Shown: positions 1 through 64,000 of the stretch, one piece after another | How positions within the stretch are numbered: the stretch's first letter is position 1 | Layout of the letters: each line of letters starts with the position of its first letter | Sequence record: NC_023568.1 | Length of the DNA: 64,000 nt | Strand: one strand, 5' to 3' | Made by a program: the position numbers and the translations under genes | The notes under the pieces: generated by a model | Told to the model about the DNA's origin: nothing | Database searches by the model: none | What the model saw: only the letters and a program-made list of their open reading frames with translations

Positions 1-120
1 GATACAGGTCGTATTGGTATTGTTCGCTTTAAACCGATTCATGAAGATCGTAAGCGCGGAAAATACTTCGAATACAAAGGTAATAAAGTTTTCTTGAAAG
101 ATGTCGGGGTTGTTCTATGA
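1..120 (+). CDS. hypothetical protein, 5'-truncated by window edge
   Basis: open frame from base 1 to TGA 118-120, overlapping next ATG (ATGA). Confidence 0.5.
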   Translation, partial: DTGRIGIVRFKPIHEDRKRGKYFEYKGNKVFLKDVGVVL

Positions 121-296
121 AGTGTGAAATCTGCGGACACCCTGACGGGTACAGTGATGGTGTTGGTATGATTCTGTGCAATGACTGCTACAGTTTAGCA
201 CGCAGACCATTTATTGGCTACACTGAAGAAGAAAAGCCAGTTATCGTGCCTCCGTCACTTATAGACAAAATCAAAAAACTTTTCGAAAAGGGTTGA
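117..296 (+). CDS. small zinc-finger-like protein (59 aa)
   Basis: hand translation MKCEICGHP...LCNDC; two CxxC pairs; ATGA coupling to upstream ORF. Confidence 0.6.
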   Translation: MKCEICGHPDGYSDGVGMILCNDCYSLARRPFIGYTEEEKPVIVPPSLIDKIKKLFEKG

Positions 297-345
297 CAGA
301 TGTCAGCCCTTTTTTGTATTATAGCTACATCGAAACGACAACGAC
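287..345 (+). promoter_or_regulatory. early sigma70-type promoter with -35 inside a terminator-like hairpin, plus TACATCGAAACGA leader
   Basis: AAAAGGGTTGACA-GA-TGTCAGCCCTTTT then TATTAT; near-identical copy at about 19727-19765. Confidence 0.75.
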
Positions 346-358
346 TAAAGAGAACATT

Positions 359-667
359 ATGATTACACTATCTACAAACAAAGAACAACTAGCTATCTTC
401 TGCGTACTTGATTCAGCACTAAGTGCTCCAATCATGAACTTTGTTAAAACAAAGACAGTTCTCGACTCTACTGTGTATGAACTTGAGTTGTTGTACCATC
501 TTGAGTTGTCACGCGAAGATGTTCTTGCATTAGCAAAAGCAGTTCAAGCAAGTGACTTCGATCACGTCGATGAAATCGGTCTTATCTTCAACGAATCAAT
601 GTCAGAAATGCTTTTTGAAATCTACGAAGAAAACGACACAGAATCTGTTCACGGTATCGCACTATAA
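359..667 (+). CDS. hypothetical early protein
   Basis: start moved from track TTG 293 to ATG 359 after the recurring GAGAACATT leader. Confidence 0.75.
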   Translation: MITLSTNKEQLAIFCVLDSALSAPIMNFVKTKTVLDSTVYELELLYHLELSREDVLALAKAVQASDFDHVDEIGLIFNESMSEMLFEIYEENDTESVHGIAL

Positions 668-677
668 GGAGCGCATT

Positions 678-1130
678 ATGATTTACTCATTATCACCTGT
701 ACTTTGGTCTTTTCAAGATGTTGAGCGACAAACCGGTCTTCGAATTTGGGAAGAAATGATCTCTAACGTCGAAGGCACTGGCATTCGTTTGTTTGCTGCG
801 AAGTACAATCAATTTGTTTTTGATGCAGTTCACTCTAGCATACCGCTATGTGATCACTTTAATGTACTCGAACCGCTAGATGCGACAATCAACTTTCATA
901 AAAACAGCTACACGATTGTTATCATTACAGAAGATTCATTTGATGTGCTTTTCTCAGAGCGTGCAAGCGAACGTACAATCGCTGACGTTGAAGAACTTAT
1001 CAACAATTGTGCTGAAAGATGGAATGAAGATCGTCTATGCACGCACGAGCAGCGTTACACAATCGAGTGGTGCAGTGCTAGTCAAGACTACATCATCAAC
1101 ACAGTGTCATTTGACCGTAAGTGGGGTTAA
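678..1130 (+). CDS. hypothetical protein
   Basis: AAGGAG RBS before ATG 678; packed in operon. Confidence 0.7.
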   Translation: MIYSLSPVLWSFQDVERQTGLRIWEEMISNVEGTGIRLFAAKYNQFVFDAVHSSIPLCDHFNVLEPLDATINFHKNSYTIVIITEDSFDVLFSERASERTIADVEELINNCAERWNEDRLCTHEQRYTIEWCSASQDYIINTVSFDRKWG

Positions 1131-1132
1131 TC

Positions 1133-1390
1133 ATGGAATGGCTTATTTTCTCGGGAGTATGTGCTTGTATTGCCATATATCTGACTTGCAAAAAAGACTG
1201 CAAGCATGACTGGATGATCGTCAAAGACGAAACAACGAAATCAAGTGGTGAAGTATACGGCGAAATGACAGGCAACGTCCCAACACCTCGTAACTCATAT
1301 CACATGCAAGAACTCACGTCACGCAAGCGTATTATCATTATGACGTGCGTGAAATGTGGTAAGATAGACAAAACAGTGGAGACTATCTAA
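1133..1390 (+). CDS. small membrane-anchored protein with Cys/His motifs
   Basis: N-terminal hydrophobic stretch, CKHDW and CVKC motifs. Confidence 0.65.
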   Translation: MEWLIFSGVCACIAIYLTCKKDCKHDWMIVKDETTKSSGEVYGEMTGNVPTPRNSYHMQELTSRKRIIIMTCVKCGKIDKTVETI

Positions 1391-1677
1391 TGCAGTACAC
1401 GTTAGAATTACTAAATGAAAAGCTCGAATCTCTGAAGAAAAAACAATTTGGGTGGGTTGTAGCATTGCCTCACAAACAAGGTGGTGAAATTGCAGTTGTT
1501 CAGAAAATCATTTCTGACATTGCAGTACAGATTACATCAATCGAGCACGATATTAAACTTATCGAAGCTTCACGCGGGTTAAACGCAACGACTGTTAAGC
1601 AATTAGTTGATGAGCACTACCGTGTACATCACGGACTTGATGAAAACGACAACTTTATTACACGAGCGGCAGACTAA
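1390..1677 (+). CDS. hypothetical protein
   Basis: TAATG coupling at both ends. Confidence 0.7.
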   Translation: MQYTLELLNEKLESLKKKQFGWVVALPHKQGGEIAVVQKIISDIAVQITSIEHDIKLIEASRGLNATTVKQLVDEHYRVHHGLDENDNFITRAAD

Positions 1678-2501
1678 TGGAAATTGAAATCGAACGTAAA
1701 TGGCTAGTTACTGGCGAACAATATCGCGAATTTGTAAACTGGCTGAGCTATCGTGACAGCGACACCACGGGAATGAACATATATCAACGTTATTTCAAGA
1801 AAAATGAAATCGCTTTTATTGATGGTTCGTTTTACATCAACAGTCGAGTGAAAGCACATCGCGGTTATCTAATCAAAGCACCGAAAGATTGCCCTGACTT
1901 AACTGGCGTGAATCTACGTAAGCTCGGTGCTCGTATGCGTCGAACTGTGCATGAAGATTCATCTGAAAGTCTTGAATTCACTATCAAGTTACCTCACGGT
2001 GACGGAATTTCAAAGCGTGAAATCAACATTCCACTAGAGTATGGTTATACAGATTTGATCGTTGATGCGATTGAGAAAGATGACAAGCTCAATCACAATA
2101 CAACTGAAGTGACACCAACTGGTTTGATTAAAAAAGTTCGTTGGTCTGGTGAAGTTGATGACGTGCATTATGACGCTGATCGATTCACCAATCGCCCGTT
2201 TTACATCATCGAAGCTGAATTCAATAACGAAGAAGATGCAGATGCATTCGTCGCTCCGTTCGAGTTCATTCGTGAAGTGACAGAAGATAAGCGATTTAGC
2301 AATAAGCGAATGGCATGGAATCACGATGTTGCAGATGGGTTGGTTAATAACATTCGCATGTACATCGAGCAGCTTGAGAAAGAAGCGAATGCATTGCGAG
2401 GTGACACGCTTGTTTCAATGCGCGAAAGCGTAACGAACGAAATCATGGCAGAACGTTACGAGAAAATTGCTCGTGACTTAAAACACATTGTAGGTGCGTA
2501 A
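1677..2501 (+). CDS. CYTH / triphosphate tunnel metalloenzyme family protein
   Basis: N-terminal EIERKW (ExExK), later KREINI and IIEAEF motifs. Confidence 0.8.
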   Translation: MEIEIERKWLVTGEQYREFVNWLSYRDSDTTGMNIYQRYFKKNEIAFIDGSFYINSRVKAHRGYLIKAPKDCPDLTGVNLRKLGARMRRTVHEDSSESLEFTIKLPHGDGISKREINIPLEYGYTDLIVDAIEKDDKLNHNTTEVTPTGLIKKVRWSGEVDDVHYDADRFTNRPFYIIEAEFNNEEDADAFVAPFEFIREVTEDKRFSNKRMAWNHDVADGLVNNIRMYIEQLEKEANALRGDTLVSMRESVTNEIMAERYEKIARDLKHIVGA

Positions 2502-2983
2502 TGAAAGTATATGCAATTCACATTAACAATTTAACAACTGGTATGATGTGCGGTTCATCAATCGCACAAGGTAGTTTCAATCTAATTGTAGATCGACTTC
2601 CAGCCGAAGCAGTATATGAACGCCACGGTCGTTTTCTGATCAGTAACACAGACGGTGTTTGGCGTCACTTTACAATCGGCGAGCAAGGTGGGTTTGCGGG
2701 GCGCACATTCAAGCTCCGAATGAAAGGTGGTACTGTATTCAAGAACAAAGGTTATCACTATGAAGAATTCAAAGGTAATCTTTGGGATACCGCTGCGGGT
2801 TTACAAAAGTGCATGGAACTTGCAGGTGGGCCGTTGATGAGCGTTTCACTACGACCAGATCATGAAAACGGCTGTTTCATTGGCGGGTATTACTTTAGTC
2901 AAGAGGAAATCTTACTGAAGTTCAGCCACTTGATTCGTTTCGCATCGCCGACACAAAACAAAGCAATTACATTTGGTGAGTAA
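2501..2983 (+). CDS. hypothetical protein
   Basis: translationally coupled ORF, 160 aa. Confidence 0.7.
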   Translation: MKVYAIHINNLTTGMMCGSSIAQGSFNLIVDRLPAEAVYERHGRFLISNTDGVWRHFTIGEQGGFAGRTFKLRMKGGTVFKNKGYHYEEFKGNLWDTAAGLQKCMELAGGPLMSVSLRPDHENGCFIGGYYFSQEEILLKFSHLIRFASPTQNKAITFGE

Positions 2984-3517
2984 ATGAATAGTCATAGAGC
3001 AGAAATCATCGCGTTGAAAAGGCGAGTATCCAAGCTTGAAGATTTGGTGAAAACTCTCATGCAACGTGACGTTACACCCCGTAACGTTTCAGAACTAGAC
3101 GAAGATGAAGAGTTTATTTCTCTTCATCCCGTCGATGACATGTTCGATATGTTCCGAATCAAACGCGAGTTGTTGCAAAAGATGACACAGCCATCAGAGC
3201 GTTATCTAAAAATCACATTTGATAACTACCCTGACGTAGCGAGACACAAAGTGTATCAGAATCATCTAATGGTAGATGTTGGTATGTCATACGCGGAACG
3301 TAAGAAACTTGCAAAGACTCGTTACATGATTGCAGATGAAATGTCAATTGGTGATGAGTTTGAATGCCCTGGGTGTGGTGAGAAAGTTATCAAGAAATCT
3401 TATCAACATCGTTTCTGTGGCGTGAAGAAGCAAGGTCAGAGCAATTGCAAAGACTTTATCAACAATTGGTTTAACCCGAAGCGTTTAGAACGCACGCTAA
3501 AATGGTTGGAGTCATGA
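2984..3517 (+). CDS. hypothetical protein with Zn-ribbon (CPGC...FC...C)
   Basis: ORF track; Cys cluster near C-terminus. Confidence 0.7.
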   Translation: MNSHRAEIIALKRRVSKLEDLVKTLMQRDVTPRNVSELDEDEEFISLHPVDDMFDMFRIKRELLQKMTQPSERYLKITFDNYPDVARHKVYQNHLMVDVGMSYAERKKLAKTRYMIADEMSIGDEFECPGCGEKVIKKSYQHRFCGVKKQGQSNCKDFINNWFNPKRLERTLKWLES

Positions 3518-3753
3518 TGAAAATCAGATTTATTGAACTAGAAAATGGCTACGGTAAAAAAGTATATCAAATTCAAGAAAAGGTTTGGTATTGGCCATTC
3601 TGGACAACCGTAACTAAACCAAATGGTTACGGCGGTAGTTATGTCGTTGAGAGAGATAATGTCGAAGCACTTGTTGAGTTCTTGCAACTAGAAGAGCGAA
3701 AAGAACGCAGAAAAGCGCGAAAGTTTAGAAAGGTAGTAGGGACTTATGATTAA
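3514..3753 (+). CDS. hypothetical protein
   Basis: GGAG RBS, ATGA overlap with upstream stop. Confidence 0.65.
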   Translation: MMKIRFIELENGYGKKVYQIQEKVWYWPFWTTVTKPNGYGGSYVVERDNVEALVEFLQLEERKERRKARKFRKVVGTYD

Positions 3754-4096
3754 TTTGATAACACAATTATTTTCTAAGAAGCACTGGAAAGTCATAGGTC
3801 GTTCTGAAAACATAGATCTGTGGACAGTAACAGATCGCAAACCACAAGTGAAGTGTCGCTTGCTATTAAAAGAAGACCAATTCGGTAATCGAGATTACGA
3901 GCTAGACATGCTCGACGATACAAAATCAAATTACAACTCTCATACTCGATACTTGATGATTGACCAAATCATCCCGCGTGAGTATGTTCAAAAGTTCTTG
4001 AAAGGTTGGTCTGTAGACAAAATCAATCGCATTTACGGTAAAACTGTCTTTACTATAGAGAAAACACCATACGAGTCTTTCAAAGACTGGCGTTAA
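3746..4096 (+). CDS. hypothetical protein, possible paralogue of 6953-7381
   Basis: shared WKV...KCR pattern. Confidence 0.65.
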   Translation: MINLITQLFSKKHWKVIGRSENIDLWTVTDRKPQVKCRLLLKEDQFGNRDYELDMLDDTKSNYNSHTRYLMIDQIIPREYVQKFLKGWSVDKINRIYGKTVFTIEKTPYESFKDWR

Positions 4097-4097
4097 T

Positions 4098-4123
4098 AAA
4101 AGCCCCTTAATCGGGGCTTTTTT
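4098..4123 (+). terminator. rho-independent terminator (GCCCC-TTAAT family)
   Basis: AGCCCC ttaatc GGGGCT + T run; near-identical at 14413, 25486, 45488. Confidence 0.85.
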
Positions 4124-4216
4124 AGGTCTGAAGAAAATATTTGAAAAAGTTCTTGACGAGTGTTTAGAATTTACCTATTATGTGTATATCGAAACGAAAC
4201 ACAGAAAGAGAAAATT

Positions 4217-4546
4217 ATGACAAAAATTACTATGACAAGCGATATTCACTTCGGTCACGCTTCTGTATCATCAAATGATTTAGTGACTAAGCTGTTCAAA
4301 GAAGTACTGCGTAGTAACAACGTTGGTTATGGCAAGCTTTACCGCGAGAAACGCACGTCAACGCATCGTAGCAACATTTCTGGTAAGAGCGTACGATTTG
4401 TCGGGATACGTCTTTCTGTCCCTGAGAAGACGATACAGAAGGTTCTACGCGAGTTTAACGACATGCTTCCAAATGACTATGTTGTCGAGTACAACAAACC
4501 GTGGTGTCGTTATGCACATGCATCATTTCAAATTTTTAAGAAGTAG
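4217..4546 (+). CDS. hypothetical early protein
   Basis: TTGACG promoter, ATCGAAACGA leader and GAGA RBS place the start at 4217. Confidence 0.7.
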   Translation: MTKITMTSDIHFGHASVSSNDLVTKLFKEVLRSNNVGYGKLYREKRTSTHRSNISGKSVRFVGIRLSVPEKTIQKVLREFNDMLPNDYVVEYNKPWCRYAHASFQIFKK

Positions 4547-4549
4547 ATT

Positions 4550-4897
4550 ATGATTAAAAAAGACGTTAGTCGCCTCACTGTAGGCGACATCACAGAAGAT
4601 ACATTCTGGAATAGCACTGAATGTCTTAAAGAAGGCAAGTACTTACTGACTGGCGTTCAGAAAAACGGCGAAAAGCTACCTGAGTACGAGCACGATGAAC
4701 TAGAACACATTGTCGCAGTCGTCGAACAGTCGATTTTAGATCGAAGCAGTGGCTCTTACATGCGACAGTTCAATCGTCACATTGTACTTGAGTCGTCTGA
4801 AAACGTGTTGCACGTTCGTCTTGGTTACGGTTCAAAAGATAATCGTTCACCTGGTAATTATCTTCACGAGATAAAAATAGAGGTTAAAAATGACTAA
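4550..4897 (+). CDS. hypothetical protein
   Basis: ORF track, operon packing. Confidence 0.7.
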   Translation: MIKKDVSRLTVGDITEDTFWNSTECLKEGKYLLTGVQKNGEKLPEYEHDELEHIVAVVEQSILDRSSGSYMRQFNRHIVLESSENVLHVRLGYGSKDNRSPGNYLHEIKIEVKND

Positions 4898-5357
4898 AGG
4901 TTGGTCTGATTACGAGCTTGAAGGTCGCTCAAAACAAGAACCTAAACGACACAAAATGCAAGACACCGTTGATGAAATGTGTCGTGTTATGCGAGAGACA
5001 CCTGATAAATTCGAAACAACCACATATCGAGTTGATTTTGACAATGGTGTTTGCTTATGGCGCAGTGACTTTCGTGATATTTGGAACGGGAACACAACAG
5101 AGCGCGTATTCACAACTGAGCAATCTCGTCAATTACGTGCTGCATATACAGAAGCAATGGAATTCAAGAAGTCTCGAACGCAAGAAACTATTGCTAAAAA
5201 GTTCAAGCCGAAAAAGAAAGCGACGAAAATTCAACATGTCGAGCAATCTAAAACAGATTCACTTCGTTCTCAAACAGAGCGTGATCGCGGTATTGGTGTA
5301 GTAGTCCTAGGTGAGACTCAGAAAAAAGAAAAGAAATGGTGGGAGTTTTGGAAATGA
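4890..5357 (+). CDS. hypothetical protein
   Basis: GAGG RBS; ends KKWWEFWK. Confidence 0.7.
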   Translation: MTKGWSDYELEGRSKQEPKRHKMQDTVDEMCRVMRETPDKFETTTYRVDFDNGVCLWRSDFRDIWNGNTTERVFTTEQSRQLRAAYTEAMEFKKSRTQETIAKKFKPKKKATKIQHVEQSKTDSLRSQTERDRGIGVVVLGETQKKEKKWWEFWK

Positions 5358-5818
5358 AATCACAAGAAGAATTTGCACGTCAAGCAATGCGCGTAAGAGC
5401 AGCAGTTAGATTGTTTGATCCAGTCATTAGCTTCCAAGAAGCATTAAACGATGATTTGTCTCATCGTGGTCAGCGTGTCATGTCTGCTTTACCAGACAAC
5501 ATTCAGTACATGTGGCAGAAACGCGACGAAATGAACGAAAAGATTTTAGCTGAAATTAGTTGTATCGAAAAGCGCATTGACAAAACTCTATGCGAAATCA
5601 ACGACCCGTTACATGCAATCGGCAAAGACGTAGTGAAGAAATCAGGCAAACCGTTTAAAGGCGGTCAAGATATTGTTCGCGTGACTGGTATTACAAAGCA
5701 CCCGTATACTGAAGGTTATGCGTTCACGTACAATTACTCAGAAGACAACGGTCAGCTTGCACAGTCGTACATTCACACATCGATGGTAATTATCAACTAT
5801 TCTAGCTTGAAATTATGA
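5354..5818 (+). CDS. hypothetical protein
   Basis: ATGA coupling; KKSGKPFK motif. Confidence 0.7.
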   Translation: MKSQEEFARQAMRVRAAVRLFDPVISFQEALNDDLSHRGQRVMSALPDNIQYMWQKRDEMNEKILAEISCIEKRIDKTLCEINDPLHAIGKDVVKKSGKPFKGGQDIVRVTGITKHPYTEGYAFTYNYSEDNGQLAQSYIHTSMVIINYSSLKL

Positions 5819-6285
5819 TCATTTATGAAAACGGGATGCCAGTCAACACCCATGAACCACAACAAGAGAGTAAAACAATGTTAGAAAAAGTAAACGAATT
5901 TGTAAAAGCAAAGCCACTTGTATCAATTTTAATCGCAGTTGCACTAGGTGTAGTCGGTACTAAAGTGATTCAATCAGACCCTTTAGCTGAAAAACCGCTA
6001 CTGAAATATCGTGTTGTGTATGAATACAACAAAGATTACGGTCGCGATTGTGGTGAATTAGGTAACGGCTACTACTGGTACACTCAAGAACTCAACGAAG
6101 GTATTATCTTCGATCATTGGGAGCCGAGTGGTTGGTGTGATGAAACCGAATCTGGTGCACGCGCTTTAGCTGAATCAGCCATCAAAAATCGCATCGAAAC
6201 AGAGAACTCAAAGAAACGAGTTTACCAAGCATGGGCAACTAAGGAAGACTCGGTACGATTCGAGCCTCTAAAGGTGATTGAATGA
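5815..6285 (+). CDS. hypothetical single-TM protein
   Basis: hydrophobic LVSILIAVALGVVG segment. Confidence 0.7.
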   Translation: MIIYENGMPVNTHEPQQESKTMLEKVNEFVKAKPLVSILIAVALGVVGTKVIQSDPLAEKPLLKYRVVYEYNKDYGRDCGELGNGYYWYTQELNEGIIFDHWEPSGWCDETESGARALAESAIKNRIETENSKKRVYQAWATKEDSVRFEPLKVIE

Positions 6286-6611
6286 TCTCATTAACAACTT
6301 TACTTGCACTGTTCGCAGTGCATTTCATTGCTGATTTCTTCGTACAGACAGAACATCAAGCGTTAAACAAAAGCAAAAACATGTGGCCATTAGCAAGACA
6401 CTGTATCACGTATGCAATCTGCTTCTTGCCATTCGGTATCGTGTTTGCAATATTAACTGGTATGTTGCACATGGTCGTTGACTATGCGACTTCGAGAATG
6501 ACAAGCTCACTTTGGGCGAAAGGTGAAACTCGTAAGTTCTTCCAAGTCATTGGCTTTGACCAGTTCTTACATGCAGCTAGTTTGGTAACGATGTACGTTA
6601 TTTTAAATTAA
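6282..6611 (+). CDS. DUF3307-like membrane protein
   Basis: HFIADFFVQ, HMVVD and DQFLH motifs in hydrophobic helices. Confidence 0.7.
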   Translation: MISLTTLLALFAVHFIADFFVQTEHQALNKSKNMWPLARHCITYAICFLPFGIVFAILTGMLHMVVDYATSRMTSSLWAKGETRKFFQVIGFDQFLHAASLVTMYVILN

Positions 6612-6694
6612 TTGAAAAAAGTGGTTGCGCTATGCAGCCACTTTTATTATTATAGTCACAACAGCTAACGAGTTAAACAAAAAGAGAGAACATT

Positions 6695-6943
6695 ATGAAA
6701 ATCAATCTTCGCAAACTTCTAATGTGGTGGGACGAGAACGAGAAAGCAGCAGACGAGTTCACAAACTTCGTTCTTGAGTATGCAATGAAAGCAGGTAGCG
6801 ATAACTTCATTTCAGATTACGCAACATACTTACGTGATTCTGGCAAGTACACTGTCCCAAATCTAGCAGACTTAGAATCTCTTCTTCGCCATGCAGGTTT
6901 GCAAGCTGAATTCGACGGTCGTCACACTCGCATCGTTCTATAA
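6695..6943 (+). CDS. hypothetical early protein
   Basis: promoter hairpin near 6616-6650 and GAGAGAACATT leader. Confidence 0.75.
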   Translation: MKINLRKLLMWWDENEKAADEFTNFVLEYAMKAGSDNFISDYATYLRDSGKYTVPNLADLESLLRHAGLQAEFDGRHTRIVL

Positions 6944-6952
6944 GAGGTCAAC

Positions 6953-7381
6953 ATGTTAAAGAAACTTTTCAAAAAAATATTCCCAGACCGTGAATGGAAA
7001 GTAGCAGCTTACACAGAACAGAAATCATTCGATGTGTCTAGTTCATTTACATTTAAAGGAACGATCAAGTGTCGTGCAGTTATTCTAGTAGACAAGCATG
7101 ATCGCCGACAAGTTAGAGTCGTATTCGATGAGTACGATTATGGTCGAGATATCTCAGAGTACAACGAGAATTTGATTAGCAAGATTTTAAAGAACAGCAG
7201 CCTTGAATTGATTCGAAGCTCTATTAGTACTCGCAAGCTGAATAGCTATGAAGGGTTTGATTTGTGCGAACATCACGAAGCATTCTATGATTGGGAAACA
7301 TTCAAAAACGACTTTATCTATGGTGAAGTTGACTTAGAAGGCAATCTAATCGAGAAGAGCGAAGCGACAGAAACCGATTAG
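6953..7381 (+). CDS. hypothetical protein
   Basis: GAGG RBS; ORF track. Confidence 0.7.
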   Translation: MLKKLFKKIFPDREWKVAAYTEQKSFDVSSSFTFKGTIKCRAVILVDKHDRRQVRVVFDEYDYGRDISEYNENLISKILKNSSLELIRSSISTRKLNSYEGFDLCEHHEAFYDWETFKNDFIYGEVDLEGNLIEKSEATETD

Positions 7382-7456
7382 GCGGAAAAATTCCGTCTCA
7401 TCTTAGTAGTATTAGTGGTTTTAGTGAAGTTAGAGATATTAGGAGTATTAGAGTGA
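7356..7456 (+). repeat. origin-like element copy 1: AGAGCGAAGCG, hairpin with AAAAATT loop, six 9-bp TTAG-N5 iterons
   Basis: TTAG at 7403, 7412, 7421, 7430, 7439, 7448; second copy at 58712-58814 on - strand. Confidence 0.85.
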
Positions 7457-8154
7457 AGAAATCAATTCTCGTGGCAGTTACAGTCGCAGTACTGGCAGGT
7501 TGTGGTGAAAGACCACAACTTGAAACCAAGACTGGTAAAAAATTCACAACTGTAAATGCAGTTGTGAATAAAAAAGAGCGTGAAATGATCAACTACTGGC
7601 TGGCAGATGCTGACGCTAGTAACTATTTGTATAACCCATTGTGGACTGCTCTTGCCACTCGTAACAAATACGGTTCTAATGCAGTGCGACGTTCAGACGA
7701 TGAAATCCCTTTCTGTGATGTGATTGCATCACTTGTCGAAGCCGAAGACGACATTCGCAGTACATACGAACGCACGATGAGTAACCAGTGGCGAACGCAG
7801 TATGGTATTAGTTTGAGTGAGCAATGTAATTACGATGCTCCTGAATCTCTAGAAGAGAAAGCACAGCGCGTTGAAAAACTTGAAATGCAAGCTGAGTTAA
7901 ATCAGCGTGAACAAAACGCATTGTCTGGTAATATCAACAATATGGATGATGTTCAAGACGCGACAATCGAGCTGTTAGACCCGCATGAGTATGACTATCT
8001 CATTGAATCTGCACGCGACTGCAATCGAGCTAAAACAAAGTTACTTGAGCTAACGCAAGCAGGTAAACCATTAACACAAGCTGACGGGTCTGAAGCGCGT
8101 AAGTTGATAATCGAATGCAAAATGCATAAACTTGAAGTTGAATTGAATAAGTGA
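7453..8154 (+). CDS. predicted lipoprotein, paralogue of 13678-14397
   Basis: AGGAG RBS + GTG; lipobox LAGC; shared motifs with paralogue. Confidence 0.8.
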   Translation: MKKSILVAVTVAVLAGCGERPQLETKTGKKFTTVNAVVNKKEREMINYWLADADASNYLYNPLWTALATRNKYGSNAVRRSDDEIPFCDVIASLVEAEDDIRSTYERTMSNQWRTQYGISLSEQCNYDAPESLEEKAQRVEKLEMQAELNQREQNALSGNINNMDDVQDATIELLDPHEYDYLIESARDCNRAKTKLLELTQAGKPLTQADGSEARKLIIECKMHKLEVELNK

Positions 8155-8161
8155 GAAAAAC

Positions 8162-8932
8162 ATGTTAAGAACGAATATCGCAATTGAAGATCTAAAGATC
8201 AAAATGCACCCATTCGACCGAGTGGCAAATTCAGCGAATGATGAAAGTTCAGTTCGTGAATGGCGTCAATGTCCTGAAGTTATGAACGAAAATATCTTGA
8301 AGAACTCAGTACTACCGTCATGGGTTATTCGTGAATTTCACTGGCGTGATTATGCATTCAATCAACCGTCAATTAGCAATCTACCAGTCGAATATAAAAC
8401 TGAAAGTGGTGAAGTTGGTCGATGTCAATCACACTATCTCGGCGAGCTTGATTCGTGTAAGTCATGGCGCCCTGATCTATCTTCGTTAAACGCTCAGTAC
8501 ATTGACGCAACAGACGTAGATAAAGCATTGTGCGAGTTACAAGCCATTGATGTATTTTCACCGTCTGAGGGGTTTGAAGAAGGTCGAACTGAACCTATTA
8601 ACAACACTCATCATGGCATTACCGATCTTGAGCTTGAAGAAGCACTTGTCGAAGCTGAACTAGAATCAGCCATTGAAACAAGTCAGCAAATTTCTGACGT
8701 AGAACATGTTTATTACATGGACGAAAAGTATTATATTATAGGTGATGATCCGTTCGATGATGATTACTGTTATGCATTGTCTAATAGTAAGCATCCGCAG
8801 AGAATTGCAAAATCACAGATTGTAACAGCAGAACAGTACAAAGAAGCTGAAGTGTTGTCACATCAATTCCCTAGAATGTTTAAACCACAAGACTACGCCA
8901 AGCTTGTAAAATACATTCGTGAAAACGGTTAA
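8162..8932 (+). CDS. hypothetical acidic protein
   Basis: ORF track, 256 aa. Confidence 0.7.
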   Translation: MLRTNIAIEDLKIKMHPFDRVANSANDESSVREWRQCPEVMNENILKNSVLPSWVIREFHWRDYAFNQPSISNLPVEYKTESGEVGRCQSHYLGELDSCKSWRPDLSSLNAQYIDATDVDKALCELQAIDVFSPSEGFEEGRTEPINNTHHGITDLELEEALVEAELESAIETSQQISDVEHVYYMDEKYYIIGDDPFDDDYCYALSNSKHPQRIAKSQIVTAEQYKEAEVLSHQFPRMFKPQDYAKLVKYIRENG

Positions 8933-8937
8933 TCATG

Positions 8938-8945
8938 TATAAATA
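8938..8945 (+). promoter_or_regulatory. T4-type late promoter
   Basis: exact TATAAATA 28 nt upstream of ATG 8973. Confidence 0.8.
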
Positions 8946-8972
8946 CGATTTTAACATGAAAGGAATAACATA

Positions 8973-9506
8973 ATGGGATTACCATCAACTGGTCCAATAT
9001 CACTTAATGATGTTCGAATCGAGTTGGACAGACCTAGCGGGGCTATCTCGCTAGGTGATGCAGATGTGCGCGACCTAGCAGAGAGACCTAGCGGGTCGAT
9101 ATCAATGGGAGATCTTAGAGGTAAATCTGCATTCTCGCATACTATAGTTCGAGGGTTGTTATATCGTTTTGGTGAACCTCGTTCTTCTGGTTGGGGTTAT
9201 GCGAAAAATAGTCCGAACTTCGAAAACGCAGGTTCGTTGACTCCTACTACTATTGGTGGTAGAAGTGTAACTGACATAGCATATAGCGAAGACCAAATAT
9301 CGACTGAATCGTTCATTGCATTGTCTTCTGATCTAACACAATCAACACTACGAGTTACAACTGAAAGTGGTACTGTGTTTATATTCAGTCATCGCTCGCC
9401 GTCAAAGCGTTTTTACGAGTTGACATCTAACAATGAATCACAATGGAAGAGTTTCTTATCGACTGCGGTAGGGTCTTCGGCTAAAATTAACATCGAATAT
9501 TATTAA
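8973..9506 (+). CDS. late, probably virion/fibre-tip-associated protein
   Basis: N-terminal LPSTGPISL...ISMGDLRGKS motif typical of fibre-binding adhesin-like proteins; late promoter. Confidence 0.55.
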   Translation: MGLPSTGPISLNDVRIELDRPSGAISLGDADVRDLAERPSGSISMGDLRGKSAFSHTIVRGLLYRFGEPRSSGWGYAKNSPNFENAGSLTPTTIGGRSVTDIAYSEDQISTESFIALSSDLTQSTLRVTTESGTVFIFSHRSPSKRFYELTSNNESQWKSFLSTAVGSSAKINIEYY

Positions 9507-9570
9507 AAAAAAGCTTGCAATGTGAGAAAAAGAATAATATAATGTATTCATTCAATAAGAGGAAGACATT

Positions 9571-10074
9571 ATGAAAAAACTTACTGCACTATCACTATTG
9601 CTTTTATCTAGCGTTGCAAGCGCAAATGCATCTACTAACGAACAGACTACGTTCATTGACGATGTTCAGGTTCGATTAGGTGGATGGTCTTATCACCTTT
9701 CAGGTGACGGATATTGTCCTGATTTAGCAGATAAATGTAAAACGTCTGTTTTTAAAGAGTACAATGAAACAAACAATGCAATTGGTGTTAGATATAAAAA
9801 TTGGGAAGTTATGACTTTAGAAAACAGCTTCTATGAGCGTAGTTTTGTTGCAGGTTATCACTTCACATACACACCAAGTAAAGAAATTGACTATGATTTA
9901 TTTCTTGGTCTAGCGACTGGTTATACTGAAGTTTATGATCTCGGTATTCTACCTGCGATTCAGCCATCAGTTACTTATTGGGCTACTGATAACTTAGGTG
10001 CAGAGCTTGGGTTGTTGATGGGTTCTGATATCTGGGTGCCAGTCGTAACTATGTCATTTAAAGCTCGTTTTTAA
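9571..10074 (+). CDS. outer-membrane beta-barrel protein (PagP-like fold)
   Basis: signal peptide, amphipathic strands, YNETNNAIG and ENSFYERS motifs, C-terminal Phe; TTGCAA-17-TATAAT promoter. Confidence 0.6.
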   Translation: MKKLTALSLLLLSSVASANASTNEQTTFIDDVQVRLGGWSYHLSGDGYCPDLADKCKTSVFKEYNETNNAIGVRYKNWEVMTLENSFYERSFVAGYHFTYTPSKEIDYDLFLGLATGYTEVYDLGILPAIQPSVTYWATDNLGAELGLLMGSDIWVPVVTMSFKARF

Positions 10075-10131
10075 TGGCACTTACACTCGAACATTCGAGA
10101 AACTTTAACAGCATAAAATGGGAGCCATACA

Positions 10132-11625
10132 ATGCTTAATCTTAATCAAAATATCGCAATCGCAACAGACAGCTACAAAGTTTCACACTGGTCTCAATTC
10201 CCTCGTGGTTTAGAGTACAGTCAATATTACGTTGAAAGCCGGGGCGGCAAGTTCGACAAAATTATGATCGATGGTATGGCATACATGTGTCGTATTCTCG
10301 AAAAAGGTGTTGCAATGAACGATGTCAAGCGTGCGAAACGTCTGTTCAAAAAGCACTTCGGTTCTGAAGTCTTCAATGACAAGGGTTGGGAAATCATCGT
10401 TAACGAACTGAACGGCAAACTGCCTATTAAGATTCGTGCGGTAAAAGAAGGTACTGTAGTACCAGTTAAGCACCCTATCTTGACGATTGAGAACACAGAT
10501 CCACGTTTCGGTTGGCTACCTGGTTATCTTGAAACGTTTATCTTACGTGCGATTTGGTACCCGACAACTGTAGCAACGATCTCGTTCGAAGTGAAGAAAA
10601 TCATTCGTGAATTCATGAAGAAAACGGTTGATGATGAACGCATTGCAGAACAAGAGCCGTTTAAACTTCACGACTTCGGTTCTCGTGGTGTGTCAAGTGG
10701 CGAATCAGCAGCTATTGGCGGCGCAGCTCACTTGAAAAACTTCTTGGGAACTGACAATGTAGAAGCACTTGTTGCAGTTGAAGAGCTTTACGCTGAAGAT
10801 GTTGAAGACTTCATTGCGGGATTCTCTATCCCTGCACGTGAACATTCAACAACTACAATCTACAAAGAATTTGGCGAAGATCAAGCATTCTTGAACTCTA
10901 TCGAGCAATGGGGCGCAGCTCTATACGCTTGTGTAATGGACAGCTACGACTACGAAGCAGCAATGAATCGTGTCTCAACTGGTCGTTTCAAAGAGCTAAT
11001 CATCAGTAAAGGCGGTACGTTTGTTGCTCGTCCTGACTCTGGTGTACCAGTAGATGTAGTAATGAAAGGTCTTGAGATTCTTGGTAAGAACGTTGGTTAC
11101 ACAATCAACAGCAAGGGTTACAAAGTTCTACACCCTAGTTACCGTATCATTCAAGGCGACGGCGTGAACATCGAAGAAATTCGTCGAATTCTATCTTACA
11201 TGGAAAGTAAAGGTTGGTCGGCAGAAAACATTGCATTCGGTATGGGTGGTGGTTTGCTTCAGCAACTTGACCGTGATACTCAACGTTTTGCAATGAAAAT
11301 GTCAGCGGCGATCATCAACGGCGAATACGTTAGTGTGTTCAAAATGCCGAAGACTGACCCAACAAAAGCATCAAAAGCAGGTTTCTTAGATTTGATTGCA
11401 GTCGATGCAGAAAATCCGAACCCAGCAGCTCGTGGTTACGTGACGTTCTCTACTGAAGATTACGACAATCGCGTACACCCTCAGAGCGTGATGCAGACAA
11501 TCTTCGAAAACGGTGTAACAGTTGCTGACTTCTCACTTGAAGAAGCTCGTAAACTGTCTGACGTGCAAGCTGATTTTATCAACGAAGGTGAATGGAAAAT
11601 CGCCAAGAAGATTCGAACAGCGTAA
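10132..11625 (+). CDS. nadV: nicotinamide phosphoribosyltransferase (NAD salvage)
   Basis: TDSYKVSH, LHDFGSRG, RPDSG, IIQGDG, FGMGGGLLQ motifs. Confidence 0.95.
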   Translation: MLNLNQNIAIATDSYKVSHWSQFPRGLEYSQYYVESRGGKFDKIMIDGMAYMCRILEKGVAMNDVKRAKRLFKKHFGSEVFNDKGWEIIVNELNGKLPIKIRAVKEGTVVPVKHPILTIENTDPRFGWLPGYLETFILRAIWYPTTVATISFEVKKIIREFMKKTVDDERIAEQEPFKLHDFGSRGVSSGESAAIGGAAHLKNFLGTDNVEALVAVEELYAEDVEDFIAGFSIPAREHSTTTIYKEFGEDQAFLNSIEQWGAALYACVMDSYDYEAAMNRVSTGRFKELIISKGGTFVARPDSGVPVDVVMKGLEILGKNVGYTINSKGYKVLHPSYRIIQGDGVNIEEIRRILSYMESKGWSAENIAFGMGGGLLQQLDRDTQRFAMKMSAAIINGEYVSVFKMPKTDPTKASKAGFLDLIAVDAENPNPAARGYVTFSTEDYDNRVHPQSVMQTIFENGVTVADFSLEEARKLSDVQADFINEGEWKIAKKIRTA

Positions 11626-11732
11626 AACGTGACATTGATCACTAAAAATCGTAAATTTAGGGTTGCTTCGGCAACCCTTTTTTTGTATTATATCTACATC
11701 GAAACGAGATACGAAAACAAAGAGAGAACATT

Positions 11733-12059
11733 ATGCAACTAACTACTAACATGACTAAAGCTCAAAAAACTAAAGTTGTTGAAGGTTTCAACTTCGAGCG
11801 CGAAACAAATCAAGGTCAATATAAGTTTCGTAACGGTTCTTATGCTATGGAAGGTTCAGATGTCGCTCGTCGATTCAATCTAATTTCAACTATCGTGACT
11901 GGTAAGCCAGCTATTATCGCTGAAGCGACAGTTGCTGATTTCGACCGCATTATTCTTATGCAAACAATGACAGATCAATTCTTAACAATGAGTGCAGGTG
12001 CTGCTTCTCTTGAAGAATCTAACGAATTTGGTAAAAAGGTGCTTGCACACTTCGCTTAA
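11733..12059 (+). CDS. hypothetical early protein
   Basis: promoter hairpin 11659-11690, TACATCGAAACGA leader, GAGAGAACATT. Confidence 0.75.
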   Translation: MQLTTNMTKAQKTKVVEGFNFERETNQGQYKFRNGSYAMEGSDVARRFNLISTIVTGKPAIIAEATVADFDRIILMQTMTDQFLTMSAGAASLEESNEFGKKVLAHFA

Positions 12060-12111
12060 TTCAATTAGAATACTTACATCAACTTAAAATCGCTCAAATG
12101 GAGACAAAATA

Positions 12112-13341
12112 ATGGGTTCATTCAACACAACTTGCGCAATCTCACGTACACCTATTCTAGAAGGTCAGAAAGCGCGTGTGTTCTTCTTAGTCATGGACAC
12201 GTTTGATCAACATTACAACTTGCGCTCGAAATCGCTCTACAGCAATGTTCTAATGGGAAGTAAGTGTTACCCGTGGGATACGTTTAAAGTCATTGGTTAC
12301 CCGCTTCTAGCTAAGTATGCTGATTACAACAATTACGAATTCGAAGACGCTGATATGGAATCGTTGACGCTCAAGGCGATTAACAACATTTATATGCCGA
12401 ATCGTGTTCCAGAAGGGAAGTCGCTTGACGACTACAACGAATATCACGATTACATGGAAATTGATGAAATCGAAGATATGAATCAACTTCAAGACATGGA
12501 ACATAGCGGTGCGTTGCGTGTGAAAACGTGTCACGGCGTTAGTCTGATTGCGAAAATGGCAATTCACGAAGAGATTTATCAGCAAATGATTCTCGATGGT
12601 ACGTATACTACGGGTTGGGGTGAAGACGCGAAGACATACACGTTTACAGAAGAAGTTGACGAATTTGTAGCGAAATATTCAAAATCTACATCTAATCTTG
12701 AAATGATTTCAGCTCGTGGTAGACTTCAAATCGAACGTGCGCGTATTGAACTTGAAAAAGACGATACGAAAACAGAAGAAGAGAAGAAAGAAATCATTGA
12801 TAGTTTAATCGAACTGCAAGTTGACATGGTTAAATTTGATACGCAGTTCGAACGCTCGGAATGGTTGACTGAAACTCACCCGATTGTTGACATGAAAGAA
12901 AACGATTTCGGTCAAAAGATTGCTGAAGCATATATCGGTGGTAAATGGACGTCTCGCTTCTTCTTGGCGAATAACCTTGAATTTATGCCTGCTATGACTT
13001 CTGGTCAATGTCACGACATGTGTGCAGACGCTGAACGTCTTCGTAAAATGGCAGACATCATCGAAGATCTACAACCAGATTGGTATTTTGAAGAATCAGT
13101 TCAACTCAAAGTCGAGCGTACAACTCGCCTGACTCTACGCCGCGAAGATCTGCACGAGAAGTTCAGCGATTGGTATGACGAAGATGACCAAGAATATCAA
13201 GATTATCTTGCTGCCGTTGAATATATGAATGAACAAAGCAGTTTCACAGTCGGTGATAAGAACTGTAAAATGGCTCAATTCATCGAAGAATACGATGTGC
13301 TACGTGATGTAGACGACGGTCAAGTAATTAATTTCAACTAA
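12112..13341 (+). CDS. hypothetical acidic protein (409 aa)
   Basis: GGAG RBS; long ORF beginning MGSFNTTC. Confidence 0.8.
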   Translation: MGSFNTTCAISRTPILEGQKARVFFLVMDTFDQHYNLRSKSLYSNVLMGSKCYPWDTFKVIGYPLLAKYADYNNYEFEDADMESLTLKAINNIYMPNRVPEGKSLDDYNEYHDYMEIDEIEDMNQLQDMEHSGALRVKTCHGVSLIAKMAIHEEIYQQMILDGTYTTGWGEDAKTYTFTEEVDEFVAKYSKSTSNLEMISARGRLQIERARIELEKDDTKTEEEKKEIIDSLIELQVDMVKFDTQFERSEWLTETHPIVDMKENDFGQKIAEAYIGGKWTSRFFLANNLEFMPAMTSGQCHDMCADAERLRKMADIIEDLQPDWYFEESVQLKVERTTRLTLRREDLHEKFSDWYDEDDQEYQDYLAAVEYMNEQSSFTVGDKNCKMAQFIEEYDVLRDVDDGQVINFN

Positions 13342-13405
13342 ATAGTTGACAACAACGTTGAGTGGCTGTAATATGTCACTCAACAACTAACGAGAGAACA
13401 ATATC

Positions 13406-13666
13406 ATGAAAGATGAAGTAACTCTTCACATTAAAAATCATTGGCTACATCGCCGCGCATATGTAGTGCTTCACCAAAAGCCAATGAAATTCAGAAAGAA
13501 AGCATTAGCAGAGTGGGAAGAAAAACGCAGTGAATTCTGGTACGTTATTCAACGTCTTAACCCTGAATTTTTTGCTCAGTGCCCCGAAGGCATGCAACCG
13601 TACTTGACTTGCGTACCAACAGGGAACAATAACACACAATACTTCTACATCAAATTTGACAAATAA
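13406..13666 (+). CDS. hypothetical early protein
   Basis: TTGACA promoter and GAGAGAAC leader. Confidence 0.7.
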   Translation: MKDEVTLHIKNHWLHRRAYVVLHQKPMKFRKKALAEWEEKRSEFWYVIQRLNPEFFAQCPEGMQPYLTCVPTGNNNTQYFYIKFDK

Positions 13667-13677
13667 GAGAGAACATC

Positions 13678-14397
13678 ATGAAAAAACTAATCGCAATCGC
13701 AGCACTAGCAGCATCAGTGGTAATGACTGGTTGTACTGACACTATTGACACTGCATCAACAGATCGTTTAGACGCGGCAAAACCCGTGCTATCTCAAACT
13801 GAAAAAGACATGCTGAACGTGTTTGCTGCGCCGAGTTTTCTAAGTCGTTATGATAACGTGTACGTTGAAATCGTTAAGAATCGAGTACATTTCGGTCAAG
13901 ATCCAACGCCTCGTTCAGATGCTGAAGTACCGTTCTGTGATGTCATTGACTCTGTAATTGCAGCAGAGCGTGAGCATGGTATGCTCGAACGAGACTACAC
14001 GTTGAGCAATCAATGGAAACTGAAGTACGGCATCCCGTTGGTTGAGCAATGTAATAAATCTGACCGCGCTCGAATTGCAATGCAAATCAAACTTGCGAAA
14101 GAAGAAGCCGAAGAAATCAAAGATCGCGTCGTAATCGAAGAACAAGAATTCAGCAAGAAAGAAATCAAAGCTGAAAAAGTAATTGAAGAGTCTGTAGTGA
14201 TTAATGACGATGTGCTTCTATCACCTGAGCTTGTTCGTGACCTACGTGGTTCAGTTAAAGACTGTAATCGAGCTAAGGTGAAACTAATGAGCGTAGTCGA
14301 TGCTGGTGAACCACTAACAACCAAGCATTATGATGAAGTCAAAGGTCTAGTTCTACAGTGTGAAATGCTCAAGTTAGAAGTTGAAATCAACAAATAA
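13678..14397 (+). CDS. predicted lipoprotein, paralogue of 7453-8154
   Basis: lipobox MTGC; PFCDVI, SNQW, EQCN, DCNRAK motifs shared. Confidence 0.8.
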   Translation: MKKLIAIAALAASVVMTGCTDTIDTASTDRLDAAKPVLSQTEKDMLNVFAAPSFLSRYDNVYVEIVKNRVHFGQDPTPRSDAEVPFCDVIDSVIAAEREHGMLERDYTLSNQWKLKYGIPLVEQCNKSDRARIAMQIKLAKEEAEEIKDRVVIEEQEFSKKEIKAEKVIEESVVINDDVLLSPELVRDLRGSVKDCNRAKVKLMSVVDAGEPLTTKHYDEVKGLVLQCEMLKLEVEINK

Positions 14398-14412
14398 TGT
14401 GACTTGAATCAC

Positions 14413-14439
14413 AAAAAGCCCCTTAATTGGGGCTTTTTT
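14413..14439 (+). terminator. rho-independent terminator
   Basis: AGCCCC ttaatt GGGGCT + T run. Confidence 0.85.
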
Positions 14440-14525
14440 CGTTTTAGTGGTTGCATGATAATCAATAAAACCCTATTATTACTACATCGAAACGAGATTA
14501 CATTTTAATAATTGGAGATTATATT

Positions 14526-15032
14526 ATGTTTTACAAATTTACTAACGAAAAGAAAGTAGTCACTAAAACTCGCCCACTACGTGTAAATGATAAAGTTTCA
14601 ATCGTTTTTGAATCAGGTCGTGTAGACGAAAATATGATTAAAGTTCATAGTGACTCAACTTTAAATTCAGCCACGTTTGTCTCGACAGATACAGGTCATG
14701 CATTGTCTGTAGTTGACGGTCTTACTACTACAGGAGCAGAAGTCTCACATTATCTAACTGAGTGGGGTGGTCGTGAGTGCATTGTTGATAAAAACACGCT
14801 TACGTTCGAATACGAAACTACTAAAAACACGCGAGTTAAAGTTCCCTTTCAATCAGGTGAATTTATCAAAGCATGGGTTAATGATGAATACGTTGATGTG
14901 CAAGTTCTGTATGCGTCAGATCGAAAGCTGGTAATCATTGATTTTGAATCTGAAGATGAAGATGTATATGAAATCGAACCAGATCATATGCCAAGCGGTT
15001 TTGAATTTGAATTTGAAGTAACGTATGAATAA
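14526..15032 (+). CDS. hypothetical early protein
   Basis: leader TACATCGAAACGA at 14483; GGAG RBS. Confidence 0.75.
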   Translation: MFYKFTNEKKVVTKTRPLRVNDKVSIVFESGRVDENMIKVHSDSTLNSATFVSTDTGHALSVVDGLTTTGAEVSHYLTEWGGRECIVDKNTLTFEYETTKNTRVKVPFQSGEFIKAWVNDEYVDVQVLYASDRKLVIIDFESEDEDVYEIEPDHMPSGFEFEFEVTYE

Positions 15033-15060
15033 AAAAAGGGAGCGATTAGCTCCCCTTTTC
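15031..15060. terminator. bidirectional terminator between convergent genes
   Basis: A run, GGGAGC/GCTCCC stem, T run. Confidence 0.75.
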
Positions 15061-15276
15061 GTTCTTTTGCATTAAAGCATTCAGTGATTTTAATGATTTG
15101 ATTTCAGGTGCTTGAGGTCGTAAGTCTTCAAGAATATGAATAACTGACTCAAGTGGTAATTCGTGTTCGACTATTTCACGCGGTAATACGTGCTTATACA
15201 CGCAATCATCACCCCAATCAATGACAACAACCTGTTCCCATTTATCAATTGCGAGAATATTGAAATTTGCTTTCAT
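15046..15276 (-). CDS. hypothetical protein (lone - strand gene)
   Basis: GAGAG RBS; late-promoter-like GATAAAATA upstream. Confidence 0.55.
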   Translation of the reverse strand: MKANFNILAIDKWEQVVVIDWGDDCVYKHVLPREIVEHELPLESVIHILEDLRPQAPEIKSLKSLNALMQKNEKGS

Positions 15277-15344
15277 AAAATGTTGACTCTCATTGTGTTA
15301 TTGTGTAAAATGTATTTTATCGCAAGTAAGAAAGGTATTAAACA

Positions 15345-15548
15345 ATGCGTCTACTTTCACAAGACTTAGTGCGCTTGCGTGTTGAAGAACTTCCCTTTGT
15401 TAAATTAAGTGTTGAACAGCAGATTAAAATATGCGATTATCTCAACACGCTCGATGACGAGACTATCTATACTTTAGAGAAGCACACTGAAACATCAGCA
15501 GGTGCTCGTAAACTATTAAAATTTCTTTTAAAGAAAATTGGAGATTAA
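15345..15548 (+). CDS. hypothetical protein
   Basis: AAGG RBS; ORF track. Confidence 0.65.
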   Translation: MRLLSQDLVRLRVEELPFVKLSVEQQIKICDYLNTLDDETIYTLEKHTETSAGARKLLKFLLKKIGD

Positions 15549-15551
15549 ATT

Positions 15552-16028
15552 ATGCCATATGAATCAGTTTTTAACGGTACGAATCGTTACAAAGTTCTAC
15601 GTGAAGGTCGTGAATACATCAACAAAGTTGCTCATCGACATGGTGCAGTAGACAAAGGTATTTACGTCACGATGGACTATCATGTGATTGATCGAATCAT
15701 GGATCACTCTTTCCCTGCACGTGTGTTTGAAATTATCGTAGGTCGATTGATTAAAAATCACCAAGATGAAATCTTAAAAATTGCTAACATGCCTGCAAGC
15801 GAAAGACCGAAGCATATCAACGTATACGGTAATAAGCCTGATTCACCGTACATGATTGGCATTACAATCAATAAAGCTCAGACAGGTAAAGTTTATGTAA
15901 ACTTGAGAACGTGTTATAAAGAACGTAACAGCAAATACCGTCAACGAATCATCGAAGCATACAAGATTCGAGTGAAATCATCTGAAGATCTTGAACAAGC
16001 TGAAAGTGAGGTTGATTCAGATCAATAA
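15552..16028 (+). CDS. hypothetical protein
   Basis: GGAG RBS; ORF track. Confidence 0.7.
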   Translation: MPYESVFNGTNRYKVLREGREYINKVAHRHGAVDKGIYVTMDYHVIDRIMDHSFPARVFEIIVGRLIKNHQDEILKIANMPASERPKHINVYGNKPDSPYMIGITINKAQTGKVYVNLRTCYKERNSKYRQRIIEAYKIRVKSSEDLEQAESEVDSDQ

Positions 16029-16060
16029 ATAGAAAACAATTAACAAACGAGGGAATTTTG

Positions 16061-18286
16061 ATGCTTGTAGTGAAGTCTTCTGGCATTACAGAAGAATTTG
16101 AAGAAAGTAAATTGATGCGTGTTTTATCAGATGCATGTGAAAACACCAAAATAAATCCACATCAATTACTTGACCGCGTTATAGCTCAACTTAGCGACGG
16201 TATGACGAGCAAAGACATTCAAAAGGCAGCGATTAAGATCGCTGCCGATAGCATTTCAGTAGACGAGCCAGACTATCAATATGTCGCGGCTCGTCTTGCT
16301 ATGTATGGTCTTCGCAAAGATGTATATGGTCAGTTCGACCCTATCCCATTCAAACAATTAATCGAACGAAACACTGCGATTGAAGTTTACGACTCTGAGA
16401 TTCTTCAGAAATGGTCAGATGATGAACTTGAATATCTAGAATCGCAAGTGAAACACGAGCGCGACTTTGAATTTGCATACGCTGGCGTAATGCAGTTGAA
16501 AGAAAAGTACCTATGTAAAAACCGCGGTACTGGCGCAATCTATGAAACACCTCAGTATGCTTACATGCTCATTGCAATGTGTCTTCATCAAGAAGAGAAA
16601 TATGACCGCATTAAGCACGTCGTTGACTTCTACAATGCAGTTTCGACTCACAAACTTTCATTACCGACACCGATTATGGCAGGCGTTCGTACCCCGACAC
16701 GCCAGTTTAGTTCGTGTGTTAAGATTGAATCAGGCGACTCTTTGCATTCAATCAATGAAGTGGCTAAATCAATTGTAAGTTACATTAGTAAGCGTGCAGG
16801 TATCGGTGTTAACGGCGGTGCGATTCGTGCTGAAGGGGCAGTCGTTCGTTCAGGTGAGATTCGTCACACTGGTGTAATTCCATTCTGGAAACACTTTCAA
16901 ACTGCGGTTAAATCGTGTTCTCAAGGTGGTGTACGTGGGGGTGCTGCGACTCTAACTTACCCGATTTGGCACTTAGAAGTTGAAAAACTGTTAGTTCTGA
17001 AGAACAACAAAGGTGTTGAAGAAAACCGTATTCGTCATCTTGACTACAGTGTATCAATCAGTCGATTGATGCTTGAGCGTCTTGTGAATAACGATTACAT
17101 CACGCTATTCAGTCCTGACGAACGTCATGGTGCTCTATATGGTGAATATCACACAAACCCAGAGCAATTCGAAAAACTTTACCTAGAACTTGAAGCTGAC
17201 CCGAATGTGCGTAAAAAGCGCATCAAAGCAACTGAGCTATTCAGTATGTTTGGTCAAGAGCGTAACGGCACTGGTCGTATCTACCCGATCTTTGTTGATA
17301 ACTTGAATGCTCAATCACCGTACATCGAAGCAATCAAGCAATCAAACTTGTGTATGGAAATCGCTCTTCCTACGTACCCGTTAGGTTCAGCAGATGAAGA
17401 GATTGCACTGTGTACGCTTGCTGCATACAACTTAGGTGCTATCGAATCGCCTAGTGAGTTTGCTCATCTTGCACCGATCATCATTCGTGCGCTTGATAAT
17501 CTACTAGATTACCAAGATTACCCTGTGAAAGCAGCGGAAAAGGCGAAATATCGTCGTGCTCTAGGTGTTGGTATAACTAACTTTGCTTATTTCTTAGCGA
17601 AGAACTTTGTTGGTTACGATGATTCAGCTAAGTATCTCGTGCATGAGTGGATGGAAGCAATGTCTTACTACAACATTCAAGCATCGATGATGTTAGCGAA
17701 AGAACGAGGGCCGAACAAGTGGCATCGTAAGACTCGATGGGCTCAAGGTAAATTACCGATTGACTGGTACAATAAAAATGTTGATAAGCTTGTCAAGCCG
17801 AATTATAATTTAGATTGGGAAGCACTTCGCGCTGACGTAATTCGTTACGGTATGCGAAATGACACCACTTCAGCTTTCATGCCTTGTGAAAGTAGCTCTC
17901 AGATTAGCAACAGCACAAACGGCATTGAACCGCCGCGTGCTCTAGTCTCGACTAAGCAATCAAAAGACGGTGTATTCAACCAAGTTGTACCTGAAGTTGA
18001 TTTACTGAAAGATGAATACGGTCTAGCATGGAAAGCATGTGGTAAAGACAACTTCGGTTATTTGACTCTTGTAGCAATCATGCAGAAGTTTGTAGACCAG
18101 AGTATTTCAGCGAATGAATACTACGACCCGTCCCAAGTTGCTAACGGTAAGATCGCAATGGAACGAATCTTCGAAGAGCTTGCGTTCTGTAGTCACTACG
18201 GTATCAAAACGCTTTATTATTCTAACACTCGCGACGGTGCTGACGGCAACGAAGGCGATGAAGACTGTGATGGTTGTAAAGTTTAA
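16061..18286 (+). CDS. nrdA: ribonucleotide reductase class Ia alpha subunit
   Basis: ATP cone, TPIMAG, QFSSC, SNLCME, C-terminal CDGC redox pair; uninterrupted. Confidence 0.97.
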   Translation: MLVVKSSGITEEFEESKLMRVLSDACENTKINPHQLLDRVIAQLSDGMTSKDIQKAAIKIAADSISVDEPDYQYVAARLAMYGLRKDVYGQFDPIPFKQLIERNTAIEVYDSEILQKWSDDELEYLESQVKHERDFEFAYAGVMQLKEKYLCKNRGTGAIYETPQYAYMLIAMCLHQEEKYDRIKHVVDFYNAVSTHKLSLPTPIMAGVRTPTRQFSSCVKIESGDSLHSINEVAKSIVSYISKRAGIGVNGGAIRAEGAVVRSGEIRHTGVIPFWKHFQTAVKSCSQGGVRGGAATLTYPIWHLEVEKLLVLKNNKGVEENRIRHLDYSVSISRLMLERLVNNDYITLFSPDERHGALYGEYHTNPEQFEKLYLELEADPNVRKKRIKATELFSMFGQERNGTGRIYPIFVDNLNAQSPYIEAIKQSNLCMEIALPTYPLGSADEEIALCTLAAYNLGAIESPSEFAHLAPIIIRALDNLLDYQDYPVKAAEKAKYRRALGVGITNFAYFLAKNFVGYDDSAKYLVHEWMEAMSYYNIQASMMLAKERGPNKWHRKTRWAQGKLPIDWYNKNVDKLVKPNYNLDWEALRADVIRYGMRNDTTSAFMPCESSSQISNSTNGIEPPRALVSTKQSKDGVFNQVVPEVDLLKDEYGLAWKACGKDNFGYLTLVAIMQKFVDQSISANEYYDPSQVANGKIAMERIFEELAFCSHYGIKTLYYSNTRDGADGNEGDEDCDGCKV

Positions 18287-18295
18287 AGGTAGATA

Positions 18296-19420
18296 ATGTC
18301 TAAAACGATTTTTAATAAAAACCAGGTTGCTCATCTTGAGCAACCTCTTTTCTTGGGCGATGACCCGAATATTTCTCGTTTCGAAACTGTAAAACATGCA
18401 GTATTCGATCAACTCACTGAAAAACAACTTAGTTTCTTTTGGCGACCAGAAGAAGTTGACTTGACTCGTGACTCACAAGATTTTGACCGTATGCCCGAGC
18501 ATTGGAAGTTTGTCTTCACTCAAAATCTAAAATATCAATCTCTGCTTGACTCAGTTCAAGGTCGCGCACCTAATATCGCATTCTTGCCTATCTGTAGCGA
18601 CAATGCTTTTGAAAACTGGGTAACGACATGGGATTTCAGTGAAACGATTCATAGTCGCTCTTACACGCATATTATGCGTAACTTGTATGCAAACCCAAGC
18701 GCGGTGTTTGACGAGATTGTTCTCGACGAATCTATCATGGCTCGTGCTAGTGCAGTTACAGAGCATTATGATAAACTCATCGCTGAAACGCAGAAATTGC
18801 AACAGCTCAAAGCAATGAATTGTACTTCGTACATCTTGAGTATTCAAGAAACCGCAGTAAAAGAAGCACTATATCTGTGTATGCACGCAGTAAACGCACT
18901 TGAAGCAATTCGTTTCTATGTATCATTCGCATGTACTTTCAACTTTGCAGAGCAAGGTATCATGGAAGGCAACGCGAAAGTGATGAAACTCATTGCTCGT
19001 GATGAACAACTTCACTTGAAAGGTACACAAGCATTACTCAACATCTGGCATGCAGGTAAAGATGACCCTGAAATGCTTGAGATTGCTCGTCGTCTTCAAC
19101 CTGAAGCTGAAAAAATCTTCATGCAAGTTGTTGAGCAAGAGAAAGAATGGGCACATTCTTTGTTCTCTAAAGGCACAGTTCCTGGTCTAAATGCTCAGAT
19201 TCTATGTGAATACGTTGAATATCTTGCTGACAGTCGTATGCGTTCAGTTGGTTTAAACAGCCCATACCCTCGCCGTAAGCACCCATTACCGTGGATTCGC
19301 AAATGGCTAAATAGTGATTCAGTACAAGTAGCAGCACAAGAAGCTGAACTGAGTTCGTATCTTGTTGGTCAGATTGATTCAACTGTACGCGCTGAATTCC
19401 TGAAAACGTTAGAGGTGTAA
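18296..19420 (+). CDS. nrdB: ribonucleotide reductase class Ia beta subunit
   Basis: FFWRPEE, ETIHSRSY, EAIRFYVSF, IARDEQLH iron ligands. Confidence 0.97.
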   Translation: MSKTIFNKNQVAHLEQPLFLGDDPNISRFETVKHAVFDQLTEKQLSFFWRPEEVDLTRDSQDFDRMPEHWKFVFTQNLKYQSLLDSVQGRAPNIAFLPICSDNAFENWVTTWDFSETIHSRSYTHIMRNLYANPSAVFDEIVLDESIMARASAVTEHYDKLIAETQKLQQLKAMNCTSYILSIQETAVKEALYLCMHAVNALEAIRFYVSFACTFNFAEQGIMEGNAKVMKLIARDEQLHLKGTQALLNIWHAGKDDPEMLEIARRLQPEAEKIFMQVVEQEKEWAHSLFSKGTVPGLNAQILCEYVEYLADSRMRSVGLNSPYPRRKHPLPWIRKWLNSDSVQVAAQEAELSSYLVGQIDSTVRAEFLKTLEV

Positions 19421-19421
19421 A

Positions 19422-19721
19422 TTGTTAGAAATATTTGGTTGGGACGAAAGCGATTTTCGCTGCGTTCCTTGCTTGAAAGCAAAACGACTAGCTGAAACAC
19501 GTGGTTTGATTTTCGATTTCATTCCGCTTGCAAAAGAAAAGGTTACAGACGCACATAAACATAACCGTGAAGAACTTGAAAGACGAATGCACGAACTTGG
19601 TCAAGAGTTAAAGACTCTACCTCAAGTGTTCTTTGATGGTGTTCATGTTGGTGGGTTTGATGACTTCAAGGCAAAAATTCATGCACTTGAAGAAGCGCGA
19701 TGGGAAGCGCGTGCAAAATAA
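19422..19721 (+). CDS. nrdC: glutaredoxin/thioredoxin (T4 NrdC-like)
   Basis: CVPC active site, TLPQVFFDG..VGGF. Confidence 0.85.
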   Translation: MLEIFGWDESDFRCVPCLKAKRLAETRGLIFDFIPLAKEKVTDAHKHNREELERRMHELGQELKTLPQVFFDGVHVGGFDDFKAKIHALEEARWEARAK

Positions 19722-19794
19722 TTAAAAAAAAGGGTTGACAGATGTCAGCCCTTTTTTGTATCATTCGTGTGCTAAATCGACAAAGAGATCAAAT

Positions 19795-20367
19795 ATGAAG
19801 AAGTTATTTACGCTGCTTTTAGCAGTGTGTGCATTTAATGCAACTGCAAGCAATCAGTGTCACGTGAAATTTAAAGGTCAAGAACTGTCTGAAAAGCAAT
19901 GGCATAATGTACGTGCAGTGTTTGTGAACGGTTGGTTTAATGATTTGAGCTGGTCTCTAGCAGCAATCGCAATTGTCGAATCAAGTGCGGGTGAGCAGAT
20001 GATAAACCATAGAACGAAAGACTATGGTTTGATGCAAAACAACATCAAAACCGCAACAACGCGCTTGAAGCGATGGGAGAAAGCAGGTCGAGATTTCGGT
20101 CCGTATGACCTCAATAACCCTGAAGACGTGAAAACGATATTGCTTACTGATCGTACTGTATCAGTGCAGCTTGCAATAGAAGAGCTTGAATATTGGAAAA
20201 AGATTCGAGGTCATCACAATTGGCGTGAAGTGTATGCAAGCTACAACGGTGGTTTCTACAAAGGTAAACGTTGGGAACCTCGTGCTGAGAAGTATGCAAG
20301 TAAGATAATCAACACAATGCGCAAGTTAAAAGCTTGCAAACCACAATTAATGAGAGGTCTATACTAA
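19795..20367 (+). CDS. lysozyme-like transglycosylase (SLT fold) with signal peptide
   Basis: AIAIVESS catalytic Glu, YGLMQ, YNGG motifs. Confidence 0.8.
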   Translation: MKKLFTLLLAVCAFNATASNQCHVKFKGQELSEKQWHNVRAVFVNGWFNDLSWSLAAIAIVESSAGEQMINHRTKDYGLMQNNIKTATTRLKRWEKAGRDFGPYDLNNPEDVKTILLTDRTVSVQLAIEELEYWKKIRGHHNWREVYASYNGGFYKGKRWEPRAEKYASKIINTMRKLKACKPQLMRGLY

Positions 20368-20552
20368 TGAACATGATTATATTTCTGGCAGCAGTTCTAT
20401 TTTTTGTACTGCAAAACCCATGGCTGAAGAAAATCTTTTGTATGTTTGGTTGGCATACGTGGGAATACAAGAAAGGTAGCAAGCGAGCGTGTACACATTG
20501 CAACAAGCGCCAAAGTTTAATTCGCGTCGGTAATGACACTGATTGGAAATAA
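20367..20552 (+). CDS. small membrane protein with His/Cys motif
   Basis: hydrophobic N-terminus; CMFGWH...CTHC. Confidence 0.6.
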   Translation: MNMIIFLAAVLFFVLQNPWLKKIFCMFGWHTWEYKKGSKRACTHCNKRQSLIRVGNDTDWK

Positions 20553-20654
20553 ATTTAAAAAAAAATGCAAAAAGTGGTTGCGTTGGTCTCAAAAATCATT
20601 AATATAGACGGTGTTGAAGAGAACAACGCAACTAACTAAAAGAGAGAACATTAT

Positions 20655-21659
20655 ATGCAAGCTATCATCACAAACGGTCTTTTTCGTAAAACTGAAATCA
20701 ACGGCACTTACACTCTTATCGAACGAGTTTGGAATAGTTCAGATGCCGGTGAGAAAAACGGTCGTATGAAGATTATGCTTGATGGTGCAGTACGTACTAT
20801 TCGCGTAAACAAAGAAGACGTACAGTACGTAGACGAAGCTGACGCATCACAAACAGCAGTACCTGCACTTGCACCAGTCGTTGAAGCTGAAACTGAAGAA
20901 CAAATTGCAGAGCGTATCACTGAAGCGTTCGAAGCGATGGACATCTTTACTGTCGGTGCAATCGCTGGTCACGTTAAATCGCTACTTATCTCAGGTGCAG
21001 CGGGTGTTGGTAAGACGTTCACACTTGAACGCGAGTTAAATCAAGCTCAAGAACGCGGTGATATCACATTCAAGAAAGTTGCAGGTACATGTTCTGGTAT
21101 CGGTCTGTTCACAAAACTATGGGAATGCCGTCACCCTGATTCAGTTCTTCTTCTAGATGACGTAGACGTTTTCAAAGATGAAGATCAAATGAACGTTCTA
21201 AAAGCAGCACTAGACACTGGTGAAGAGCGTTGGGTTTCATGGGCGAAAGCAAGTTCTTACTTAGAAGAGCAAGGCATCGAACAAGAATTCTTGTTTGAAG
21301 GTACAGTAATCTTTATCTCAAACAAAGACTTTGACCGTGAACTTGAAGCGAATACTAAACTTTCACCGCACTTCAGCGCACTGATTTCACGTAGCATCTA
21401 CCTTGACTTAGGTGTACATACAAAAGAAGAAATCATGGTTCGCATCAAGCAAGTTGTAGCAGCAACTACAATGCTAGAAGATCTAGGTCTAAACGCAGCA
21501 CAAATCGCTGACATGATAGCTTGGATTGAGAAACACATGCTTGAACTACGTGCTCTATCGCTTCGTACATGTTTACACATTGCTGATATGATGCTAACAT
21601 CACCGACTAAATGGGAAATGCTTGCTAAGATGACTATGCTATCTAAGAAGCGTAAATAA
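20655..21659 (+). CDS. AAA+ ATPase
   Basis: Walker A GAAGVGKT, Walker B LLLDDVD, sensor FISN. Confidence 0.85.
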   Translation: MQAIITNGLFRKTEINGTYTLIERVWNSSDAGEKNGRMKIMLDGAVRTIRVNKEDVQYVDEADASQTAVPALAPVVEAETEEQIAERITEAFEAMDIFTVGAIAGHVKSLLISGAAGVGKTFTLERELNQAQERGDITFKKVAGTCSGIGLFTKLWECRHPDSVLLLDDVDVFKDEDQMNVLKAALDTGEERWVSWAKASSYLEEQGIEQEFLFEGTVIFISNKDFDRELEANTKLSPHFSALISRSIYLDLGVHTKEEIMVRIKQVVAATTMLEDLGLNAAQIADMIAWIEKHMLELRALSLRTCLHIADMMLTSPTKWEMLAKMTMLSKKRK

Positions 21660-21667
21660 ACTCTTTG

Positions 21668-21690
21668 AGGGGCTGTAAAGCCCCGTTTTT
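21668..21690 (+). terminator. rho-independent terminator
   Basis: GGGGC tgtaaa GCCCC + T run. Confidence 0.75.
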
Positions 21691-21704
21691 CATACGAGGG
21701 AAAA

Positions 21705-22991
21705 ATGCAACGTACATTATCAAGTATTACAAATGATGAAGCGTTAGAATACGCAATGTATACAATCGAGAATCGAGCACTGGCTAATGGGATTGATGGT
21801 CTCAAGCCAGTGCATCGTTTTGTATTGTATAACGTCATCAAAGACGCTAGTACGTCTTTTGACAAGGTCGCAGCGTTGGGAAGCTCAGTATCAAAGATTG
21901 GTTACAATCACGGCGAGACAGCAGCACAAGACGCTCTAGCGCGTATGGCAGCAGAGTGGACAAACAACGTACCGATTGTACAAGGGCGCGGTAACTTTGG
22001 TTCTCGCATGGTTAAAGTGTCTGCGTCTGCTCGTTACGTTTATGCAAAGCTACATGAAAACTTTGACAAATATTTCAAAGATATTCATCTATCACCTGAA
22101 CATAAAGACGTTGAGCATGTACCACCTCAGTTCTATGTGCCTGTTGTCCCGATGGTTCTACTGAATGGTATTGAGGGTATTGCAACTGGTTTTGCGTGTA
22201 ACATTCTACCGCATGACCCAGAATGGGTTAAGAAAGCAGTTGTTGAATATCTTTCGGGTAAAGAGATTAGCGAACCCGTTCTGAAGTTCCCTGAATTTCA
22301 CGGCAAGATCGTTAAACTCGAACACAACAAATACGCTCAGATCGGCAACTTTGAAGTTAGCGGTTTGACGGTAGTTGTTACTGAAATCCCGACTGGTTTC
22401 GACCACACGAAATATATCAAAGAACTTGACAAGCTCGTAGAACAAGGTAAAATCAGTAGCTACGTTGATGAAACAGGTGAAACATTTCAGTTTCGTGTTC
22501 GATTCAAGCGCGGTGCAAAAATGACCGAAGACTTCGTAATCAAAACTCTGAAACTGCAAAGTACATTTACACAGAACATCAACGTCATCGACGAGAATTA
22601 TCAGATTCGTCATTTTGACGACGCACGAGAACTTGTGAAGTGGTTCGTTGACTTTCGTCTATCATTCTTACCTAAACGAATTAAAGACTCTTCAGAGCGC
22701 ACAGAGAAGCGTTCATCACTAGCGATTGCTAAAGTTGAGTTCATCAAGCGTGTTGTGTCTGGTAAAATTGTTCTATTCGGTAAGAAGCGTGCTGAAGTAG
22801 CAGCAGAGCTTAAAGCAGAAGACGCATTTAAAGATCATGTCAACGATCTTCTAAATATGTCGGTTGATAAAATGACCGACGACGAGATTGCACGTCTTGA
22901 AAAAGATGCAGCAGCAGCACAAAAAGAACTCTTATATTGGAAGAAAACAACTCCACATAAAGAGTTTATCAAAGACTTAAAGGCAATATAA
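21705..22991 (+). CDS. gp52: DNA topoisomerase II medium subunit (GyrA/ParC-like)
   Basis: NRALANGIDGLKPVHR, YNHGE, GNFGSR, SARY catalytic Tyr. Confidence 0.95.
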   Translation: MQRTLSSITNDEALEYAMYTIENRALANGIDGLKPVHRFVLYNVIKDASTSFDKVAALGSSVSKIGYNHGETAAQDALARMAAEWTNNVPIVQGRGNFGSRMVKVSASARYVYAKLHENFDKYFKDIHLSPEHKDVEHVPPQFYVPVVPMVLLNGIEGIATGFACNILPHDPEWVKKAVVEYLSGKEISEPVLKFPEFHGKIVKLEHNKYAQIGNFEVSGLTVVVTEIPTGFDHTKYIKELDKLVEQGKISSYVDETGETFQFRVRFKRGAKMTEDFVIKTLKLQSTFTQNINVIDENYQIRHFDDARELVKWFVDFRLSFLPKRIKDSSERTEKRSSLAIAKVEFIKRVVSGKIVLFGKKRAEVAAELKAEDAFKDHVNDLLNMSVDKMTDDEIARLEKDAAAAQKELLYWKKTTPHKEFIKDLKAI

Positions 22992-23233
22992 TGAACATTA
23001 TAGTCGAAAACGGCAACATTCAGCCGAACGACCAAGCGACATTATTTGCGGACGAAGAAGTTGTGAGAGTGCCTAGCACTTTCACACTTACTGACTTAGT
23101 TTGTCATCTTGGTCTATACAAATCAAAATCACAAGCCAGACAAGCGAAACGTGTTGGTGAAATCCCTCACGGTTACAATGAATTCAAAGGCAATAAGAAA
23201 ACGCCTTTGTACGTCTGGAACCCAACAGAGTAA
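22991..23233 (+). CDS. S4-like RNA-binding domain protein
   Basis: LTDLVCHLGLYKSKSQARQ resembles the S4 / TyrRS C-terminal motif. Confidence 0.55.
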   Translation: MNIIVENGNIQPNDQATLFADEEVVRVPSTFTLTDLVCHLGLYKSKSQARQAKRVGEIPHGYNEFKGNKKTPLYVWNPTE

Positions 23234-23241
23234 GGTAATAT

Positions 23242-24126
23242 ATGCAGGTACGATGGACAGAAATGTTTTACAGCGTTCAAGGTGAAGGCAAATACACTGG
23301 TCAAGCTAGTTTATTCTTTCGCTTCTGGGGTTGTAATTTAGAATGTCACGGCTTCGGTCAAGAAGACCCGACGAACAAAGACACATGGGTTTTAGATTTC
23401 AAAGATTACGACCCGAAAGCAAACAACGTGACTTCAGTTGAAGATCTACCTGTATGGACTCGTGGTTGTGACTCTTCATACACGTGGGCTAAAAAGTATG
23501 CTCATCTTGCTTCTAAGTCTGAAGTACCAGACGTTTGCGAAGCAATGCTTGACAAACTGCCTAATCGAGAATGGGGAGAAATTCATTGGGTAATTACGGG
23601 CGGTGAGCCTATGATGAACCAATCACAGATCATCGAAATGATGAATTACTTCATCGAAATCGACAATTACCCAAAACATATCACGATTGAAACAAACGGT
23701 ACGCGAGATCTCAAGCCCGAATTTTCAGAACGTTGGGCATTGATTCAATGGAAAGCTCGTTCTGAGAAACCACAGTTGAGCTTCAGTGTATCGTTTAAGT
23801 TATTCAACGTAACAGGTGAAGTTGCAGAAAAAGCAATTAAGCCTAAAGTTGTTAACAAATATGCACGCATCGCAGACGTTTGGTTGAAACCAGTTGTCGT
23901 AGACAAGGAAGCGTGTTGGGACGAGCTTGATACAACAATTGCGTTGTATAAAGTAGAAAACAACTTACACAATGTTCCAGTGTATATCATGCCATGTGGT
24001 GCTACTCAAGAAGAGCAAGAGCAAGATGGTTATATGGCTTCAATTGCAGGGAAAGCATTGGAGCGTGGTTACAACGTTTCTGTTCGTGTACACGTATGGA
24101 TTTGGGGTAACGCGGTGGGCACATAA
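23242..24126 (+). CDS. queE: 7-carboxy-7-deazaguanine synthase (radical SAM)
   Basis: EMFYSVQGEG, CNLEC...CDS, ITGGEP, IETNGT, VRVHVWIWG. Confidence 0.9.
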   Translation: MQVRWTEMFYSVQGEGKYTGQASLFFRFWGCNLECHGFGQEDPTNKDTWVLDFKDYDPKANNVTSVEDLPVWTRGCDSSYTWAKKYAHLASKSEVPDVCEAMLDKLPNREWGEIHWVITGGEPMMNQSQIIEMMNYFIEIDNYPKHITIETNGTRDLKPEFSERWALIQWKARSEKPQLSFSVSFKLFNVTGEVAEKAIKPKVVNKYARIADVWLKPVVVDKEACWDELDTTIALYKVENNLHNVPVYIMPCGATQEEQEQDGYMASIAGKALERGYNVSVRVHVWIWGNAVGT

Positions 24127-24163
24127 GTGCCCTTTTTATTCCCCTTTAAAGTGAGAAATTAAT

Positions 24164-24418
24164 ATGATTCTTTTTGGTCACGTAGTTGGTACTATCGGTA
24201 TGATTCTAATCTGTCTGGCATTCTGGATGGTGACGAGTGAGAAATATAAGCCTACTGATAATAAGTACTTGTGGACTAATATGTCGGGTGCTATACTACT
24301 TACGATTAGTTTACTAATCAACTTCAACCTAGGTAGCTTCATGATTGAGCTATTCTGGATTTACATCAGTGGTACCGCACTGTATAAGAACTACAAAAAG
24401 ACGAAAACAGCTAAATAG
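24164..24418 (+). CDS. small 3-TM membrane protein (CBU_0592-like)
   Basis: G.IG..LI, YLWTN..GA.LL.ISL...FN....IE.FW pattern. Confidence 0.65.
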   Translation: MILFGHVVGTIGMILICLAFWMVTSEKYKPTDNKYLWTNMSGAILLTISLLINFNLGSFMIELFWIYISGTALYKNYKKTKTAK

Positions 24419-24483
24419 TAGTTGATAAAAATGTCGATTCGTGTATAATTAATTGCGAATCGACATATAAAATGGAGAATCTA

Positions 24484-24639
24484 ATGTCTAAAAATAAAGA
24501 GAACAACAAACCTCAAAACTTTGTTGCGAAGCACATGAACACTTTCAATCACGCTTCTGTTGAAGAAGATCGAAAGAAAAAATCGAAACGTTTGACTAAG
24601 CGCAAGATGAAACATAAAGGGAAAGCCTATGATGAATAA
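24484..24639 (+). CDS. small basic protein (51 aa), absent from the ORF track
   Basis: GGAG RBS; MSKNKENNKPQNFVAKH...DRKK...KHK. Confidence 0.65.
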   Translation: MSKNKENNKPQNFVAKHMNTFNHASVEEDRKKKSKRLTKRKMKHKGKAYDE

Positions 24640-24928
24640 TGTTTTAGCTGGTATACCCATGCCACCCCAAAAGCCCAAGTTCATACCCGAGTCCGACGAT
24701 CATCAATTCTTTCATGATTGTGAAGGGTTCGATTGGTATCATGAATTCAGTGATTCTCACTCGAAGTGGGAACAGGGACGAAAGAATTTGCGAATATTGA
24801 AATCTAGAATTTGCAATGAACGTCGTAATGAAATCTTTGATGCGTGGTGTAAGTACATGTTCAGTGGACCGAATTTCGGTACTGAGCAACTACCTCGACC
24901 AACTTGGGATGACTTTAAAGATGCATAA
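24629..24928 (+). CDS. hypothetical protein
   Basis: FDWY.E.SD motif; ORF track. Confidence 0.7.
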   Translation: MMNNVLAGIPMPPQKPKFIPESDDHQFFHDCEGFDWYHEFSDSHSKWEQGRKNLRILKSRICNERRNEIFDAWCKYMFSGPNFGTEQLPRPTWDDFKDA

Positions 24929-25190
24929 AGATGTGCTCGGCAACGTTATTGAAATGAAAGATATTGTGTTTCGTCTTTCAAAAGAACGATTGTGCGTCGA
25001 GCCATGCATAGTCACGGGTTTTACGCAGTACAAAGTGCTGTTAAATGATGGTCTACAATGCGACCCAAATCGCGTCGTTGTTGTGACTGAACAGATTCAA
25101 AATAACGGTATCGACTTGTGGTCAAACACGCTCGAATACAAATATCGTGAATACATTATCAAAGGCTATAAACGCCTACAACAGAAGTGA
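24921..25190 (+). CDS. hypothetical protein
   Basis: start moved to ATG 24921 (KDVLGNVIE). Confidence 0.6.
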   Translation: MHKDVLGNVIEMKDIVFRLSKERLCVEPCIVTGFTQYKVLLNDGLQCDPNRVVVVTEQIQNNGIDLWSNTLEYKYREYIIKGYKRLQQK

Positions 25191-25196
25191 GAAAAC

Positions 25197-25469
25197 ATGA
25201 CATTCTTTCAAAAACTAGTAGCAATCTTTACAAATACTCCACGTCCAACTGAAGACATTCTTGACGACATGAATCAAAAAGCAAATGAGCTTCGCGCACG
25301 TGCTCAGTTCGATCAAGAACAGATTGAAGCAAACGAAGCGGAAGAGCGTCGTGCCCGTGAAGAAGTTGAGCGCCGCGCACAAGAGCTTGCAGCACAGAAC
25401 AACGTACATGCACAGTCTAAAGAACGCGCCGAACGAGTTGCGAAGCGAGTTGAAGAATTCACCTCGTAA
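25197..25469 (+). CDS. coiled-coil hypothetical protein
   Basis: GAG RBS; followed by terminator 25486-25510. Confidence 0.7.
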   Translation: MTFFQKLVAIFTNTPRPTEDILDDMNQKANELRARAQFDQEQIEANEAEERRAREEVERRAQELAAQNNVHAQSKERAERVAKRVEEFTS

Positions 25470-25485
25470 ACGATGACAGTTTCAT

Positions 25486-25510
25486 AAAGCCCCTTAATTG
25501 GGGCTTTTTT
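25486..25510 (+). terminator. rho-independent terminator
   Basis: AGCCCC ttaatt GGGGCT + T run. Confidence 0.85.
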
Positions 25511-25546
25511 GTGTCTGACATAAATACAAGTAAAATGAGGTATTGT

Positions 25547-26656
25547 ATGAAAAATCTAAAATCTTTTATGGAAGAACTTCAGTTAGTCACTGAGGTTTTT
25601 ATTCGCGGCGGGCGACCACGAAACGGCTCAAAAGTACTTGCTAACGGTAAGAATATTTGGGTATGGAATAACGATAGAGAGTTTGAACGTCTAGTGCCAT
25701 TCATCAATCGCGAGTTGGGAACTGACTTCGAGGAAGAATACGATCTAGACGATTGGTATAGAGAAGGCGCACAAGCGGTATACGCGACGATTGAGAACGG
25801 CAGACTAGATATGTTCGGGGATTCTGCTTACCGACCGTCTGTAACGTCTGACACGCTTCGTAAGACGATCAAAGCACTTAATCTAAACGGTGTAACTCGT
25901 CGCACGCAATCATTTAACCCTGATTACGATGAAGTTGAGCACGATTTCGAAACAGATCGATATGAATTCAACAAGAAACTGTCACAAAAGACGTTTTATC
26001 ATGGCACATCGACAGCATACATCGAATCAATGTTGAAGTTTGGTCTGAAGCCGAACCCAGGCGAAACTCAATTTGATAATATTGAACATGCTGATAAAGT
26101 ATTCATTACGACTGAACTTGATAAAGCAATGTTTCATGCGACACACTCAGCGAACCGAAACAACTCGTTCCCTGTGATAATCGAGATTCGTATACCAGAC
26201 GAAAGCAAGCTTGTGTCTGATTATGACGTTGTAATTGATGTACTAGGTGCAAATTCAGAAGAAGCAAGCGAACTCGGTTATGCTGACATATTCTATCAAT
26301 TACCACATCAACGCGGAGACGGGACGAAGTATCACAAAGATGATATTGAAAGTCGATTCGGCAAACGTCTGGGTGGGTTGAGTACTCGCATAGGTGTATT
26401 CGGGTACAAAGGTCGAATTCCTGCAAGTCATTTCAATTTCATCTACGCTGACGGTGACGTAATTGAAGAATCAATGCCAGAAATGTATTGGGAAATGGAC
26501 GGCGAATTTGATATGGCAGAAATGCGCACTGAAACGGTAAACCATCGTTCGTTCGATTACTGGGACCAGTACAAGCCAGAGAAATTCATTGCTCACTTTG
26601 AAGAACTGTGGGATGACCTCGCAGATGAATTCGAAGACGAAGATGACGACTACTAA
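25547..26656 (+). CDS. late protein with ADP-ribosyltransferase-like (H-Y-E / Tpt1-like) domain
   Basis: FYHGTS...GLKP, VFITT, PVIIEI motifs; CATAAATA at 25519; GAGG RBS. Confidence 0.6.
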   Translation: MKNLKSFMEELQLVTEVFIRGGRPRNGSKVLANGKNIWVWNNDREFERLVPFINRELGTDFEEEYDLDDWYREGAQAVYATIENGRLDMFGDSAYRPSVTSDTLRKTIKALNLNGVTRRTQSFNPDYDEVEHDFETDRYEFNKKLSQKTFYHGTSTAYIESMLKFGLKPNPGETQFDNIEHADKVFITTELDKAMFHATHSANRNNSFPVIIEIRIPDESKLVSDYDVVIDVLGANSEEASELGYADIFYQLPHQRGDGTKYHKDDIESRFGKRLGGLSTRIGVFGYKGRIPASHFNFIYADGDVIEESMPEMYWEMDGEFDMAEMRTETVNHRSFDYWDQYKPEKFIAHFEELWDDLADEFEDEDDDY

Positions 26657-26697
26657 ATACTAGGGAGCAATAACGCTCCCTTTTTTAGGACTGAATC

Positions 26698-27183
26698 ATG
26701 TATAAATGTAAACACTTTAAAATTCAAGAACTCGTGACACCTCAAATGTATAGAAATTGGGGTGAAAAATGTTGGACACTTTTTGATGACCGTCTATTAC
26801 GCACGCTAGACGCTCTCAGAGAACGATTCGGTCCCTGCACCATAAACGATTGGAGTTGGGGCGGTTCGTTTGATGACAGCGGTATGAGAGACGAGAACTT
26901 CTATGGTTCTGCTCAAAAATATCTTGCTAGTCGTTCTCAGCACAAATACGGTCGTGCGGCTGATTGTAAATTCAGAGATATTGCTGCTCATGAAGTGCGT
27001 AAATACATCTTAGAGAACCCAGATGAATTCCCATACGTGAAATTCATTGAATGTGGGCCGTTGAAGAGTGGTAATGCGATGACGTGGGTTCACATCGACG
27101 TTCGAAACGGCACAGATGTATATTGTTGGTCACCGAAAGAAGGTGTGATTAGTCACAGCGAAGTCATTCGCCGTCAACTTTAG
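26698..27183 (+). CDS. peptidase M15 family endolysin
   Basis: SGMR, SQHKYGRAAD, WVHID zinc ligands; ACTAAATA late-like promoter at 26652. Confidence 0.85.
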   Translation: MYKCKHFKIQELVTPQMYRNWGEKCWTLFDDRLLRTLDALRERFGPCTINDWSWGGSFDDSGMRDENFYGSAQKYLASRSQHKYGRAADCKFRDIAAHEVRKYILENPDEFPYVKFIECGPLKSGNAMTWVHIDVRNGTDVYCWSPKEGVISHSEVIRRQL

Positions 27184-27245
27184 TTTAACATCTAGGTTAT
27201 TGAAGTTACTATAAAATTGTCAACACACAACAAAAGGTCTACTAC

Positions 27246-27950
27246 ATGGGCAAAAAGAAAAAAGAAGAGCGCATTCAAGAACGTGTTACACTGAAATCTT
27301 TCAATCAAGAGCAATATGCAGATGCGATTTGGGAAGAAGTCGGTGAAGACGGTTCGGGTGCGTTTGTATTTGCGATTGGGTCTGCGGGTACCGGTAAGAC
27401 ATGGCTTGCTACTACATTAGGCGCAGACATGTATTCAGCATTCGAATACGCTCAATTCGTTATCTTGAAACCGACACTCTCATGCGGTGAAGAACTTGGT
27501 TACCTCCCGGGTACGCTCGAAGAGAAAATGGAACCATGGATTCAAACAGTAACACAGCCTTTGAAAGACCGCCTAGGTGATGATAAGTTCAAGTGTGATT
27601 GGGGTAAACGCATTCACGCAGAGCCGATTCAATTCGTGCGCGGTAAGACATTTGACAATTGTTTTATCATCGTTGATGAAGCTCAGAACTTAACAAAGAC
27701 TGAAATTCAGACTATTATGACTCGTATCGGTGAGAATACGAAAATGATTTTCTGTGGCGACTTGAAACAAGACGATCACAAGATGATTTATCGCACCGGT
27801 CAGAAAGAACTCAGTGGTCTAGCGTGGATGGTTAATGAAATTCGTAACCAACAACGTTCAGGCATTGAAATCATCGAATTTACTAATAAAGACGTAGTAC
27901 GTTCTGGCGCTTGTAAAATGGCACTAGATATTATCGACAAGGCTCAGTAA
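27246..27950 (+). CDS. phoH: PhoH-like ATPase
   Basis: GSAGTGKT, LGYLPGTLEEK, RGKTF, IIVDEAQN, GDLKQ. Confidence 0.93.
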   Translation: MGKKKKEERIQERVTLKSFNQEQYADAIWEEVGEDGSGAFVFAIGSAGTGKTWLATTLGADMYSAFEYAQFVILKPTLSCGEELGYLPGTLEEKMEPWIQTVTQPLKDRLGDDKFKCDWGKRIHAEPIQFVRGKTFDNCFIIVDEAQNLTKTEIQTIMTRIGENTKMIFCGDLKQDDHKMIYRTGQKELSGLAWMVNEIRNQQRSGIEIIEFTNKDVVRSGACKMALDIIDKAQ

Positions 27951-28258
27951 TGGCAAAACTTATCGACAACCAAACGGTTAAAATAATCGATGTCGGTAAC
28001 TTCAACATTCTAGTCAAGCAATGGTATGAACTTGAGACTAAAGAAATAACCGAAAGTCTTCAGCTCGAAGAAGGTGAGATTGTGAACATCAAGATCTATG
28101 ATGACGCAACAGTACCTGGTGGCGTGTATTCATTAGTCACTAAGACCTCAAAGCATTACACAACTGCTTTGGGTTCTATCATTCATGACCGCAACTCGCC
28201 TGACTATGATATGAAGAAAGACCGACATAGAGTTCAGATTACATCGAAACTCAATTAA
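27950..28258 (+). CDS. hypothetical protein
   Basis: TAATG coupling; terminator 28261-28283. Confidence 0.7.
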   Translation: MAKLIDNQTVKIIDVGNFNILVKQWYELETKEITESLQLEEGEIVNIKIYDDATVPGGVYSLVTKTSKHYTTALGSIIHDRNSPDYDMKKDRHRVQITSKLN

Positions 28259-28331
28259 CAAAGCGCCTTCGGGCGCTTTTTTTGTTTAGAACTCAGAGGT
28301 TTTGACATAAAATAGTTAGACGGAGGTGACG

Positions 28332-28532
28332 ATGAAAGAAAATCAACAATTGAAAGTTCGATGTTCAATTCAAATCGCAGAGCAGTTACAACAGTTGCCC
28401 GAATTTCGTGACATGTCAGTTACGAAAATTTTCCACACACTATCTACAAATTATCTCAACAAGAGTGCGTTTCAGCACATCGGGGCGATTAATGGAAAGA
28501 ACAGAAATCATCATTCCTACGAAGAACGTTAG
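28332..28532 (+). CDS. ribbon-helix-helix-like small protein
   Basis: GGAGG RBS; QLKVR strand, helix, MSVTKI second helix. Confidence 0.5.
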   Translation: MKENQQLKVRCSIQIAEQLQQLPEFRDMSVTKIFHTLSTNYLNKSAFQHIGAINGKNRNHHSYEER

Positions 28533-29223
28533 GAATGCGGGGTATGAGTTCGAAGTGATCGACACTAGCAAACTTGATCACTATCACGTACGCTGTGTAA
28601 CAAACACATTGTACGACAATAGAATCAAAGGGTCGAAATTAGACGGGTTTCGCGCAGAGATAACATTAATGGACGCTGAATCACTCATCTTTTTAAACTC
28701 GATGAATCTATATGCTAATTTCACTGAATCAAACAGAGCCAATAACGGCATGAAACGTATCAAATCAGCAAGATACGAGCATCATCATTATTATCAACAG
28801 CAAGAAGATTGGTTTAAATCAATATTGCGACAGAACAAAATCAAAGTAAAGTACCCGAACGGAGATACACGTGATAAATTACCGACGTTTTACACGTGCG
28901 GTTTGCGTCTTTCTAATGTTCGACGTTCAGCCGATAGAGCATGTGCAATGCTAGTTCTCGACGAGAATCAAAAACCCAAGCTGTACGCATTTGCAATCGG
29001 TAAGTTACGGTATGTAGTAGATGCCTATGACAAAACTCAAAACATCAACTGTCCTGCTCAGATCGGGAAGAAAACGGTTGACGTTATTGAGTGTTTAGAC
29101 TATAATGATGAAGACGATTGGAATGACGAGAATGAACTCGAAGAAGTTCATAAAAAATGTGTTATTCCAGATGTATCTGATTTAGATAAAGTATTAATGT
29201 CGCTAGACGAAGAAGAGTTTTAA
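28492..29223 (+). CDS. hypothetical protein
   Basis: start moved to ATG 28492; ORF track. Confidence 0.7.
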   Translation: MERTEIIIPTKNVRNAGYEFEVIDTSKLDHYHVRCVTNTLYDNRIKGSKLDGFRAEITLMDAESLIFLNSMNLYANFTESNRANNGMKRIKSARYEHHHYYQQQEDWFKSILRQNKIKVKYPNGDTRDKLPTFYTCGLRLSNVRRSADRACAMLVLDENQKPKLYAFAIGKLRYVVDAYDKTQNINCPAQIGKKTVDVIECLDYNDEDDWNDENELEEVHKKCVIPDVSDLDKVLMSLDEEEF

Positions 29224-29228
29224 TTATT

Positions 29229-29528
29229 ATGAATGAAGTATCAACAACAACTTACAAAAGCACAACACAACTAGCTCTTGACATTGCAGCATATGCATCA
29301 CTGTTAGTCAAGATGGGATTTGATGAGTGCGTCACAAATCAAAAACTCTTTGTAGAAATGTGTAACGAAGCTGGGTTTAGAACTACAACTGGTAAAGAAT
29401 TCACACAGATGTCATTCAGACAGATGTTTGCTCGATTACCGCACGGTACTAAACGCGAAGTTCGCGAAACATTTTCATGGGGGAATATCCCTCAAGGTGA
29501 ATCAATTTTAGAAAGTATCTACGTATAA
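29229..29528 (+). CDS. asiA: anti-sigma70 factor AsiA
   Basis: ASLLVKM...V.N...F....NE.G.......Q.SFR aligns by eye with T4 AsiA. Confidence 0.8.
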   Translation: MNEVSTTTYKSTTQLALDIAAYASLLVKMGFDECVTNQKLFVEMCNEAGFRTTTGKEFTQMSFRQMFARLPHGTKREVRETFSWGNIPQGESILESIYV

Positions 29529-29537
29529 GGTAAAAAT

Positions 29538-29834
29538 ATGGATTTCGGAAATGCACTAATTTCTTTAAAAGCAGGTCGCAAGATTTCTCGCGAAGGTTGG
29601 AATGGTCAAGGTATGTTTATTGTGTTAATGCCAGCACTTTACTTACCGCCGTTTAACACTCAAGATACAATGCGAAAAGTCAATGATCGCACTGCGAAAC
29701 ATATCGGTGAAGATACACCGCTAGATAGTCAACCATATATCGCAATGTTTACGGCTGAACAGAAATGGCAACCAGGGTGGGTAGCATCTCAAGCAGACAT
29801 TTTAGCTGAAGATTGGGTCGTCCACGACGAATAA
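29538..29834 (+). CDS. tad2: DUF2829 / Tad2-like anti-Thoeris sponge
   Basis: FG.AL..LK.G.K..R.GWNG.GMF and W..SQ.D.LAEDW. Confidence 0.8.
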   Translation: MDFGNALISLKAGRKISREGWNGQGMFIVLMPALYLPPFNTQDTMRKVNDRTAKHIGEDTPLDSQPYIAMFTAEQKWQPGWVASQADILAEDWVVHDE

Positions 29835-29836
29835 AC

Positions 29837-29866
29837 GAAAGGAGAGCAAATGCTCTCCTTTTTTTT
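29837..29866. terminator. terminator at the convergence of + and - transcription blocks
   Basis: AAAGGAGAGC aaat GCTCTCCTTT + T run. Confidence 0.85.
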
Positions 29867-29868
29867 GG

Positions 29869-30444
29869 TCACTGTACTTTCTTAGTTCGTTTGTCAATCT
29901 CGTCAACTTTAGTTTCAAGATTATCAATACGAGTGTTAAGCATATCACCGTCTTTACCAGTAAAGCGGTCAGACGAATCAATGTTTATTAATGTCTCGAC
30001 TCTGGCTAAATCAGTCTCAATCTTGGAATAACGTGAATGGGTACCTTCTATCTTAGATAAAATATCAGTTTGTGAGTTTTTTAAACTGTTAACTGAATTC
30101 ACTAGATTTTTGTCGCCCAATTCAGACGTATTCCTCAATGCTCTTACTTCGCTCTCAAGCCTACCATAGTTCACAAGCACTTCATCTTGTTTCTTAACCA
30201 AAAGAGCTTGTGACCCTTCTAAGCTAATCAACTGTTGCGCTTGTGTCGCGTTTGTTAGTTTGATGTCAGTTATTTCTTGCATGATCATCGCGTTTTGAGC
30301 TACAGCGGTTTTTCCTTGCTCTTGTACAACTTGTAATGCTTCCTGCATTCCGCCGTAGTTTGTCGCCACGCTCATTGAGGTGATAGCCAGAGGGATAAGA
30401 ATAGTACCGATAATAGCCAATAAAACTTGTGCTATCTTGCTCAT
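29869..30444 (-). CDS. single-TM coiled-coil late protein; holin/spanin candidate
   Basis: N-terminal TM, heptad repeats, TATAAATA at 30491-30498, position of T4 gene t. Confidence 0.5.
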   Translation of the reverse strand: MSKIAQVLLAIIGTILIPLAITSMSVATNYGGMQEALQVVQEQGKTAVAQNAMIMQEITDIKLTNATQAQQLISLEGSQALLVKKQDEVLVNYGRLESEVRALRNTSELGDKNLVNSVNSLKNSQTDILSKIEGTHSRYSKIETDLARVETLINIDSSDRFTGKDGDMLNTRIDNLETKVDEIDKRTKKVQ

Positions 30445-30490
30445 AGTATTGGTTCCTATGTTGGTTGTCTTATTCTCTGACTGTCAGGTG

Positions 30491-30498
30491 TATTTATA
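30491..30498 (-). promoter_or_regulatory. T4-type late promoter
   Basis: exact TATAAATA on - strand. Confidence 0.8.
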
Positions 30499-33400
30499 AA
30501 CGAAGCAACTTCTTCCACCACGGGCGTTTAAGTTCTTGTACTTCGTTCTGAAGTGAATCGACTTTCTCATTAAGCTCTTTAATAGCTTCAATCAAAAGAC
30601 CGTTCATGTTACCATACGCTACTGATAGAATATGATCTTCGTCACTTTCCATCACAGCTTCTGGCAGCACTTTTTGCACTTCTTGCGCGATTACACCAGT
30701 TTCACGAGTAAACTCATCTGAGTCTAATGATTTGCGCTTATCATATGTATACCCGCTTAATTCACCTACTTTATTGAGTGCATTGTCAATAACCTTGACA
30801 TTCTCTTTCAAACGTGCATCTGAGTAAGCTGTAACGTTACCCTGAGCAGTCAAGCTACCACTACTCACTTCAACGTAATTCGCACGACGGTTAGTATAGA
30901 ATCGCATACGACCATCAGAGTTCGATAGAATCTGAATACCCGAACGAATGTTACTACCGTTGTAGAAAGAAGCAAATGCCCAGTGAGCACCAGCCGTATC
31001 TGGGTTGTTTACACTGAATGCAGCAGTACCGTTACCCGCCCACGTAGAGTCGTAAAAGTTACTAGCAACTCTAGCTGATTTATTCGAGCCAGACCACGAA
31101 CCTGAAGTGATTTGACCATCTGTACGTAGCAATGAACTACCACAATAAATACCAGAGCTGAAATCAGCATATGGGTTCAATCTCAACCACGCGCCTTCAT
31201 TGTTCCTGAAAGCCCTCTTTCCACCTAATCGAAGGTCTTTGTTTAATAATACATCAACATCCGAGCCGAAGTTGAATTTACTGTATGAATAGAACCCATT
31301 AGTTGCATTAGTCTCCATGTGAGCATATGACGAATTACGACAACCGAACCATGCAGATTTACTATTATTACCGTTGTAAACAGTTAACACTCTAGTCGAA
31401 TCATAAGTCAAGTTAATCTTCGATGCCAACTGAACTGTACCACCGTTAGCATACAGATTCCCGCCAACGAACACATTAGAAGTACCACGAGGGATTGTCA
31501 GTGCAGTAGTATCTACATCACTCTGACGTGTACCAATTTTAAATTCATTGGTCGTAGCCCCTAGATAGTGAATAAACCCACCATGAGCAGCCCCATCTTC
31601 TGACATTCGAATTATAGAATCGTAGTTCGCATCAGTTTCAATTTTAAACAAACCGTGATTTGAACCAGACGCTAAATTCATCTCCCCTGTATTCAGCTTG
31701 TAACGAGTCGCTGAACTTGATGTATATCTACCAGACTGTGAGAAGTACGCAAACATAGTAGCATTAGTTGCAGCACCCAATGGATTTGAAATCCCCGCAG
31801 GGAAAACCGACCCACCGAATGAGTAGTCTGAAGTATACACTTGAGCGCGAGAGTTACTACGCAGATTTATACTCTGACCACCGCGAACGTAGATAACAAC
31901 ACCCGTGAATCCCTGAGTCCCTTCCCATATTGAATGTATGTTTGTTTCTGAATCAACATACTTCTGCACAATCAAGTCATAATATGCATTGTGATCTGAC
32001 CAACCGCCGCCACGTGCAACACCAGTTATAGTGTTGTTGTTATATGGTGAGCTGCCTTGTCCTGAACCAACAGACAGTGTAAATTCACACGTATAACCAG
32101 CAGTATTGTTTGCATCAAAAACAACTGGATAGAACTTAGTAGCATCTAAACCATCTAGACTGATTACGTTATTGACTACATCATTCGCAGTTGGTTTATT
32201 CGATTCATGGTAAATACTGCGTCTTGTAGAATCGTCCGGGGTACGAACATAAAGCGAATCAGCACCCGAGCCGTCCATCCCAATGTAACCATATTTACCA
32301 ACATCTGTTTGGTCAAACACCAAGAACGGGTCAGTACCTTCAACTGTCAGACTCGTTGCACCAGAACCTTCTCTGCGAACAACTGCTCCCGCGCTACCAA
32401 CTTCGAACAATCGATTCGATGCTGTGGATAAGTCTGCATTTGTACCAATACCAAACCCGGCCCCGTTAGTGAACGAACCTGCATACCACGCCTCACCTAG
32501 TGCATTTCCGTCAGTACTCTTTCCTTGGAATCGAATATTAACGTTCGGGACTGAAGACTCTTCAACTCGATGTACAGAAAGCGGCGTCGATGATGATGCA
32601 TTCAATGACATTACACCAGACGTGTTGAGCGATGCTGCAAAATCACTCGACGCGTTTGAATTAACACCAAGCGGACAGAAATACATAGCACTTGCACCAC
32701 TACCACCCAAGCGAGTAGTACCGCCACTGAACATTAACAATCCTTGTTCAGTGTTTGCATCATTTAACAATGTACTTGTATGAATTTGATCAGTAAACAC
32801 TGTACGATCTGAGTACATTGATATTATGTTTTCAGCCGTAGTTCCATCAGATCCGTTTAGTCTGAATTGTAACGATCCATCAACGCGATTCCAGTAAATG
32901 TTACCACGAGTTTCCCCTGTATCATTGTTCAACAGAATAGACGGGTTAGATTCGCCAACGCGATTGATGTTCAATACGTTGTCGATATGGTCAACCGATG
33001 CGTTTAGAGTAACATTCGAACTACCATCAATAGACACCGAACCGCTCAATTCATTACCAAGAGATAATGAACGTGCAGTTGTCCATTTGTCTGCATATGG
33101 GTGGTAATCTGTATGGTACATGTATACCCAGTCTTCCCATACTTCACTATAACGAGTACGCATCGCCATTGTACCGGTATTTCCAGCTAGACCGTAAGGG
33201 TATGCAACTTGAGTAGTATTCGAAGTTGAACCATATGTCATGTTCTGAACATACCAGTAGCCAGTAAAGCCGCTTGGTCTATTTGTACCTTGTGATAACT
33301 TGTAGTAGAATCCAGCTTGTGTCAACGTATCCCAATCAACTGTAGTGTCAACGCCTGCAACTGTTCGACCAGTTGCTAAGTAATTCGGCTGAGCTACGTG

Positions 33401-34693
33401 TATACCAACTTCAGCAAACGTCGGGTAGTTTGATAGTGACGGAACAGATGCATTCAACGTGACGTTTGAAGTCCCATCAATTGAAACCGAACCTGTTAAA
33501 TCACCGCCTAGTGTGATTGTACGAGCAGTAGTCCACTTATCAGCATTTGGGTGATATGCATCGTGGAACACACGTTGGTTTACTTTGGCGAATATCTCAC
33601 CTTGTACTTCAAGACCTGCAACCGATGCAGTTGAACCATTATCACGAATGATCAACGCTTGACCGTTACCACCATCAGTGTTGATGTCAACATCACTAAT
33701 CTCATGAATTAATTCCAGATTCTGATTCGCACCCGTAATCCAGTTAATACCTGAGTTTTCGGTTGCATATAGAGTCTCGTTGAAGCTTAAACGCGCACCT
33801 GCTTTGCTGATCGCAACGTTTCCCGTAAATGTATCGCCTGTAACATTTGCAAATCGCGCATCAGATTCAGCTTCAGTGTAGTACCTACCGTCATGTGTGT
33901 GTGAATCGTTCGCTACAGTCGCTGTAACAGTCACAGTAGCATTAGCCGAACCATCAATAGTCATAGACGCAGAACCGCTTACATCGCCCGTTAGAGTCGT
34001 TGTAAGAGTGCGTGCAGATGTCCATTTGTCCGCATTTGGGTGATATGCTTCAGTGAAGACGTTATTACCTTCATACGTGAACGCAGAGCCGTTTACACTC
34101 AGAGTTGAACCATTGTTGCCGATTTGCAACGTTCCGTCTGTACGTAATAGAGAGCTTCCGTAATAAACCCCAGACGCAAACTCATTCTGATCATTGATTC
34201 TCAACCAATCATCAAACCCACGCAATGCTGTTTTCATGTTGATATCAATACTATCAACAGAAAAGTCGGCAGCAGTAGCATCAATTCTGAAGCGAGTAGT
34301 GACTACATCATTTTCTCGAATACTGAAACTATCAGTCGAGTTCATAATGTACCAGTTTTTTGAGTTGTCGTTGTCGCGCAACAACAGACGTGGCGACGCT
34401 CCGTTGATCTCAATTTCGTTTGCCGTGTTCGTCAATTTACCTGACATTGTATCGCCAGTTTTCTTCACGTAGCCGCCAGCAGCAATTGGAGCAAAACGAG
34501 CATCAGATTCAGCTTTCGTGAATGCAGAAGTCGTCCCACCGTTACCTAATTCGCCTGGTAGTGGTGTATCATGTTCTGTATAAATTTTGTGGCCTTGGTA
34601 GCGAATTGTCTCGCCTTGCGGGTCAAAGCGAAGATTCCCTCCGTGCCAAACTATGTTACCACCAATTGCGGTAGTTGATCTTAGTTCTGCCAT
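30494..34693 (-). CDS. long distal tail fibre (gp36-like N-terminus, gp37-like body, S74-type chaperone)
   Basis: IVWHGGN...YQGHKIYTE like T4 gp36; GNVTAYSDARLKEN...TGVIAQEV...SVAYGN. Confidence 0.9.
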   Translation of the reverse strand: MAELRSTTAIGGNIVWHGGNLRFDPQGETIRYQGHKIYTEHDTPLPGELGNGGTTSAFTKAESDARFAPIAAGGYVKKTGDTMSGKLTNTANEIEINGASPRLLLRDNDNSKNWYIMNSTDSFSIRENDVVTTRFRIDATAADFSVDSIDINMKTALRGFDDWLRINDQNEFASGVYYGSSLLRTDGTLQIGNNGSTLSVNGSAFTYEGNNVFTEAYHPNADKWTSARTLTTTLTGDVSGSASMTIDGSANATVTVTATVANDSHTHDGRYYTEAESDARFANVTGDTFTGNVAISKAGARLSFNETLYATENSGINWITGANQNLELIHEISDVDINTDGGNGQALIIRDNGSTASVAGLEVQGEIFAKVNQRVFHDAYHPNADKWTTARTITLGGDLTGSVSIDGTSNVTLNASVPSLSNYPTFAEVGIHVAQPNYLATGRTVAGVDTTVDWDTLTQAGFYYKLSQGTNRPSGFTGYWYVQNMTYGSTSNTTQVAYPYGLAGNTGTMAMRTRYSEVWEDWVYMYHTDYHPYADKWTTARSLSLGNELSGSVSIDGSSNVTLNASVDHIDNVLNINRVGESNPSILLNNDTGETRGNIYWNRVDGSLQFRLNGSDGTTAENIISMYSDRTVFTDQIHTSTLLNDANTEQGLLMFSGGTTRLGGSGASAMYFCPLGVNSNASSDFAASLNTSGVMSLNASSSTPLSVHRVEESSVPNVNIRFQGKSTDGNALGEAWYAGSFTNGAGFGIGTNADLSTASNRLFEVGSAGAVVRREGSGATSLTVEGTDPFLVFDQTDVGKYGYIGMDGSGADSLYVRTPDDSTRRSIYHESNKPTANDVVNNVISLDGLDATKFYPVVFDANNTAGYTCEFTLSVGSGQGSSPYNNNTITGVARGGGWSDHNAYYDLIVQKYVDSETNIHSIWEGTQGFTGVVIYVRGGQSINLRSNSRAQVYTSDYSFGGSVFPAGISNPLGAATNATMFAYFSQSGRYTSSSATRYKLNTGEMNLASGSNHGLFKIETDANYDSIIRMSEDGAAHGGFIHYLGATTNEFKIGTRQSDVDTTALTIPRGTSNVFVGGNLYANGGTVQLASKINLTYDSTRVLTVYNGNNSKSAWFGCRNSSYAHMETNATNGFYSYSKFNFGSDVDVLLNKDLRLGGKRAFRNNEGAWLRLNPYADFSSGIYCGSSLLRTDGQITSGSWSGSNKSARVASNFYDSTWAGNGTAAFSVNNPDTAGAHWAFASFYNGSNIRSGIQILSNSDGRMRFYTNRRANYVEVSSGSLTAQGNVTAYSDARLKENVKVIDNALNKVGELSGYTYDKRKSLDSDEFTRETGVIAQEVQKVLPEAVMESDEDHILSVAYGNMNGLLIEAIKELNEKVDSLQNEVQELKRPWWKKLLRL

Positions 34694-34763
34694 GTTATTC
34701 TCTCATTGAGTACGTTTTATCATTTATTTATCATGTATAAAAAAAGCTCCCGTAGGAGCCCTT

Positions 34764-36494
34764 TTAATTAAGTAGTTTTTCTAGTTTTTCAAGTCGTTTT
34801 TCAAGAGCTTCGCGTTTTCTTTTCTCTTCTTTAATACCTTCAATCAACAACCCAACCATGTTTCCGTATGAAACAGAATACATGTTGTTTTGCTCAACAA
34901 CTGCTTCTGGTAGAACTTCAATAACTTCTTGAGCAATTACCCCAGTTTGACGAGGGCCGTCAATATCAGTACGCTCATACGTATAACCATTCAGACTGTC
35001 AATTTTTTCAAGAGGATTTAGAATGCGCTTGATATCAGTTTTTATTCTTATATCAGAATACGCAGTGATATTACCCGGCGCGGTAAAATTACCGCCCGTA
35101 GATAATGTAAACGTCTTCCGACTGCCCCACGACTGAGCATTAGTGTACATGAATATTGTACCATCAGACCCCGCGTGCAAATCTTCCCCTGTATTTCCTG
35201 ACAATACTGCATTAGCGCCAGTTGACTCACCAGAACCGATTACTAGATTACCACCGGGTGATAAAATCAAGTTCGTGCCATTCACGCCACCATCTAATGC
35301 TTTAATCGACGCTCCAGCGTGTGAACCTGCTTTTAGTTTCAATTCACCGGTCATCGTATCGCCAGACTTATACACATATCTTGAATTCGATTCTGATTCT
35401 GTGTAATAACGACCGTCGTGAGTATGAGAATCGTTAGCAACAGTAACGGTTAAAGTCACGTTCGAACTACCGTTAATTGAAACTGAGCCGCTTGCATCGC
35501 CATTCAACGACAGCGTACGAGATGTAGTCCAACGGTCTGCATTTGGGTGATAGTTATCTGCAAATACGCGATTCCCTTGCAGACGCATGATCGCAGTTCC
35601 GCTAACTCTGTCAAAGTTCACGCTACTAGACGATGCACTGACATTAATGTAATCAGACCCATCATACCAAGCATGTCGAAAGTTACTAGTCGCCCCCGTG
35701 TCTGAACGACCATACCAATGCAATCTAGAGTAATTGGTGTCATCGCTTCTAGCATCAGCCCGCTGTATAGCAGGAGTTGTACCTACCCTCATCATCAATG
35801 CAGAGTTTATATAAACGTCGCCAGTGAACGTATCGCCTGATACATTTGCAAATCTAGAGTCTGCTTCAGATTCGGTGTAATATCTACCGTCATGCGTGTG
35901 TGAATCGTTGGCAACTGAAGCTGATAGCGTGACGTTAGAACTACCATCAATAGATACTGTTCCACTTAAATCACCACTCAATGTCAATGTTCGTGCATTA
36001 GTCCATTTATCAGCATTTGGGTGATAAGCGTCATTGAATAGCTTATATGTACCAGCACTGCTAATCCACTCAGGATTGACGCTTGACGCGAGTTGCAATC
36101 CCGCTCGCCCAGTCGATCCTAAATACGCATCATTTCCGATAACTTGTAGTAAAGGTTTTCCGTCTTGACCACCAATTGCTCCGGCTAGAATATTATTATT
36201 GTATGATTGAGTTTTACTAATGTATTGCGTTTCGTGTGTATGTGAGTCGTCTGCCACTGTGACATTCAATGTAACATCTGAACTACCATCCCAAGAGACG
36301 CTACCACTCGCGTCGCCGCTTAAATTCAACGTACGAGCGGTAGTCCATTTATCTGCATTTGGGTGATAGGCATCATGAAACACCTTTTGCGTGTTTTGTG
36401 CAAAAAGCTCAGTATCAACAACTAGACTCCCAACCTTAGCTGTTGACGATACATTCAATGTACCGAAAACGTTAGTAGGACCTAATTTTGCCAT
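34764..36494 (-). CDS. tail fibre with C-terminal intramolecular chaperone
   Basis: HPNADKWT repeats; GNITAYSDIRIKT...TGVIAQEV. Confidence 0.88.
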   Translation of the reverse strand: MAKLGPTNVFGTLNVSSTAKVGSLVVDTELFAQNTQKVFHDAYHPNADKWTTARTLNLSGDASGSVSWDGSSDVTLNVTVADDSHTHETQYISKTQSYNNNILAGAIGGQDGKPLLQVIGNDAYLGSTGRAGLQLASSVNPEWISSAGTYKLFNDAYHPNADKWTNARTLTLSGDLSGTVSIDGSSNVTLSASVANDSHTHDGRYYTESEADSRFANVSGDTFTGDVYINSALMMRVGTTPAIQRADARSDDTNYSRLHWYGRSDTGATSNFRHAWYDGSDYINVSASSSSVNFDRVSGTAIMRLQGNRVFADNYHPNADRWTTSRTLSLNGDASGSVSINGSSNVTLTVTVANDSHTHDGRYYTESESNSRYVYKSGDTMTGELKLKAGSHAGASIKALDGGVNGTNLILSPGGNLVIGSGESTGANAVLSGNTGEDLHAGSDGTIFMYTNAQSWGSRKTFTLSTGGNFTAPGNITAYSDIRIKTDIKRILNPLEKIDSLNGYTYERTDIDGPRQTGVIAQEVIEVLPEAVVEQNNMYSVSYGNMVGLLIEGIKEEKRKREALEKRLEKLEKLLN

Positions 36495-36524
36495 TTCATA
36501 TTCCTATTAGTTGTTTTGTAATAT

Positions 36525-39500
36525 TTATGATTCACTCAGTTCTATCACAGACACTGCACCATTTTTATTGAAACTCGCAGACTCAAGAAACAGCTTGTGT
36601 TCGCGCTCAATTTCAATATTACTTAATGCCTTTGTATGCAATTTACCTTTATGAGTCACGCCATTAAATCGAAAATCTTCGCTCGTTGATGAACTATACC
36701 CGAATGAAATATCATGATCAGATTTAAATTCTATGAAATCATCATCTAGTGTCGCAATATCTAGTAATGAACCATTCACATACAATCTAAACTCTTTAGC
36801 CTTTTTAACTAGAGATATGACAGTCATTTCGTTCATTGTATGAGGAGAACCTGCAAGCGTATACCATCGATCACCCGATGTTTCTGATACTGAAATGCGA
36901 GCGTCATAGCGACCATTGTTTGCAACGATACCCGTATGAAACCCACGGCTCGCCATAATCAATGCTTCAGCGTCTTGCGTATCCGATAACGATGTACACA
37001 AAACAGTCATAGTGAACTCACTCGTATCCCAATTAACATCACTGAATGTTACATCTAATGAGTTGTCGATGAATACACCACCATTCGCAGCTAACGTACC
37101 GTCAGTATACAATCCGCCTTTATCAATCAATGGATTGTTGAACTGTGTTATCGAAGTTCGCGACAAGGATTTGTCTTCAAATGGTTCGACATCAGTAAAA
37201 TCAAGATATGCATAAAGCGAATCTGTATTACCTACTTCATCAAATACACCTGCATACGTTGTACCATCCTTGTTGACATTTGGAGTATTGAAGCTACCAC
37301 GCAAAAACGACGTGCGAGTATAATTAATACGTTCACCTTGTTCGTTATATCGACGACCTTCCTTTTCTTCGAGTAGTTTCTGACCATTCTTGAAAGCAAT
37401 CAATGACCATGTACCACGTGTAATGATTTCACTTGGTGCATAATCTGCACTGAAGTACGTTTTGAAGTACTCATCTAGCGTACCGTCTTGCGCCGTCGAA
37501 GCATCACATCGTGCAATACTCAATAACCACCCATCTTCCATTTTATCAATGGCGTGTTTGACCCAATTATGCGCGTCCTGTGCGTCTGTTACATCATCAC
37601 CGTTTGATACATAAACCTCACTGTCAAATTCATAATACTGAGATACAACAGTACCAGCATAAGTGTCGAGGTTACCAAACCCACGCAGATTCATACCATG
37701 ATCAAAGATACAGAAATTTAACCCGCGTCTTGATAACATGGATCCTTGTTTAACACCATCAATGAACGTGGCTGTACCGTCATCAAATGCTTCAGAACTC
37801 GAACGAATTTGAATCTCAGTTTCAGCAGAATCATCCCAACCCTCGACTAAACGCGAACTATTAAGCTGACCTTTATTGTCGATGCTTGTTTTGATGTTCA
37901 TTAACTCTTGAATCTCAGATTGTTCAAGTGCTTTCGCATAAATCTTATAATCAGCAACGCCACCGTAGAACCCATCACTAATAGAATTTCTAAACGCACC
38001 GGTATTGAGAACTTTAAGATACCCAACACCCAAACCAATGTCACGAGGCGACCCACTATGAGTTTTAGTCACAACGCCATTTACGTACCATTTAGTGATA
38101 CCAGTTTTACCATCGAACACTAGAGCACAATGGCTCCATTCATTAACAGACCCCGGGAATCCAGCAGCGCCCCCGGATGAAACAACCTCACCCGCAACCC
38201 CTGCATAGTTTGAATCACGCCACCCATAGCCGATTTCGAAACCACTAGCAGTATTCCACCCATCGCCACATGACACTAGAACTGAATCCCGCGCTCGTTG
38301 ATTTCGTTTATTGATCCATGCCATCCACGTGAAGCTATCTTCTGGCGGAACGTACCCGTCAACAACCCACGCTCCCGGTTCGCCTTGAGTCATATCGTAA
38401 CCATTAGAACTATACCATATTGCGTCACTACCGGGAGACCAGTATACGGTGTGACCTACGGGAGATGGTTTTATATCTCGTTCGCTGAAAAGATAATATA
38501 CAGATGGCTGCTTCGTGTTATTAATCGACATATGAGAATAAGAAACTGAAGTGTAATCCCTAGCCTCAACATCGGGGTGAATGATATACTCAGCGTCGTG
38601 ATTCAACCCAGATGCATCGTGTAGGTCATACTGAGCAGGATTGATGAAACGACCCGTAGTATTTGATACCTTATAATCATTTGCACGATCTGTCATCAAT
38701 TCAAGCTGAACATTCTTGAAGTATTTCGGTCCCGTTGGTCCATAATGCCCGTAAAAGTAAATCGTCGCACTTGAAGATGAATCCCAATCCCACTGAGCGT
38801 CAATCTCAAATTCAACTTGAATTCGTTCCCATGCCTTAGAGCGAGTTGGTCTTACGTACATACGCTTCGCAAACGAACGATTGCCGCCGATCACTGGTCT
38901 ATATAACCCGATATCCCAATACGGAATACCACTCCCAACATCTTCGGTGTAAACGTCAAGAGATAAAATCATCTTACGTCCAATACGACGATCATTAGGC
39001 GAACCATTAGGGTCAGTCTCTAATCCTGGGTCTAGTAATTCATTATTGAGCGTTGTATGTGTTATACCAAGCCATCCACCATCAATGTTATTCGCATATC
39101 CGACAGTTTCACCTTGAAACTCTTTAAAGTGTGCATGAATTCGATCATTATCAGGGTCTGAGCCACCGTTCCATCCACTAGACCAACCCGGTACGATTAG
39201 AGCGTCTTCGTGCAAATCGGGATTCCAACCAATATTCGTATGAACTTGTGGATCGAACGGAACTGCACCTAGTAATGAACTATTTACAATACGGTTTTCA
39301 AATCCCGATTCAATGTCGTCAAATGTATAATGCACCTGAAGACCGCGAGCAAGTTCTTTGATTTCGGCAGTTGAAAGCGCATGATCATACACGCGCACAT
39401 CATTCAATTTACACGTTGGGCGATAGTTGGATGCACCAAGATACGTAGTAGACCATGCAAACAGTGCGATATAGTCTTCTTGATATGCCATGTCATACGA

Positions 39501-39983
39501 GAAAGTTCTCTCTATTACACCGTCAACCCATAGAGTCACGACGCCATCAGCATATCTCATAACACAGTGATGCCATTTCAAGTGCATATTGGTTGTGCCG
39601 TAGTACGTGTGATATGTTCGTGACGTACCATTACCTGTATTACAACTCAACAAAGCAGAAGTGACACTATCACATTTAAGCGTCAACCCCGGTCCTGTAT
39701 CATCTGAGTGACTATGCAGAGTAACTATACCATTCGCAGTTGAAAGATGATAATTCCCCATTGGTCTGATCCACGCTGCCAACGTGAAATCTTTGTTTAG
39801 ATTAACTTTGCGCTCACTTCGTAAATGGTCAGTAGTATTGTAAACTGTGCGCTCTTGACACATACCCAATTTACCTTGACTATCTACGATTGCACCGCTA
39901 TCGTTATAAACACTCAAGTGGTTTTCATTGCCACTCCAGTCTTTAAGATCTTTATGTAAAGGGTACCATGCAATTAATGACAT
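36525..39983 (-). CDS. LamG / lectin multi-domain receptor-binding protein
   Basis: three LamG-like blocks (FTLAAWI, WHHCV..Y, LWVDG) and an ILEI/GG-lectin-like segment (RRGLNF). Confidence 0.75.
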   Translation of the reverse strand: MSLIAWYPLHKDLKDWSGNENHLSVYNDSGAIVDSQGKLGMCQERTVYNTTDHLRSERKVNLNKDFTLAAWIRPMGNYHLSTANGIVTLHSHSDDTGPGLTLKCDSVTSALLSCNTGNGTSRTYHTYYGTTNMHLKWHHCVMRYADGVVTLWVDGVIERTFSYDMAYQEDYIALFAWSTTYLGASNYRPTCKLNDVRVYDHALSTAEIKELARGLQVHYTFDDIESGFENRIVNSSLLGAVPFDPQVHTNIGWNPDLHEDALIVPGWSSGWNGGSDPDNDRIHAHFKEFQGETVGYANNIDGGWLGITHTTLNNELLDPGLETDPNGSPNDRRIGRKMILSLDVYTEDVGSGIPYWDIGLYRPVIGGNRSFAKRMYVRPTRSKAWERIQVEFEIDAQWDWDSSSSATIYFYGHYGPTGPKYFKNVQLELMTDRANDYKVSNTTGRFINPAQYDLHDASGLNHDAEYIIHPDVEARDYTSVSYSHMSINNTKQPSVYYLFSERDIKPSPVGHTVYWSPGSDAIWYSSNGYDMTQGEPGAWVVDGYVPPEDSFTWMAWINKRNQRARDSVLVSCGDGWNTASGFEIGYGWRDSNYAGVAGEVVSSGGAAGFPGSVNEWSHCALVFDGKTGITKWYVNGVVTKTHSGSPRDIGLGVGYLKVLNTGAFRNSISDGFYGGVADYKIYAKALEQSEIQELMNIKTSIDNKGQLNSSRLVEGWDDSAETEIQIRSSSEAFDDGTATFIDGVKQGSMLSRRGLNFCIFDHGMNLRGFGNLDTYAGTVVSQYYEFDSEVYVSNGDDVTDAQDAHNWVKHAIDKMEDGWLLSIARCDASTAQDGTLDEYFKTYFSADYAPSEIITRGTWSLIAFKNGQKLLEEKEGRRYNEQGERINYTRTSFLRGSFNTPNVNKDGTTYAGVFDEVGNTDSLYAYLDFTDVEPFEDKSLSRTSITQFNNPLIDKGGLYTDGTLAANGGVFIDNSLDVTFSDVNWDTSEFTMTVLCTSLSDTQDAEALIMASRGFHTGIVANNGRYDARISVSETSGDRWYTLAGSPHTMNEMTVISLVKKAKEFRLYVNGSLLDIATLDDDFIEFKSDHDISFGYSSSTSEDFRFNGVTHKGKLHTKALSNIEIEREHKLFLESASFNKNGAVSVIELSES

Positions 39984-39994
39984 ATAAATTCACC

Positions 39995-41533
39995 TTATGA
40001 GAAAATAAAGTCGATTGATTCACTCGTTGAGTTATACACAATCGACGCTGCACCGTCGTCGAATTTCATTTCACTTCGACCATCGTGCTGAACTACGCTA
40101 CCGTTATACGTTATATTGTCTGTATGCGTCGCAGCAGCGTTTGACTTGATTTTTAATATGTTAACACCCGCTTCTAAATTAACCGCTTCTACAGTGCTAC
40201 TAGAGTCGGTATCCGCTGAAATAAACACGCTTGCAGGAGTAACAAGTTCAGTGTCACTACTTAACTTCAGATAGCGACTTGTAGATGAACCGTAGATGAG
40301 ATTTTCATTCATCGTCAGGTTACCAGTCATCGAGTCGCCAGCGGCGTTTACGTACCGACCGTCTAGATTTGTCGTGTAGTTTCCAGTGTGTAGTACAGTA
40401 TTAGAATTGAACTTTAATGCACTTGCACTGTTCTGAGCACCACCATCAATAGTCAACGAGTTTAACCCAGCAATCAAGTTCAAATGACGAGTCGTTTCAT
40501 TGTCGTTTGAGTCAGCTTCAATTGTAATGTCACCAATAGATGACATGTGAATATCAGTACTATTGAAATCTAAGAAGTACTCGCTTGTTCGACGAATACC
40601 AAATCCCACATCAAACAATAAATGCCCAGACATCGTATCACCTGATTTAAGAACACGAGTATTCGCGTTATCATTTGCTGTCTTAGCGGCAGTCGCAGAT
40701 GCATATACAGTCGAGCTTGTTGTGCTAACCGAGTCAGTGATGTTTCTGTTATTTGGGCTGAATACTCGATTACCTCGTTCCCTCAATTCACGTTCAGCGT
40801 CCACATATGAATTTGCACCAACACCAACTGTCAATGCAGTTATCTGACTACTATCTTCGATTTTGAATGCTTTGTCGGTACTTTCACTTGAAAGATATAA
40901 CACCGCCCCAGCACCGATACCGCGAGTCTGAAAGTTCCACGGTCTAGATGAAGGGAAACGAAGTTGTCTAGACCCTTCGTTAGTCTCTGGCGCAGTCAAC
41001 GTATTGAAAACACCCGTCATTGAATCACCAGACGCATTTATAAATCGACCGTCAAGTAAAGACTGATTCCCGGTATGCAGCATAGTTCGATGAGTTGAAC
41101 CATCGTAATATTCCATATTACCGAGATGATCAAACGACCAGTATCTACCTGATTGATCAGATTCAATCATGAATTCGTTGCCATCATTGCCAGATGAAGT
41201 ACCACGATATTTCAAATTCCACGCATATGCATTATTACCTATATAAATCCATGCGTCAGCGCCCCCAAGATTGTCACCTTGACCATCCGAGTAACCACCA
41301 TCAAATCTCATTACTTCGCCGAGTGCATTAACTTTCAATTCACCCGACATTGAATCACCAGCACGCTTAACAACAGATTCGGTTAAATCGGTATGCGGGT
41401 CTGGCTTGTCATGTTCTGTATAAATTTTGTAGCCGTTGTAAAGAACAGTTTCACCTTGTGGGTCAAATCGTAAATTACCTCCGTGCCAAACTAGTTTACC
41501 GCCGATTGCGGTAGTTGATCTTAATTCTGCCAT
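39995..41533 (-). CDS. gp36-like hinge-proximal tail fibre protein
   Basis: N-terminus near-identical to 30494-34693; repeated VxxxGDSM motifs; no chaperone domain. Confidence 0.8.
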   Translation of the reverse strand: MAELRSTTAIGGKLVWHGGNLRFDPQGETVLYNGYKIYTEHDKPDPHTDLTESVVKRAGDSMSGELKVNALGEVMRFDGGYSDGQGDNLGGADAWIYIGNNAYAWNLKYRGTSSGNDGNEFMIESDQSGRYWSFDHLGNMEYYDGSTHRTMLHTGNQSLLDGRFINASGDSMTGVFNTLTAPETNEGSRQLRFPSSRPWNFQTRGIGAGAVLYLSSESTDKAFKIEDSSQITALTVGVGANSYVDAERELRERGNRVFSPNNRNITDSVSTTSSTVYASATAAKTANDNANTRVLKSGDTMSGHLLFDVGFGIRRTSEYFLDFNSTDIHMSSIGDITIEADSNDNETTRHLNLIAGLNSLTIDGGAQNSASALKFNSNTVLHTGNYTTNLDGRYVNAAGDSMTGNLTMNENLIYGSSTSRYLKLSSDTELVTPASVFISADTDSSSTVEAVNLEAGVNILKIKSNAAATHTDNITYNGSVVQHDGRSEMKFDDGAASIVYNSTSESIDFIFS

Positions 41534-41600
41534 TAGCGTTATTCCATGTATGTGAAATTAGAATATATGACAGTATTTAGTATAGCCGTAAAAAAGGGCG

Positions 41601-42125
41601 CTATTTGCGCCCTTTTGTTTTTTGTTTCTTTGCTTTTCGTTTAGCCCGTCTAAGTTCTTTTCGTTTAGCGATTTTATCTGCTCTTCGAACTGCGTCATAA
41701 TCAGCAGCACAAGACGCAGCAAACGCATCAGGTTTGAACACGGGCTCTTGACCAACATATCCCATGATCGTGCCTTTAGCTTCGTTATAGGCAACGTGAG
41801 ATTTGTGTGTAGGGTCAGGGTTGATGTCAACGTGAACTTCAAAGCCTCTAGTACCGCACATTGGCTTAACCATTAGTGCAGTTTCACCCGCTTTGTATAC
41901 TTCATTCATCAATCGACTTCTGATACCATCTTTACATGATAAGTATGCAGGTTCAGTCTCAACTGCTTTAAACACTTGAGCACCTTTACTACCTTCAAGA
42001 TGAATTATGATCACAGTCGCGTAACTAATCATGTCACTTTTACGCTTACTATCACACCCAACGTATATTGTGCTATTTGGATGACTGTTATTGATAGCTG
42101 TTTCTATCGCTTCCCAATCGAACAT
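41601..42125 (-). CDS. RNase H-like YkuK-family protein
   Basis: IYVGCDS, RLMNEV, EVHVDIN, ASCAAD motifs. Confidence 0.75.
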   Translation of the reverse strand: MFDWEAIETAINNSHPNSTIYVGCDSKRKSDMISYATVIIIHLEGSKGAQVFKAVETEPAYLSCKDGIRSRLMNEVYKAGETALMVKPMCGTRGFEVHVDINPDPTHKSHVAYNEAKGTIMGYVGQEPVFKPDAFAASCAADYDAVRRADKIAKRKELRRAKRKAKKQKTKGRK

Positions 42126-42138
42126 TTTCACCTCTTAC

Positions 42139-42164
42139 AAAAAAGGGCAGCACAATGCCGCCCT
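42139..42164 (-). terminator. terminator after the TROVE/vWA gene
   Basis: GGGCGGCA ttg TGCTGCCC + T run on - strand. Confidence 0.8.
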
Positions 42165-42174
42165 TATCACTTAT

Positions 42175-43611
42175 TTAAAAGCTGTAGCGTTCGACGCCTA
42201 CAGTTTTCATCATGATCTTGATTGGCTCAAGCTCACCACCCAACAGTGAAGTCAAGATAGATGGGCTACAACCAGATACCAGTGCAGTACCCGCTTCACC
42301 AGCTTTAACCGGAACGTTGCCAAGACGACCACGAATGTTCCAGAAGACCAGTTGTGGCATTTCATAACCAGCACGTGCGTACATGGCTTTGATTGCATCG
42401 AAGTTCGCAGGTTCACCGCGACCGTACCAGCCACCGCCAGTGTTTGCTTGATCGAATTCCATGTCACTCATGATAAGCAACTTGGTTGGCATATCTTCTT
42501 GTGAAAGATTTGCACGCTTCGCACGCTCTAGCAGAACATCAAAGCACTTACCGATGTTCGTACTCATGTCTTCGCCTGAACGATTCATGTTATCAAGACG
42601 CTCTTTCAATGAGCTACCGCGCAACTGGTGGAAGTGCGGGTCGCTTGAGAACGAAATGAATTGATCTTTGAAGATGCCTTCATTGCGTTCAGCAACATAA
42701 ATCCCAAGAGACATTGCAACTTGCTTACAAGTCACACCTGAATGGTCTGTACCTGCGTTGATTGGCGTGCTCATAGAGCCAGACACGTCAACAACAGGGA
42801 TGATGCGCTCATCAGAACCTTCCATGTAGTTTGGCAGAGCTTTCCATTGCTCGTTCGCTACAGACGCATTACCGTGACTAACGCTCTTAACGACATCGTA
42901 TGGGAACAATGCGCCAGCGTTGATCTTCGCTTCACCTTTTTGAAGTGACTCGATGTAGCTTGTGTAACGAGCTGAAGCGTTACGACCGAATGCTTGTTGA
43001 TAACGAGCAGACGCTACAGAAGGCAATTTACCGAAGTCGATTGCATCCCATTCCTGAGCACACATTTTCTGTTCAACAGTGTCAGACAGAAGAGAAAGAA
43101 TCTTACGCCACTGCTTCGCAGTTACACCAAGAGACTTGATTGTGCGCTTGAATACGTGACCGTTTTTGCTGTTCTCGCGTGGGAACCACTTCGCAGCAAG
43201 ACCGTTCTTGTCGTTTACAATCGCGTTTGACCACATAGTGATCGCGTCTTTTTCTAGACTTGTGCCGAAAGCAGAAATCAAGTCATCGAAACGACCTAGT
43301 TCTGGAATTTTCGACATTACAGCACGAGCTACGTCAGGCTGCTCATTACAAAGTTTAGCGAAAATAGTACGGAAAGTACCACGTTCACCCGCACCACCGC
43401 GAACGTCACGAGACCATAGCAAGATGCGTGTCGCAAGTTCTGGGTTTTCTGCAAACGCACGACCGAACAGTGTTTTAGACTGATCGTTGCCACGCATAGC
43501 AGCAATACCGAAGAACAAGTTTAGACACTCGTTACCTGAAGTGCTGTGAGTAACTGCACCGTTTACTGTGCGTGAATCGTTTGTTTGCATTGCGTTCATA
43601 AATACTGACAT
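42175..43611 (-). CDS. Ro60-like TROVE/vWA protein (DUF2828 type)
   Basis: RDVRGGAGER, AAKWFPRE helical region; MIDAS VVDVSGSM, MSDMEFD, LVFWN. Confidence 0.8.
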   Translation of the reverse strand: MSVFMNAMQTNDSRTVNGAVTHSTSGNECLNLFFGIAAMRGNDQSKTLFGRAFAENPELATRILLWSRDVRGGAGERGTFRTIFAKLCNEQPDVARAVMSKIPELGRFDDLISAFGTSLEKDAITMWSNAIVNDKNGLAAKWFPRENSKNGHVFKRTIKSLGVTAKQWRKILSLLSDTVEQKMCAQEWDAIDFGKLPSVASARYQQAFGRNASARYTSYIESLQKGEAKINAGALFPYDVVKSVSHGNASVANEQWKALPNYMEGSDERIIPVVDVSGSMSTPINAGTDHSGVTCKQVAMSLGIYVAERNEGIFKDQFISFSSDPHFHQLRGSSLKERLDNMNRSGEDMSTNIGKCFDVLLERAKRANLSQEDMPTKLLIMSDMEFDQANTGGGWYGRGEPANFDAIKAMYARAGYEMPQLVFWNIRGRLGNVPVKAGEAGTALVSGCSPSILTSLLGGELEPIKIMMKTVGVERYSF

Positions 43612-43690
43612 TGTTCATTTCCTCATAATTAATTGCTGTAAAATGTCTTTGATGAAGTGATTATACGCGAATTTTAATGCGTGTAAACAC
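43607..43690 (-). promoter_or_regulatory. early promoter plus leader carrying the AG-N8-CAGCA module that pairs with the start codon
   Basis: GTTTAC-17-TATAAT; GACATT (43642-43647) complementary to AATGTC (43607-43612). Confidence 0.75.
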
Positions 43691-43699
43691 TTTTTTCAA

Positions 43700-44011
43700 T
43701 TATCGATAATTACGACTGATATTCGTACCATTTTTGTATATCTCAACAGATACATAACCACCAGATTCATAGCAAGTGCGTAAATTTCGGTAGCCGTACT
43801 GTTCAAAGAATGCACGAATGAAACCAGAACCTTTCTTATCACAATCACTAATGTGAATTGGTACTTTGATTTTAATCGGGAAAAAAGCCCCGTTTTCAAC
43901 TGCATGTGTGAATTCTTTTTCACACTCGCCATTATAATGTTCGCTAAGAACTTTACGAGCTATTTGCTCTCGTTGATTAATTTGTTTTGAAAGTTCGTCA
44001 TGACTAAGCAT
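43700..44011 (-). CDS. hypothetical protein
   Basis: ORF track; FPI.I.V similarity to the neighbouring gene. Confidence 0.65.
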   Translation of the reverse strand: MLSHDELSKQINQREQIARKVLSEHYNGECEKEFTHAVENGAFFPIKIKVPIHISDCDKKGSGFIRAFFEQYGYRNLRTCYESGGYVSVEIYKNGTNISRNYR

Positions 44012-44346
44012 CATTGAAACCCCGCTTGTTTATTTTCTCGAATTGTCAATTTCACAAAAGAATATGAATAGTCTCTCACATCACGAGGGTCGCCAGAATA
44101 ATGACCGAACTGTGCATCGAAATTGTGAAATCCCTCACGTCGCATGACACTCTTGATGAGAGTCATCATTTCATCACAACATTCATTTCGTTCAAGATTA
44201 ACTTGAATCGTAATCGGGAACTGAAATCCCGAAACACCACCGATCTTACGCTCAATTGATTTACGCATTTCAACGACGAACAATTCTTCGCGTTTTGAAC
44301 GATTCTGCTTGACTCGTTGAGTTAAAATATCATATAGATTGCTCAT
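44011..44346 (-). CDS. hypothetical protein
   Basis: AAGGA RBS; ORF track. Confidence 0.7.
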   Translation of the reverse strand: MSNLYDILTQRVKQNRSKREELFVVEMRKSIERKIGGVSGFQFPITIQVNLERNECCDEMMTLIKSVMRREGFHNFDAQFGHYSGDPRDVRDYSYSFVKLTIRENKQAGFQ

Positions 44347-44708
44347 AGATATTCCTTAATTGGTTTTGAAAAATGTCGAATGCATGAACTATCGAGACGC
44401 AGACGACCATCACCGTCAATATCTGGTAGCGTGTACCCATCATTGAATGGTTGACCGCTTTCTTTCGCGAGTTCATAAGCATCAGCGCGATTGAAGTATT
44501 CACCACAATAATTGATGAATCCCTGCCCACGATCACCAAGTTCGCTTCGATGTTCATATGTACAGCCAAGTTCTTTCAATAGCTTAAACACGCCTTGCAT
44601 GTTTCGACCAAAATGGCAGCTATCTGCAACAACAATATCCCTCTCTTCGCCATTTGGTAAAGTGACTCTAATTGCATTTGCAGCAGCAGAAATTACGTTT
44701 AAGTGCAT
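44343..44708 (-). CDS. conserved phage hypothetical protein
   Basis: QGFI...G.YF.R..AY.LA..SGQ motif. Confidence 0.7.
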   Translation of the reverse strand: MHLNVISAAANAIRVTLPNGEERDIVVADSCHFGRNMQGVFKLLKELGCTYEHRSELGDRGQGFINYCGEYFNRADAYELAKESGQPFNDGYTLPDIDGDGRLRLDSSCIRHFSKPIKEYL

Positions 44709-45046
44709 GTATCTTGCCTCATAAAGATAGAACCCACACGTTTATATTGAAGTGTGTTCATCAACATCATAGTCATCTTAGAGTGAGCAACAGGGTTACT
44801 CGTTACTAGAACAACTGTGCGTGGGAAGTTACGATGATCAATTGCATGAGAGAGAATATCATATCCCTCATGACCAAGAGCACCGCCTAGATCATTGTCC
44901 ATGAATAAAGTAATATCTGTAAGATTCGTATGTTTGACGAATTTCATACCGTCTTCATACGTACGCAAAACAAGCTTCTGATCTGCGGAAATTTCAGGCG
45001 CAGTGAACTTATCGATATCACGCATATCATCAATCATTACAAACAT
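44699..45046 (-). CDS. cyclic-phosphate-processing receiver domain protein
   Basis: IDDMR, FMDNDLG, GYDIL, TSNP motifs. Confidence 0.6.
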   Translation of the reverse strand: MFVMIDDMRDIDKFTAPEISADQKLVLRTYEDGMKFVKHTNLTDITLFMDNDLGGALGHEGYDILSHAIDHRNFPRTVVLVTSNPVAHSKMTMMLMNTLQYKRVGSIFMRQDTCT

Positions 45047-45111
45047 AGTAAATTCTCGTTAGTTATTTCCGATAAATACATGATACAGGTTTAACAACAG
45101 GAAGTCAACAC

Positions 45112-45483
45112 ATGAATGACGAAAAAATAAAATCTTTTGAAGAGTACCTAAACGAAGGTTGGTTTGAAAGACAATGGTCTAGATACAAAGCAGGGGCTGA
45201 CTCGCGCAGCATTAAGAAACTAGCCAAGATGCACACTAAATTGTTGCATATCGAACAGAAAGCCAAGCAAAACAAATATCGATATGAAGCAGTGCGATAT
45301 AATTACGAACACATCAAGATGAACGTGTTAGACGCGAAGAGGCTGATCAATAAGCTACGCTATAAGAAAGGTATTAGTGATGAACTAAGAATGGCAATGG
45401 ACAAGTTAGATGTCGAGCTAGATAGGCTGAATGATTTTGCAGTTGAAGGTTTACATGAGCTAATGATTCAACATAAGCTATAA
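45112..45483 (+). CDS. late protein with capsid-targeting-like N-terminus (internal-protein-like)
   Basis: GATAAATA at 45071; KSFEEYLNE. Confidence 0.6.
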   Translation: MNDEKIKSFEEYLNEGWFERQWSRYKAGADSRSIKKLAKMHTKLLHIEQKAKQNKYRYEAVRYNYEHIKMNVLDAKRLINKLRYKKGISDELRMAMDKLDVELDRLNDFAVEGLHELMIQHKL

Positions 45484-45487
45484 AAAT

Positions 45488-45513
45488 AAAAGCCCCAATT
45501 AAGGGGCTTTTTT
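45488..45513. terminator. terminator between convergent genes
   Basis: AGCCCC aattaa GGGGCT + T run. Confidence 0.85.
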
Positions 45514-45514
45514 G

Positions 45515-45727
45515 TTAGTGTGAATGGCGTAACTTTTTTTCGATCATTCGATCTACAATCGTGGAGTACATAAGATGTTCTTTATAATATTTCTCATCAA
45601 CTCGGTTACATTGAAAGTCTCGAAAATCTTTGCGCAGACGTGCAATAAATTTATTAAGCGTTTTGCGTACTTTGCAAACTTCAGACAATTCCATGCTTTT
45701 TAGTGTTTCTTCAGAAAGTATTTCCAT
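45515..45727 (-). CDS. hypothetical protein
   Basis: GAGGTG RBS. Confidence 0.7.
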   Translation of the reverse strand: MEILSEETLKSMELSEVCKVRKTLNKFIARLRKDFRDFQCNRVDEKYYKEHLMYSTIVDRMIEKKLRHSH

Positions 45728-45755
45728 GATTGCTCACCTCTTAGTTAATAGAATA

Positions 45756-45801
45756 CGGGAGACACAGGAATCGAACCTATTGCCTTGACCACATATCTCC
45801 C
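45756..45801 (-). ncRNA. anticodon-less mini-tRNA
   Basis: GGGAGAT/GTCTCCC acceptor, TGT-GGTCAAG-GCA D-like arm, ATAGG-TTCGATT-CCTGT T arm; no encoded CCA. Confidence 0.7.
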
Positions 45802-45825
45802 ACTGAGAAGTTACGCCAATTCAGA

Positions 45826-46053
45826 TTAATGCGCTATGCTTTGTAAACGGCGCATACGCTCACGCTGCGATAACTCATCGAGATTGGGTTTATCAATCTC
45901 TTCGTCTTTCTCTGCGGCTTCTGCTTCCTTTTTAATCTTTTCAGCATTGGGACCAATGTTCTTCCAAAGAGGTGCGTTGCGCCAATTTTCATTATGCCCG
46001 TTACCCGAACCACGCCCTTCACGAGCATGAGACTTTTGGTGAATGTTCTTCAT
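45826..46053 (-). CDS. hypothetical charged protein
   Basis: TAATG coupling to upstream gene. Confidence 0.65.
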   Translation of the reverse strand: MKNIHQKSHAREGRGSGNGHNENWRNAPLWKNIGPNAEKIKKEAEAAEKDEEIDKPNLDELSQRERMRRLQSIAH

Positions 46054-46259
46054 TATTCGTTAGATTTCTTTGTTACTTGAGTTGCAAGACCTACCGCAGC
46101 AGCACCAGCGGCTACTTTAGCGCCTGTTTTCGCAGCTTTACCCGCTTTCTTTGCACCAGACTTGACACGATCTTTTACTGAACGTTTCTTTTTCTTTTTA
46201 TCTTCTGGCTGTTGTTCTTGTAGTTCAGACATGAACTTATCGAATGTTTTATCACTCAT
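46053..46259 (-). CDS. basic Lys/Ala-rich internal-protein-like peptide
   Basis: KTFDKFMSE N-terminus; CTAAATA upstream; GGAG RBS. Confidence 0.6.
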   Translation of the reverse strand: MSDKTFDKFMSELQEQQPEDKKKKKRSVKDRVKSGAKKAGKAAKTGAKVAAGAAAVGLATQVTKKSNE

Positions 46260-46364
46260 GACATTTCTCCAATTGATTTGAGTTCATCTGTATTTAGAAG
46301 ATATTTCACATCATTCACTCTATGATGATAAATACGTAAAGTAAACAATAAAAGAGAATCGACA

Positions 46365-46703
46365 ATGGCATTCACTAAGATCGAACTCCCTGCAAAGAGA
46401 AGCAGAAGAAGCATTTATATACCTGCGGGTCAGTACTATGCAGATCTAGACATGACACATCCACAGCAGCGTGATGGGAATTATTTTTCAGTTCTTGCAA
46501 CGTTTGGGGATGTGCAGATTGCATTCGGCGGGAGGTGGTATGACAAGAAAAACCCACAAGACCCCGATGACCCATTGCCTTTATTCCCAGAAGATTTCAT
46601 TTTAGTTTCGTATAATGGACATTATGAAGCACAAGGCAATTTATTCAACACGAGCACTAGAATTTGGTTTAGTTCGATTTCTGGTTGCACACTACTATAT
46701 TAA
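46365..46703 (+). CDS. late hypothetical protein
   Basis: GATAAATA at 46327; GAG RBS. Confidence 0.7.
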   Translation: MAFTKIELPAKRSRRSIYIPAGQYYADLDMTHPQQRDGNYFSVLATFGDVQIAFGGRWYDKKNPQDPDDPLPLFPEDFILVSYNGHYEAQGNLFNTSTRIWFSSISGCTLLY

Positions 46704-46712
46704 GGACACAAA

Positions 46713-48428
46713 ATGAGTTCTATTAATTTACCTGGCGGAGGACAACCTCTACCAAAATACGTCGAAGAAGCGCCTGTAAATGGGTTACTATACGGTCGTA
46801 AAGATGAAGCATGGGAGCCAATCCCTGAAGATTCACTAACACCGTTTCCATTAGGAACGACACCTAATTCATTCGATGCAGAGACTGGCGACAGAGCCGC
46901 AGCAATCGCTCTAAGAGACGCTTATGCATCAGCAAACCCGTCATGGGTTGCGTTTTATGTAAACAACCCGACATCTGCGATTGACCTTGTATATGAAGAC
47001 ATTTCTGTTGGCGGGACAGTTGCTGAAAGACAAACGTATACAGGAACACAATGGATTTCACAGCGTATTGTTGAAGGGATACCCGGGCCAATCGGGCCAT
47101 CAGGTGAAGGGTCAATCCCTCCATTCGCGTCGATTGCTGAACGCGATTCTTTCTTCGCGTCATCAGGGAATAAATCACTATTGAAAAAAGGATTACCTGT
47201 ATTCGTTCAGGAATTTGAAGGTCGAGCAAGCTCATATTATTGGAGAGGCGAGACAAACCCAAATACGTACGATGCTTCTAAGTTCTCACTAGCCGCAGTT
47301 CAATCAGGGAACGGTGATTTATACTTAGCAAATGCGCATAAGATATCTTCGTCAGGTCAGAATATAGCAATAACCAATATTATCGACAACGTGAGCTTTC
47401 ACCCCGTATGGCAGACATACGAAGAAGGGAATACTGCAACGGTACGTGTGCGTTCCATCGAGTCTGTTACTGAATATTCTGACAAATCAGGGCAACTAAC
47501 CAACCCACGATGGGAACTCGCGCAGATGGCAAACAATCGCACGCTATACTCAGTCATGGTTGATTTTGTCAATGCATACGATGAAATTGATGTTGTCGTT
47601 TATAAAAACACAGATGAATATTACCAAACTAAAATATTCGATATTACACCGGGCGAAGTTGATGTATTAATCGAACCACCGTTTGACATTCGTTCAATGG
47701 ACGTGCTTGAGCTTGAGTTGCGCAACCCGAACTTAGATGTTGTAGTATGGGGTAACTTATCAACAGGAATCCCATGGAATAAACCAACAACACGTGATTT
47801 TACCGATGAGACTGTTGTGATTCAACCTGATTTATATGCAGTCGAAACAAGAGTAAGTGACATCGAAGCAAACGCGATTGTCACTGGGGATAATGTTTCT
47901 GAACTGACAAATGACGCGGGATATATTAGCGACAAAGACATCATTTTCCAGAAGAGCAATAATACTGGAACTAACGTGTTAACGCTAAACGGGACAGGTG
48001 AGGAGGGTACTATCCCACTATCGCAAACCGATGAAAATGGTGTGTTATTCGAATACTCGTCAACTACTGATAATTTCAGACCACTTGAAGATAAACCAAT
48101 GCACATTAAACTTAGAATAAGTATTGATCGTTCTGGCGGAGGGTCAAACCCCGAGATCATAACGTGGGTTGAATCAGCAGCGACGGACACAACAGTTCCT
48201 AATGCATTTACACAAGAAACATCAGCATTTCGAATGGTTGATCTGCAAACAGACCGTACATTATTTTTAATCGATACGATTTTAAATATGGACTCAAGTC
48301 GTTATTATCGCATAAGACTTCGTAATTTAAACGGCGACGATTTTGATGTTGATACATTCGGTCCGTTTACAACAAGTTCGGGTAATGATATTTTTGCACC
48401 CGCAGTTGAGTTTATGCTTAGTCGATAA
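46713..48428 (+). CDS. probable trimeric virion appendage protein with N-terminal foldon-like motif
   Basis: KYVEEAPVNGLLYGRKDEAW; GIPGPIGPSG triplets; VSELTNDAGY motif. Confidence 0.6.
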   Translation: MSSINLPGGGQPLPKYVEEAPVNGLLYGRKDEAWEPIPEDSLTPFPLGTTPNSFDAETGDRAAAIALRDAYASANPSWVAFYVNNPTSAIDLVYEDISVGGTVAERQTYTGTQWISQRIVEGIPGPIGPSGEGSIPPFASIAERDSFFASSGNKSLLKKGLPVFVQEFEGRASSYYWRGETNPNTYDASKFSLAAVQSGNGDLYLANAHKISSSGQNIAITNIIDNVSFHPVWQTYEEGNTATVRVRSIESVTEYSDKSGQLTNPRWELAQMANNRTLYSVMVDFVNAYDEIDVVVYKNTDEYYQTKIFDITPGEVDVLIEPPFDIRSMDVLELELRNPNLDVVVWGNLSTGIPWNKPTTRDFTDETVVIQPDLYAVETRVSDIEANAIVTGDNVSELTNDAGYISDKDIIFQKSNNTGTNVLTLNGTGEEGTIPLSQTDENGVLFEYSSTTDNFRPLEDKPMHIKLRISIDRSGGGSNPEIITWVESAATDTTVPNAFTQETSAFRMVDLQTDRTLFLIDTILNMDSSRYYRIRLRNLNGDDFDVDTFGPFTTSSGNDIFAPAVEFMLSR

Positions 48429-48463
48429 AAGAGCCGAAAGGCTCTTTTTTATTTTGAAGAAAC

Positions 48464-48488
48464 AAAAAAACCTGCTCAAGGCAGGTTT
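48464..48488 (-). terminator. terminator ending the tRNA/ncRNA operon
   Basis: AAACCTGC cttga GCAGGTTT + T run on - strand; convergent + strand terminator 48427-48451. Confidence 0.8.
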
Positions 48489-48503
48489 AGATGTGCAATA
48501 CAC

Positions 48504-48748
48504 AGACATTCGAGAAGTGTTTTATCGTCTTTCCTTAAATCTCATTTGACTATAACGATGTTTCTCATCGGAAAAATACTCATGATTCGGCATGAGTCCT
48601 ATTTCGTTTGACAGTACGAACACCGTCTTAATGGTCATTTCCTACCACGAGAATGCGACAGGCTCACGTCATCACTGAGAAAGCAGCTAGTGCGCCTCAT
48701 TACTATTAAAGTTTGCTTTGATTTTGTAATGATTGCTGTACAATGTCT
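48504..48748 (-). ncRNA. 245-nt structured RNA closed by the AG-N8-CAGCA module (Y-RNA-like, long type)
   Basis: AGACATT/AATGTCT terminal helix, about six internal hairpins, 3' motif shared with 50505-50733. Confidence 0.75.
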
Positions 48749-48759
48749 TATTGCGAATT

Positions 48760-48848
48760 TGGCGGAAGCACTGGGAATCGAACCCAGAGAACGCTATTAA
48801 CGTCCGACACCTTAGCAGGGTGCTGTCATACCTTTAGACCATGCTTCC
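48760..48848 (-). tRNA. tRNA-Ser(GCT)
   Basis: cloverleaf, loop CTGCTAA, long variable arm, CCA. Confidence 0.93.
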
Positions 48849-48887
48849 AACGTCTCATCAATTAATGGCATGCTGCTCTCATGCTCA

Positions 48888-48921
48888 GACACATATTTGC
48901 TCTTATTGCTGACGTGTGCCA
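48888..48921 (-). ncRNA. minimal copy of the helix-CAGCA module
   Basis: TGGCACA-CGT-CAGCAAT...TGTGTC. Confidence 0.5.
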
Positions 48922-49016
48922 CGCGCTTCGCAGATCCACTTTAGATAATTTAAAGACCTAGCGGGACTCTTAGCAGGTCTATCCACTCTCTTTCGATTCG
49001 CGTTGCTAAGTGAATT

Positions 49017-49093
49017 TGGTGCCCAACCCGAGATTCGAACTCGGAACTCCTAGTGTTTGAAACTAGTGCCTCTGCCAATTGGACTAGTTGGGC
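49017..49093 (-). tRNA. tRNA-Leu(CAA)
   Basis: loop TTCAAAC, short variable region, CCA. Confidence 0.9.
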
Positions 49094-49104
49094 TTGAATA
49101 AACT

Positions 49105-49196
49105 GCCGCGACTCTTTAATCCCTAACACCTGTCAGCTTTCGCTCGGCTGAGACCGTTTTTCAACGGCGGTAGTCTAGCTTCGTATAGAACGCGGC
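49105..49196 (-). ncRNA. structured RNA with GAAA tetraloops
   Basis: GCCGCG/CGCGGC closing stem; CCGTT-GAAA-AACGG; TCAGC/GCTGA. Confidence 0.55.
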
Positions 49197-49209
49197 TTAT
49201 GCTAGAATT

Positions 49210-49286
49210 TGGTACGCACGGGCGGATTCGAACCGCCATCCCTGAGATTTTAAGCCTCATGCCTCTGCCAATTGGACCACGTGCGC
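49210..49286 (-). tRNA. tRNA-Leu(TAA)
   Basis: loop CTTAAAA, CCA. Confidence 0.92.
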
Positions 49287-49288
49287 AT

Positions 49289-49362
49289 TGGAGCTCGAAC
49301 AGGGAATCGAACCCTGACCTGCGGATTTGCAATCCGTCATACTTCCATTATACGATTCGAGC
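49289..49362 (-). tRNA. tRNA-Cys(GCA)
   Basis: loop TTGCAAA, U73, CCA. Confidence 0.92.
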
Positions 49363-49374
49363 ATAAATGTACTT

Positions 49375-49451
49375 TGGGGTGACAGACGGGGATCGAACCC
49401 GCATCTTCCGGAATCACAACCCGGGGGTATTTCCACTTCACCCACTGCCAC
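49375..49451 (-). tRNA. tRNA-His(GTG)
   Basis: loop TTGTGAT, C73, CCA; -1 base is T. Confidence 0.9.
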
Positions 49452-49577
49452 ACCAAAGTACACTTAAAAGTTTGCATTATGTCTTGGAGAAATAGATAAA
49501 TCTACTAGCAACACCGCCGTCGCTACCTGCAATACTTTGGGATGTTTACGACATCAAACGAATGCACTTCCTGTGCA

Positions 49578-49829
49578 TTAATCAGATTTATTTAAGTAGA
49601 TTCTATCAGGCGATAGTTCTCTTGTAAACATATTTCTGAAATAAATTTCGATATCTGCTTCAGTTGTTGAAGACTCAATTTCAAGAGCACGCTCAAGAAC
49701 ACGCTCAAGAATCTTGTTACGCTTAAACCCAGCGCGCCAACAGTCAAACATAAGTCTGTCCATTTGATTTAGCTTTTCGATTTGATTCGGGTTTACGTAT
49801 TCATGAGTTTCAAGTAATACAGGCGTCAT
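49578..49829 (-). CDS. hypothetical protein within tRNA cluster
   Basis: GAG RBS; ORF track. Confidence 0.7.
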   Translation of the reverse strand: MTPVLLETHEYVNPNQIEKLNQMDRLMFDCWRAGFKRNKILERVLERALEIESSTTEADIEIYFRNMFTRELSPDRIYLNKSD

Positions 49830-49852
49830 AATTTATTTCTCATCATAAAGAA

Positions 49853-49926
49853 TGGTAGTCCCTAGTGGAATCGAGCCACTTCTTTCTCTGTGTAAAAGAG
49901 ACGTACTTCCATTATACTAAGGGACC
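49853..49926 (-). tRNA. tRNA-Val(TAC)
   Basis: loop TTTACAC, T-loop CTCGATT, CCA. Confidence 0.9.
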
Positions 49927-49932
49927 AAAATT

Positions 49933-50006
49933 TGGAGCGGGTACACGGACTCGAACCGAGACGAACGACTTGGAAGGACGTCATGCTACCATTACATCAT
50001 ACCCGC
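49933..50006 (-). tRNA. tRNA-Gly(TCC)
   Basis: loop CTTCCAA, U73, CCA. Confidence 0.92.
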
Positions 50007-50195
50007 ATTGTTAATCTGAAGCGTCGAACAAATCACGTATTGCACGTAGATTCGTAAGCTCTACAGTAAGTGTTCTTATAAAGAACGGGTTGGTCTCATT
50101 CGCGAGACATTTTTCAACATATCGAATTTTATCGCGTATGTTGCCCTTGCTTAGTGTAAAGTAGTCATGCTTCGTAACCTCTTTGTTTTTGAATT

Positions 50196-50271
50196 TGGAG
50201 GTGACACCGATACTCGAAATCGGATCTTACGCCGTATGAAAGCGTTGCTCTGCCACTTGAGCTACATCACC
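50196..50271 (-). tRNA. tRNA with CAT anticodon (Met or Ile2)
   Basis: loop TTCATAC, CCA; identity ambiguous. Confidence 0.8.
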
Positions 50272-50273
50272 AA

Positions 50274-50500
50274 TTGCAGTAATTAACTCATTTAATCGCA
50301 CACTGGCTGACACCATATATTCATGGTCTGAGTGAGGAACCACATAGTGGGTACTGTTACCTCTGCTTAGTTTTGATTGTTTTACATGACGATGACTAGA
50401 AACGTTCATAATAATGCCACGCGATACATCCTATATCGCTGCTAACATCTAAGTTAGCGTATCTTGCCTTTCGGCTACAGTGTCGTTTCCGACGAATTAA
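50274..50500 (-). ncRNA. about 225-nt multi-hairpin RNA
   Basis: GTCG-GAAA-CGAC, GCC-GAAA-GGC, GCTAAC/GTTAGC, ACACTG/CAGTGT helices; ends TTACTGCAA. Confidence 0.55.
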
Positions 50501-50504
50501 GTAC

Positions 50505-50733
50505 AGACAATACCGAAGTGTTTTTTTCGTCTTTTGCATAAATCGGAGTTGACTAGCTTATTGATTCTCAACAAGCAAATATCGTCTGTTTCAGCGACGC
50601 GCCTATCTGACTATTTCTAGACAGAGAGAATCTTTCCTTTCAAGCTGCGCCTAAGCAAGCTCAGGTTAAAATCAGCCCAGGTTAAGATCATCACTTCTTT
50701 TAAGTAATTTCAATTGTTTGCTGTATATTGTCT
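50505..50733 (-). ncRNA. 229-nt structured RNA closed by the AG-N8-CAGCA module (Y-RNA-like, long type)
   Basis: AGACAATA/TATTGTCT terminal helix; AAAGACGA...AAAACACTTC 3' motif. Confidence 0.75.
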
Positions 50734-50796
50734 CTCTCACCATGCTCGTGATATGCCGAAGCAAAGTATCATTCGTCGCATGATAAGAGCTTAATA

Positions 50797-50872
50797 TGGC
50801 ACGCCGTATGAGATTCGAACTCATAACCCCATCCTTAGAAGGGACGTGCTCTTCCAATTGAGCTAACAGCGC
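50797..50872 (-). tRNA. tRNA-Arg(TCT)
   Basis: loop CTTCTAA, CCA. Confidence 0.92.
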
Positions 50873-50946
50873 ATTGAAAAGATTCGAACCATGAACTAGT
50901 GTAGACGATGGTAGTAAAGAGAGTCTACGCTCATGTGTTCGAAATT

Positions 50947-51021
50947 TGGTGGACACGCAGGGAGTCGAACCCTATCTTCCTCATTGCAAGTGAGGCGCTT
51001 TCCCAATTAAGCTAACGGCCC
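50947..51021 (-). tRNA. tRNA-Ala(TGC), irregular acceptor stem
   Basis: loop CTTGCAA, G3.U70 present, lower acceptor mispaired or bulged. Confidence 0.8.
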
Positions 51022-51028
51022 ATATTTT

Positions 51029-51238
51029 TTACAACTGTGTGATTGAAATATATTCCCAACCGTATAAACCTTCAAGTTCTTCAATCGGCTCACTAACAAT
51101 GTCAGAAATATATTCAGCAACTTTTGCTTCAACTTCTTCATTAGATAATTCTTCACTAACGGAAAAAACATCTTCGTTATTGTTGCCACCGAAATCCCCA
51201 CCAATGTCATATTCACACCATACAGAAATATAGTTCAT
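51029..51238 (-). CDS. small acidic hypothetical protein
   Basis: GAG RBS before ATG 51238. Confidence 0.65.
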   Translation of the reverse strand: MNYISVWCEYDIGGDFGGNNNEDVFSVSEELSNEEVEAKVAEYISDIVSEPIEELEGLYGWEYISITQL

Positions 51239-51262
51239 GTTATTCTCGCAGTTGTTTGAAAA

Positions 51263-51338
51263 TGGTGCCCTGACACGGATTCGAACCGCGAACCTGCTCA
51301 TTACAAGTGAGCTGCACTGCCAGTTGTGCTATCAGGGC
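51263..51338 (-). tRNA. tRNA-Thr(TGT)
   Basis: loop CTTGTAA, CCA. Confidence 0.93.
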
Positions 51339-51344
51339 GTTACT

Positions 51345-51457
51345 GAGTGTTATTACTAGCGTCGTCCAGACCAGTGATACCAACACTGAAAGGGAATCGA
51401 ACCCTAAACATTTCTTTCCGATAAGAATATTAGTAAATTGTTTGCTGAAAACACTCT
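51345..51457 (-). ncRNA. YrlA-like circularly permuted tRNA mimic with the module
   Basis: GAGTGTT/AACACTC end helix; order T arm (TTCGATT), capped acceptor-like stem, GG-containing D-like loop. Confidence 0.75.
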
Positions 51458-51465
51458 TCGGTATT

Positions 51466-51539
51466 TGGCTGGGGATAACAGATTCGAACTGATACCAACG
51501 CATTCAAAGTACGTTATGCTGCCTTTACACCAATCCCCA
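51466..51539 (-). tRNA. tRNA-Gln(TTG)
   Basis: U1-A72, loop CTTTGAA, CCA. Confidence 0.93.
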
Positions 51540-51558
51540 ATTGTTCTTAAATTATCTT

Positions 51559-51634
51559 TGGCGGAACCGACGGGTTTCGAACCCGCTACCTTCTCCGTGA
51601 CAGGGAGACATGCAACCACTTACACCTCGGCTCC
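51559..51634 (-). tRNA. tRNA-Asp(GTC)
   Basis: loop CTGTCAC, G73, CCA. Confidence 0.93.
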
Positions 51635-51704
51635 CCAAAGACAACTTAAAGTAGTTGCTTTGTTTTTTTCAAGTTCACACTTAACGGTAGTGACTCTCCG
51701 AATT

Positions 51705-51780
51705 TGGCGGACCGCCCGAGACTCGAACTCGGAACTCCTCGCTTAACAGGCGAGCACTCTAACCATTGAGTTAGCGATCC
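51705..51780 (-). tRNA. tRNA-Asn(GTT)
   Basis: loop CTGTTAA, G73, CCA. Confidence 0.93.
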
Positions 51781-51792
51781 TAAAATTTAAAC

Positions 51793-51850
51793 AGTAATCC
51801 TTTTTGCTTTTTCCAAATAAAAGTTTTGTATTGTTTGCTGTAAGATTACT
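51793..51850 (-). ncRNA. 58-nt end-closed RNA with the module
   Basis: AGTAATC/GATTACT helix then TTA-CAGCAAA. Confidence 0.7.
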
Positions 51851-51855
51851 TAAAC

Positions 51856-51929
51856 TGGCAGGGGCATAGAGATTCGAACTCTAACGAACGGGTTTGGAAT
51901 CCGTCATGCTGCCTTTACATCATGCCCCT
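51856..51929 (-). tRNA. tRNA-Trp(CCA)
   Basis: loop TTCCAAA, CCA. Confidence 0.92.
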
Positions 51930-51935
51930 AAAATT

Positions 51936-52009
51936 TGGTAGTCCCTAAGAGAATCGAACTCTTACCAAGCGATTATCGGTCGCACGCTCTACCGTTGAGC
52001 TAAGGGACT
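51936..52009 (-). tRNA. tRNA-Ile(GAT)
   Basis: loop CCGATAA (C33), CCA. Confidence 0.88.
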
Positions 52010-52072
52010 AAAGTGTGCGCATTTCAGCGCACTGTTAATCGGTTAAGTGACTAAACTTCCCGGTTAACTAAT

Positions 52073-52171
52073 TGGCGGAAGACTAGGGATTCGAACCCTA
52101 ACATCACCTCCCGGTGACCGACGGTTTTCAAGACCGTTGCCGCTACCCAGAATCTTTCGGCTAAGCCTTCC
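52073..52171 (-). tRNA. tRNA-Ser(TGA), enlarged D-loop
   Basis: loop CTTGAAA, long variable arm, 15-nt D-loop, CCA. Confidence 0.85.
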
Positions 52172-52178
52172 ATTAATT

Positions 52179-52255
52179 TGGTTGCGTGGGGCTGGATTCG
52201 AACCAGCGTTCTCCGGCTTATGAGACCGACGAGATGACCACTTCTCTACCCCGCA
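52179..52255 (-). tRNA. initiator-like tRNA-Met(CAT) with bulged acceptor stem
   Basis: resembles fMet tRNA (GCGGGG...CTCATAA...GCAACCA); one extra A in 3' strand. Confidence 0.8.
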
Positions 52256-52265
52256 ATTATTCAAC

Positions 52266-52352
52266 AGCTTGCGTTCTTTGGTCTGTTTATCGCTGTCTGA
52301 ACTGAGTTCGTCGAGCGATCAATAGAGTAAGTTAAATTGCAGTATGCAAGCT
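52266..52352 (-). ncRNA. 87-nt end-closed RNA with the module
   Basis: AGCTTGC/GCAAGCT helix then ATA-CTGCAAT; internal ATCGCT/AGCGAT stem. Confidence 0.72.
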
Positions 52353-52357
52353 AAAAC

Positions 52358-52443
52358 TGGTGGAGCGTAGAGGAATCGAACCTCTCTACCCGTTAAGGGT
52401 CAGGGATTTACAGTCCCCTGTCTCACCTTGAGACGTACGCTCC
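52358..52443 (-). tRNA. tRNA-Tyr(GTA)
   Basis: loop CTGTAAA, long variable arm, CCA. Confidence 0.93.
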
Positions 52444-52449
52444 AGAATA

Positions 52450-52524
52450 TGGTTCTCCCGACGAGATTCGAACTCGCGCACTTCACCTTGAAAGGGTGAT
52501 GACCTACCGTTAGTCCACGGGAGA
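52450..52524 (-). tRNA. tRNA-Glu(TTC)
   Basis: loop CTTTCAA, CCA. Confidence 0.92.
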
Positions 52525-52587
52525 ATTAAATTGTATATTGATTTGCAAGCTATCTAACTTGCAAAGCGATACACAATGTATCTAATT

Positions 52588-52664
52588 TGGTACGCCGCTC
52601 TGGACTCGAACCAGACACCTGAGAGTTAAAAGCTCCCTGCTCTTCCATGATGAGCTACCGACGC
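52588..52664 (-). tRNA. tRNA-Lys(TTT) copy 1
   Basis: loop CTTTTAA, CCA. Confidence 0.88.
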
Positions 52665-52675
52665 ATTATAAAATC

Positions 52676-52749
52676 TGGTGGGTCCACAGAGATTCGAACT
52701 CTGACTGAAGGATTAAAAGTCCCATATGCTACCATTACATCATAGACCC
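52676..52749 (-). tRNA. tRNA-Lys(TTT) copy 2 (different body)
   Basis: loop CTTTTAA, CCA. Confidence 0.88.
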
Positions 52750-52837
52750 AATTTGATTTTCACGTTAAGAGCGTTTGCTAAATAACTCAAAACTAAAACC
52801 CCTTGCTTGATTTAACTCTTACAAACAAGCTATAATA

Positions 52838-52912
52838 TGGTGCACCCCCTCGGAATCGAACCGAGCACTGCGGGACTTCAATCCGCCGCTTTTCCTGATA
52901 AGCTAAGGGTGC
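52838..52912 (-). tRNA. tRNA-Phe(GAA)
   Basis: loop TTGAAGT, CCA. Confidence 0.88.
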
Positions 52913-52913
52913 T

Positions 52914-52990
52914 TGGTACGCAAGAAGAGATTCGAACTCTTAACTTCTGGTTTCTAAGACCAGTGCCTCTGCCAATTGGGCTACTTGCGC
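52914..52990 (-). tRNA. tRNA-Leu(TAG)
   Basis: loop CTTAGAA, CCA. Confidence 0.92.
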
Positions 52991-53009
52991 ATTAAATTTT
53001 GTAAACTTC

Positions 53010-53138
53010 TTTTCTTCATTGTACATGATGTTTATATCGTTGTAAACATCTTTTTTGAAAAACTTTTCATTCGATTTTGAATGATAATTCGCTTTTCTTC
53101 ATTGTACATGATGTTTATATCGTTGTAAACATCTTTTT
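53010..53138 (-). promoter_or_regulatory. tandem identical 46-bp promoters for tRNA genes
   Basis: 53010-53055 = 53093-53138; TTTACA-17-TACAAT with internal GATGTTTA/TAAACATC inverted repeat. Confidence 0.8.
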
Positions 53139-53344
53139 GATTTTTTTTTTGAAGAACTTAACGTTTTCATTTTCTATGTGTTAATATTAACACTCGCTCA
53201 AGACATCATAAACACTAATTCATGAAAAGTTCGTTAAATTCTATCATCTCGACAGTACTTAACGAGATACGGTCCTAAGCGTATCAATTCGTAGAAGCAG
53301 TTTCGGGAATGTGCGAAAGCGAGCTTCAATCAAACAACACTAAC

Positions 53345-53420
53345 TGGCACCCAATACAAGATTCGAACTTGTAACCTTCGCCTTCGTAGGGCGCTGCTCT
53401 TCCAATTGAGCTAATCGGGC
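53345..53420 (-). tRNA. tRNA-Arg(ACG)
   Basis: loop CTACGAA, CCA. Confidence 0.92.
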
Positions 53421-53427
53421 ATTAAAC

Positions 53428-53504
53428 TGGTCCGTGACAAGCGATTCGAACGCTTAACTTCTCCGCCCCAAACGGAGTACTCTACCAGATTGAGCTAGTC
53501 ACGG
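53428..53504 (-). tRNA. tRNA-Pro(TGG) copy 1
   Basis: C1-G72, loop TTTGGGG, CCA. Confidence 0.92.
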
Positions 53505-53513
53505 ATTTTAAAT

Positions 53514-53587
53514 TGGTCGGGACGAAGAGACTCGAACTCTTACCACATGCTCCCAAAGCATGAACGCTACCTTTACGCCACGTCCCG
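53514..53587 (-). tRNA. tRNA-Pro(TGG) copy 2
   Basis: C1-G72, loop TTTGGGA, CCA. Confidence 0.92.
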
Positions 53588-53664
53588 TTTGTTCTTTAAC
53601 TTTGTTTATCATACTCTGTAATCAAAGTACGTTAAACAAAATTTCTTAACTTTCTTACGCCCAT

Positions 53665-53688
53665 AAAAAAGGACGCTATTTGCGTCCT
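53665..53688 (-). terminator. rho-independent terminator
   Basis: GGACGC aaata GCGTCC + T6 on - strand. Confidence 0.8.
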
Positions 53689-53717
53689 CAAGTATACTTC
53701 TATGTTATACTATCGGA

Positions 53718-53831
53718 CTACAAGAGGGTATCCCACTTCTGGTTCGCAATCGGATTCGCTAGATACACGAATTCTGAGCGCAGAAAATCGCTGCGTAATG
53801 TCTCAGATGAATGTGTAAACGAATGCGTCAT
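53718..53831 (-). CDS. 37-aa small ORF, absent from the ORF track
   Basis: AAGAGAG RBS; MTHSFTHSSETLRSDF...WDTLL; own terminator downstream. Confidence 0.45.
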   Translation of the reverse strand: MTHSFTHSSETLRSDFLRSEFVYLANPIANQKWDTLL

Positions 53832-53958
53832 TGAATGCTCTCTTGAAATAAAAATTAAAATTTGTTTTGTTTCTTTATAGTACTTATAACACTAAATCTG
53901 ACGATTTGCGGTATTTTCGCAGAAAATTGAAAAAAATTATCAATTTTCTGCGATTTTA

Positions 53959-54195
53959 TTAACCTAAGTGTTTTCGCTTGTTCATTTCAGCAAGAATTTC
54001 GTCGTTGTAGTGCTTATTAAGCTCAACGAATTTCTTGTGCTGATCTGAAGTCAATTCGTTTGTATCGTTCAGATGCTTCAAAAACCCAAGAGGCTTACGA
54101 AACGACTTGCGATATTCATTCAGACGCTCATCTGTTAGATTGCGCAATTGTTTCGGAGTCAGTAACGTTTTGTTGATATTAAATGTTCCGCTCAT
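53959..54195 (-). CDS. hypothetical protein
   Basis: GAGGT RBS before ATG 54195. Confidence 0.7.
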   Translation of the reverse strand: MSGTFNINKTLLTPKQLRNLTDERLNEYRKSFRKPLGFLKHLNDTNELTSDQHKKFVELNKHYNDEILAEMNKRKHLG

Positions 54196-54221
54196 GTTAT
54201 ACCTCACTAGTTTATCAAAAA

Positions 54222-54337
54222 TGGTAGTCGGGGCTGGATTCGAACCAGCGACCACGTGCTTAACAGGCAATTGAAGGAGTGCTGGAGCGATACTTGTCAG
54301 TATCATTCTTCGTGCTCTACCACTGAGCTACCCGACT
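54222..54337 (-). ncRNA. tRNA body (Asn-like loop retained) with the module inserted in the anticodon arm
   Basis: AGTCGGG/CCCGACT, D and T arms, ACCA; insert GATACT-GACA-AGTATC-GCTC-CAGCA. Confidence 0.8.
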
Positions 54338-54342
54338 ATGAA

Positions 54343-54864
54343 TTATTTAACTTTGAATTTCAAATTTCGATATTCAAAGTTTCGTTTGTCTTTTTTACTG
54401 TAATACGTATCCCAATCAATAGAAACAGGACAGTTCTTACTACCCACACGAGATAAGAAAACGTCGTGAGTGTCTTTGTAAGCTTCTCTGAGAGACTTTA
54501 CTTGTTTCTCATGATGAGTTATGTACTCAGCACACGCTTTGTTGTACTCAGCTTTAGAGAAGCGGTCATCGCCCGTGAAATTACCGTTTAGATACGGTCG
54601 AATAACACGAACACGCTCTTTAGACCATCCCATACTAAAACTATTTTCAATTCGACCGATGATTTCACCAGTCTTTTTACATCGTGCAAGAATAACCCAG
54701 CAACGCTCTCTTCGAAAGTCTTTTCGAGTGAATACATTGATGTACTTATCAACATACTCTTGATAGCGTTCGTTATATATTTTACGAAGTCTGCTACGTT
54801 CTTCAATCGTCATAGCAGCACGTTCTTCTTTAGAGAACGCCTCAACGAACTTCAATGGTTTCAT
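54343..54864 (-). CDS. hypothetical protein
   Basis: GAGG RBS before ATG 54864. Confidence 0.7.
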   Translation of the reverse strand: MKPLKFVEAFSKEERAAMTIEERSRLRKIYNERYQEYVDKYINVFTRKDFRRERCWVILARCKKTGEIIGRIENSFSMGWSKERVRVIRPYLNGNFTGDDRFSKAEYNKACAEYITHHEKQVKSLREAYKDTHDVFLSRVGSKNCPVSIDWDTYYSKKDKRNFEYRNLKFKVK

Positions 54865-54877
54865 TATAATTTCCTCT

Positions 54878-54974
54878 TGGCGCCGCTCGTGTGAATCGAA
54901 CACACGTCAAACACAACACCTCTTCAACCCAATTAGAGTTTCGAAGTAAGAGCTAATCAGCATTTCAGAGCAGC
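54878..54974 (-). ncRNA. tRNA-like RNA with CCA and non-canonical D/anticodon region
   Basis: GCTGCTC/GAGCGGC acceptor, GTGTG-TTCGATT-CACAC T arm, GCCA end. Confidence 0.65.
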
Positions 54975-55121
54975 CGAGCGTTATTTCTACATACAAGACT
55001 TCGACATCTCACATGCACTTTCTACTCGGTCCCAGTGATTCGGTACCAACGTAGGTTGCGAACCTACGTCTGCACTAATGTTGGGAATACACTGTGTATT
55101 GTACGCCAGTTAGCGGCATTT

Positions 55122-55352
55122 TTAAAGATAGCTGTCAAAAACATCATCACTGACTTCTTCAATCTTGATGTCAGCGTAACATTCGTTCGCAACTGCTCGA
55201 ATTTCATCTATTGAAACTGTACCCGAGTACAAAACAACAGAGTCGTTCGGAATCACAACATCACACATGTATCTGTCAAACATTTCAGTTCTGAAATCGT
55301 AATCGACGTAGCAAGCGTGCATTGATGTGATAACTAGCAATTTATGTGACAT
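55122..55352 (-). CDS. hypothetical early protein
   Basis: TTGACA-17-TAGTAT promoter at about 55383-55411; GAGG RBS. Confidence 0.7.
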   Translation of the reverse strand: MSHKLLVITSMHACYVDYDFRTEMFDRYMCDVVIPNDSVVLYSGTVSIDEIRAVANECYADIKIEEVSDDVFDSYL

Positions 55353-55431
55353 AATGTTTTCCTCGTGTAGTTGATAATGTGTATACTACACGTTGATGAA
55401 ACGTCTGTCAACAACTTTTTTCAATTTATTT

Positions 55432-55509
55432 TGGTGACCCCAACAGGACTCGAACCTGTAACCTACCGATTATGAGTCGGTTGCTCTAACCGTGTTGAGC
55501 TATAGGGCC
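55432..55509 (-). tRNA. tRNA with CAT anticodon (Ile2- or Met-like)
   Basis: GGCCCTA acceptor, loop CTCATAA, CCA. Confidence 0.88.
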
Positions 55510-55510
55510 A

Positions 55511-55879
55511 TCATTTCTCTAGAAATCGACCAACTTTCGCAGCGAAGATGTTTGCTTCTTCTGTAATACGAGCAGTCGATTTAATTTGATGAAATGCGTC
55601 TTGTTGATGCAGCAAATCGAGCTTATCTGCACATTTCATCAATTCTTTTATAGTTTGCATAATCTCAATATTATCAATCTGACTTGTATCAGGGTGATAA
55701 TTTAGATTGTCTAATATCGGCAGAACTTGTTGATAGCAACCCATGCCAATGAAGTTTATCATAAGTCTATACTGCATTTCAACAGCAAATGTACAATATT
55801 TTCGAAGATTGCGCTTTACAATCTCACAACGATGCAATATACAATCAAGTTCGTCATTTATGTCATTAAACTTATTCAT
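55511..55879 (-). CDS. hypothetical protein
   Basis: GAGGG RBS before ATG 55879. Confidence 0.7.
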   Translation of the reverse strand: MNKFNDINDELDCILHRCEIVKRNLRKYCTFAVEMQYRLMINFIGMGCYQQVLPILDNLNYHPDTSQIDNIEIMQTIKELMKCADKLDLLHQQDAFHQIKSTARITEEANIFAAKVGRFLEK

Positions 55880-55893
55880 AAACCCTCGAAAAT

Positions 55894-56017
55894 TGGTGGA
55901 GAGTACGGGATTTGAACCACGTGACAAAAAGATTTACCTAGTTATTAAGGTTGCAGCATGAATGCTTGTCAGTATTCTTTAACATTCTTTTGCTCTACCA
56001 GACTGAGCTAACTCTCC
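55894..56017 (-). ncRNA. tRNA body with the module replacing the anticodon loop
   Basis: GGAGAGT/ACTCTCC, ACCA; GAATACT-GACA-AGCATTC-ATG-CTGCAA. Confidence 0.8.
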
Positions 56018-56024
56018 AGAATTT

Positions 56025-56140
56025 GAAGGTGAAGTGCAGGACTCGAACCTGCGACCTCCGGCGTGCATGTGAATGCAGAATGAAATCTTATCAGACTTCG
56101 TTTTTTGGCCGGCGTTCTAACCTACTGAACTAACTTCACC
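56025..56140 (-). ncRNA. Asp-like tRNA body with the module replacing the anticodon loop
   Basis: GGTGAAGT/ACTTCACC, CCGGC/GCCGG stem; GAAGTCT-GATA-AGATTTC-ATT-CTGCA; no CCA. Confidence 0.78.
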
Positions 56141-56150
56141 AATGTAAAAA

Positions 56151-56287
56151 CATATTGAGCAGGGTGCAGGATTCGAACCTGCGTCACGATCTTGGAAATG
56201 ATATGCTAAATTGATTGCAGAATACAAACTTAACAGCTTGCGTTTATGCTACGTGTGCTAGCCACTACACCAACCCTGCTCAATATG
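56151..56287 (-). ncRNA. Gly-like tRNA body with the module, inside a 15-bp terminal stem
   Basis: GCAAGCT-GTTA-AGTTTGT-ATT-CTGCAA; residual TTTCCAA; T arm GCAGG-TTCGAAT-CCTGC. Confidence 0.78.
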
Positions 56288-56330
56288 TTCTTGAGAGTGC
56301 TTGTGATTAACCACAAGCACCAAAAATCCT

Positions 56331-56519
56331 CTAGTTATATTTGCCTTAGCTAATCAAAACACAATCTGGAATCGTGCGCTTTAATTACGGGATGAATGAC
56401 CCGTTCGCATGTGATTAGCGCAAAAGTATGAATGCGCACCTTTTCTTCTTCAATGTCCAAGGCAAAAAGGACGATGAATACTAGTGCGAGAAGATATACA
56501 ATCAAATTGTCCACCTCGC
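56331..56519 (-). ncRNA. multi-helix structured RNA
   Basis: TTTGCCTT/AAGGCAAA, CTAATCA/TGATTAG, ACGGG/CCCGT, GCGAG/CTCGC pairings. Confidence 0.5.
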
Positions 56520-56528
56520 TTTGTTAGT

Positions 56529-56675
56529 GAGAGTACATTGGTCGAGTGTAACGGAATCGAACCGTTCCCACGATCTCCCTATGATATGCGTAAATTGGTT
56601 GCTGAATATAATCATGTCTGATTACAGTATGCTACGTGTGCTGCCACTACACCAACACTCGACCAATGTACTCTC
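56529..56675 (-). ncRNA. tRNA body with the module, inside a 21-bp terminal stem
   Basis: CGAGTGT/ACACTCG + ACCA; TGTAATCA-GACA-TGATTAT-ATT-CAGCAA; paralogue of 56151-56287. Confidence 0.8.
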
Positions 56676-56676
56676 G

Positions 56677-56758
56677 ATATTTTAAATGTGCGCTACTTGC
56701 ACGCCAGAACGTATACTGGCTCCATGTATTCATTGCGGCTAACGCACATTTAAAATAT
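56677..56758 (-). ncRNA. long-stem RNA
   Basis: 16-bp ATATTTTAAATGTGCG inverted repeat enclosing a GCCAG/CTGGC hairpin. Confidence 0.5.
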
Positions 56759-56760
56759 TA

Positions 56761-56864
56761 CTCATCTTCAGAGAAGAGGCAGAAACGATGAGTTTAGTCT
56801 GCTTAATCAATATTGTTCATCTTCAATAAGAGGCGAGAACGATGAACTTAGCTCGCTTAATCAA
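56761..56864 (-). repeat. two tandem H-type pseudoknot units (55-nt period)
   Basis: five compensatory base-pair changes between copies. Confidence 0.8.
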
Positions 56865-56872
56865 CTGTGTTA

Positions 56873-56993
56873 ATCTTAACATCATTTCAGTGTAAGTCAA
56901 CAACTTTTTTCAAATATTTCATCGAGTTGAAAGTTTGTGTTCTGTCTCTCGACTCGATGAAATACATTCTACATGCTTTTCAGAATAAGTCAA
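56873..56993 (-). promoter_or_regulatory. two early-type promoters heading the tRNA/ncRNA operon
   Basis: AAAGTTGTTGACT...TG.TAAGAT and AAAGTTGTTGACT...TG.TAGAAT; 13-bp leader hairpin between them. Confidence 0.75.
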
Positions 56994-57010
56994 CAACTTT
57001 TTGAAAGTTT

Positions 57011-57265
57011 TTATACTGAAAGAATGATACCGCTTTCTGTCTCACCTCGTTCAAGCGCAGCGTGCTTGATTTGAAGCTGAGATACAGCTTGTTGAAGCTC
57101 AGTGATAGCTTTATCGTAAAGTTTGTTGTTCTCTTTAAGTAAAGCAATCTGATCGGTCTGCATACCGATGATATACGTCAATAATACAACGTTCTCTTCA
57201 GTAGTTAGAGTTTCGGGAGCTTCATTGTACTTCTTTAATACTGCTTCAGTAGATAAATCAGTCAT
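57011..57265 (-). CDS. coiled-coil hypothetical protein
   Basis: ORF track; start probably MTDLS. Confidence 0.65.
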   Translation of the reverse strand: MTDLSTEAVLKKYNEAPETLTTEENVVLLTYIIGMQTDQIALLKENNKLYDKAITELQQAVSQLQIKHAALERGETESGIILSV

Positions 57266-57713
57266 TACTATCAACCCAATTTAAATCAAGTGGTTCAAGA
57301 TATTCATCAACAAGCCGAACTTCAGCGTTGACGGGCATAGGTGTGATCGCGTCGTCATAAGACAACGTAACGTGAGGGGTATAGTCAGGGTAGTCGTGAG
57401 TACCACCGATAGAGATAAGATCATCGTGACGTTCTACAAGTTCTGGACATACCATCTTAGCAACAACTGCATATTTGCCGTCTTGCGTTTTCCAACAGTC
57501 GATATGTTCAACAGTAGCAACGAAAGTGGTATCGACAACAGGTACATCAATTTGCTTACGACTATAAAGCACAGTCACGTGAAATTTATCTGGTTCTAAC
57601 GGATTTTTTAGACGAAGCGTTTTCTGCAATCGAACTAACTCTTGCTTACTCGCCTCGTCTAATCTGATACCAACGTAAGTTCCCTGACTTTCAAGGAACT
57701 TAGATAGTTTCAT
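57258..57713 (-). CDS. acb1: anti-CBASS 2H phosphodiesterase (T4 gp57B)
   Basis: two HxT motifs (FHVTVLYSR, THDYPDYTPHVTLSY), EYLEPLDLNW; synteny 57B-57A-1-3. Confidence 0.9.
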   Translation of the reverse strand: MKLSKFLESQGTYVGIRLDEASKQELVRLQKTLRLKNPLEPDKFHVTVLYSRKQIDVPVVDTTFVATVEHIDCWKTQDGKYAVVAKMVCPELVERHDDLISIGGTHDYPDYTPHVTLSYDDAITPMPVNAEVRLVDEYLEPLDLNWVDSND

Positions 57714-57979
57714 TATTCAGCGTCTTTTTCTTGTTCGCCGTCGCCTTCAGCAGGACGTTCAGCTTTACCGGTTAGAATTGCGATTTCGTCAACGTAGTTC
57801 TGTAGAGAACTTGCTTGCGTCTGATCGAAATCGAGTAGTTGAGCTAGTACACCCACGAACTGACCAAAAGAATTGCGCTCTTCTTGAAGAGTCTCTTGTA
57901 GGTCAAAGGTACGCACTTTAAGATCTTTGATTTGTGCGTCTTTCTGTTCGATTACTTGTTCAGCAGTTTGTTGTGACAT
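57713..57979 (-). CDS. gp57A: tail fibre assembly chaperone
   Basis: LKVRTFD coiled-coil motif; synteny. Confidence 0.75.
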   Translation of the reverse strand: MSQQTAEQVIEQKDAQIKDLKVRTFDLQETLQEERNSFGQFVGVLAQLLDFDQTQASSLQNYVDEIAILTGKAERPAEGDGEQEKDAE

Positions 57980-57983
57980 GTTT

Positions 57984-58628
57984 TCACCTTAAATTTAAAT
58001 TATCAATTTGTTCATACAGTTCTTCAAGAGAACCGTTATTGTCTATTTGAATAGCGTCTTCAATAAAACCCAATTCGGTATCGCTAATGTGATTAGATGC
58101 CAGAGAACCTTCTCGGTTAACTTGTAACATCGTGCCACCAAGCTCATATACTAAATTCATTTCGTTTTCAAAACGAACATCAGTAATTATAAAGAGCAAG
58201 TCGGGGTTGTTAAACACTAACTGATTGTATTTATCACGTGCATAATTGATCCAATGCTGATCGTTAAGAGAACGTGCAACATCAGTACCTGTCATTTGTA
58301 AGAGATCTCGAATACTAAAAAGACCAGTGTGTGGAAGTAGAGTAAAGTATACGTAATCATAATCAGCATCTACGTTTGCGTAGTCACAGCACTTCAATAC
58401 AAGTTCAATTGCTTCGTCTAACGTAAATACTGGAACTTCGCGGTCACAATCTGTTTGACCGTCTATGTCTGCATAATCATAGCCATATTCTTTTAACCCA
58501 ATGAACAACCCTTCTTTAATCGGGTCGGCAAATTTGTAAATGTAAGTGCTATCACTATGAGATTTTTTAATGGCAGCAGCAAGGGTATCTTTCCCTGAAC
58601 GCTTTTGTCCATTGATTCCTATAATCAT
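57984..58628 (-). CDS. gp1: deoxynucleoside monophosphate kinase
   Basis: GQKRSGKDT P-loop, QMTGTD, ITDVRFENE. Confidence 0.9.
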   Translation of the reverse strand: MIIGINGQKRSGKDTLAAAIKKSHSDSTYIYKFADPIKEGLFIGLKEYGYDYADIDGQTDCDREVPVFTLDEAIELVLKCCDYANVDADYDYVYFTLLPHTGLFSIRDLLQMTGTDVARSLNDQHWINYARDKYNQLVFNNPDLLFIITDVRFENEMNLVYELGGTMLQVNREGSLASNHISDTELGFIEDAIQIDNNGSLEELYEQIDNLNLR

Positions 58629-58711
58629 AATGAGTTACCTATTAATAGTGTGTTTCGTCTCACGATTATACGACAGATCTGGTGATTTCTAAACAATGCG
58701 ACAAGGTGCCT

Positions 58712-58814
58712 ATTCTCTAATATTACTAATACCTCTAACTTCACTAAAACTACTAATACTACTAAGATGATGCCCAATTTTTGGGCCTCACACCAAATTC
58801 TGCCGCTTCGCTCT
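58712..58814 (-). repeat. origin-like element copy 2
   Basis: CTAA at 58717, 58726, 58735, 58744, 58753, 58762; hairpin 58771-58787; AGAGCGAAGCG. Confidence 0.85.
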
Positions 58815-58826
58815 AGATTCAGATAC

Positions 58827-58849
58827 AAAAAAAGCCCCGTAAGGGGCTT
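58827..58849 (-). terminator. terminator after gp3
   Basis: AGCCCC ttac GGGGCT + T run on - strand. Confidence 0.8.
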
Positions 58850-58858
58850 AATTGCTTT

Positions 58859-59395
58859 CTATGAACCCATATAGGGTGTTATTACTTCTTCTTTGCCATC
58901 GACTTTATGAATCATTTCAAAATATGAATATTCAAACTCGACATCACAAGTTACGACTTCAACATCACCAGATTCAGTATAGTTCCATTCTACAGCACTG
59001 AGTGACTTTGGAAATGCATTGACAAAACGATATGTTGCTACAATTTTATCTTTGTTGTTGTCTAGAACATGTAGAAGCATAGTAACTGGAACAATCCCGT
59101 CACTTGTACTAGCACCTGTTGGGTTATTCATTGTGATCAACCATCTATACAGCTCGGCATACGTCCGCATTTCTTCATCGACTAGAAATTGAATCGAAAG
59201 ATCGTCATATGATGTACCAGAACCTGCAACATGGTTATTTGCTAGTTTGGCATACTTCGGACCACGAGTAATGCTTGCAATTTCCATCGTAACACCCGGG
59301 ATAGTGGCAGTTTGTATCTGCCACTGGAACGTTTGAGTTGCGTTATTATCAGGGATGTCGATTCGGAAATTATTCTTCATCGTTAAGTTTTTCAT
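58859..59395 (-). CDS. gp3: tail tube terminator / sheath stabiliser
   Basis: NF.I.IP, IPG, F.VDEE, LDN.K motifs as in T4 gp3. Confidence 0.88.
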   Translation of the reverse strand: MKNLTMKNNFRIDIPDNNATQTFQWQIQTATIPGVTMEIASITRGPKYAKLANNHVAGSGTSYDDLSIQFLVDEEMRTYAELYRWLITMNNPTGASTSDGIVPVTMLLHVLDNNKDKIVATYRFVNAFPKSLSAVEWNYTESGDVEVVTCDVEFEYSYFEMIHKVDGKEEVITPYMGS

Positions 59396-61368
59396 TAATT
59401 CACCGTTCTTCTATTTGGTGAAGGCACTTTCGCTTCACTGTTTACGCTTAACGGTCTATTGAAGTTCGTTGTATTCTGAACTGAATTGACCGCATTGTTC
59501 ACGAAGTTAGTTCCAACCTCTTTCGTTTGCTGTGCTGCTCGAAATGCTGCTTCTCGCGCTGCGACAGCTTCTAAGATGATTGAACGCTTAACTTCTTGCA
59601 TTGGCTTAATGATCCCCTCATTGATCATACGTTGACGTTCAGCCGCTACAATTGCGTCTTCTGCTATTTGCTTCTTCTCGACTTCAGCTTGCAAGAACTT
59701 GTCAAGAGATTCGGCAGACGTTGCTAAATTCTTAGCAGGGTCTTTGATAGCATCAGCAGCGTTCTTAGCACCGTCTATAACCGCTTGTGCTGTATTCTTA
59801 GCCCCATCAACGATCATATCCCCAGCTTTGCCTAGATAGTCTGTTTGATAACGCGCATTGAGTCTTTCACGAACTTCAGCTTTGTCAGCATCTAGTTTCG
59901 CTCTTTTACCTTCAATGTCAGCATCTGCTATGAACTTGTCCATGCCTTCTGAACGCATCCAGTCTGGTAATGCATTTAATGCATCAACTACAAATGATTT
60001 AACGTTTAACATCAAGTCATCTATTGCTAACATAAGCAATCTAAACGAATCAGGAATTGATAACCAACCAGCTATGATTTTGTTAATTGCATTAACGTAC
60101 ATTCGGAAAGCTTTCTTAACGAAAGATGTCACTGCATTGAAGCCAGATACAATTCCATCAACTGCACCTTCGGGTACTGCTTCTTGAATATTGTCACTGA
60201 CAATACCGAACCATTCTCCGATACCTCGAACCATATCGCTAAACCAGTTCGACACTATATTAAACAACATTTCCCGTTTTTCGGGGTCGCTGAAAATACT
60301 CTTCAATGCAACGAAGATTCGGTCGATTTCTTCTTCAAATAACTTGTAAATGCCATAACCCGCAAGCATACCAGCTAATGCGATTGGGTTTAACATGATT
60401 GAAATCATACGACCTAGTCCTAAGAATGTTTGACGAACAACTGCCCACATCCATTTTTTGACCGTGCCTCTCATGTCAGTTGCAAGTTCTTGAACGATTT
60501 TACCCGTCCCTTGGCTAAACTTACCAAACCCTAAGAGAATGCTTGAAGCGATTCGACCTAGTTTACCAAATTTACTAGCCGTTGATGCAGCCGCTGCCAT
60601 AGATGTTGAAAACGTTACTAATTGACCGCCTAGCATTACTAGACCTACACCAACTAGTCTAAACAACTTGGCAATCCATCCTAGCTTTTCGCCTGTTAGG
60701 TGATTCGCGATTCGACGTAGATCACTCGCTTGATTGCGTTGCACTTTCATGTTTTCTTTGTAACGAAATTGCTCAGTTTTACGAGCACGGGTATCAGTAA
60801 CGACTTGATATGCAAATATCTTCTTGTATAACGCGCTTATAAAGCCCACAGTAAGCGGAGAGTTGTTACCCGCACCGTTCGTCAAGAAACTATTTAAATC
60901 GTCGGCAGTCGTCTTCTGAAGCCCGATTATTCGCTTCATGTCATTGACTCTGAAGATCAGTCGTTCAAACCATCGAGTAAACCCCTCCTGCATACGAGCA
61001 AACTGCATTTTTGCAGTCAATCGCATCTCTTGAATACCGCGATCAATTCTAGACAAGTGACCTTTGAAATCTAAAGTAGTTTTGATGATATCAGTTAGTG
61101 ATATAATCGAAGCGCGGACTCTGTTTGATGTCTGTTCGAAGTTTTCAATGACGCGCTGAAATAGATTTTTCTGTTGTGCAACTGCCTTTTCGTTAGTTTT
61201 GAAGACCGATTGCATTGTTTCGAGCATCGTTGACGTTGTTATATCAATGTTGTTGATATGACGAGCCACACGCTGCATCGTGTAAACTTCAGGTCGGTCT
61301 TCTTGTTGGAGAATCAAATGATCTAATCTTCCGATTATCTCATTCATCTTTTTTTCATCAGCCGCCAT
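59395..61368 (-). CDS. probable tape-measure / baseplate hub protein (gp29-like)
   Basis: 657 aa, helical, hydrophobic Gly/Ala-rich middle; follows gp26 and gp51. Confidence 0.6.
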   Translation of the reverse strand: MAADEKKMNEIIGRLDHLILQQEDRPEVYTMQRVARHINNIDITTSTMLETMQSVFKTNEKAVAQQKNLFQRVIENFEQTSNRVRASIISLTDIIKTTLDFKGHLSRIDRGIQEMRLTAKMQFARMQEGFTRWFERLIFRVNDMKRIIGLQKTTADDLNSFLTNGAGNNSPLTVGFISALYKKIFAYQVVTDTRARKTEQFRYKENMKVQRNQASDLRRIANHLTGEKLGWIAKLFRLVGVGLVMLGGQLVTFSTSMAAAASTASKFGKLGRIASSILLGFGKFSQGTGKIVQELATDMRGTVKKWMWAVVRQTFLGLGRMISIMLNPIALAGMLAGYGIYKLFEEEIDRIFVALKSIFSDPEKREMLFNIVSNWFSDMVRGIGEWFGIVSDNIQEAVPEGAVDGIVSGFNAVTSFVKKAFRMYVNAINKIIAGWLSIPDSFRLLMLAIDDLMLNVKSFVVDALNALPDWMRSEGMDKFIADADIEGKRAKLDADKAEVRERLNARYQTDYLGKAGDMIVDGAKNTAQAVIDGAKNAADAIKDPAKNLATSAESLDKFLQAEVEKKQIAEDAIVAAERQRMINEGIIKPMQEVKRSIILEAVAAREAAFRAAQQTKEVGTNFVNNAVNSVQNTTNFNRPLSVNSEAKVPSPNRRTVN

Positions 61369-61535
61369 TATTGTTGTTCCTTATTCTTTTCTTTGATGTG
61401 ATGTATAAGCTGTGCGGCATAGATTTCGCGCTCGAATAGAACCATTGTCTCTAAATCGTATAGCGAAAAATTGCCATGAGTGATCATGGCAAAGTTTTCT
61501 TTGTAATACTCTTCGAGTGAGTATCTACCGAGCAT
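61368..61535 (-). CDS. gp51: baseplate hub assembly catalyst (55 aa), absent from the ORF track
   Basis: SLEEYYKENFAM...FSL.DLE.M...EREIY; TAATG coupling at both ends. Confidence 0.75.
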   Translation of the reverse strand: MLGRYSLEEYYKENFAMITHGNFSLYDLETMVLFEREIYAAQLIHHIKEKNKEQQ

Positions 61536-62383
61536 TATACGAAAAAATCTTCGATGCCTCGTAGAGTTACTTTCTCTGCGTTACCACACTTAGGACATTT
61601 AACGTCAACATAAGTGGTGATTCGCGGCACTGCATCGACGAAAGTTTGAACTTTCTTGAATGCAGCAGTGTCTAGTTCACCCATGATATTGATCAACTGA
61701 CCTTGTGCGGCAAGCTCTTCTTTGCTGTACACAGTATCACCAACGTGAACTTCTTTGATCGATTCAACAGCAATATTGAACAGACCTTCAGGAGTGTTAG
61801 GGTCGTTGTTCTCATACACGCGAATATTCGGGTGTTGGAGTTTGATTAATACTTGTTTGTTAACACGAACTGTATCTTCACCAGTGAATGCAGGCACAAA
61901 CGCAGCGTTTAGGTCTATATTTGCCGTGATTCGTTCACCGCATAGACGCTTGTCAGGTGCGAATACTGCTTCGATTGCCTCTTCGTTTGATTGATTAACA
62001 ATCTCTGCGAACAAGTCATCGGCAGATTTCTCAAGTTCAGCTTCTTCTTGTGCGTCTAGCTGCTTGAGTTCTTCTTCTGGCTTATCTGCACAGCAGTTGT
62101 ATTCCGCTTGAATTTCAGTTACGCCATTGCTGTTCATATACATGTGCATGAACAAGTATTCAGCATCACCAACCGTTAGGTCTTCCATCTTGATGTCTGA
62201 AACAATACAGTTTTCAAGACATTGCTCGATTGCATCAACCTTTTCATCTGATTCGTTAGCGATCAACAGTGTTTTATGCTCTTTTGCAAGCATGGCACGT
62301 AACTTGATCTCTTCGCCAGTAGATGGTAGTTTTACAGTATATTGAGGCGCAGCAAGTACGCTCAAATCAAATGGTTTTGTCAT
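61535..62383 (-). CDS. gp26: baseplate hub subunit
   Basis: P.Y.VKLPS.G..I..R....KE.K.LL, CPKCG. Confidence 0.85.
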   Translation of the reverse strand: MTKPFDLSVLAAPQYTVKLPSTGEEIKLRAMLAKEHKTLLIANESDEKVDAIEQCLENCIVSDIKMEDLTVGDAEYLFMHMYMNSNGVTEIQAEYNCCADKPEEELKQLDAQEEAELEKSADDLFAEIVNQSNEEAIEAVFAPDKRLCGERITANIDLNAAFVPAFTGEDTVRVNKQVLIKLQHPNIRVYENNDPNTPEGLFNIAVESIKEVHVGDTVYSKEELAAQGQLINIMGELDTAAFKKVQTFVDAVPRITTYVDVKCPKCGNAEKVTLRGIEDFFV

Positions 62384-62395
62384 GATATTTTTGCC

Positions 62396-63142
62396 TTAAA
62401 ATAAGTTTGGAAATGTTTCTGCCGCAGTATTGTAAATGCTGTTATATGTTTTTTCGAAATTCTGTGTTATATCTAACGTGTCTGCGATTGTGCTAGATAA
62501 ATCTTCAGTCATGTACGTTGCACTTTCGTAAACAAATTCAACCTCGAATTCGGCAACTGCATTGCTATTTTCATAGCCCAACTGAACTCCACCGACTCGA
62601 ATAGGAAACGCATTTTTTAAACTGGTCATAGTAACCATGTTCGCGTTGCGGTCGTACGTGTAAATCTCGATAGTGCGTGCGTAATTCGAGAAGAACCCGA
62701 CTTGCGCAGAATCGTTTGAATAAATCTGTTTGAACCAACCTAATAGCATTTTACGCTCAGGGTGTGAGGGTGAAAGATACAGCGACATCGTTACCGTTTC
62801 ATCAGTTTTCGTTTTGATTACATGATGCGGACGTCTTCTCGATCTATCAATATCTGTTTCGTATGATGACCCAGGTATATTTACTGATTTAACCATCATC
62901 CCGATGTTTCGCTCGAATTCAAACCCACTACCGAATAACGCAGCAGTCGAGGCTAATGCATCTTTAACCCCGATACCGTTTACTCTAGTCGATGCAGCAT
63001 TCGAGAACGTTTCACCAGTGTTCATTAACTGCTTTGCTGTATCTTGCAGCGATGCAAAACGCACCGCATACAAGTTTTGTCTTGCTAAATCGTTCTTATT
63101 GATCTGAGATAAGAACTTTTTAACGTCAATACCGATTGCCAT
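62396..63142 (-). CDS. gp54: baseplate-tail tube initiator
   Basis: DLARQNLY.V.F, SVNIP...YETD, FPI.V...LGY...N....F.V.F.Y as in T4 gp54. Confidence 0.8.
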   Translation of the reverse strand: MAIGIDVKKFLSQINKNDLARQNLYAVRFASLQDTAKQLMNTGETFSNAASTRVNGIGVKDALASTAALFGSGFEFERNIGMMVKSVNIPGSSYETDIDRSRRRPHHVIKTKTDETVTMSLYLSPSHPERKMLLGWFKQIYSNDSAQVGFFSNYARTIEIYTYDRNANMVTMTSLKNAFPIRVGGVQLGYENSNAVAEFEVEFVYESATYMTEDLSSTIADTLDITQNFEKTYNSIYNTAAETFPNLF

Positions 63143-63145
63143 TCG

Positions 63146-63742
63146 TTATCTCCTTCTATAACGATCATCGTACGCACGAACAGCAGAAATGTTACGACCA
63201 TTTTTAGCAACGAATTGCTGTAGTGGCATGTGAATAACATTGTACCAATCATGTGGTTTGACTTCTTCAAGTGAACCTTTAATTCGCTTTAGAATGTACA
63301 ATTTAACCATATGTTTACTGAACTTGATGTTTTTCACTCGACCCCAATCAACCGATAGTCGAGTTGTGTTACTTACTGTTTTTGTAGTTGCGTATCGTAG
63401 TAAAATTGTTAAAAACTTCTCGCGATCTTTCGGTGGGATGTAGTGCAAGTTCAAGCCTAACATATATCCCTTTTCGACCCCGAGACAGATAATACACGGG
63501 AATTTATCCCAATACGGAAGTTTGTCTTTGTGTTTAGCATCATATGCGAATACATACATGTTGCCTTTGTGTGGTCGCTGTACTTTTCGACTACGTATTG
63601 CATCATGAACACGCTTTTTGAACCATGCTAATGATTTGCGTTGATTCTTCGCGATTGGTTGACGACCAAGCTCGTGCGTTTGAGCTTTGAAGCTATCAAG
63701 CAAACTTTCCTTTTTCTTCTTTGCTCGTTCTGGTCTAGCCAT
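63146..63742 (-). CDS. gp2: DNA end protector protein
   Basis: YDAKHKDKLPYWDKFP, LGLNLHYIPP. Confidence 0.92.
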   Translation of the reverse strand: MARPERAKKKKESLLDSFKAQTHELGRQPIAKNQRKSLAWFKKRVHDAIRSRKVQRPHKGNMYVFAYDAKHKDKLPYWDKFPCIICLGVEKGYMLGLNLHYIPPKDREKFLTILLRYATTKTVSNTTRLSVDWGRVKNIKFSKHMVKLYILKRIKGSLEEVKPHDWYNVIHMPLQQFVAKNGRNISAVRAYDDRYRRR

Positions 63743-63743
63743 A

Positions 63744-64000
63744 TTACACTCTCAGTCCTATCAATTTTCTCAGTCCGTGTTCAGTCAAGACTTTGAATTG
63801 CCAACCTTTCTGCTTTGCGAATTTAATCGCAGCAGCCCATTTATCTTGATTCACTTGAAACGTATATACTTCTTTTAAAAGACGTTTCTTAGCCTTTTCA
63901 GTAAGCCTCTGTGGCTTCTCAGGCGGCATCGTTTCTTTGTGCGGTTTAATTTCAAATATGAATTCGCGCCCATCACTGAACTTCACGTAAAAGTCCATAA
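63744..64000 (-). CDS. gp4: head completion nuclease, 5'-truncated by window edge
   Basis: DFYVKF...EIKP, NQDKW.AA. Confidence 0.85.
   Translation of the reverse strand, partial: MDFYVKFSDGREFIFEIKPHKETMPPEKPQRLTEKAKKRLLKEVYTFQVNQDKWAAAIKFAKQKGWQFKVLTEHGLRKLIGLRV

What the first reader, a model, noticed from the sequence alone, without database searches (positions are those of the whole stretch)
54222..56675. Five tRNA bodies whose anticodon loop is replaced by the protein-binding module
Seen: 54222-54337, 55894-56017, 56025-56140, 56151-56287 and 56529-56675 keep acceptor, D and T arms (three with encoded CCA), but each anticodon arm opens into a 6-8 bp helix capped by G(A/T)(C/T)A and followed by CWGCA. 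The bodies derive from different tRNAs (Asn-, Asp-, Gly-like), so the module was installed repeatedly or kept through divergence. Two have 15- and 21-bp flanking stems suited to RNase III. Standard annotation would call them pseudo-tRNAs, but the shared covarying insert argues for function. Inference: tRNA-shaped adaptors, possibly aminoacylated, that present the Ro-like protein to ribosomes, synthetases or tRNA-targeting defences.
Basis: partly seen in the sequence, partly recalled or inferred. Interest (0 to 1): 0.88.

Follow-up and report, generated by a model that had tools for sequence, protein, structure and literature searches.

The report
Phage tRNAs carrying a Ro-protein handle
Five conserved tRNA-shaped RNAs of a Vibrio phage, so far annotated as pseudo-tRNAs, carry a covarying 40-50-base insert in the anticodon arm whose motif also marks small RNAs encoded beside a Ro60-shaped phage protein, so they look like a new, widespread kind of Y-RNA-like partner built on a complete tRNA.

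Summary
The window is Vibrio phage VH7D (KVP40-like). All five elements are real, lie on the minus strand, and have acceptor, D and T arms. Each carries a 7-bp hairpin, a G-first tetraloop and, exactly 10 nt later, C-N-G-C-A. All 7 hairpin pairs covary among related phages. A model of this module hits only these five sites in 64 kb.

One correction: the module is not always a loop replacement. E1 and E5, and 45 of 67 elements analysed overall, keep a canonical anticodon hairpin. The module is a 41-54-nt side branch in the 5' strand of the anticodon stem.

The "Ro-like" protein (DUF2828) models as a Ro60 fold. In 78 environmental loci, CAGCAA-bearing stem RNAs lie directly downstream of this gene. 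Eighty environmental tRNA chimeras with the same module exist. Sixteen lie within the fetched stretch (at most 14.5 kb) of a DUF2828 gene, all on the same strand, against 2 of 79 control tRNA loci.

Best reading: these are insert-bearing tRNAs that act as Y-RNA-like partners of a Ro60-fold protein. That makes them a new variant of the Ro60/YrlA theme. Binding, charging and absence of splicing are untested.

The parts
54222..54337 (-). E1: complete tRNA body with encoded ACCA. A 41-nt insert follows position 28, and an Asn-type anticodon hairpin is retained (UGC-CUGUUAA-GCA).
   Evidence: Rfam tRNA 49.8 bits with a 54-nt insert. Sequence. Orthologues in KVP40, nt-1, VS2, D482, D479 and Aeh1. 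Excision geometry.
55894..56017 (-). E2: tRNA body with encoded CCA. An intact 5-bp anticodon stem (AAAGA/UCUUU) encloses the module plus a second covarying hairpin.
   Evidence: Rfam tRNA 50.2 bits. Seven orthologues.
56025..56140 (-). E3: tRNA body without encoded CCA. An intact 5-bp stem (CCGGC/GCCGG) encloses the module plus the hairpin UGCAU-UCAC-AUGCA.
   Evidence: Rfam tRNA 56.3 bits. Fold z-score -3.5.
56151..56287 (-). E4: tRNA body (core about 56159-56279) inside an 8-bp extension of the acceptor stem, giving 15 bp in all. Carries the module plus the hairpin AUC-AUUUCCAA-GAU.
   Evidence: Fold z-score -4.8. Covariation in the acceptor stem, T arm, module and flanking stem.
56529..56675 (-). 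E5: paralogue of E4 (core 56543-56661) inside a 14-bp extension, giving 21 bp in all. ACCA is paired within the stem. Carries the module plus a 7-nt-loop hairpin AUC-AUAGGGA-GAU.
   Evidence: Fold z-score -7.2. Covariation. Excision geometry.
54275..54307 (-). Module of E1: 7-bp hairpin, GACA loop, then N-U-N-CAGCA.
   Evidence: R1 37.6 bits, E=5e-6.
55947..55979 (-). Module of E2.
   Evidence: R1 40.8 bits.
56069..56101 (-). Module of E3.
   Evidence: R1 41.5 bits.
56211..56243 (-). Module of E4.
   Evidence: R1 41.7 bits.
56595..56627 (-). Module of E5.
   Evidence: R1 37.9 bits.
42175..43611 (-). Gene for the 478-aa Ro60-fold protein (Pfam DUF2828 + DUF7788, MIDAS-like DVSGSM), the proposed binding partner.
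   Evidence: Pfam. PHROG 850 'RNA-binding protein'. AlphaFold2 pLDDT 76.8. The top 8 Foldseek hits are all Ro60/TROVE, TM 0.48-0.59.
43629..43652 (-). Leader of the Ro-like gene: AAAGACAUUUUACAGCAAUUAAUU just before the Shine-Dalgarno sequence. It carries the same motif and may be an autoregulatory site.
   Evidence: Conserved in KVP40, and open Y-like RNAs sit in the same place in environmental loci.
51793..51850 (-). Y-like RNA c: 9-bp terminal stem followed by A-CAGCAA-ACAAUAC. This matches the consensus of RNAs found beside DUF2828 genes elsewhere.
   Evidence: One compensatory pair in KVP40.
51345..51456 (-). Y-like RNA d: terminal stem, UU-CAGCAA-ACAAUUU, and an internal T-arm-like hairpin GGGUUCGAUUCCC.
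   Evidence: Compensatory changes in KVP40 and phi-Grn1. No Rfam YrlA hit.
52265..52353 (-). Y-like RNA b: 8-bp terminal stem followed by AUA-CUGCAA-UUUAAC.
   Evidence: Conserved, but no covariation seen.
56677..56758 (-). Y-like RNA a (weak candidate): 16-bp stem followed by UUAG-CCGCAA.
   Evidence: The motif reads CCGAAA in KVP40, and the RNA carries an insert in relatives.

Best explanation
E1-E5 are stable non-coding RNAs made from the phage tRNA operon. Each is a tRNA, complete or nearly complete, that carries a protein-binding side module in its anticodon arm. The module is a 7-8-bp helix of free sequence closed by a G-first tetraloop, followed on the 3' side by the single-stranded motif N-U-N-C-N-G-C-A(A).

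I propose that the phage's Ro60-fold protein (DUF2828, window 42175-43611) binds this helix-plus-strand element. On this view the same protein binds the small stem RNAs that carry the motif with the helix closed by the RNA ends instead of a loop. E1-E5 are therefore the functional counterpart of bacterial YrlA Y RNAs, with one module for the Ro-type protein and one tRNA module. They are circularly permuted relative to YrlA: the tRNA keeps its own 5' and 3' ends (often with CCA), and the protein-binding helix is the closed one.

The tRNA part would give the RNA RNase P and CCA maturation and stability. It would also dock the RNP onto factors that read tRNA shape, the CCA end or the anticodon loop.

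Shown: the structures, their conservation and covariation, the Ro60 fold of the protein model, and the genomic linkage of motif and gene. Inferred: binding, lack of splicing, and the downstream role. The most likely role is tRNA surveillance or repair, or decoying of tRNA-directed host factors.
For: (1) The module is under structural selection. All 7 pairs have compensatory changes, the geometry is fixed, and G(loop), U(-2), C, G, C and A are invariant.

(2) The module is specific. There are five R1 hits in the window and none elsewhere, and none in 675 kb of control tRNA loci.

(3) The protein has a Ro60 fold. The top 8 Foldseek hits are all Ro60/TROVE over the full length, at E of 3e-7 to 1e-5.

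(4) The motif travels with the gene. In 78 IMG/VR DUF2828 loci there are 143 sense-strand CAGCAA sites within 500 nt downstream, against about 0.07 per 250 nt elsewhere and 3 on the antisense strand. These occur as 2-3 tandem stem RNAs in 28 dereplicated groups. The same arrangement is seen in a FelixO1-like phage and in mycobacteriophage Snenia, where the middle RNA is a weak YrlA match with E=4e-7.

(5) There are 80 environmental tRNA chimeras with the module. Sixteen of these loci hold a DUF2828 gene within the fetched stretch, against 2 of 79 control loci (Fisher p=7e-4). All 17 element-gene pairs are on the same strand, and 9 lie within 1.4 kb.

(6) Aeh1 has two chimeras 2.7 kb downstream of its DUF2828 gene.

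(7) There is precedent. Ro60 partners with tRNA-like Y RNAs encoded next to it (PMC4201824), and a phage Ro60 binds phage-encoded Y-like RNAs (PMC12135203).
Against: No binding data exist. In VH7D the gene lies 10.6-13 kb from the elements. DUF2828 genes tend to sit near tRNA arrays anyway, so part of the linkage could be synteny, although the control loci argue against this. The sequence motif is short, and a weight matrix of it alone has no power above chance. The 16 linked loci include about 8 close relatives of one 'Tyr' lineage, leaving roughly 9 independent lineages. The 78 best DUF2828 loci carry no closed module within 6 kb, so the chimera form is restricted to some lineages. The insert can be excised cleanly on paper, which fits an intron as well. 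The model's TM of about 0.55-0.59 shows the fold, not the RNA-binding mode.
Confidence: 0.6

Rival explanations
1. The inserts are introns or another kind of intervening sequence. They are cut out and the halves joined to give ordinary tRNAs. The Ro-like protein would then be, at most, a maturation factor.
For: In 45 of 67 elements a canonical anticodon loop (U33, R37) sits at the canonical distance from the T stem. In 40 of those 45, the bases right after position 26 complete an exact 5-bp stem once a 41-54-nt insert is removed, against 6-18 of 45 at slid offsets. E1 minus its insert is a perfect 76-nt tRNA-Asn(GUU). CCA is encoded in 44 of 83 elements, and 71 of 83 have a perfect 7-bp acceptor stem.
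Against: No splicing endonuclease for such sites is known in bacteria or their phages, and the insert is far too small for a group I or II intron (general knowledge). E2 and E3 have no anticodon loop whatever is removed. Near-identical bodies carry different anticodons: L123 has GUC, L129 UCU and L133 GUU. VH7D already has a normal tRNA-Asn. The same motif occurs in RNAs that have no tRNA body, which an intron role does not explain.
Confidence: 0.12
2. The module is recognised by some other factor, such as a host or phage RNase, a different phage protein, or an RNA-RNA contact. Its proximity to DUF2828 genes would then only reflect shared residence near tRNA arrays.
For: In VH7D the gene and the elements are more than 10 kb apart. 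DUF2828 genes border tRNA arrays in FelixO1-like phages and Aeh1. Sixty-four of 80 chimera loci show no DUF2828 gene within the fetched stretch.
Against: Ordinary phage tRNA loci carry the gene in only 2 of 79 cases. The CAGCAA RNAs peak sharply within 0-500 nt of the gene's stop codon on the sense strand, including in loci where the RNAs follow the stop codon directly. Open versions of the motif lie in the gene's own leader.
Confidence: 0.15
3. They are working tRNAs that are charged and used in translation or another aminoacyl-transfer reaction with the insert still in place. The side arm would serve only as a regulatory or protective appendage.
For: Bodies are intact, CCA ends are retained and anticodon loops are canonical in most family members.
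Against: A roughly 35-nt branch on the anticodon stem should clash with the decoding site of the 30S subunit (general knowledge, not tested). E2, E3 and E4 lack a 7-nt anticodon loop. Anticodons change freely on the same body.
Confidence: 0.08
4. They are decaying tRNA pseudogenes, as current annotation implies.
For: KVP40, phi-pp2 and Aeh1 annotations and papers list them as pseudo or low-score tRNAs.
Against: They are conserved across phages that are only about 78% identical, and in Aeh1. Compensatory changes occur in every helix and some bases are invariant. Eighty further examples have intact arms.
Confidence: 0.02

Closest known systems
YrlA / bacterial Y RNAs bound by Rsr (Ro60), Rfam RF02553 (Chen et al. 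2014, PMC4201824)
   Same: Both are two-module ncRNAs, with a site for a Ro60-fold protein and a tRNA-like domain with D arm, T arm and acceptor stem. Both are encoded on the same strand as the protein gene, often in several copies. M. smegmatis YrlA is even opened by RNase P and receives CCA.
   Different: The topology is permuted. In YrlA the RNA ends form the Ro-binding stem and the acceptor stem is closed by a loop. Here the ends are the tRNA's own and the protein-binding helix is closed. The motif is NUN-CNGCA(A) rather than GNCGAAN0-1G. The protein belongs to Pfam DUF2828/DUF7788, not TROVE. Most family members keep a true anticodon hairpin. The Rfam model gives only spurious partial hits (32 and 20 bits against a gathering score of 69) that straddle neighbouring elements.
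Phage Ro60 with phage-encoded Y-like RNAs (Thermus phage phiLo, PMC12135203; mycobacteriophage ET08, PMC4201824)
   Same: A phage-encoded Ro60-fold protein has partner RNAs encoded next to the gene. The phiLo structure 9kop is among the top structural matches of the window's protein.
   Different: Those proteins are TROVE-family, with CGAA-motif stem-bulge RNAs. No tRNA with its own ends or anticodon loop is involved.
Intron-containing tRNAs (archaeal and eukaryal bulge-helix-bulge introns, including non-canonical positions; bacterial group I introns in anticodon loops)
   Same: An intervening sequence sits in the anticodon arm of an otherwise canonical tRNA, and clean removal restores the cloverleaf.
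   Different: The host domain has no known endonuclease for this. The size and lack of a catalytic core exclude self-splicing. The insert carries a conserved motif shared with free-standing RNAs (general knowledge). A bulge-helix-bulge fold was not tested rigorously.
T4 species 1 and 2 RNAs (rnaC, rnaD)
   Same: These are stable RNAs of unknown function co-transcribed with the phage tRNA cluster. rnaC has a T arm and an acceptor-like stem.
   Different: Neither has a module hit or CNGCAA motif in the required context. No DUF2828 gene or R1 module hit lies in the 6 kb of the T4 tRNA region examined.
tmRNA
   Same: A tRNA-like domain with a CCA end is joined to a second functional domain and works with a dedicated protein.
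   Different: There is no tag reading frame or pseudoknots. ARAGORN finds no tmRNA. In tmRNA the insert replaces the anticodon arm and D arm in a different way.

Membership tests
tRNA (Rfam RF00005) | Cloverleaf with a 7-bp acceptor stem, D arm and T arm carrying the conserved tertiary bases. | tested here: met
   E1-E3 exceed the gathering score. The arms of E4 and E5 are supported by covariation, although Rfam and ARAGORN do not call them.
tRNA (Rfam RF00005) | A 5-bp anticodon stem with a 7-nt loop (U33, purine 37), contiguous in the RNA. | tested here: not met
   All five carry a 41-54-nt insert. A canonical loop survives only in E1 and E5. E4 has 8 nt, and E2 and E3 have none.
tRNA (Rfam RF00005) | Aminoacylation and decoding. 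| not testable with these tools
   Needs acid-urea northern blots and polysome analysis.
YrlA (Rfam RF02553) | Match to the family covariance model at or above 69 bits. | tested here: not met
   Only 32.0- and 20-bit partial matches to model positions 27-81, spanning the T arm of one element and the D arm of the next. There is no hit for Y-like RNA d.
YrlA (Rfam RF02553) | GNCGAAN0-1G motif near the 5' end, in the Ro-binding stem formed by the RNA ends. | tested here: not met
   The motif is absent as a conserved feature. The conserved element is NUN-CNGCA(A), 3' of a closed hairpin.
YrlA (Rfam RF02553) | Encoded within about 4 kb of the Ro60 gene and on the same strand. | tested here: inconclusive
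   In VH7D the strand is the same but the distance is 10.6-13 kb. In Aeh1 it is 2.7 kb. In 9 environmental pairs it is 1.4 kb or less, and all 17 pairs share the strand.
Y RNA in the functional sense (ncRNA bound by a Ro60-type protein) | Physical association with the Ro60-type protein. | not testable with these tools
   Only genomic linkage and a shared motif are available.
Ro60 / TROVE protein family (for the proposed partner) | Sequence match to Pfam TROVE. | tested here: not met
   Pfam gives DUF2828 and DUF7788 only. A profile search of PDB sequences reaches the phiLo TROVE protein only at E=0.71.
Ro60 / TROVE protein family (for the proposed partner) | Helical-repeat ring plus a C-terminal vWA domain with a MIDAS motif. 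| tested here: met
   The AlphaFold2 model has pLDDT 76.8 and pTM 0.74. The top 8 Foldseek matches are Ro60 structures over 513-563 aligned columns. The motif DVSGSM is invariant.
Intron-containing tRNA | Removal of the insert restores a canonical tRNA. | tested here: inconclusive
   Met on paper for E1, E5 and 40 of 45 relatives with canonical loops. Not met for E2, E3 and E4.
Intron-containing tRNA | A splicing mechanism: a self-splicing core, or a bulge-helix-bulge motif with its endonuclease. | not tested
   The size excludes group I and II introns. No systematic search was made for a bulge-helix-bulge fold or an endonuclease gene.

The most novel reading that the evidence does not exclude
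These are 'handled tRNAs'. A widespread phage RNP would consist of a Ro60-fold protein gripping a side arm on the anticodon stem of an otherwise genuine tRNA, leaving the CCA end and a real anticodon loop exposed. The displayed anticodons are mostly G-U-N (Tyr 16, Asp 7, Asn 3, His 1 of 41), and they switch freely on identical bodies. This would fit a programmable decoy, sensor or repair platform aimed at host factors that read specific anticodon loops, such as anticodon nucleases of defence systems, queuosine insertion or synthetases.
Probability: 0.2. Interest if true: 0.92.

Novelty: new variant of a known kind. Interest (0 to 1): 0.8.

Why it matters
If the reading is right, three things follow.

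- A set of "pseudo-tRNAs" annotated in KVP40-type and Aeh1-type phages, together with 78 other chimera loci in environmental viral contigs, would become a functional RNA class.
- The large DUF2828 family would gain a predicted ligand and a place beside Ro60. The family occurs in 711 phage records, including FelixO1-like, Listeria, Staphylococcus, Campylobacter and mycobacteriophages.
- The open question of what the tRNA-like half of bacterial Y RNAs is for would become easier to test. Here the tRNA half is complete, has its own ends and displays identifiable anticodons.

The work also gives annotators a simple signature: a hairpin, 10 nt, then CNGCA in the anticodon arm. The system can be studied in a harmless laboratory host, using phage nt-1 on Vibrio natriegens.

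Tried and rejected
- **Rfam YrlA membership.** Only artefactual partial hits across neighbouring elements, and none for Y-like RNA d.
- **Rfam search of DUF2828-adjacent RNAs.** No family matched.
- **Single-sequence AlphaFold2.** Unusable, pLDDT 37.5. It was repeated with an alignment.
- **PDB sequence searches.** These gave only designed armadillo-repeat proteins and a non-significant TROVE hit.
- **T4 rnaC and rnaD as homologues.** Neither carries the module.
- **Generic scan for 'open' helices next to CNGCAA.** About 10 chance hits per window, so it served only as a pointer.
- **Weight matrix of the motif alone.** Scores were within the range of shuffled sequence. Only the clustering of hits on the minus strand of the tRNA region was informative.
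- **ARAGORN on all single-deletion variants.** Too permissive to count as a test. It was replaced by the strict positional test.
- **Y-like RNA 'a'.** Downgraded, because KVP40 has CCGAAA at the motif.
- **Pairing of the GC in CNGCA with an upstream GC (RNAalifold, E4/E5).** Invariant and broken in D479, so not adopted.
- **The KVP40 genome paper.** Could not be read.
- **Supplementary phage tables of Chen et al. 2014.** Not held in the library.
- **One script call produced nothing**.


Full report
**Identity and context.** The window is Vibrio phage VH7D (a KVP40-like Schizotequatrovirus), record positions 62001-126000 at 100% identity. The finding lies at the promoter-proximal end of a minus-strand tRNA operon. 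ARAGORN tRNAs between 48.7 and 55.5 kb, none of them among the five elements. The operon sits downstream of gene 1, 57A and 57B; 57B is an Acb1-type phosphodiesterase. KVP40's record annotates three of the five as tRNA-Pseudo-3, -4 and -5. The phi-Grn1 record calls all five as 113-122-nt tRNAs or pseudo-tRNAs. The papers on phi-pp2 (which also covers KVP40) and Aeh1 treat such genes as pseudo or low-score tRNAs.

**The observation.** On the minus strand each element has a 7-bp acceptor stem, a D arm and a T arm.
- Rfam's tRNA model passes its curated threshold for E1, E2 and E3, skipping 54, 48 and 44 nt in the anticodon region.
- E4 and E5 are not called by Rfam. In an alignment of 13 orthologues and paralogues, their acceptor stem (4 of 7 pairs), T stem (4 of 5) and module hairpin (6 of 6) carry compensatory changes.
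- E1, E2 and E5 encode CCA.
- The acceptor stems of E4 and E5 continue into 8- and 14-bp extensions, giving 15 and 21 bp in all. The E4 extension shows compensatory changes among orthologues.
- Every element has a 7-8-bp hairpin with loop GACA, GACA, GAUA, GUUA or GACA, followed by CAGCA or CUGCA.

**Constraint on the module.** Orthologues were collected from KVP40, phi-Grn1, nt-1, VS2, K566, D482, F86, 1.081.O and D479, down to about 71-78% identity. In 24 distinct modules the geometry is fixed: a 4-nt loop beginning with an invariant G, then 10 nt, then C-N-G-C-A, with an invariant U two bases before the C. All seven helix pairs show changes on both sides. In total 95.8% of cells are paired, against 35-47% when the partner is slid and 67% in shuffles. 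The covariance model R1, built from these modules, finds the following:
- exactly the five sites in the 64-kb window (37.6-41.7 bits), with nothing else below E=1;
- five sites in D479 and two in Aeromonas phage Aeh1;
- none in the T4 tRNA region, in a FelixO1-like phage or in mycobacteriophage Snenia;
- none at E<=0.1 in 675 kb of ordinary phage tRNA loci.

The feature is therefore real, specific and selected.

**A correction to the anatomy.** The module does not always replace the anticodon loop.
- In E2 and E3 an intact 5-bp anticodon stem encloses the module, and no anticodon-like loop remains.
- In E1 the module is followed by UGC-CUGUUAA-GCA. Deleting the 41 nt after position 28 would leave a perfect tRNA-Asn(GUU).
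- E5 likewise keeps AUC-AUAGGGA-GAU, completed by an outer CG/CG pair.
- E4 has an 8-nt loop.

**The wider family.** An exact-pattern scan of IMG/VR, requiring the T loop, a 20-50-nt gap and the module, returned 80 loci. These include KVP40, VH7D, Aeh1, phiAS5 and PX29, plus many large environmental contigs.
- 79 of 85 modules have at least 5 of 7 helix pairs.
- 71 of 83 have a perfect 7-bp acceptor stem, and 44 of 83 encode CCA.
- R1, trained only on Vibrio phages, recovers 42 of them at E<=0.01.
- 41 of 65 distinct elements keep a hairpin with a 7-nt loop, U33 and a purine at position 37, against 0.12 expected per element from shuffles.
- In 45 of 67 elements that loop sits at the canonical distance from the T stem. 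In 40 of those 45, the bases directly after position 26 complete a 5-bp stem once a 41-54-nt insert is removed, against 6-18 of 45 at slid offsets.

The general architecture is thus a canonical tRNA with a side branch inserted in the 5' strand of the anticodon stem. The displayed anticodons are mostly Tyr, Asp, Asn, Glu and Gly, and near-identical bodies carry different anticodons.

**The protein.** The ORF at 42175-43611 (minus strand, 478 aa) matches Pfam DUF2828 and DUF7788 and PHROG 850, 'RNA-binding protein'. It does not match TROVE. Sequence searches of the PDB give nothing significant. An AlphaFold2 model built with 50 homologues has pLDDT 76.8 and pTM 0.74. Its eight best structural matches are all Ro60 proteins: Xenopus and human Ro60, Deinococcus Rsr and Thermus phage phiLo. 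These align over the full length with TM 0.48-0.59 and E of 3e-7 to 1e-5. Only isolated vWA domains follow. 'Ro-like' is therefore supported at the level of fold. The family is large, with 711 phage records across FelixO1-like, Aeromonas, Campylobacter, Listeria, Staphylococcus, Enterococcus, Bacillus and mycobacteriophages; some are annotated 'Ro-like RNA binding protein'.

**Linking motif and protein.**
- In mycobacteriophage Snenia, three tandem stem RNAs lie directly after the DUF2828 gene. Each has ...GGAC(N)/(N)GUCCAG stems followed by ACAGCAA. The middle one is a weak Rfam YrlA match (39 bits, E=4e-7) with a T arm, a closed acceptor-like stem and a D arm.
- In a FelixO1-like Salmonella phage, two stem RNAs with UUG-CAGCAA and AUU-CAGCAA lie between the first tRNAs right after the gene.
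- In 78 IMG/VR loci found with the protein, the hexamer CAGCAA occurs 143 times on the sense strand within 500 nt downstream of the gene. The background is about 0.07 per 250 nt, and there are 3 antisense occurrences.
- In 28 dereplicated groups, nearly all show 2-3 tandem RNAs of the form stem-UUA-CAGCAA-ACAAUAC. Rfam has no family for these.
- The window itself holds such RNAs between its tRNAs: c at 51793-51850, d at 51345-51456 with an internal T-arm-like hairpin, and b at 52265-52353. It also has the motif in the leader of the Ro-like gene, conserved in KVP40. Many environmental loci have an open version immediately upstream of the gene's start.
- Locally the two versions are equivalent. 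In both, a helix end is followed on the 3' side by N-U-N-C-N-G-C-A-A. The far end of the helix is closed either by the RNA termini ('open', Y-RNA-like) or by a tetraloop ('closed', in the tRNA chimeras).

**Direct linkage of the chimeras.** Sixteen of the 80 chimera loci contain a DUF2828 gene within the fetched stretch of at most 14.5 kb. All 17 element-gene pairs are on the same strand, and nine lie within 1.4 kb. A control scan for ordinary tRNAs with a common D arm gave 2 of 79 loci with the gene (Fisher p=7e-4). The 16 loci are not all independent, since about half belong to one 'Tyr' lineage, but at least nine distinct lineages are represented. In VH7D the gene is 10.6-13 kb from the elements on the same strand. 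In Aeh1 two chimeras lie 2.7 kb downstream of the gene.

**Interpretation.** The best-supported reading is that E1-E5 are Y-RNA-like partners of a Ro60-fold protein, built on complete tRNAs. This parallels bacterial YrlA, which combines a Ro60 site with a tRNA-like domain and is modified or processed by tRNA enzymes (PMC4201824). It also parallels phage phiLo Ro60 with its Y-like RNAs (PMC12135203). It differs in four respects: topology (a circular permutation), motif, protein family, and the retained anticodon hairpin.

It is not a member of Rfam YrlA, because both the model and the defining motif were tested and not met. Binding itself, the fate of the insert, and any role at ribosomes, synthetases or defence nucleases remain untested. 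The clean-excision geometry keeps a splicing rival alive. Against that rival stand four points: no known machinery exists in bacteria or their phages, E2 and E3 would not yield a tRNA, anticodons switch on constant bodies, and the motif also occurs in RNAs without a tRNA body.

**Novelty.** No paper in the searchable library connects DUF2828 with partner RNAs, or describes tRNAs with this insert. [quoted passage not shown] I rate this a new variant of a known kind (Ro60-type protein plus a tRNA-mimicking Y RNA). It appears to be widespread and comes with a testable mechanism.

Noticed in passing
window 54878-55125 (-): A 248-nt non-coding stretch between two small ORFs folds with a 6-bp acceptor-like stem formed by its ends, a T arm (CGUGUG-UUCGAUU-CACACG) and a 3' GCCA (z-score -2.65). 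It is tmRNA-like in layout, but ARAGORN and Rfam do not call it and it has no CNGCAA module.
   Followed up: partly
window 45752-45830 (-): A short T-arm plus acceptor-like minihelix (GGGAGA...AUAGGUUCGAUUCCUGUGUCUCCC) lies in an intergenic gap about 2 kb from the Ro-like gene.
   Followed up: no
window 50950-51021 (-): Rfam calls a tRNA here (44.9 bits) that ARAGORN misses. It corresponds to KVP40 tRNA-Pseudo-1 and has no module.
   Followed up: no
window 57258-57713 (-): The gene 57B homologue just upstream of the elements is an Acb1-type anti-CBASS 2H phosphodiesterase (Pfam E=8e-46). Many records annotate it as 'RNA ligase'.
   Followed up: partly
L014 (Aeromonas phage Aeh1) 23930-24045: A tRNA-like RNA closed by a 13-bp stem has one D arm and two consecutive T arms (AACGGUUCGAUUCCGUU and CACUGGUUCGAAUCCAGU). 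It lies directly upstream of Aeh1's two module-bearing chimeras.
   Followed up: no
L014 5690-5794 and 9387-9471: Aeh1 has a 105-nt 'tRNA-Glu' with a long extended anticodon arm, and a tRNA-Asn flanked by an extended closing stem. Long flanking stems are therefore not peculiar to the chimeras.
   Followed up: no
L123, L129, L133 (IMG/VR): Nearly identical chimera bodies display different anticodons (GUC, UCU, GUU) in the same UUCC-AUNNNAA-GGAA hairpin. Across the family, G-U-N anticodons (Tyr, Asp, Asn, His) make up 27 of 41, though this count is not corrected for relatedness.
   Followed up: partly
window 56780-57000 (-): Upstream of E5 lie two copies of AAAGUUGUUGACUUA...(promoter-like TTGACT) and two tandem units of about 50 nt (GAUUAAGC..CUAA..UCAUCGUU..GCCUCUU..GAAGAUGA). 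They are probably early promoters and leader repeats of the RNA operon.
   Followed up: no
window 53900-53955 (-): A 12-bp hairpin (GCAGAAAAUUGA/UCAAUUUUCUGC) is followed 7 nt later by CCGCAA. It lies between a small ORF and the tRNA-Pro genes, and could be a further, atypical motif copy.
   Followed up: no
window 23242-24126 (+): The record annotates a QueE-like radical-SAM gene (7-deazaguanine pathway). This is noted only because the retained anticodons in the chimera family are mostly those of queuosine-type tRNAs. No link was tested.
   Followed up: no

Follow-up and report, generated by a model that had tools for sequence, protein, structure and literature searches.

We found that positions 56864-56756 on the minus strand of a phage genome (NC_023568.1) hold two head-to-tail 54-nt units, each of them an H-type pseudoknot. 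The unit is very probably a self-contained, tailed, RNA-level H-type pseudoknot module of ~54 nt that defines a new family. We conclude that this is a real RNA family without an Rfam match and that it is apparently undescribed; we found no published description of the element in the literature searched. The array is predicted to come first in a phage transcription unit of stable RNAs, behind tandem sigma-70-type early promoters. As for its role, we tentatively propose, at well below even confidence, that it acts in cis as a leader of this untranslated stable-RNA operon, and we favor this over its release as a protein-binding decoy.

Genome context of the locus

The window, that is, the whole 64,000-nucleotide stretch of the record that we analyzed, comes from a Vibrio phage that is related to T4 and resembles KVP40 (Schizotequatrovirus). 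A segment of 701 bases around the pseudoknot locus is 99.9% identical to phages R10Z and R11Z, and the locus is matched at 78 to 100% identity by ~50 Vibrio phage records, a number that includes duplicate RefSeq/GenBank entries. The gene order on the minus strand is a dNMP kinase, an 88-aa open reading frame (ORF), a homolog of T4 57B, an 87-aa ORF, a noncoding stretch, and a tRNA cluster of at least 27 tRNA genes, all on the minus strand. The 57B homolog belongs to the Acb1 anti-CBASS phosphodiesterase family (Table 1) and lies directly upstream of the RNA operon; many relatives label this gene hypothetical or "RNA ligase." Loci gathered through Acb1/57B relatives were close relatives only. 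The current annotation of the pseudoknot region is blank or consists of spurious short ORFs.

Architecture of the tandem pseudoknots

From 5' to 3', each unit consists of an 8-nt 5' tail, a 5-bp stem 1, a 4-nt loop 1, a 7-bp stem 2, a 3-nt junction, a loop 3 of 11 to 12 nt, and a 4-nt 3' tail, and the strands are interleaved in H-type order (Table 1). An earlier, sequence-only reading had proposed tandem H-type pseudoknots at 56761-56864. We found the letters it quoted for both units on the minus strand. Its lower bound left out 56760, the final base of stem 2. Tandem Repeats Finder reported a period of 54 with 2.0 copies and 83% matches at 56754-56864, and a second repeat search also gave a 54-nt spacing.

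Table 1. Features of the pseudoknot locus and its neighbors, in window coordinates
Feature	Position	Strand	Remark
Pseudoknot unit 1	56811..56864	-	Covariance model R1: 59.6 bits
Unit 1 tails	5' 56864-56857; 3' 56814-56811	-	
Unit 1 stem 1	56856-56852 with 56837-56833	-	
Unit 1 stem 2	56847-56841 with 56821-56815	-	
Unit 1 loops	loop 1 56851-56848; junction 56840-56838; loop 3 56832-56822	-	
Pseudoknot unit 2	56756..56810	-	Covariance model R1: 86 bits
Unit 2 tails	5' 56810-56803; 3' 56759-56756	-	
Unit 2 stem 1	56802-56798 with 56783-56779	-	
Unit 2 stem 2	56793-56787 with 56766-56760	-	
Unit 2 loops	loop 1 56797-56794; junction 56786-56784; loop 3 56778-56767	-	
P1 promoter-like site, TTGACT / 16-nt spacer / TAGAAT	56966..56993	-	Hexamers kept in all aligned relatives
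P2 promoter-like site, TTGACT / 16-nt spacer / TAAGAT, TG before -10	56873..56900	-	Directly upstream of unit 1
Long hairpin between P1 and P2, 5' end of P1 transcripts	56915..56964	-	Continuous helix (chance miRNA-model alignment)
Structured RNA gene after unit 2	56677..56759	-	Closing stem (~20 bp) begins 2 nt downstream of unit 2
tRNA-like gene with internal insert, in extended terminal stem of ~21 bp	56529..56675	-	Next RNA in transcription unit
T4 57B homolog, Acb1 anti-CBASS phosphodiesterase family	57258..57713	-	Pfam PF23474, E = 8e-46

Units 1 and 2 differ in 13 aligned columns, 10 of which are stem positions and 3 of which lie in the middle of loop 3. All 10 differing stem positions are compensatory and make up three pairs of stem 1 and two pairs of stem 2, so that the five compensatory changes of the earlier reading, with no pair broken, were confirmed. 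When we searched both strands of the 64-kb window for the exact geometry and allowed Watson-Crick pairs only, the two units were the sole matches (shuffled mean, 0.15). With G-U pairs allowed, the same geometry gave 8 matches against 4.8 expected. Because this second count is unremarkable, the weight of the evidence rests on covariation. Covariance model R1 found no further copy within the window.

On the RNA strand, no ORF of at least 30 aa crosses the units. The three annotated KVP40-type loci that we examined also lend no support to a coding role on the opposite strand: the ORFs annotated over the units in KVP40, F86, and K566 agree neither in length nor in position, and only two opposite-strand ORFs, both shorter, occur there in the window.

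Covariation of the stems

We aligned 17 distinct units from 13 KVP40-like relatives, and 18 once a unit from a marine lineage (described below) was added. Across the 18 units, 213 of 213 stem cells form standard pairs, 7 of the 12 pairs have changed on both sides, and another 11 pair types were seen besides the commonest. None of 500 column shuffles reached the observed covariation score or paired fraction. In a control in which the 3' partner was slid by 1 to 3 columns, pairing was 25 to 56%. Several changes are independent of the split between units 1 and 2: those in stem 1 of unit 1 in F86, K566, and nt-1, those in the outer pair of unit 2 stem 1, those in two stem-2 pairs of the K566 group, and those in both stems of the marine unit. 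The orthologs thus strengthen the claim of tandem H-type pseudoknots.

The aligner had placed a gap at the outermost stem-1 column in three unit-2 rows. When these rows were slid into register, F86 and D480 showed A opposite C at this column, and thus stem 1 may be 4 bp in these two phages. RNAalifold, which draws no pseudoknots, recovered stem 2 alone. The z-scores from nested minimum free energy (MFE) folding were unremarkable (-0.1 to -0.9) and are uninformative here because nested folding cannot represent a pseudoknot.

The loops had also been called conserved in the earlier reading. This holds across the alignment, where 5 of 19 loop columns vary versus 14 of 24 stem columns (Fisher p = 0.06), and between the two units themselves the only loop differences are the three in mid-loop 3. 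Among the 18 units, there is no variation in the 3-nt junction or in the stem-2 pairs next to it.

These data bear on a reading at the DNA level, in which the locus would be a tandem repeat serving as a recombination motif or as protein-binding sites, or in which the likeness of the units would be due to chance. Repeated promoter/stem-loop motifs (PeSL) that have been implicated in recombination are found in T4-like genomes, nt-1 and KVP40 among them (PMC4122927), and the promoter block described below is itself duplicated. However, the PeSL stem-loop consensus differs from the sequence here and does not explain the pseudoknots (PMC4122927), two interleaved stems covary with 0 broken pairs among 213 cells, and the flanking RNA genes and both promoters all lie on one strand. 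We consider a DNA-level or chance origin very improbable.

At gathering thresholds, only tRNAs in the window pass among Rfam models, and at E up to 10 the leader had no relevant match. With E up to 1, the intact KVP40 and 1.081.O loci and the marine locus again gave only tRNAs above threshold; echoes of tmRNA and YrlA were subthreshold.

Promoters and transcription unit

Two promoter-like sites precede the units (Table 1). They lie within a 35-nt promoter block that is repeated at 93-nt spacing with 83% identity. The two copies fall in the regions 56915-56993 and 56873-56919 of the minus strand. P2 is of the sigma-70 type, and its hexamers and spacing are kept across the KVP40-like clade. The earlier reading had placed a promoter near 56873-56890 and had made the pseudoknots the first RNA from it, at the head of the RNA operon. 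Both points agree with what we found: the promoter-like site is at 56900-56873, and from the position of its -10 hexamer the RNA is predicted to start at ~56866, 2 to 3 nt before unit 1.

The leader thus has the order P1, long hairpin, P2, unit 1, unit 2, structured RNA, and tRNA-like gene. The hairpin between the promoters is kept with compensatory changes in F86, K566, and 1.081.O, and it is not terminator-like, since no U-run follows it. A string of 7 nt occurs both in its stem and in stem 2 of unit 1 and may be left over from a shared origin.

A consensus scan of the RNA strand from 56757 to 54445 found no terminator-like site. The first strong terminator-like site on the minus strand is at 53689-53669, so that the transcription unit headed by the pseudoknots measures ~3.2 kb and does not span the full cluster of 8 kb.

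Neighboring structured RNAs

The RNA that follows unit 2 is ~150 nt long in intact copies (KVP40, L001:940-1095), where 42 pairs are predicted and 22 of them show compensatory changes; it has no Rfam match. The copies in the window and in VH7D have a single internal deletion of ~70 nt, and in the length comparison this RNA measures ~104 nt in VH7D versus 172 to 176 nt in the others. Because the deletion occurred there while the pseudoknots were kept, the interior of this RNA appears dispensable.

The tRNA-like gene that comes next is annotated as tRNA-OTHER or pseudo-tRNA in relatives. It is one of four long tRNA-like genes of 112 to 147 nt on the minus strand (56529-56675, 56028-56139, 55897-56017, and 54225-54337), which have in common a ~45-nt insert with conserved short motifs between the D arm and the anticodon arm. 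The labels of these genes are inconsistent among relatives (pseudo-tRNA, tRNA-OTHER, Cys, Phe, or Asn). In KVP40, the end of one long tRNA-like gene together with the start of the next gives the echo of YrlA, a Y-RNA-like family, at 29.8 bits versus a gathering score of 69.

A small ORF within the RNA operon (56350-56514, minus strand) encodes a hydrophobic peptide of 54 aa here and 74 aa in KVP40. It has no Pfam or PADLOC match, and one stretch of it is loosely like a pseudoknot unit at the DNA level.

Distribution of the unit

The unit is present in all ~50 KVP40-like records, and most KVP40-like phages have it in tandem. Of the cultured relatives, phage 1.081.O is the most distant; it carries just one unit, with a stem 1 like that of unit 2 and a stem 2 like that of unit 1. 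This mixed resemblance fits one ancestral unit that was later duplicated, with compensatory divergence of the copies. Pattern scans of the whole KVP40 and VH7D genomes matched only the pseudoknot locus.

Outside the KVP40 clade, the only true members that we found are on three contigs (L018, L026, and L027) that are 95 to 97% identical and represent one uncultured marine lineage; one of them is binned as a Chloroflexota metagenome-assembled genome (MAG). The lineage includes the 75-kb contig PBMB01000011.1. The marine unit scores 67.8 bits and is a single copy with new compensated stems and almost unchanged loops. It lies ~170 nt after duplicated promoter-like modules and ends 9 nt before a tRNA-Asn gene. 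We detected no protein common to the marine lineage and the window in the regions compared, and most ORFs of the marine lineage have no family assignment. When nucleotide sequences were compared with the window, matches were confined to the unit and to pieces of tRNA.

The setting of the unit is similar in the two lineages. In each lineage, it lies downstream of duplicated promoters and upstream of every tRNA in the transcription unit, a constant place at the head that amounts to only two independent evolutionary observations. The next structured RNA begins within 2 to 9 nt of the unit in both.

Some further observations concern the marine lineage. In L027, ~350 nt of noncoding sequence without an Rfam match follow tRNA-Asn (9850-10230, minus strand), and a run of short palindromic motifs comes after this stretch, before the next ORF. 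A second non-tRNA RNA module of ~110 nt, with a covarying closing stem and a T-arm-like hairpin, occurs in the marine lineage (L027, about 9864-9975, minus strand) and in PVA8 (L142:395-506), phi-ST2, ValKK3, XZ1, and VH1_2019. In these KVP40-like phages, it fills the slot that the long tRNA at 56028-56139 occupies in the window. Acinetobacter T4-like phages have no unit, and only a short tRNA-Asn 5' leader is common to them and the marine lineage. This leader (L143:700-720) resembles the last bases of the marine stem 2 and the linker (L027, 10303-10320), and it may be that the marine unit became attached to a tRNA-Asn leader that already existed.

Five degenerate-pattern scans of public collections gave, besides KVP40, VH7D, and the marine lineage, only coincidences in coding sequences. 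Three candidates (L124, L128, and L134), in which 12 of 12 pairs formed, had seemed to represent a third lineage; they were rejected because the match lies inside a 654-aa ORF. We also scanned the GTDB species representatives, one genome for each of 185,579 species, with a loop-anchored pattern that picks up near-identical loops only. In this set we found no bacterial array and nothing in Vibrio; of four matches, one was a phage-like contig (the Chloroflexota MAG) with a marine-type unit, and three score as chance. A blastn search of plasmids gave no match to the unit.

Possible roles of the pseudoknots

Our preferred reading, a cis-acting leader, follows from the position of the unit in two lineages, its abutment to the next RNA, the sufficiency of one copy, and a layout like that of rRNA operons. 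According to this model, the pseudoknot would fold as it emerges from RNA polymerase, and its near-invariant loops and 3-nt junction would be recognized by a transcription or maturation factor. Such a factor could help polymerase cross a long untranslated template by conferring resistance to Rho or to pausing. Alternatively, it could aid the correct folding and cutting of the abutting downstream RNA, which would be the RNA with the ~20-bp stem 2 nt farther on in the KVP40 type and the tRNA 9 nt farther on in the marine type. The divergence of the stems between copies would then reflect compensatory drift after duplication, with the fold under selection. Consistently with a leader, the unit is kept in all KVP40-like records while the adjoining RNA tolerates its ~70-nt deletion, and a single copy is enough in two lineages (1.081.O and marine). 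Other findings weigh against it. The element has no similarity to any described antiterminator (BoxA consensus, Rfam), the consensus scan found no run of intrinsic terminators that would need to be overridden before 53689-53669, the marine unit lies ~170 nt from its promoter, and duplication in tandem is seen more typically in trans-acting RNAs whose effect depends on dosage.

An alternative that we rate as possible but rather unlikely builds on this last point. Here, host RNases would release the pseudoknots as small stable RNAs that neutralize a protein in trans. RNase III or E would make the cuts, at the long closing stem or the AU-rich linkers, with RNase P acting in the marine type; the target might be a host defense of the endoribonuclease type (type III toxins and nucleases directed at tRNA are examples), and two copies would double the dose. 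That the loops are more constrained than the stems would suit a decoy, as would the resemblance of the operon to an array of discrete structured-RNA cassettes, with a second non-tRNA module in common with the marine lineage. An anti-CBASS gene lies directly upstream, but this neighborhood may be mere synteny inherited from T4. Counter-defense functions are known in phage tRNA regions (bioRxiv 10.1101/2023.03.15.532788). The head-to-tail array of tailed H-type pseudoknots is the architecture of type III antitoxins (PMC5086642), and phage antitoxin mimics are known in variable copy number (PMC3475682), with one or two copies found here. In contrast, the unit is longer than ToxI, no terminator or toxin ORF lies downstream, and no Rfam model matches; moreover, neither the stringent loop-anchored GTDB scan nor the plasmid search found a bacterial or plasmid look-alike.

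A broader form of the decoy idea would place the pseudoknot in an uncharted set of RNA cassettes of phage tRNA clusters. Its other supposed members are the ~150-nt closed RNA, the ~110-nt RNA that bears a T arm, and the long tRNA-like genes with an insert. The pseudoknot would then be a processed trans-acting decoy against host RNA-targeting defense, that is, counter-defense with a new fold that is exchanged between unrelated marine phages. We consider this extended proposal unlikely.

The sequence-only reading had also offered an exonuclease block; of its three functional suggestions, none gained support from our tests, and each keeps some probability. In the KVP40 clade, promoter prediction does put the unit at the 5' end, within a few nucleotides of the predicted transcript start, but the marine homolog, ~170 nt from promoter-like sites, is not at a 5' end. 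More generally, the element could be passive and either protect the 5' end from 5'-end-dependent decay or insulate the leader from mispairing with the stable RNAs. That the unit abuts the next RNA and that P1 transcripts likewise start with a long conserved hairpin would be in keeping with such a role. It leaves unexplained, however, why loops and junction are nearly unchanged between lineages without a detectable common protein in the regions compared, and a simple exonuclease block does not require invariant loops. Vibrio and other gamma-proteobacteria are not known to have a 5'-to-3' exoribonuclease. A passive element of either kind is improbable in our view.

Aptamers are commonly built as small H-type pseudoknots with a conserved junction, and some are known to occur in tandem. 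The units might accordingly be a tandem riboswitch that senses a ligand and tunes transcription of the stable-RNA operon, a proposal to which the unvarying junction and adjacent stem-2 pairs would lend themselves. Yet the Rfam search at E up to 10 gave no riboswitch family, neither a terminator-like platform nor an ORF start that could be sequestered lies directly downstream, and the known distribution covers only two lineages. We hold this to be quite improbable. The remaining probability goes to something other than the readings set out here.

Whichever role applies, clean covariation, a fixed position in well-studied phages, and a second lineage make the unit a tractable entry to the non-tRNA RNAs of tRNA clusters. 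If the leader reading is true, the unit would represent a new RNA fold that assists polymerase, or the maturation of transcripts, in a stable-RNA operon of a phage. If the decoy reading is true, lytic phages would constitutively carry an antitoxin-like decoy RNA, which would be new. Even as a mere structural spacer, the unit would be a new Rfam-type family that is useful for genome annotation.

Comparison with known systems

Type III antitoxins are H-type pseudoknots with two single-stranded tails, arranged in exact head-to-tail arrays (PMC5086642). The monomer is 34 to 36 nt in the ToxI family and somewhat longer in CptI, and downstream of the array come a Rho-independent terminator and a toxin gene of the ToxN, CptN, or TenpN family (PMC5086642). 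Antitoxin mimics exist in phages with varying copy number, and the only one characterized is very similar to its cognate antitoxin (PMC3475682). The element described here is likewise a set of direct repeats in tandem (period 54, 2.0 copies in the window; single in 1.081.O and the marine lineage), its unit is a pseudoknot with tails of 8 and 4 nt, its copy number differs among relatives, and there is phage-borne precedent (PMC5086642, PMC3475682). It differs in its unit of 54 nt and in its place at the head of an operon of tRNAs and structured RNAs in a lytic T4-like phage. It differs also in having no terminator or toxin gene after the units, which a mimic need not have; the ORFs of the RNA operon have no Pfam or PADLOC match, and none is of a toxin family. 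Comparison with antitoxin models gave no Rfam match at E up to 10, although Rfam 15 may not cover all such families. For the antitoxin mimic of the earlier reading, the tailed fold and array fit, whereas unit length and downstream genes do not; a look-alike turned up neither among plasmids nor in the GTDB scan, which picks up near-identical loops only.

tmRNA also has consecutive H-type pseudoknots, and the tandem units echo the pseudoknot-rich part of its Rfam model. We rejected this assignment: the echo scores 12.5 bits versus a gathering score of 47, ARAGORN reported no tmRNA, and there is neither a tag frame nor tRNA-like ends. Pseudoknot riboswitch aptamers resemble the unit in size, H-type topology, conserved junction, and occasional tandem arrangement, but the unit has no Rfam model match, no expression platform, and no regulated coding gene downstream. 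T4 RNAC and RNAD are small stable non-tRNA RNAs of the T4 tRNA region with unknown roles (PMC3014915); by description only, they are like the element here in being non-tRNA small RNAs from the tRNA cluster of a T4-type phage.

Among antiterminators, the gamma-proteobacterial BoxA consensus GYTCTTTAANA (PMC5725501) was unmatched at up to two mismatches on the minus strand of 56650-57000, and the RNA-only processive antiterminators (put, EAR), in which the nascent RNA makes polymerase resistant to termination, gave no Rfam match. Of the antiterminator suggested in the earlier reading, the position fits, while the published BoxA consensus and an Rfam antiterminator match are absent. The leaders of rRNA operons (boxB-boxA-boxC, with Nus factors) carry signals for antitermination and RNA chaperoning (PMC8632103). 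BoxA is a linear motif, whereas the element here is a pseudoknot; the likeness lies in the layout, in which the element follows tandem promoters and opens a long operon of untranslated stable RNAs with long processing-type stems (PMC8632103).
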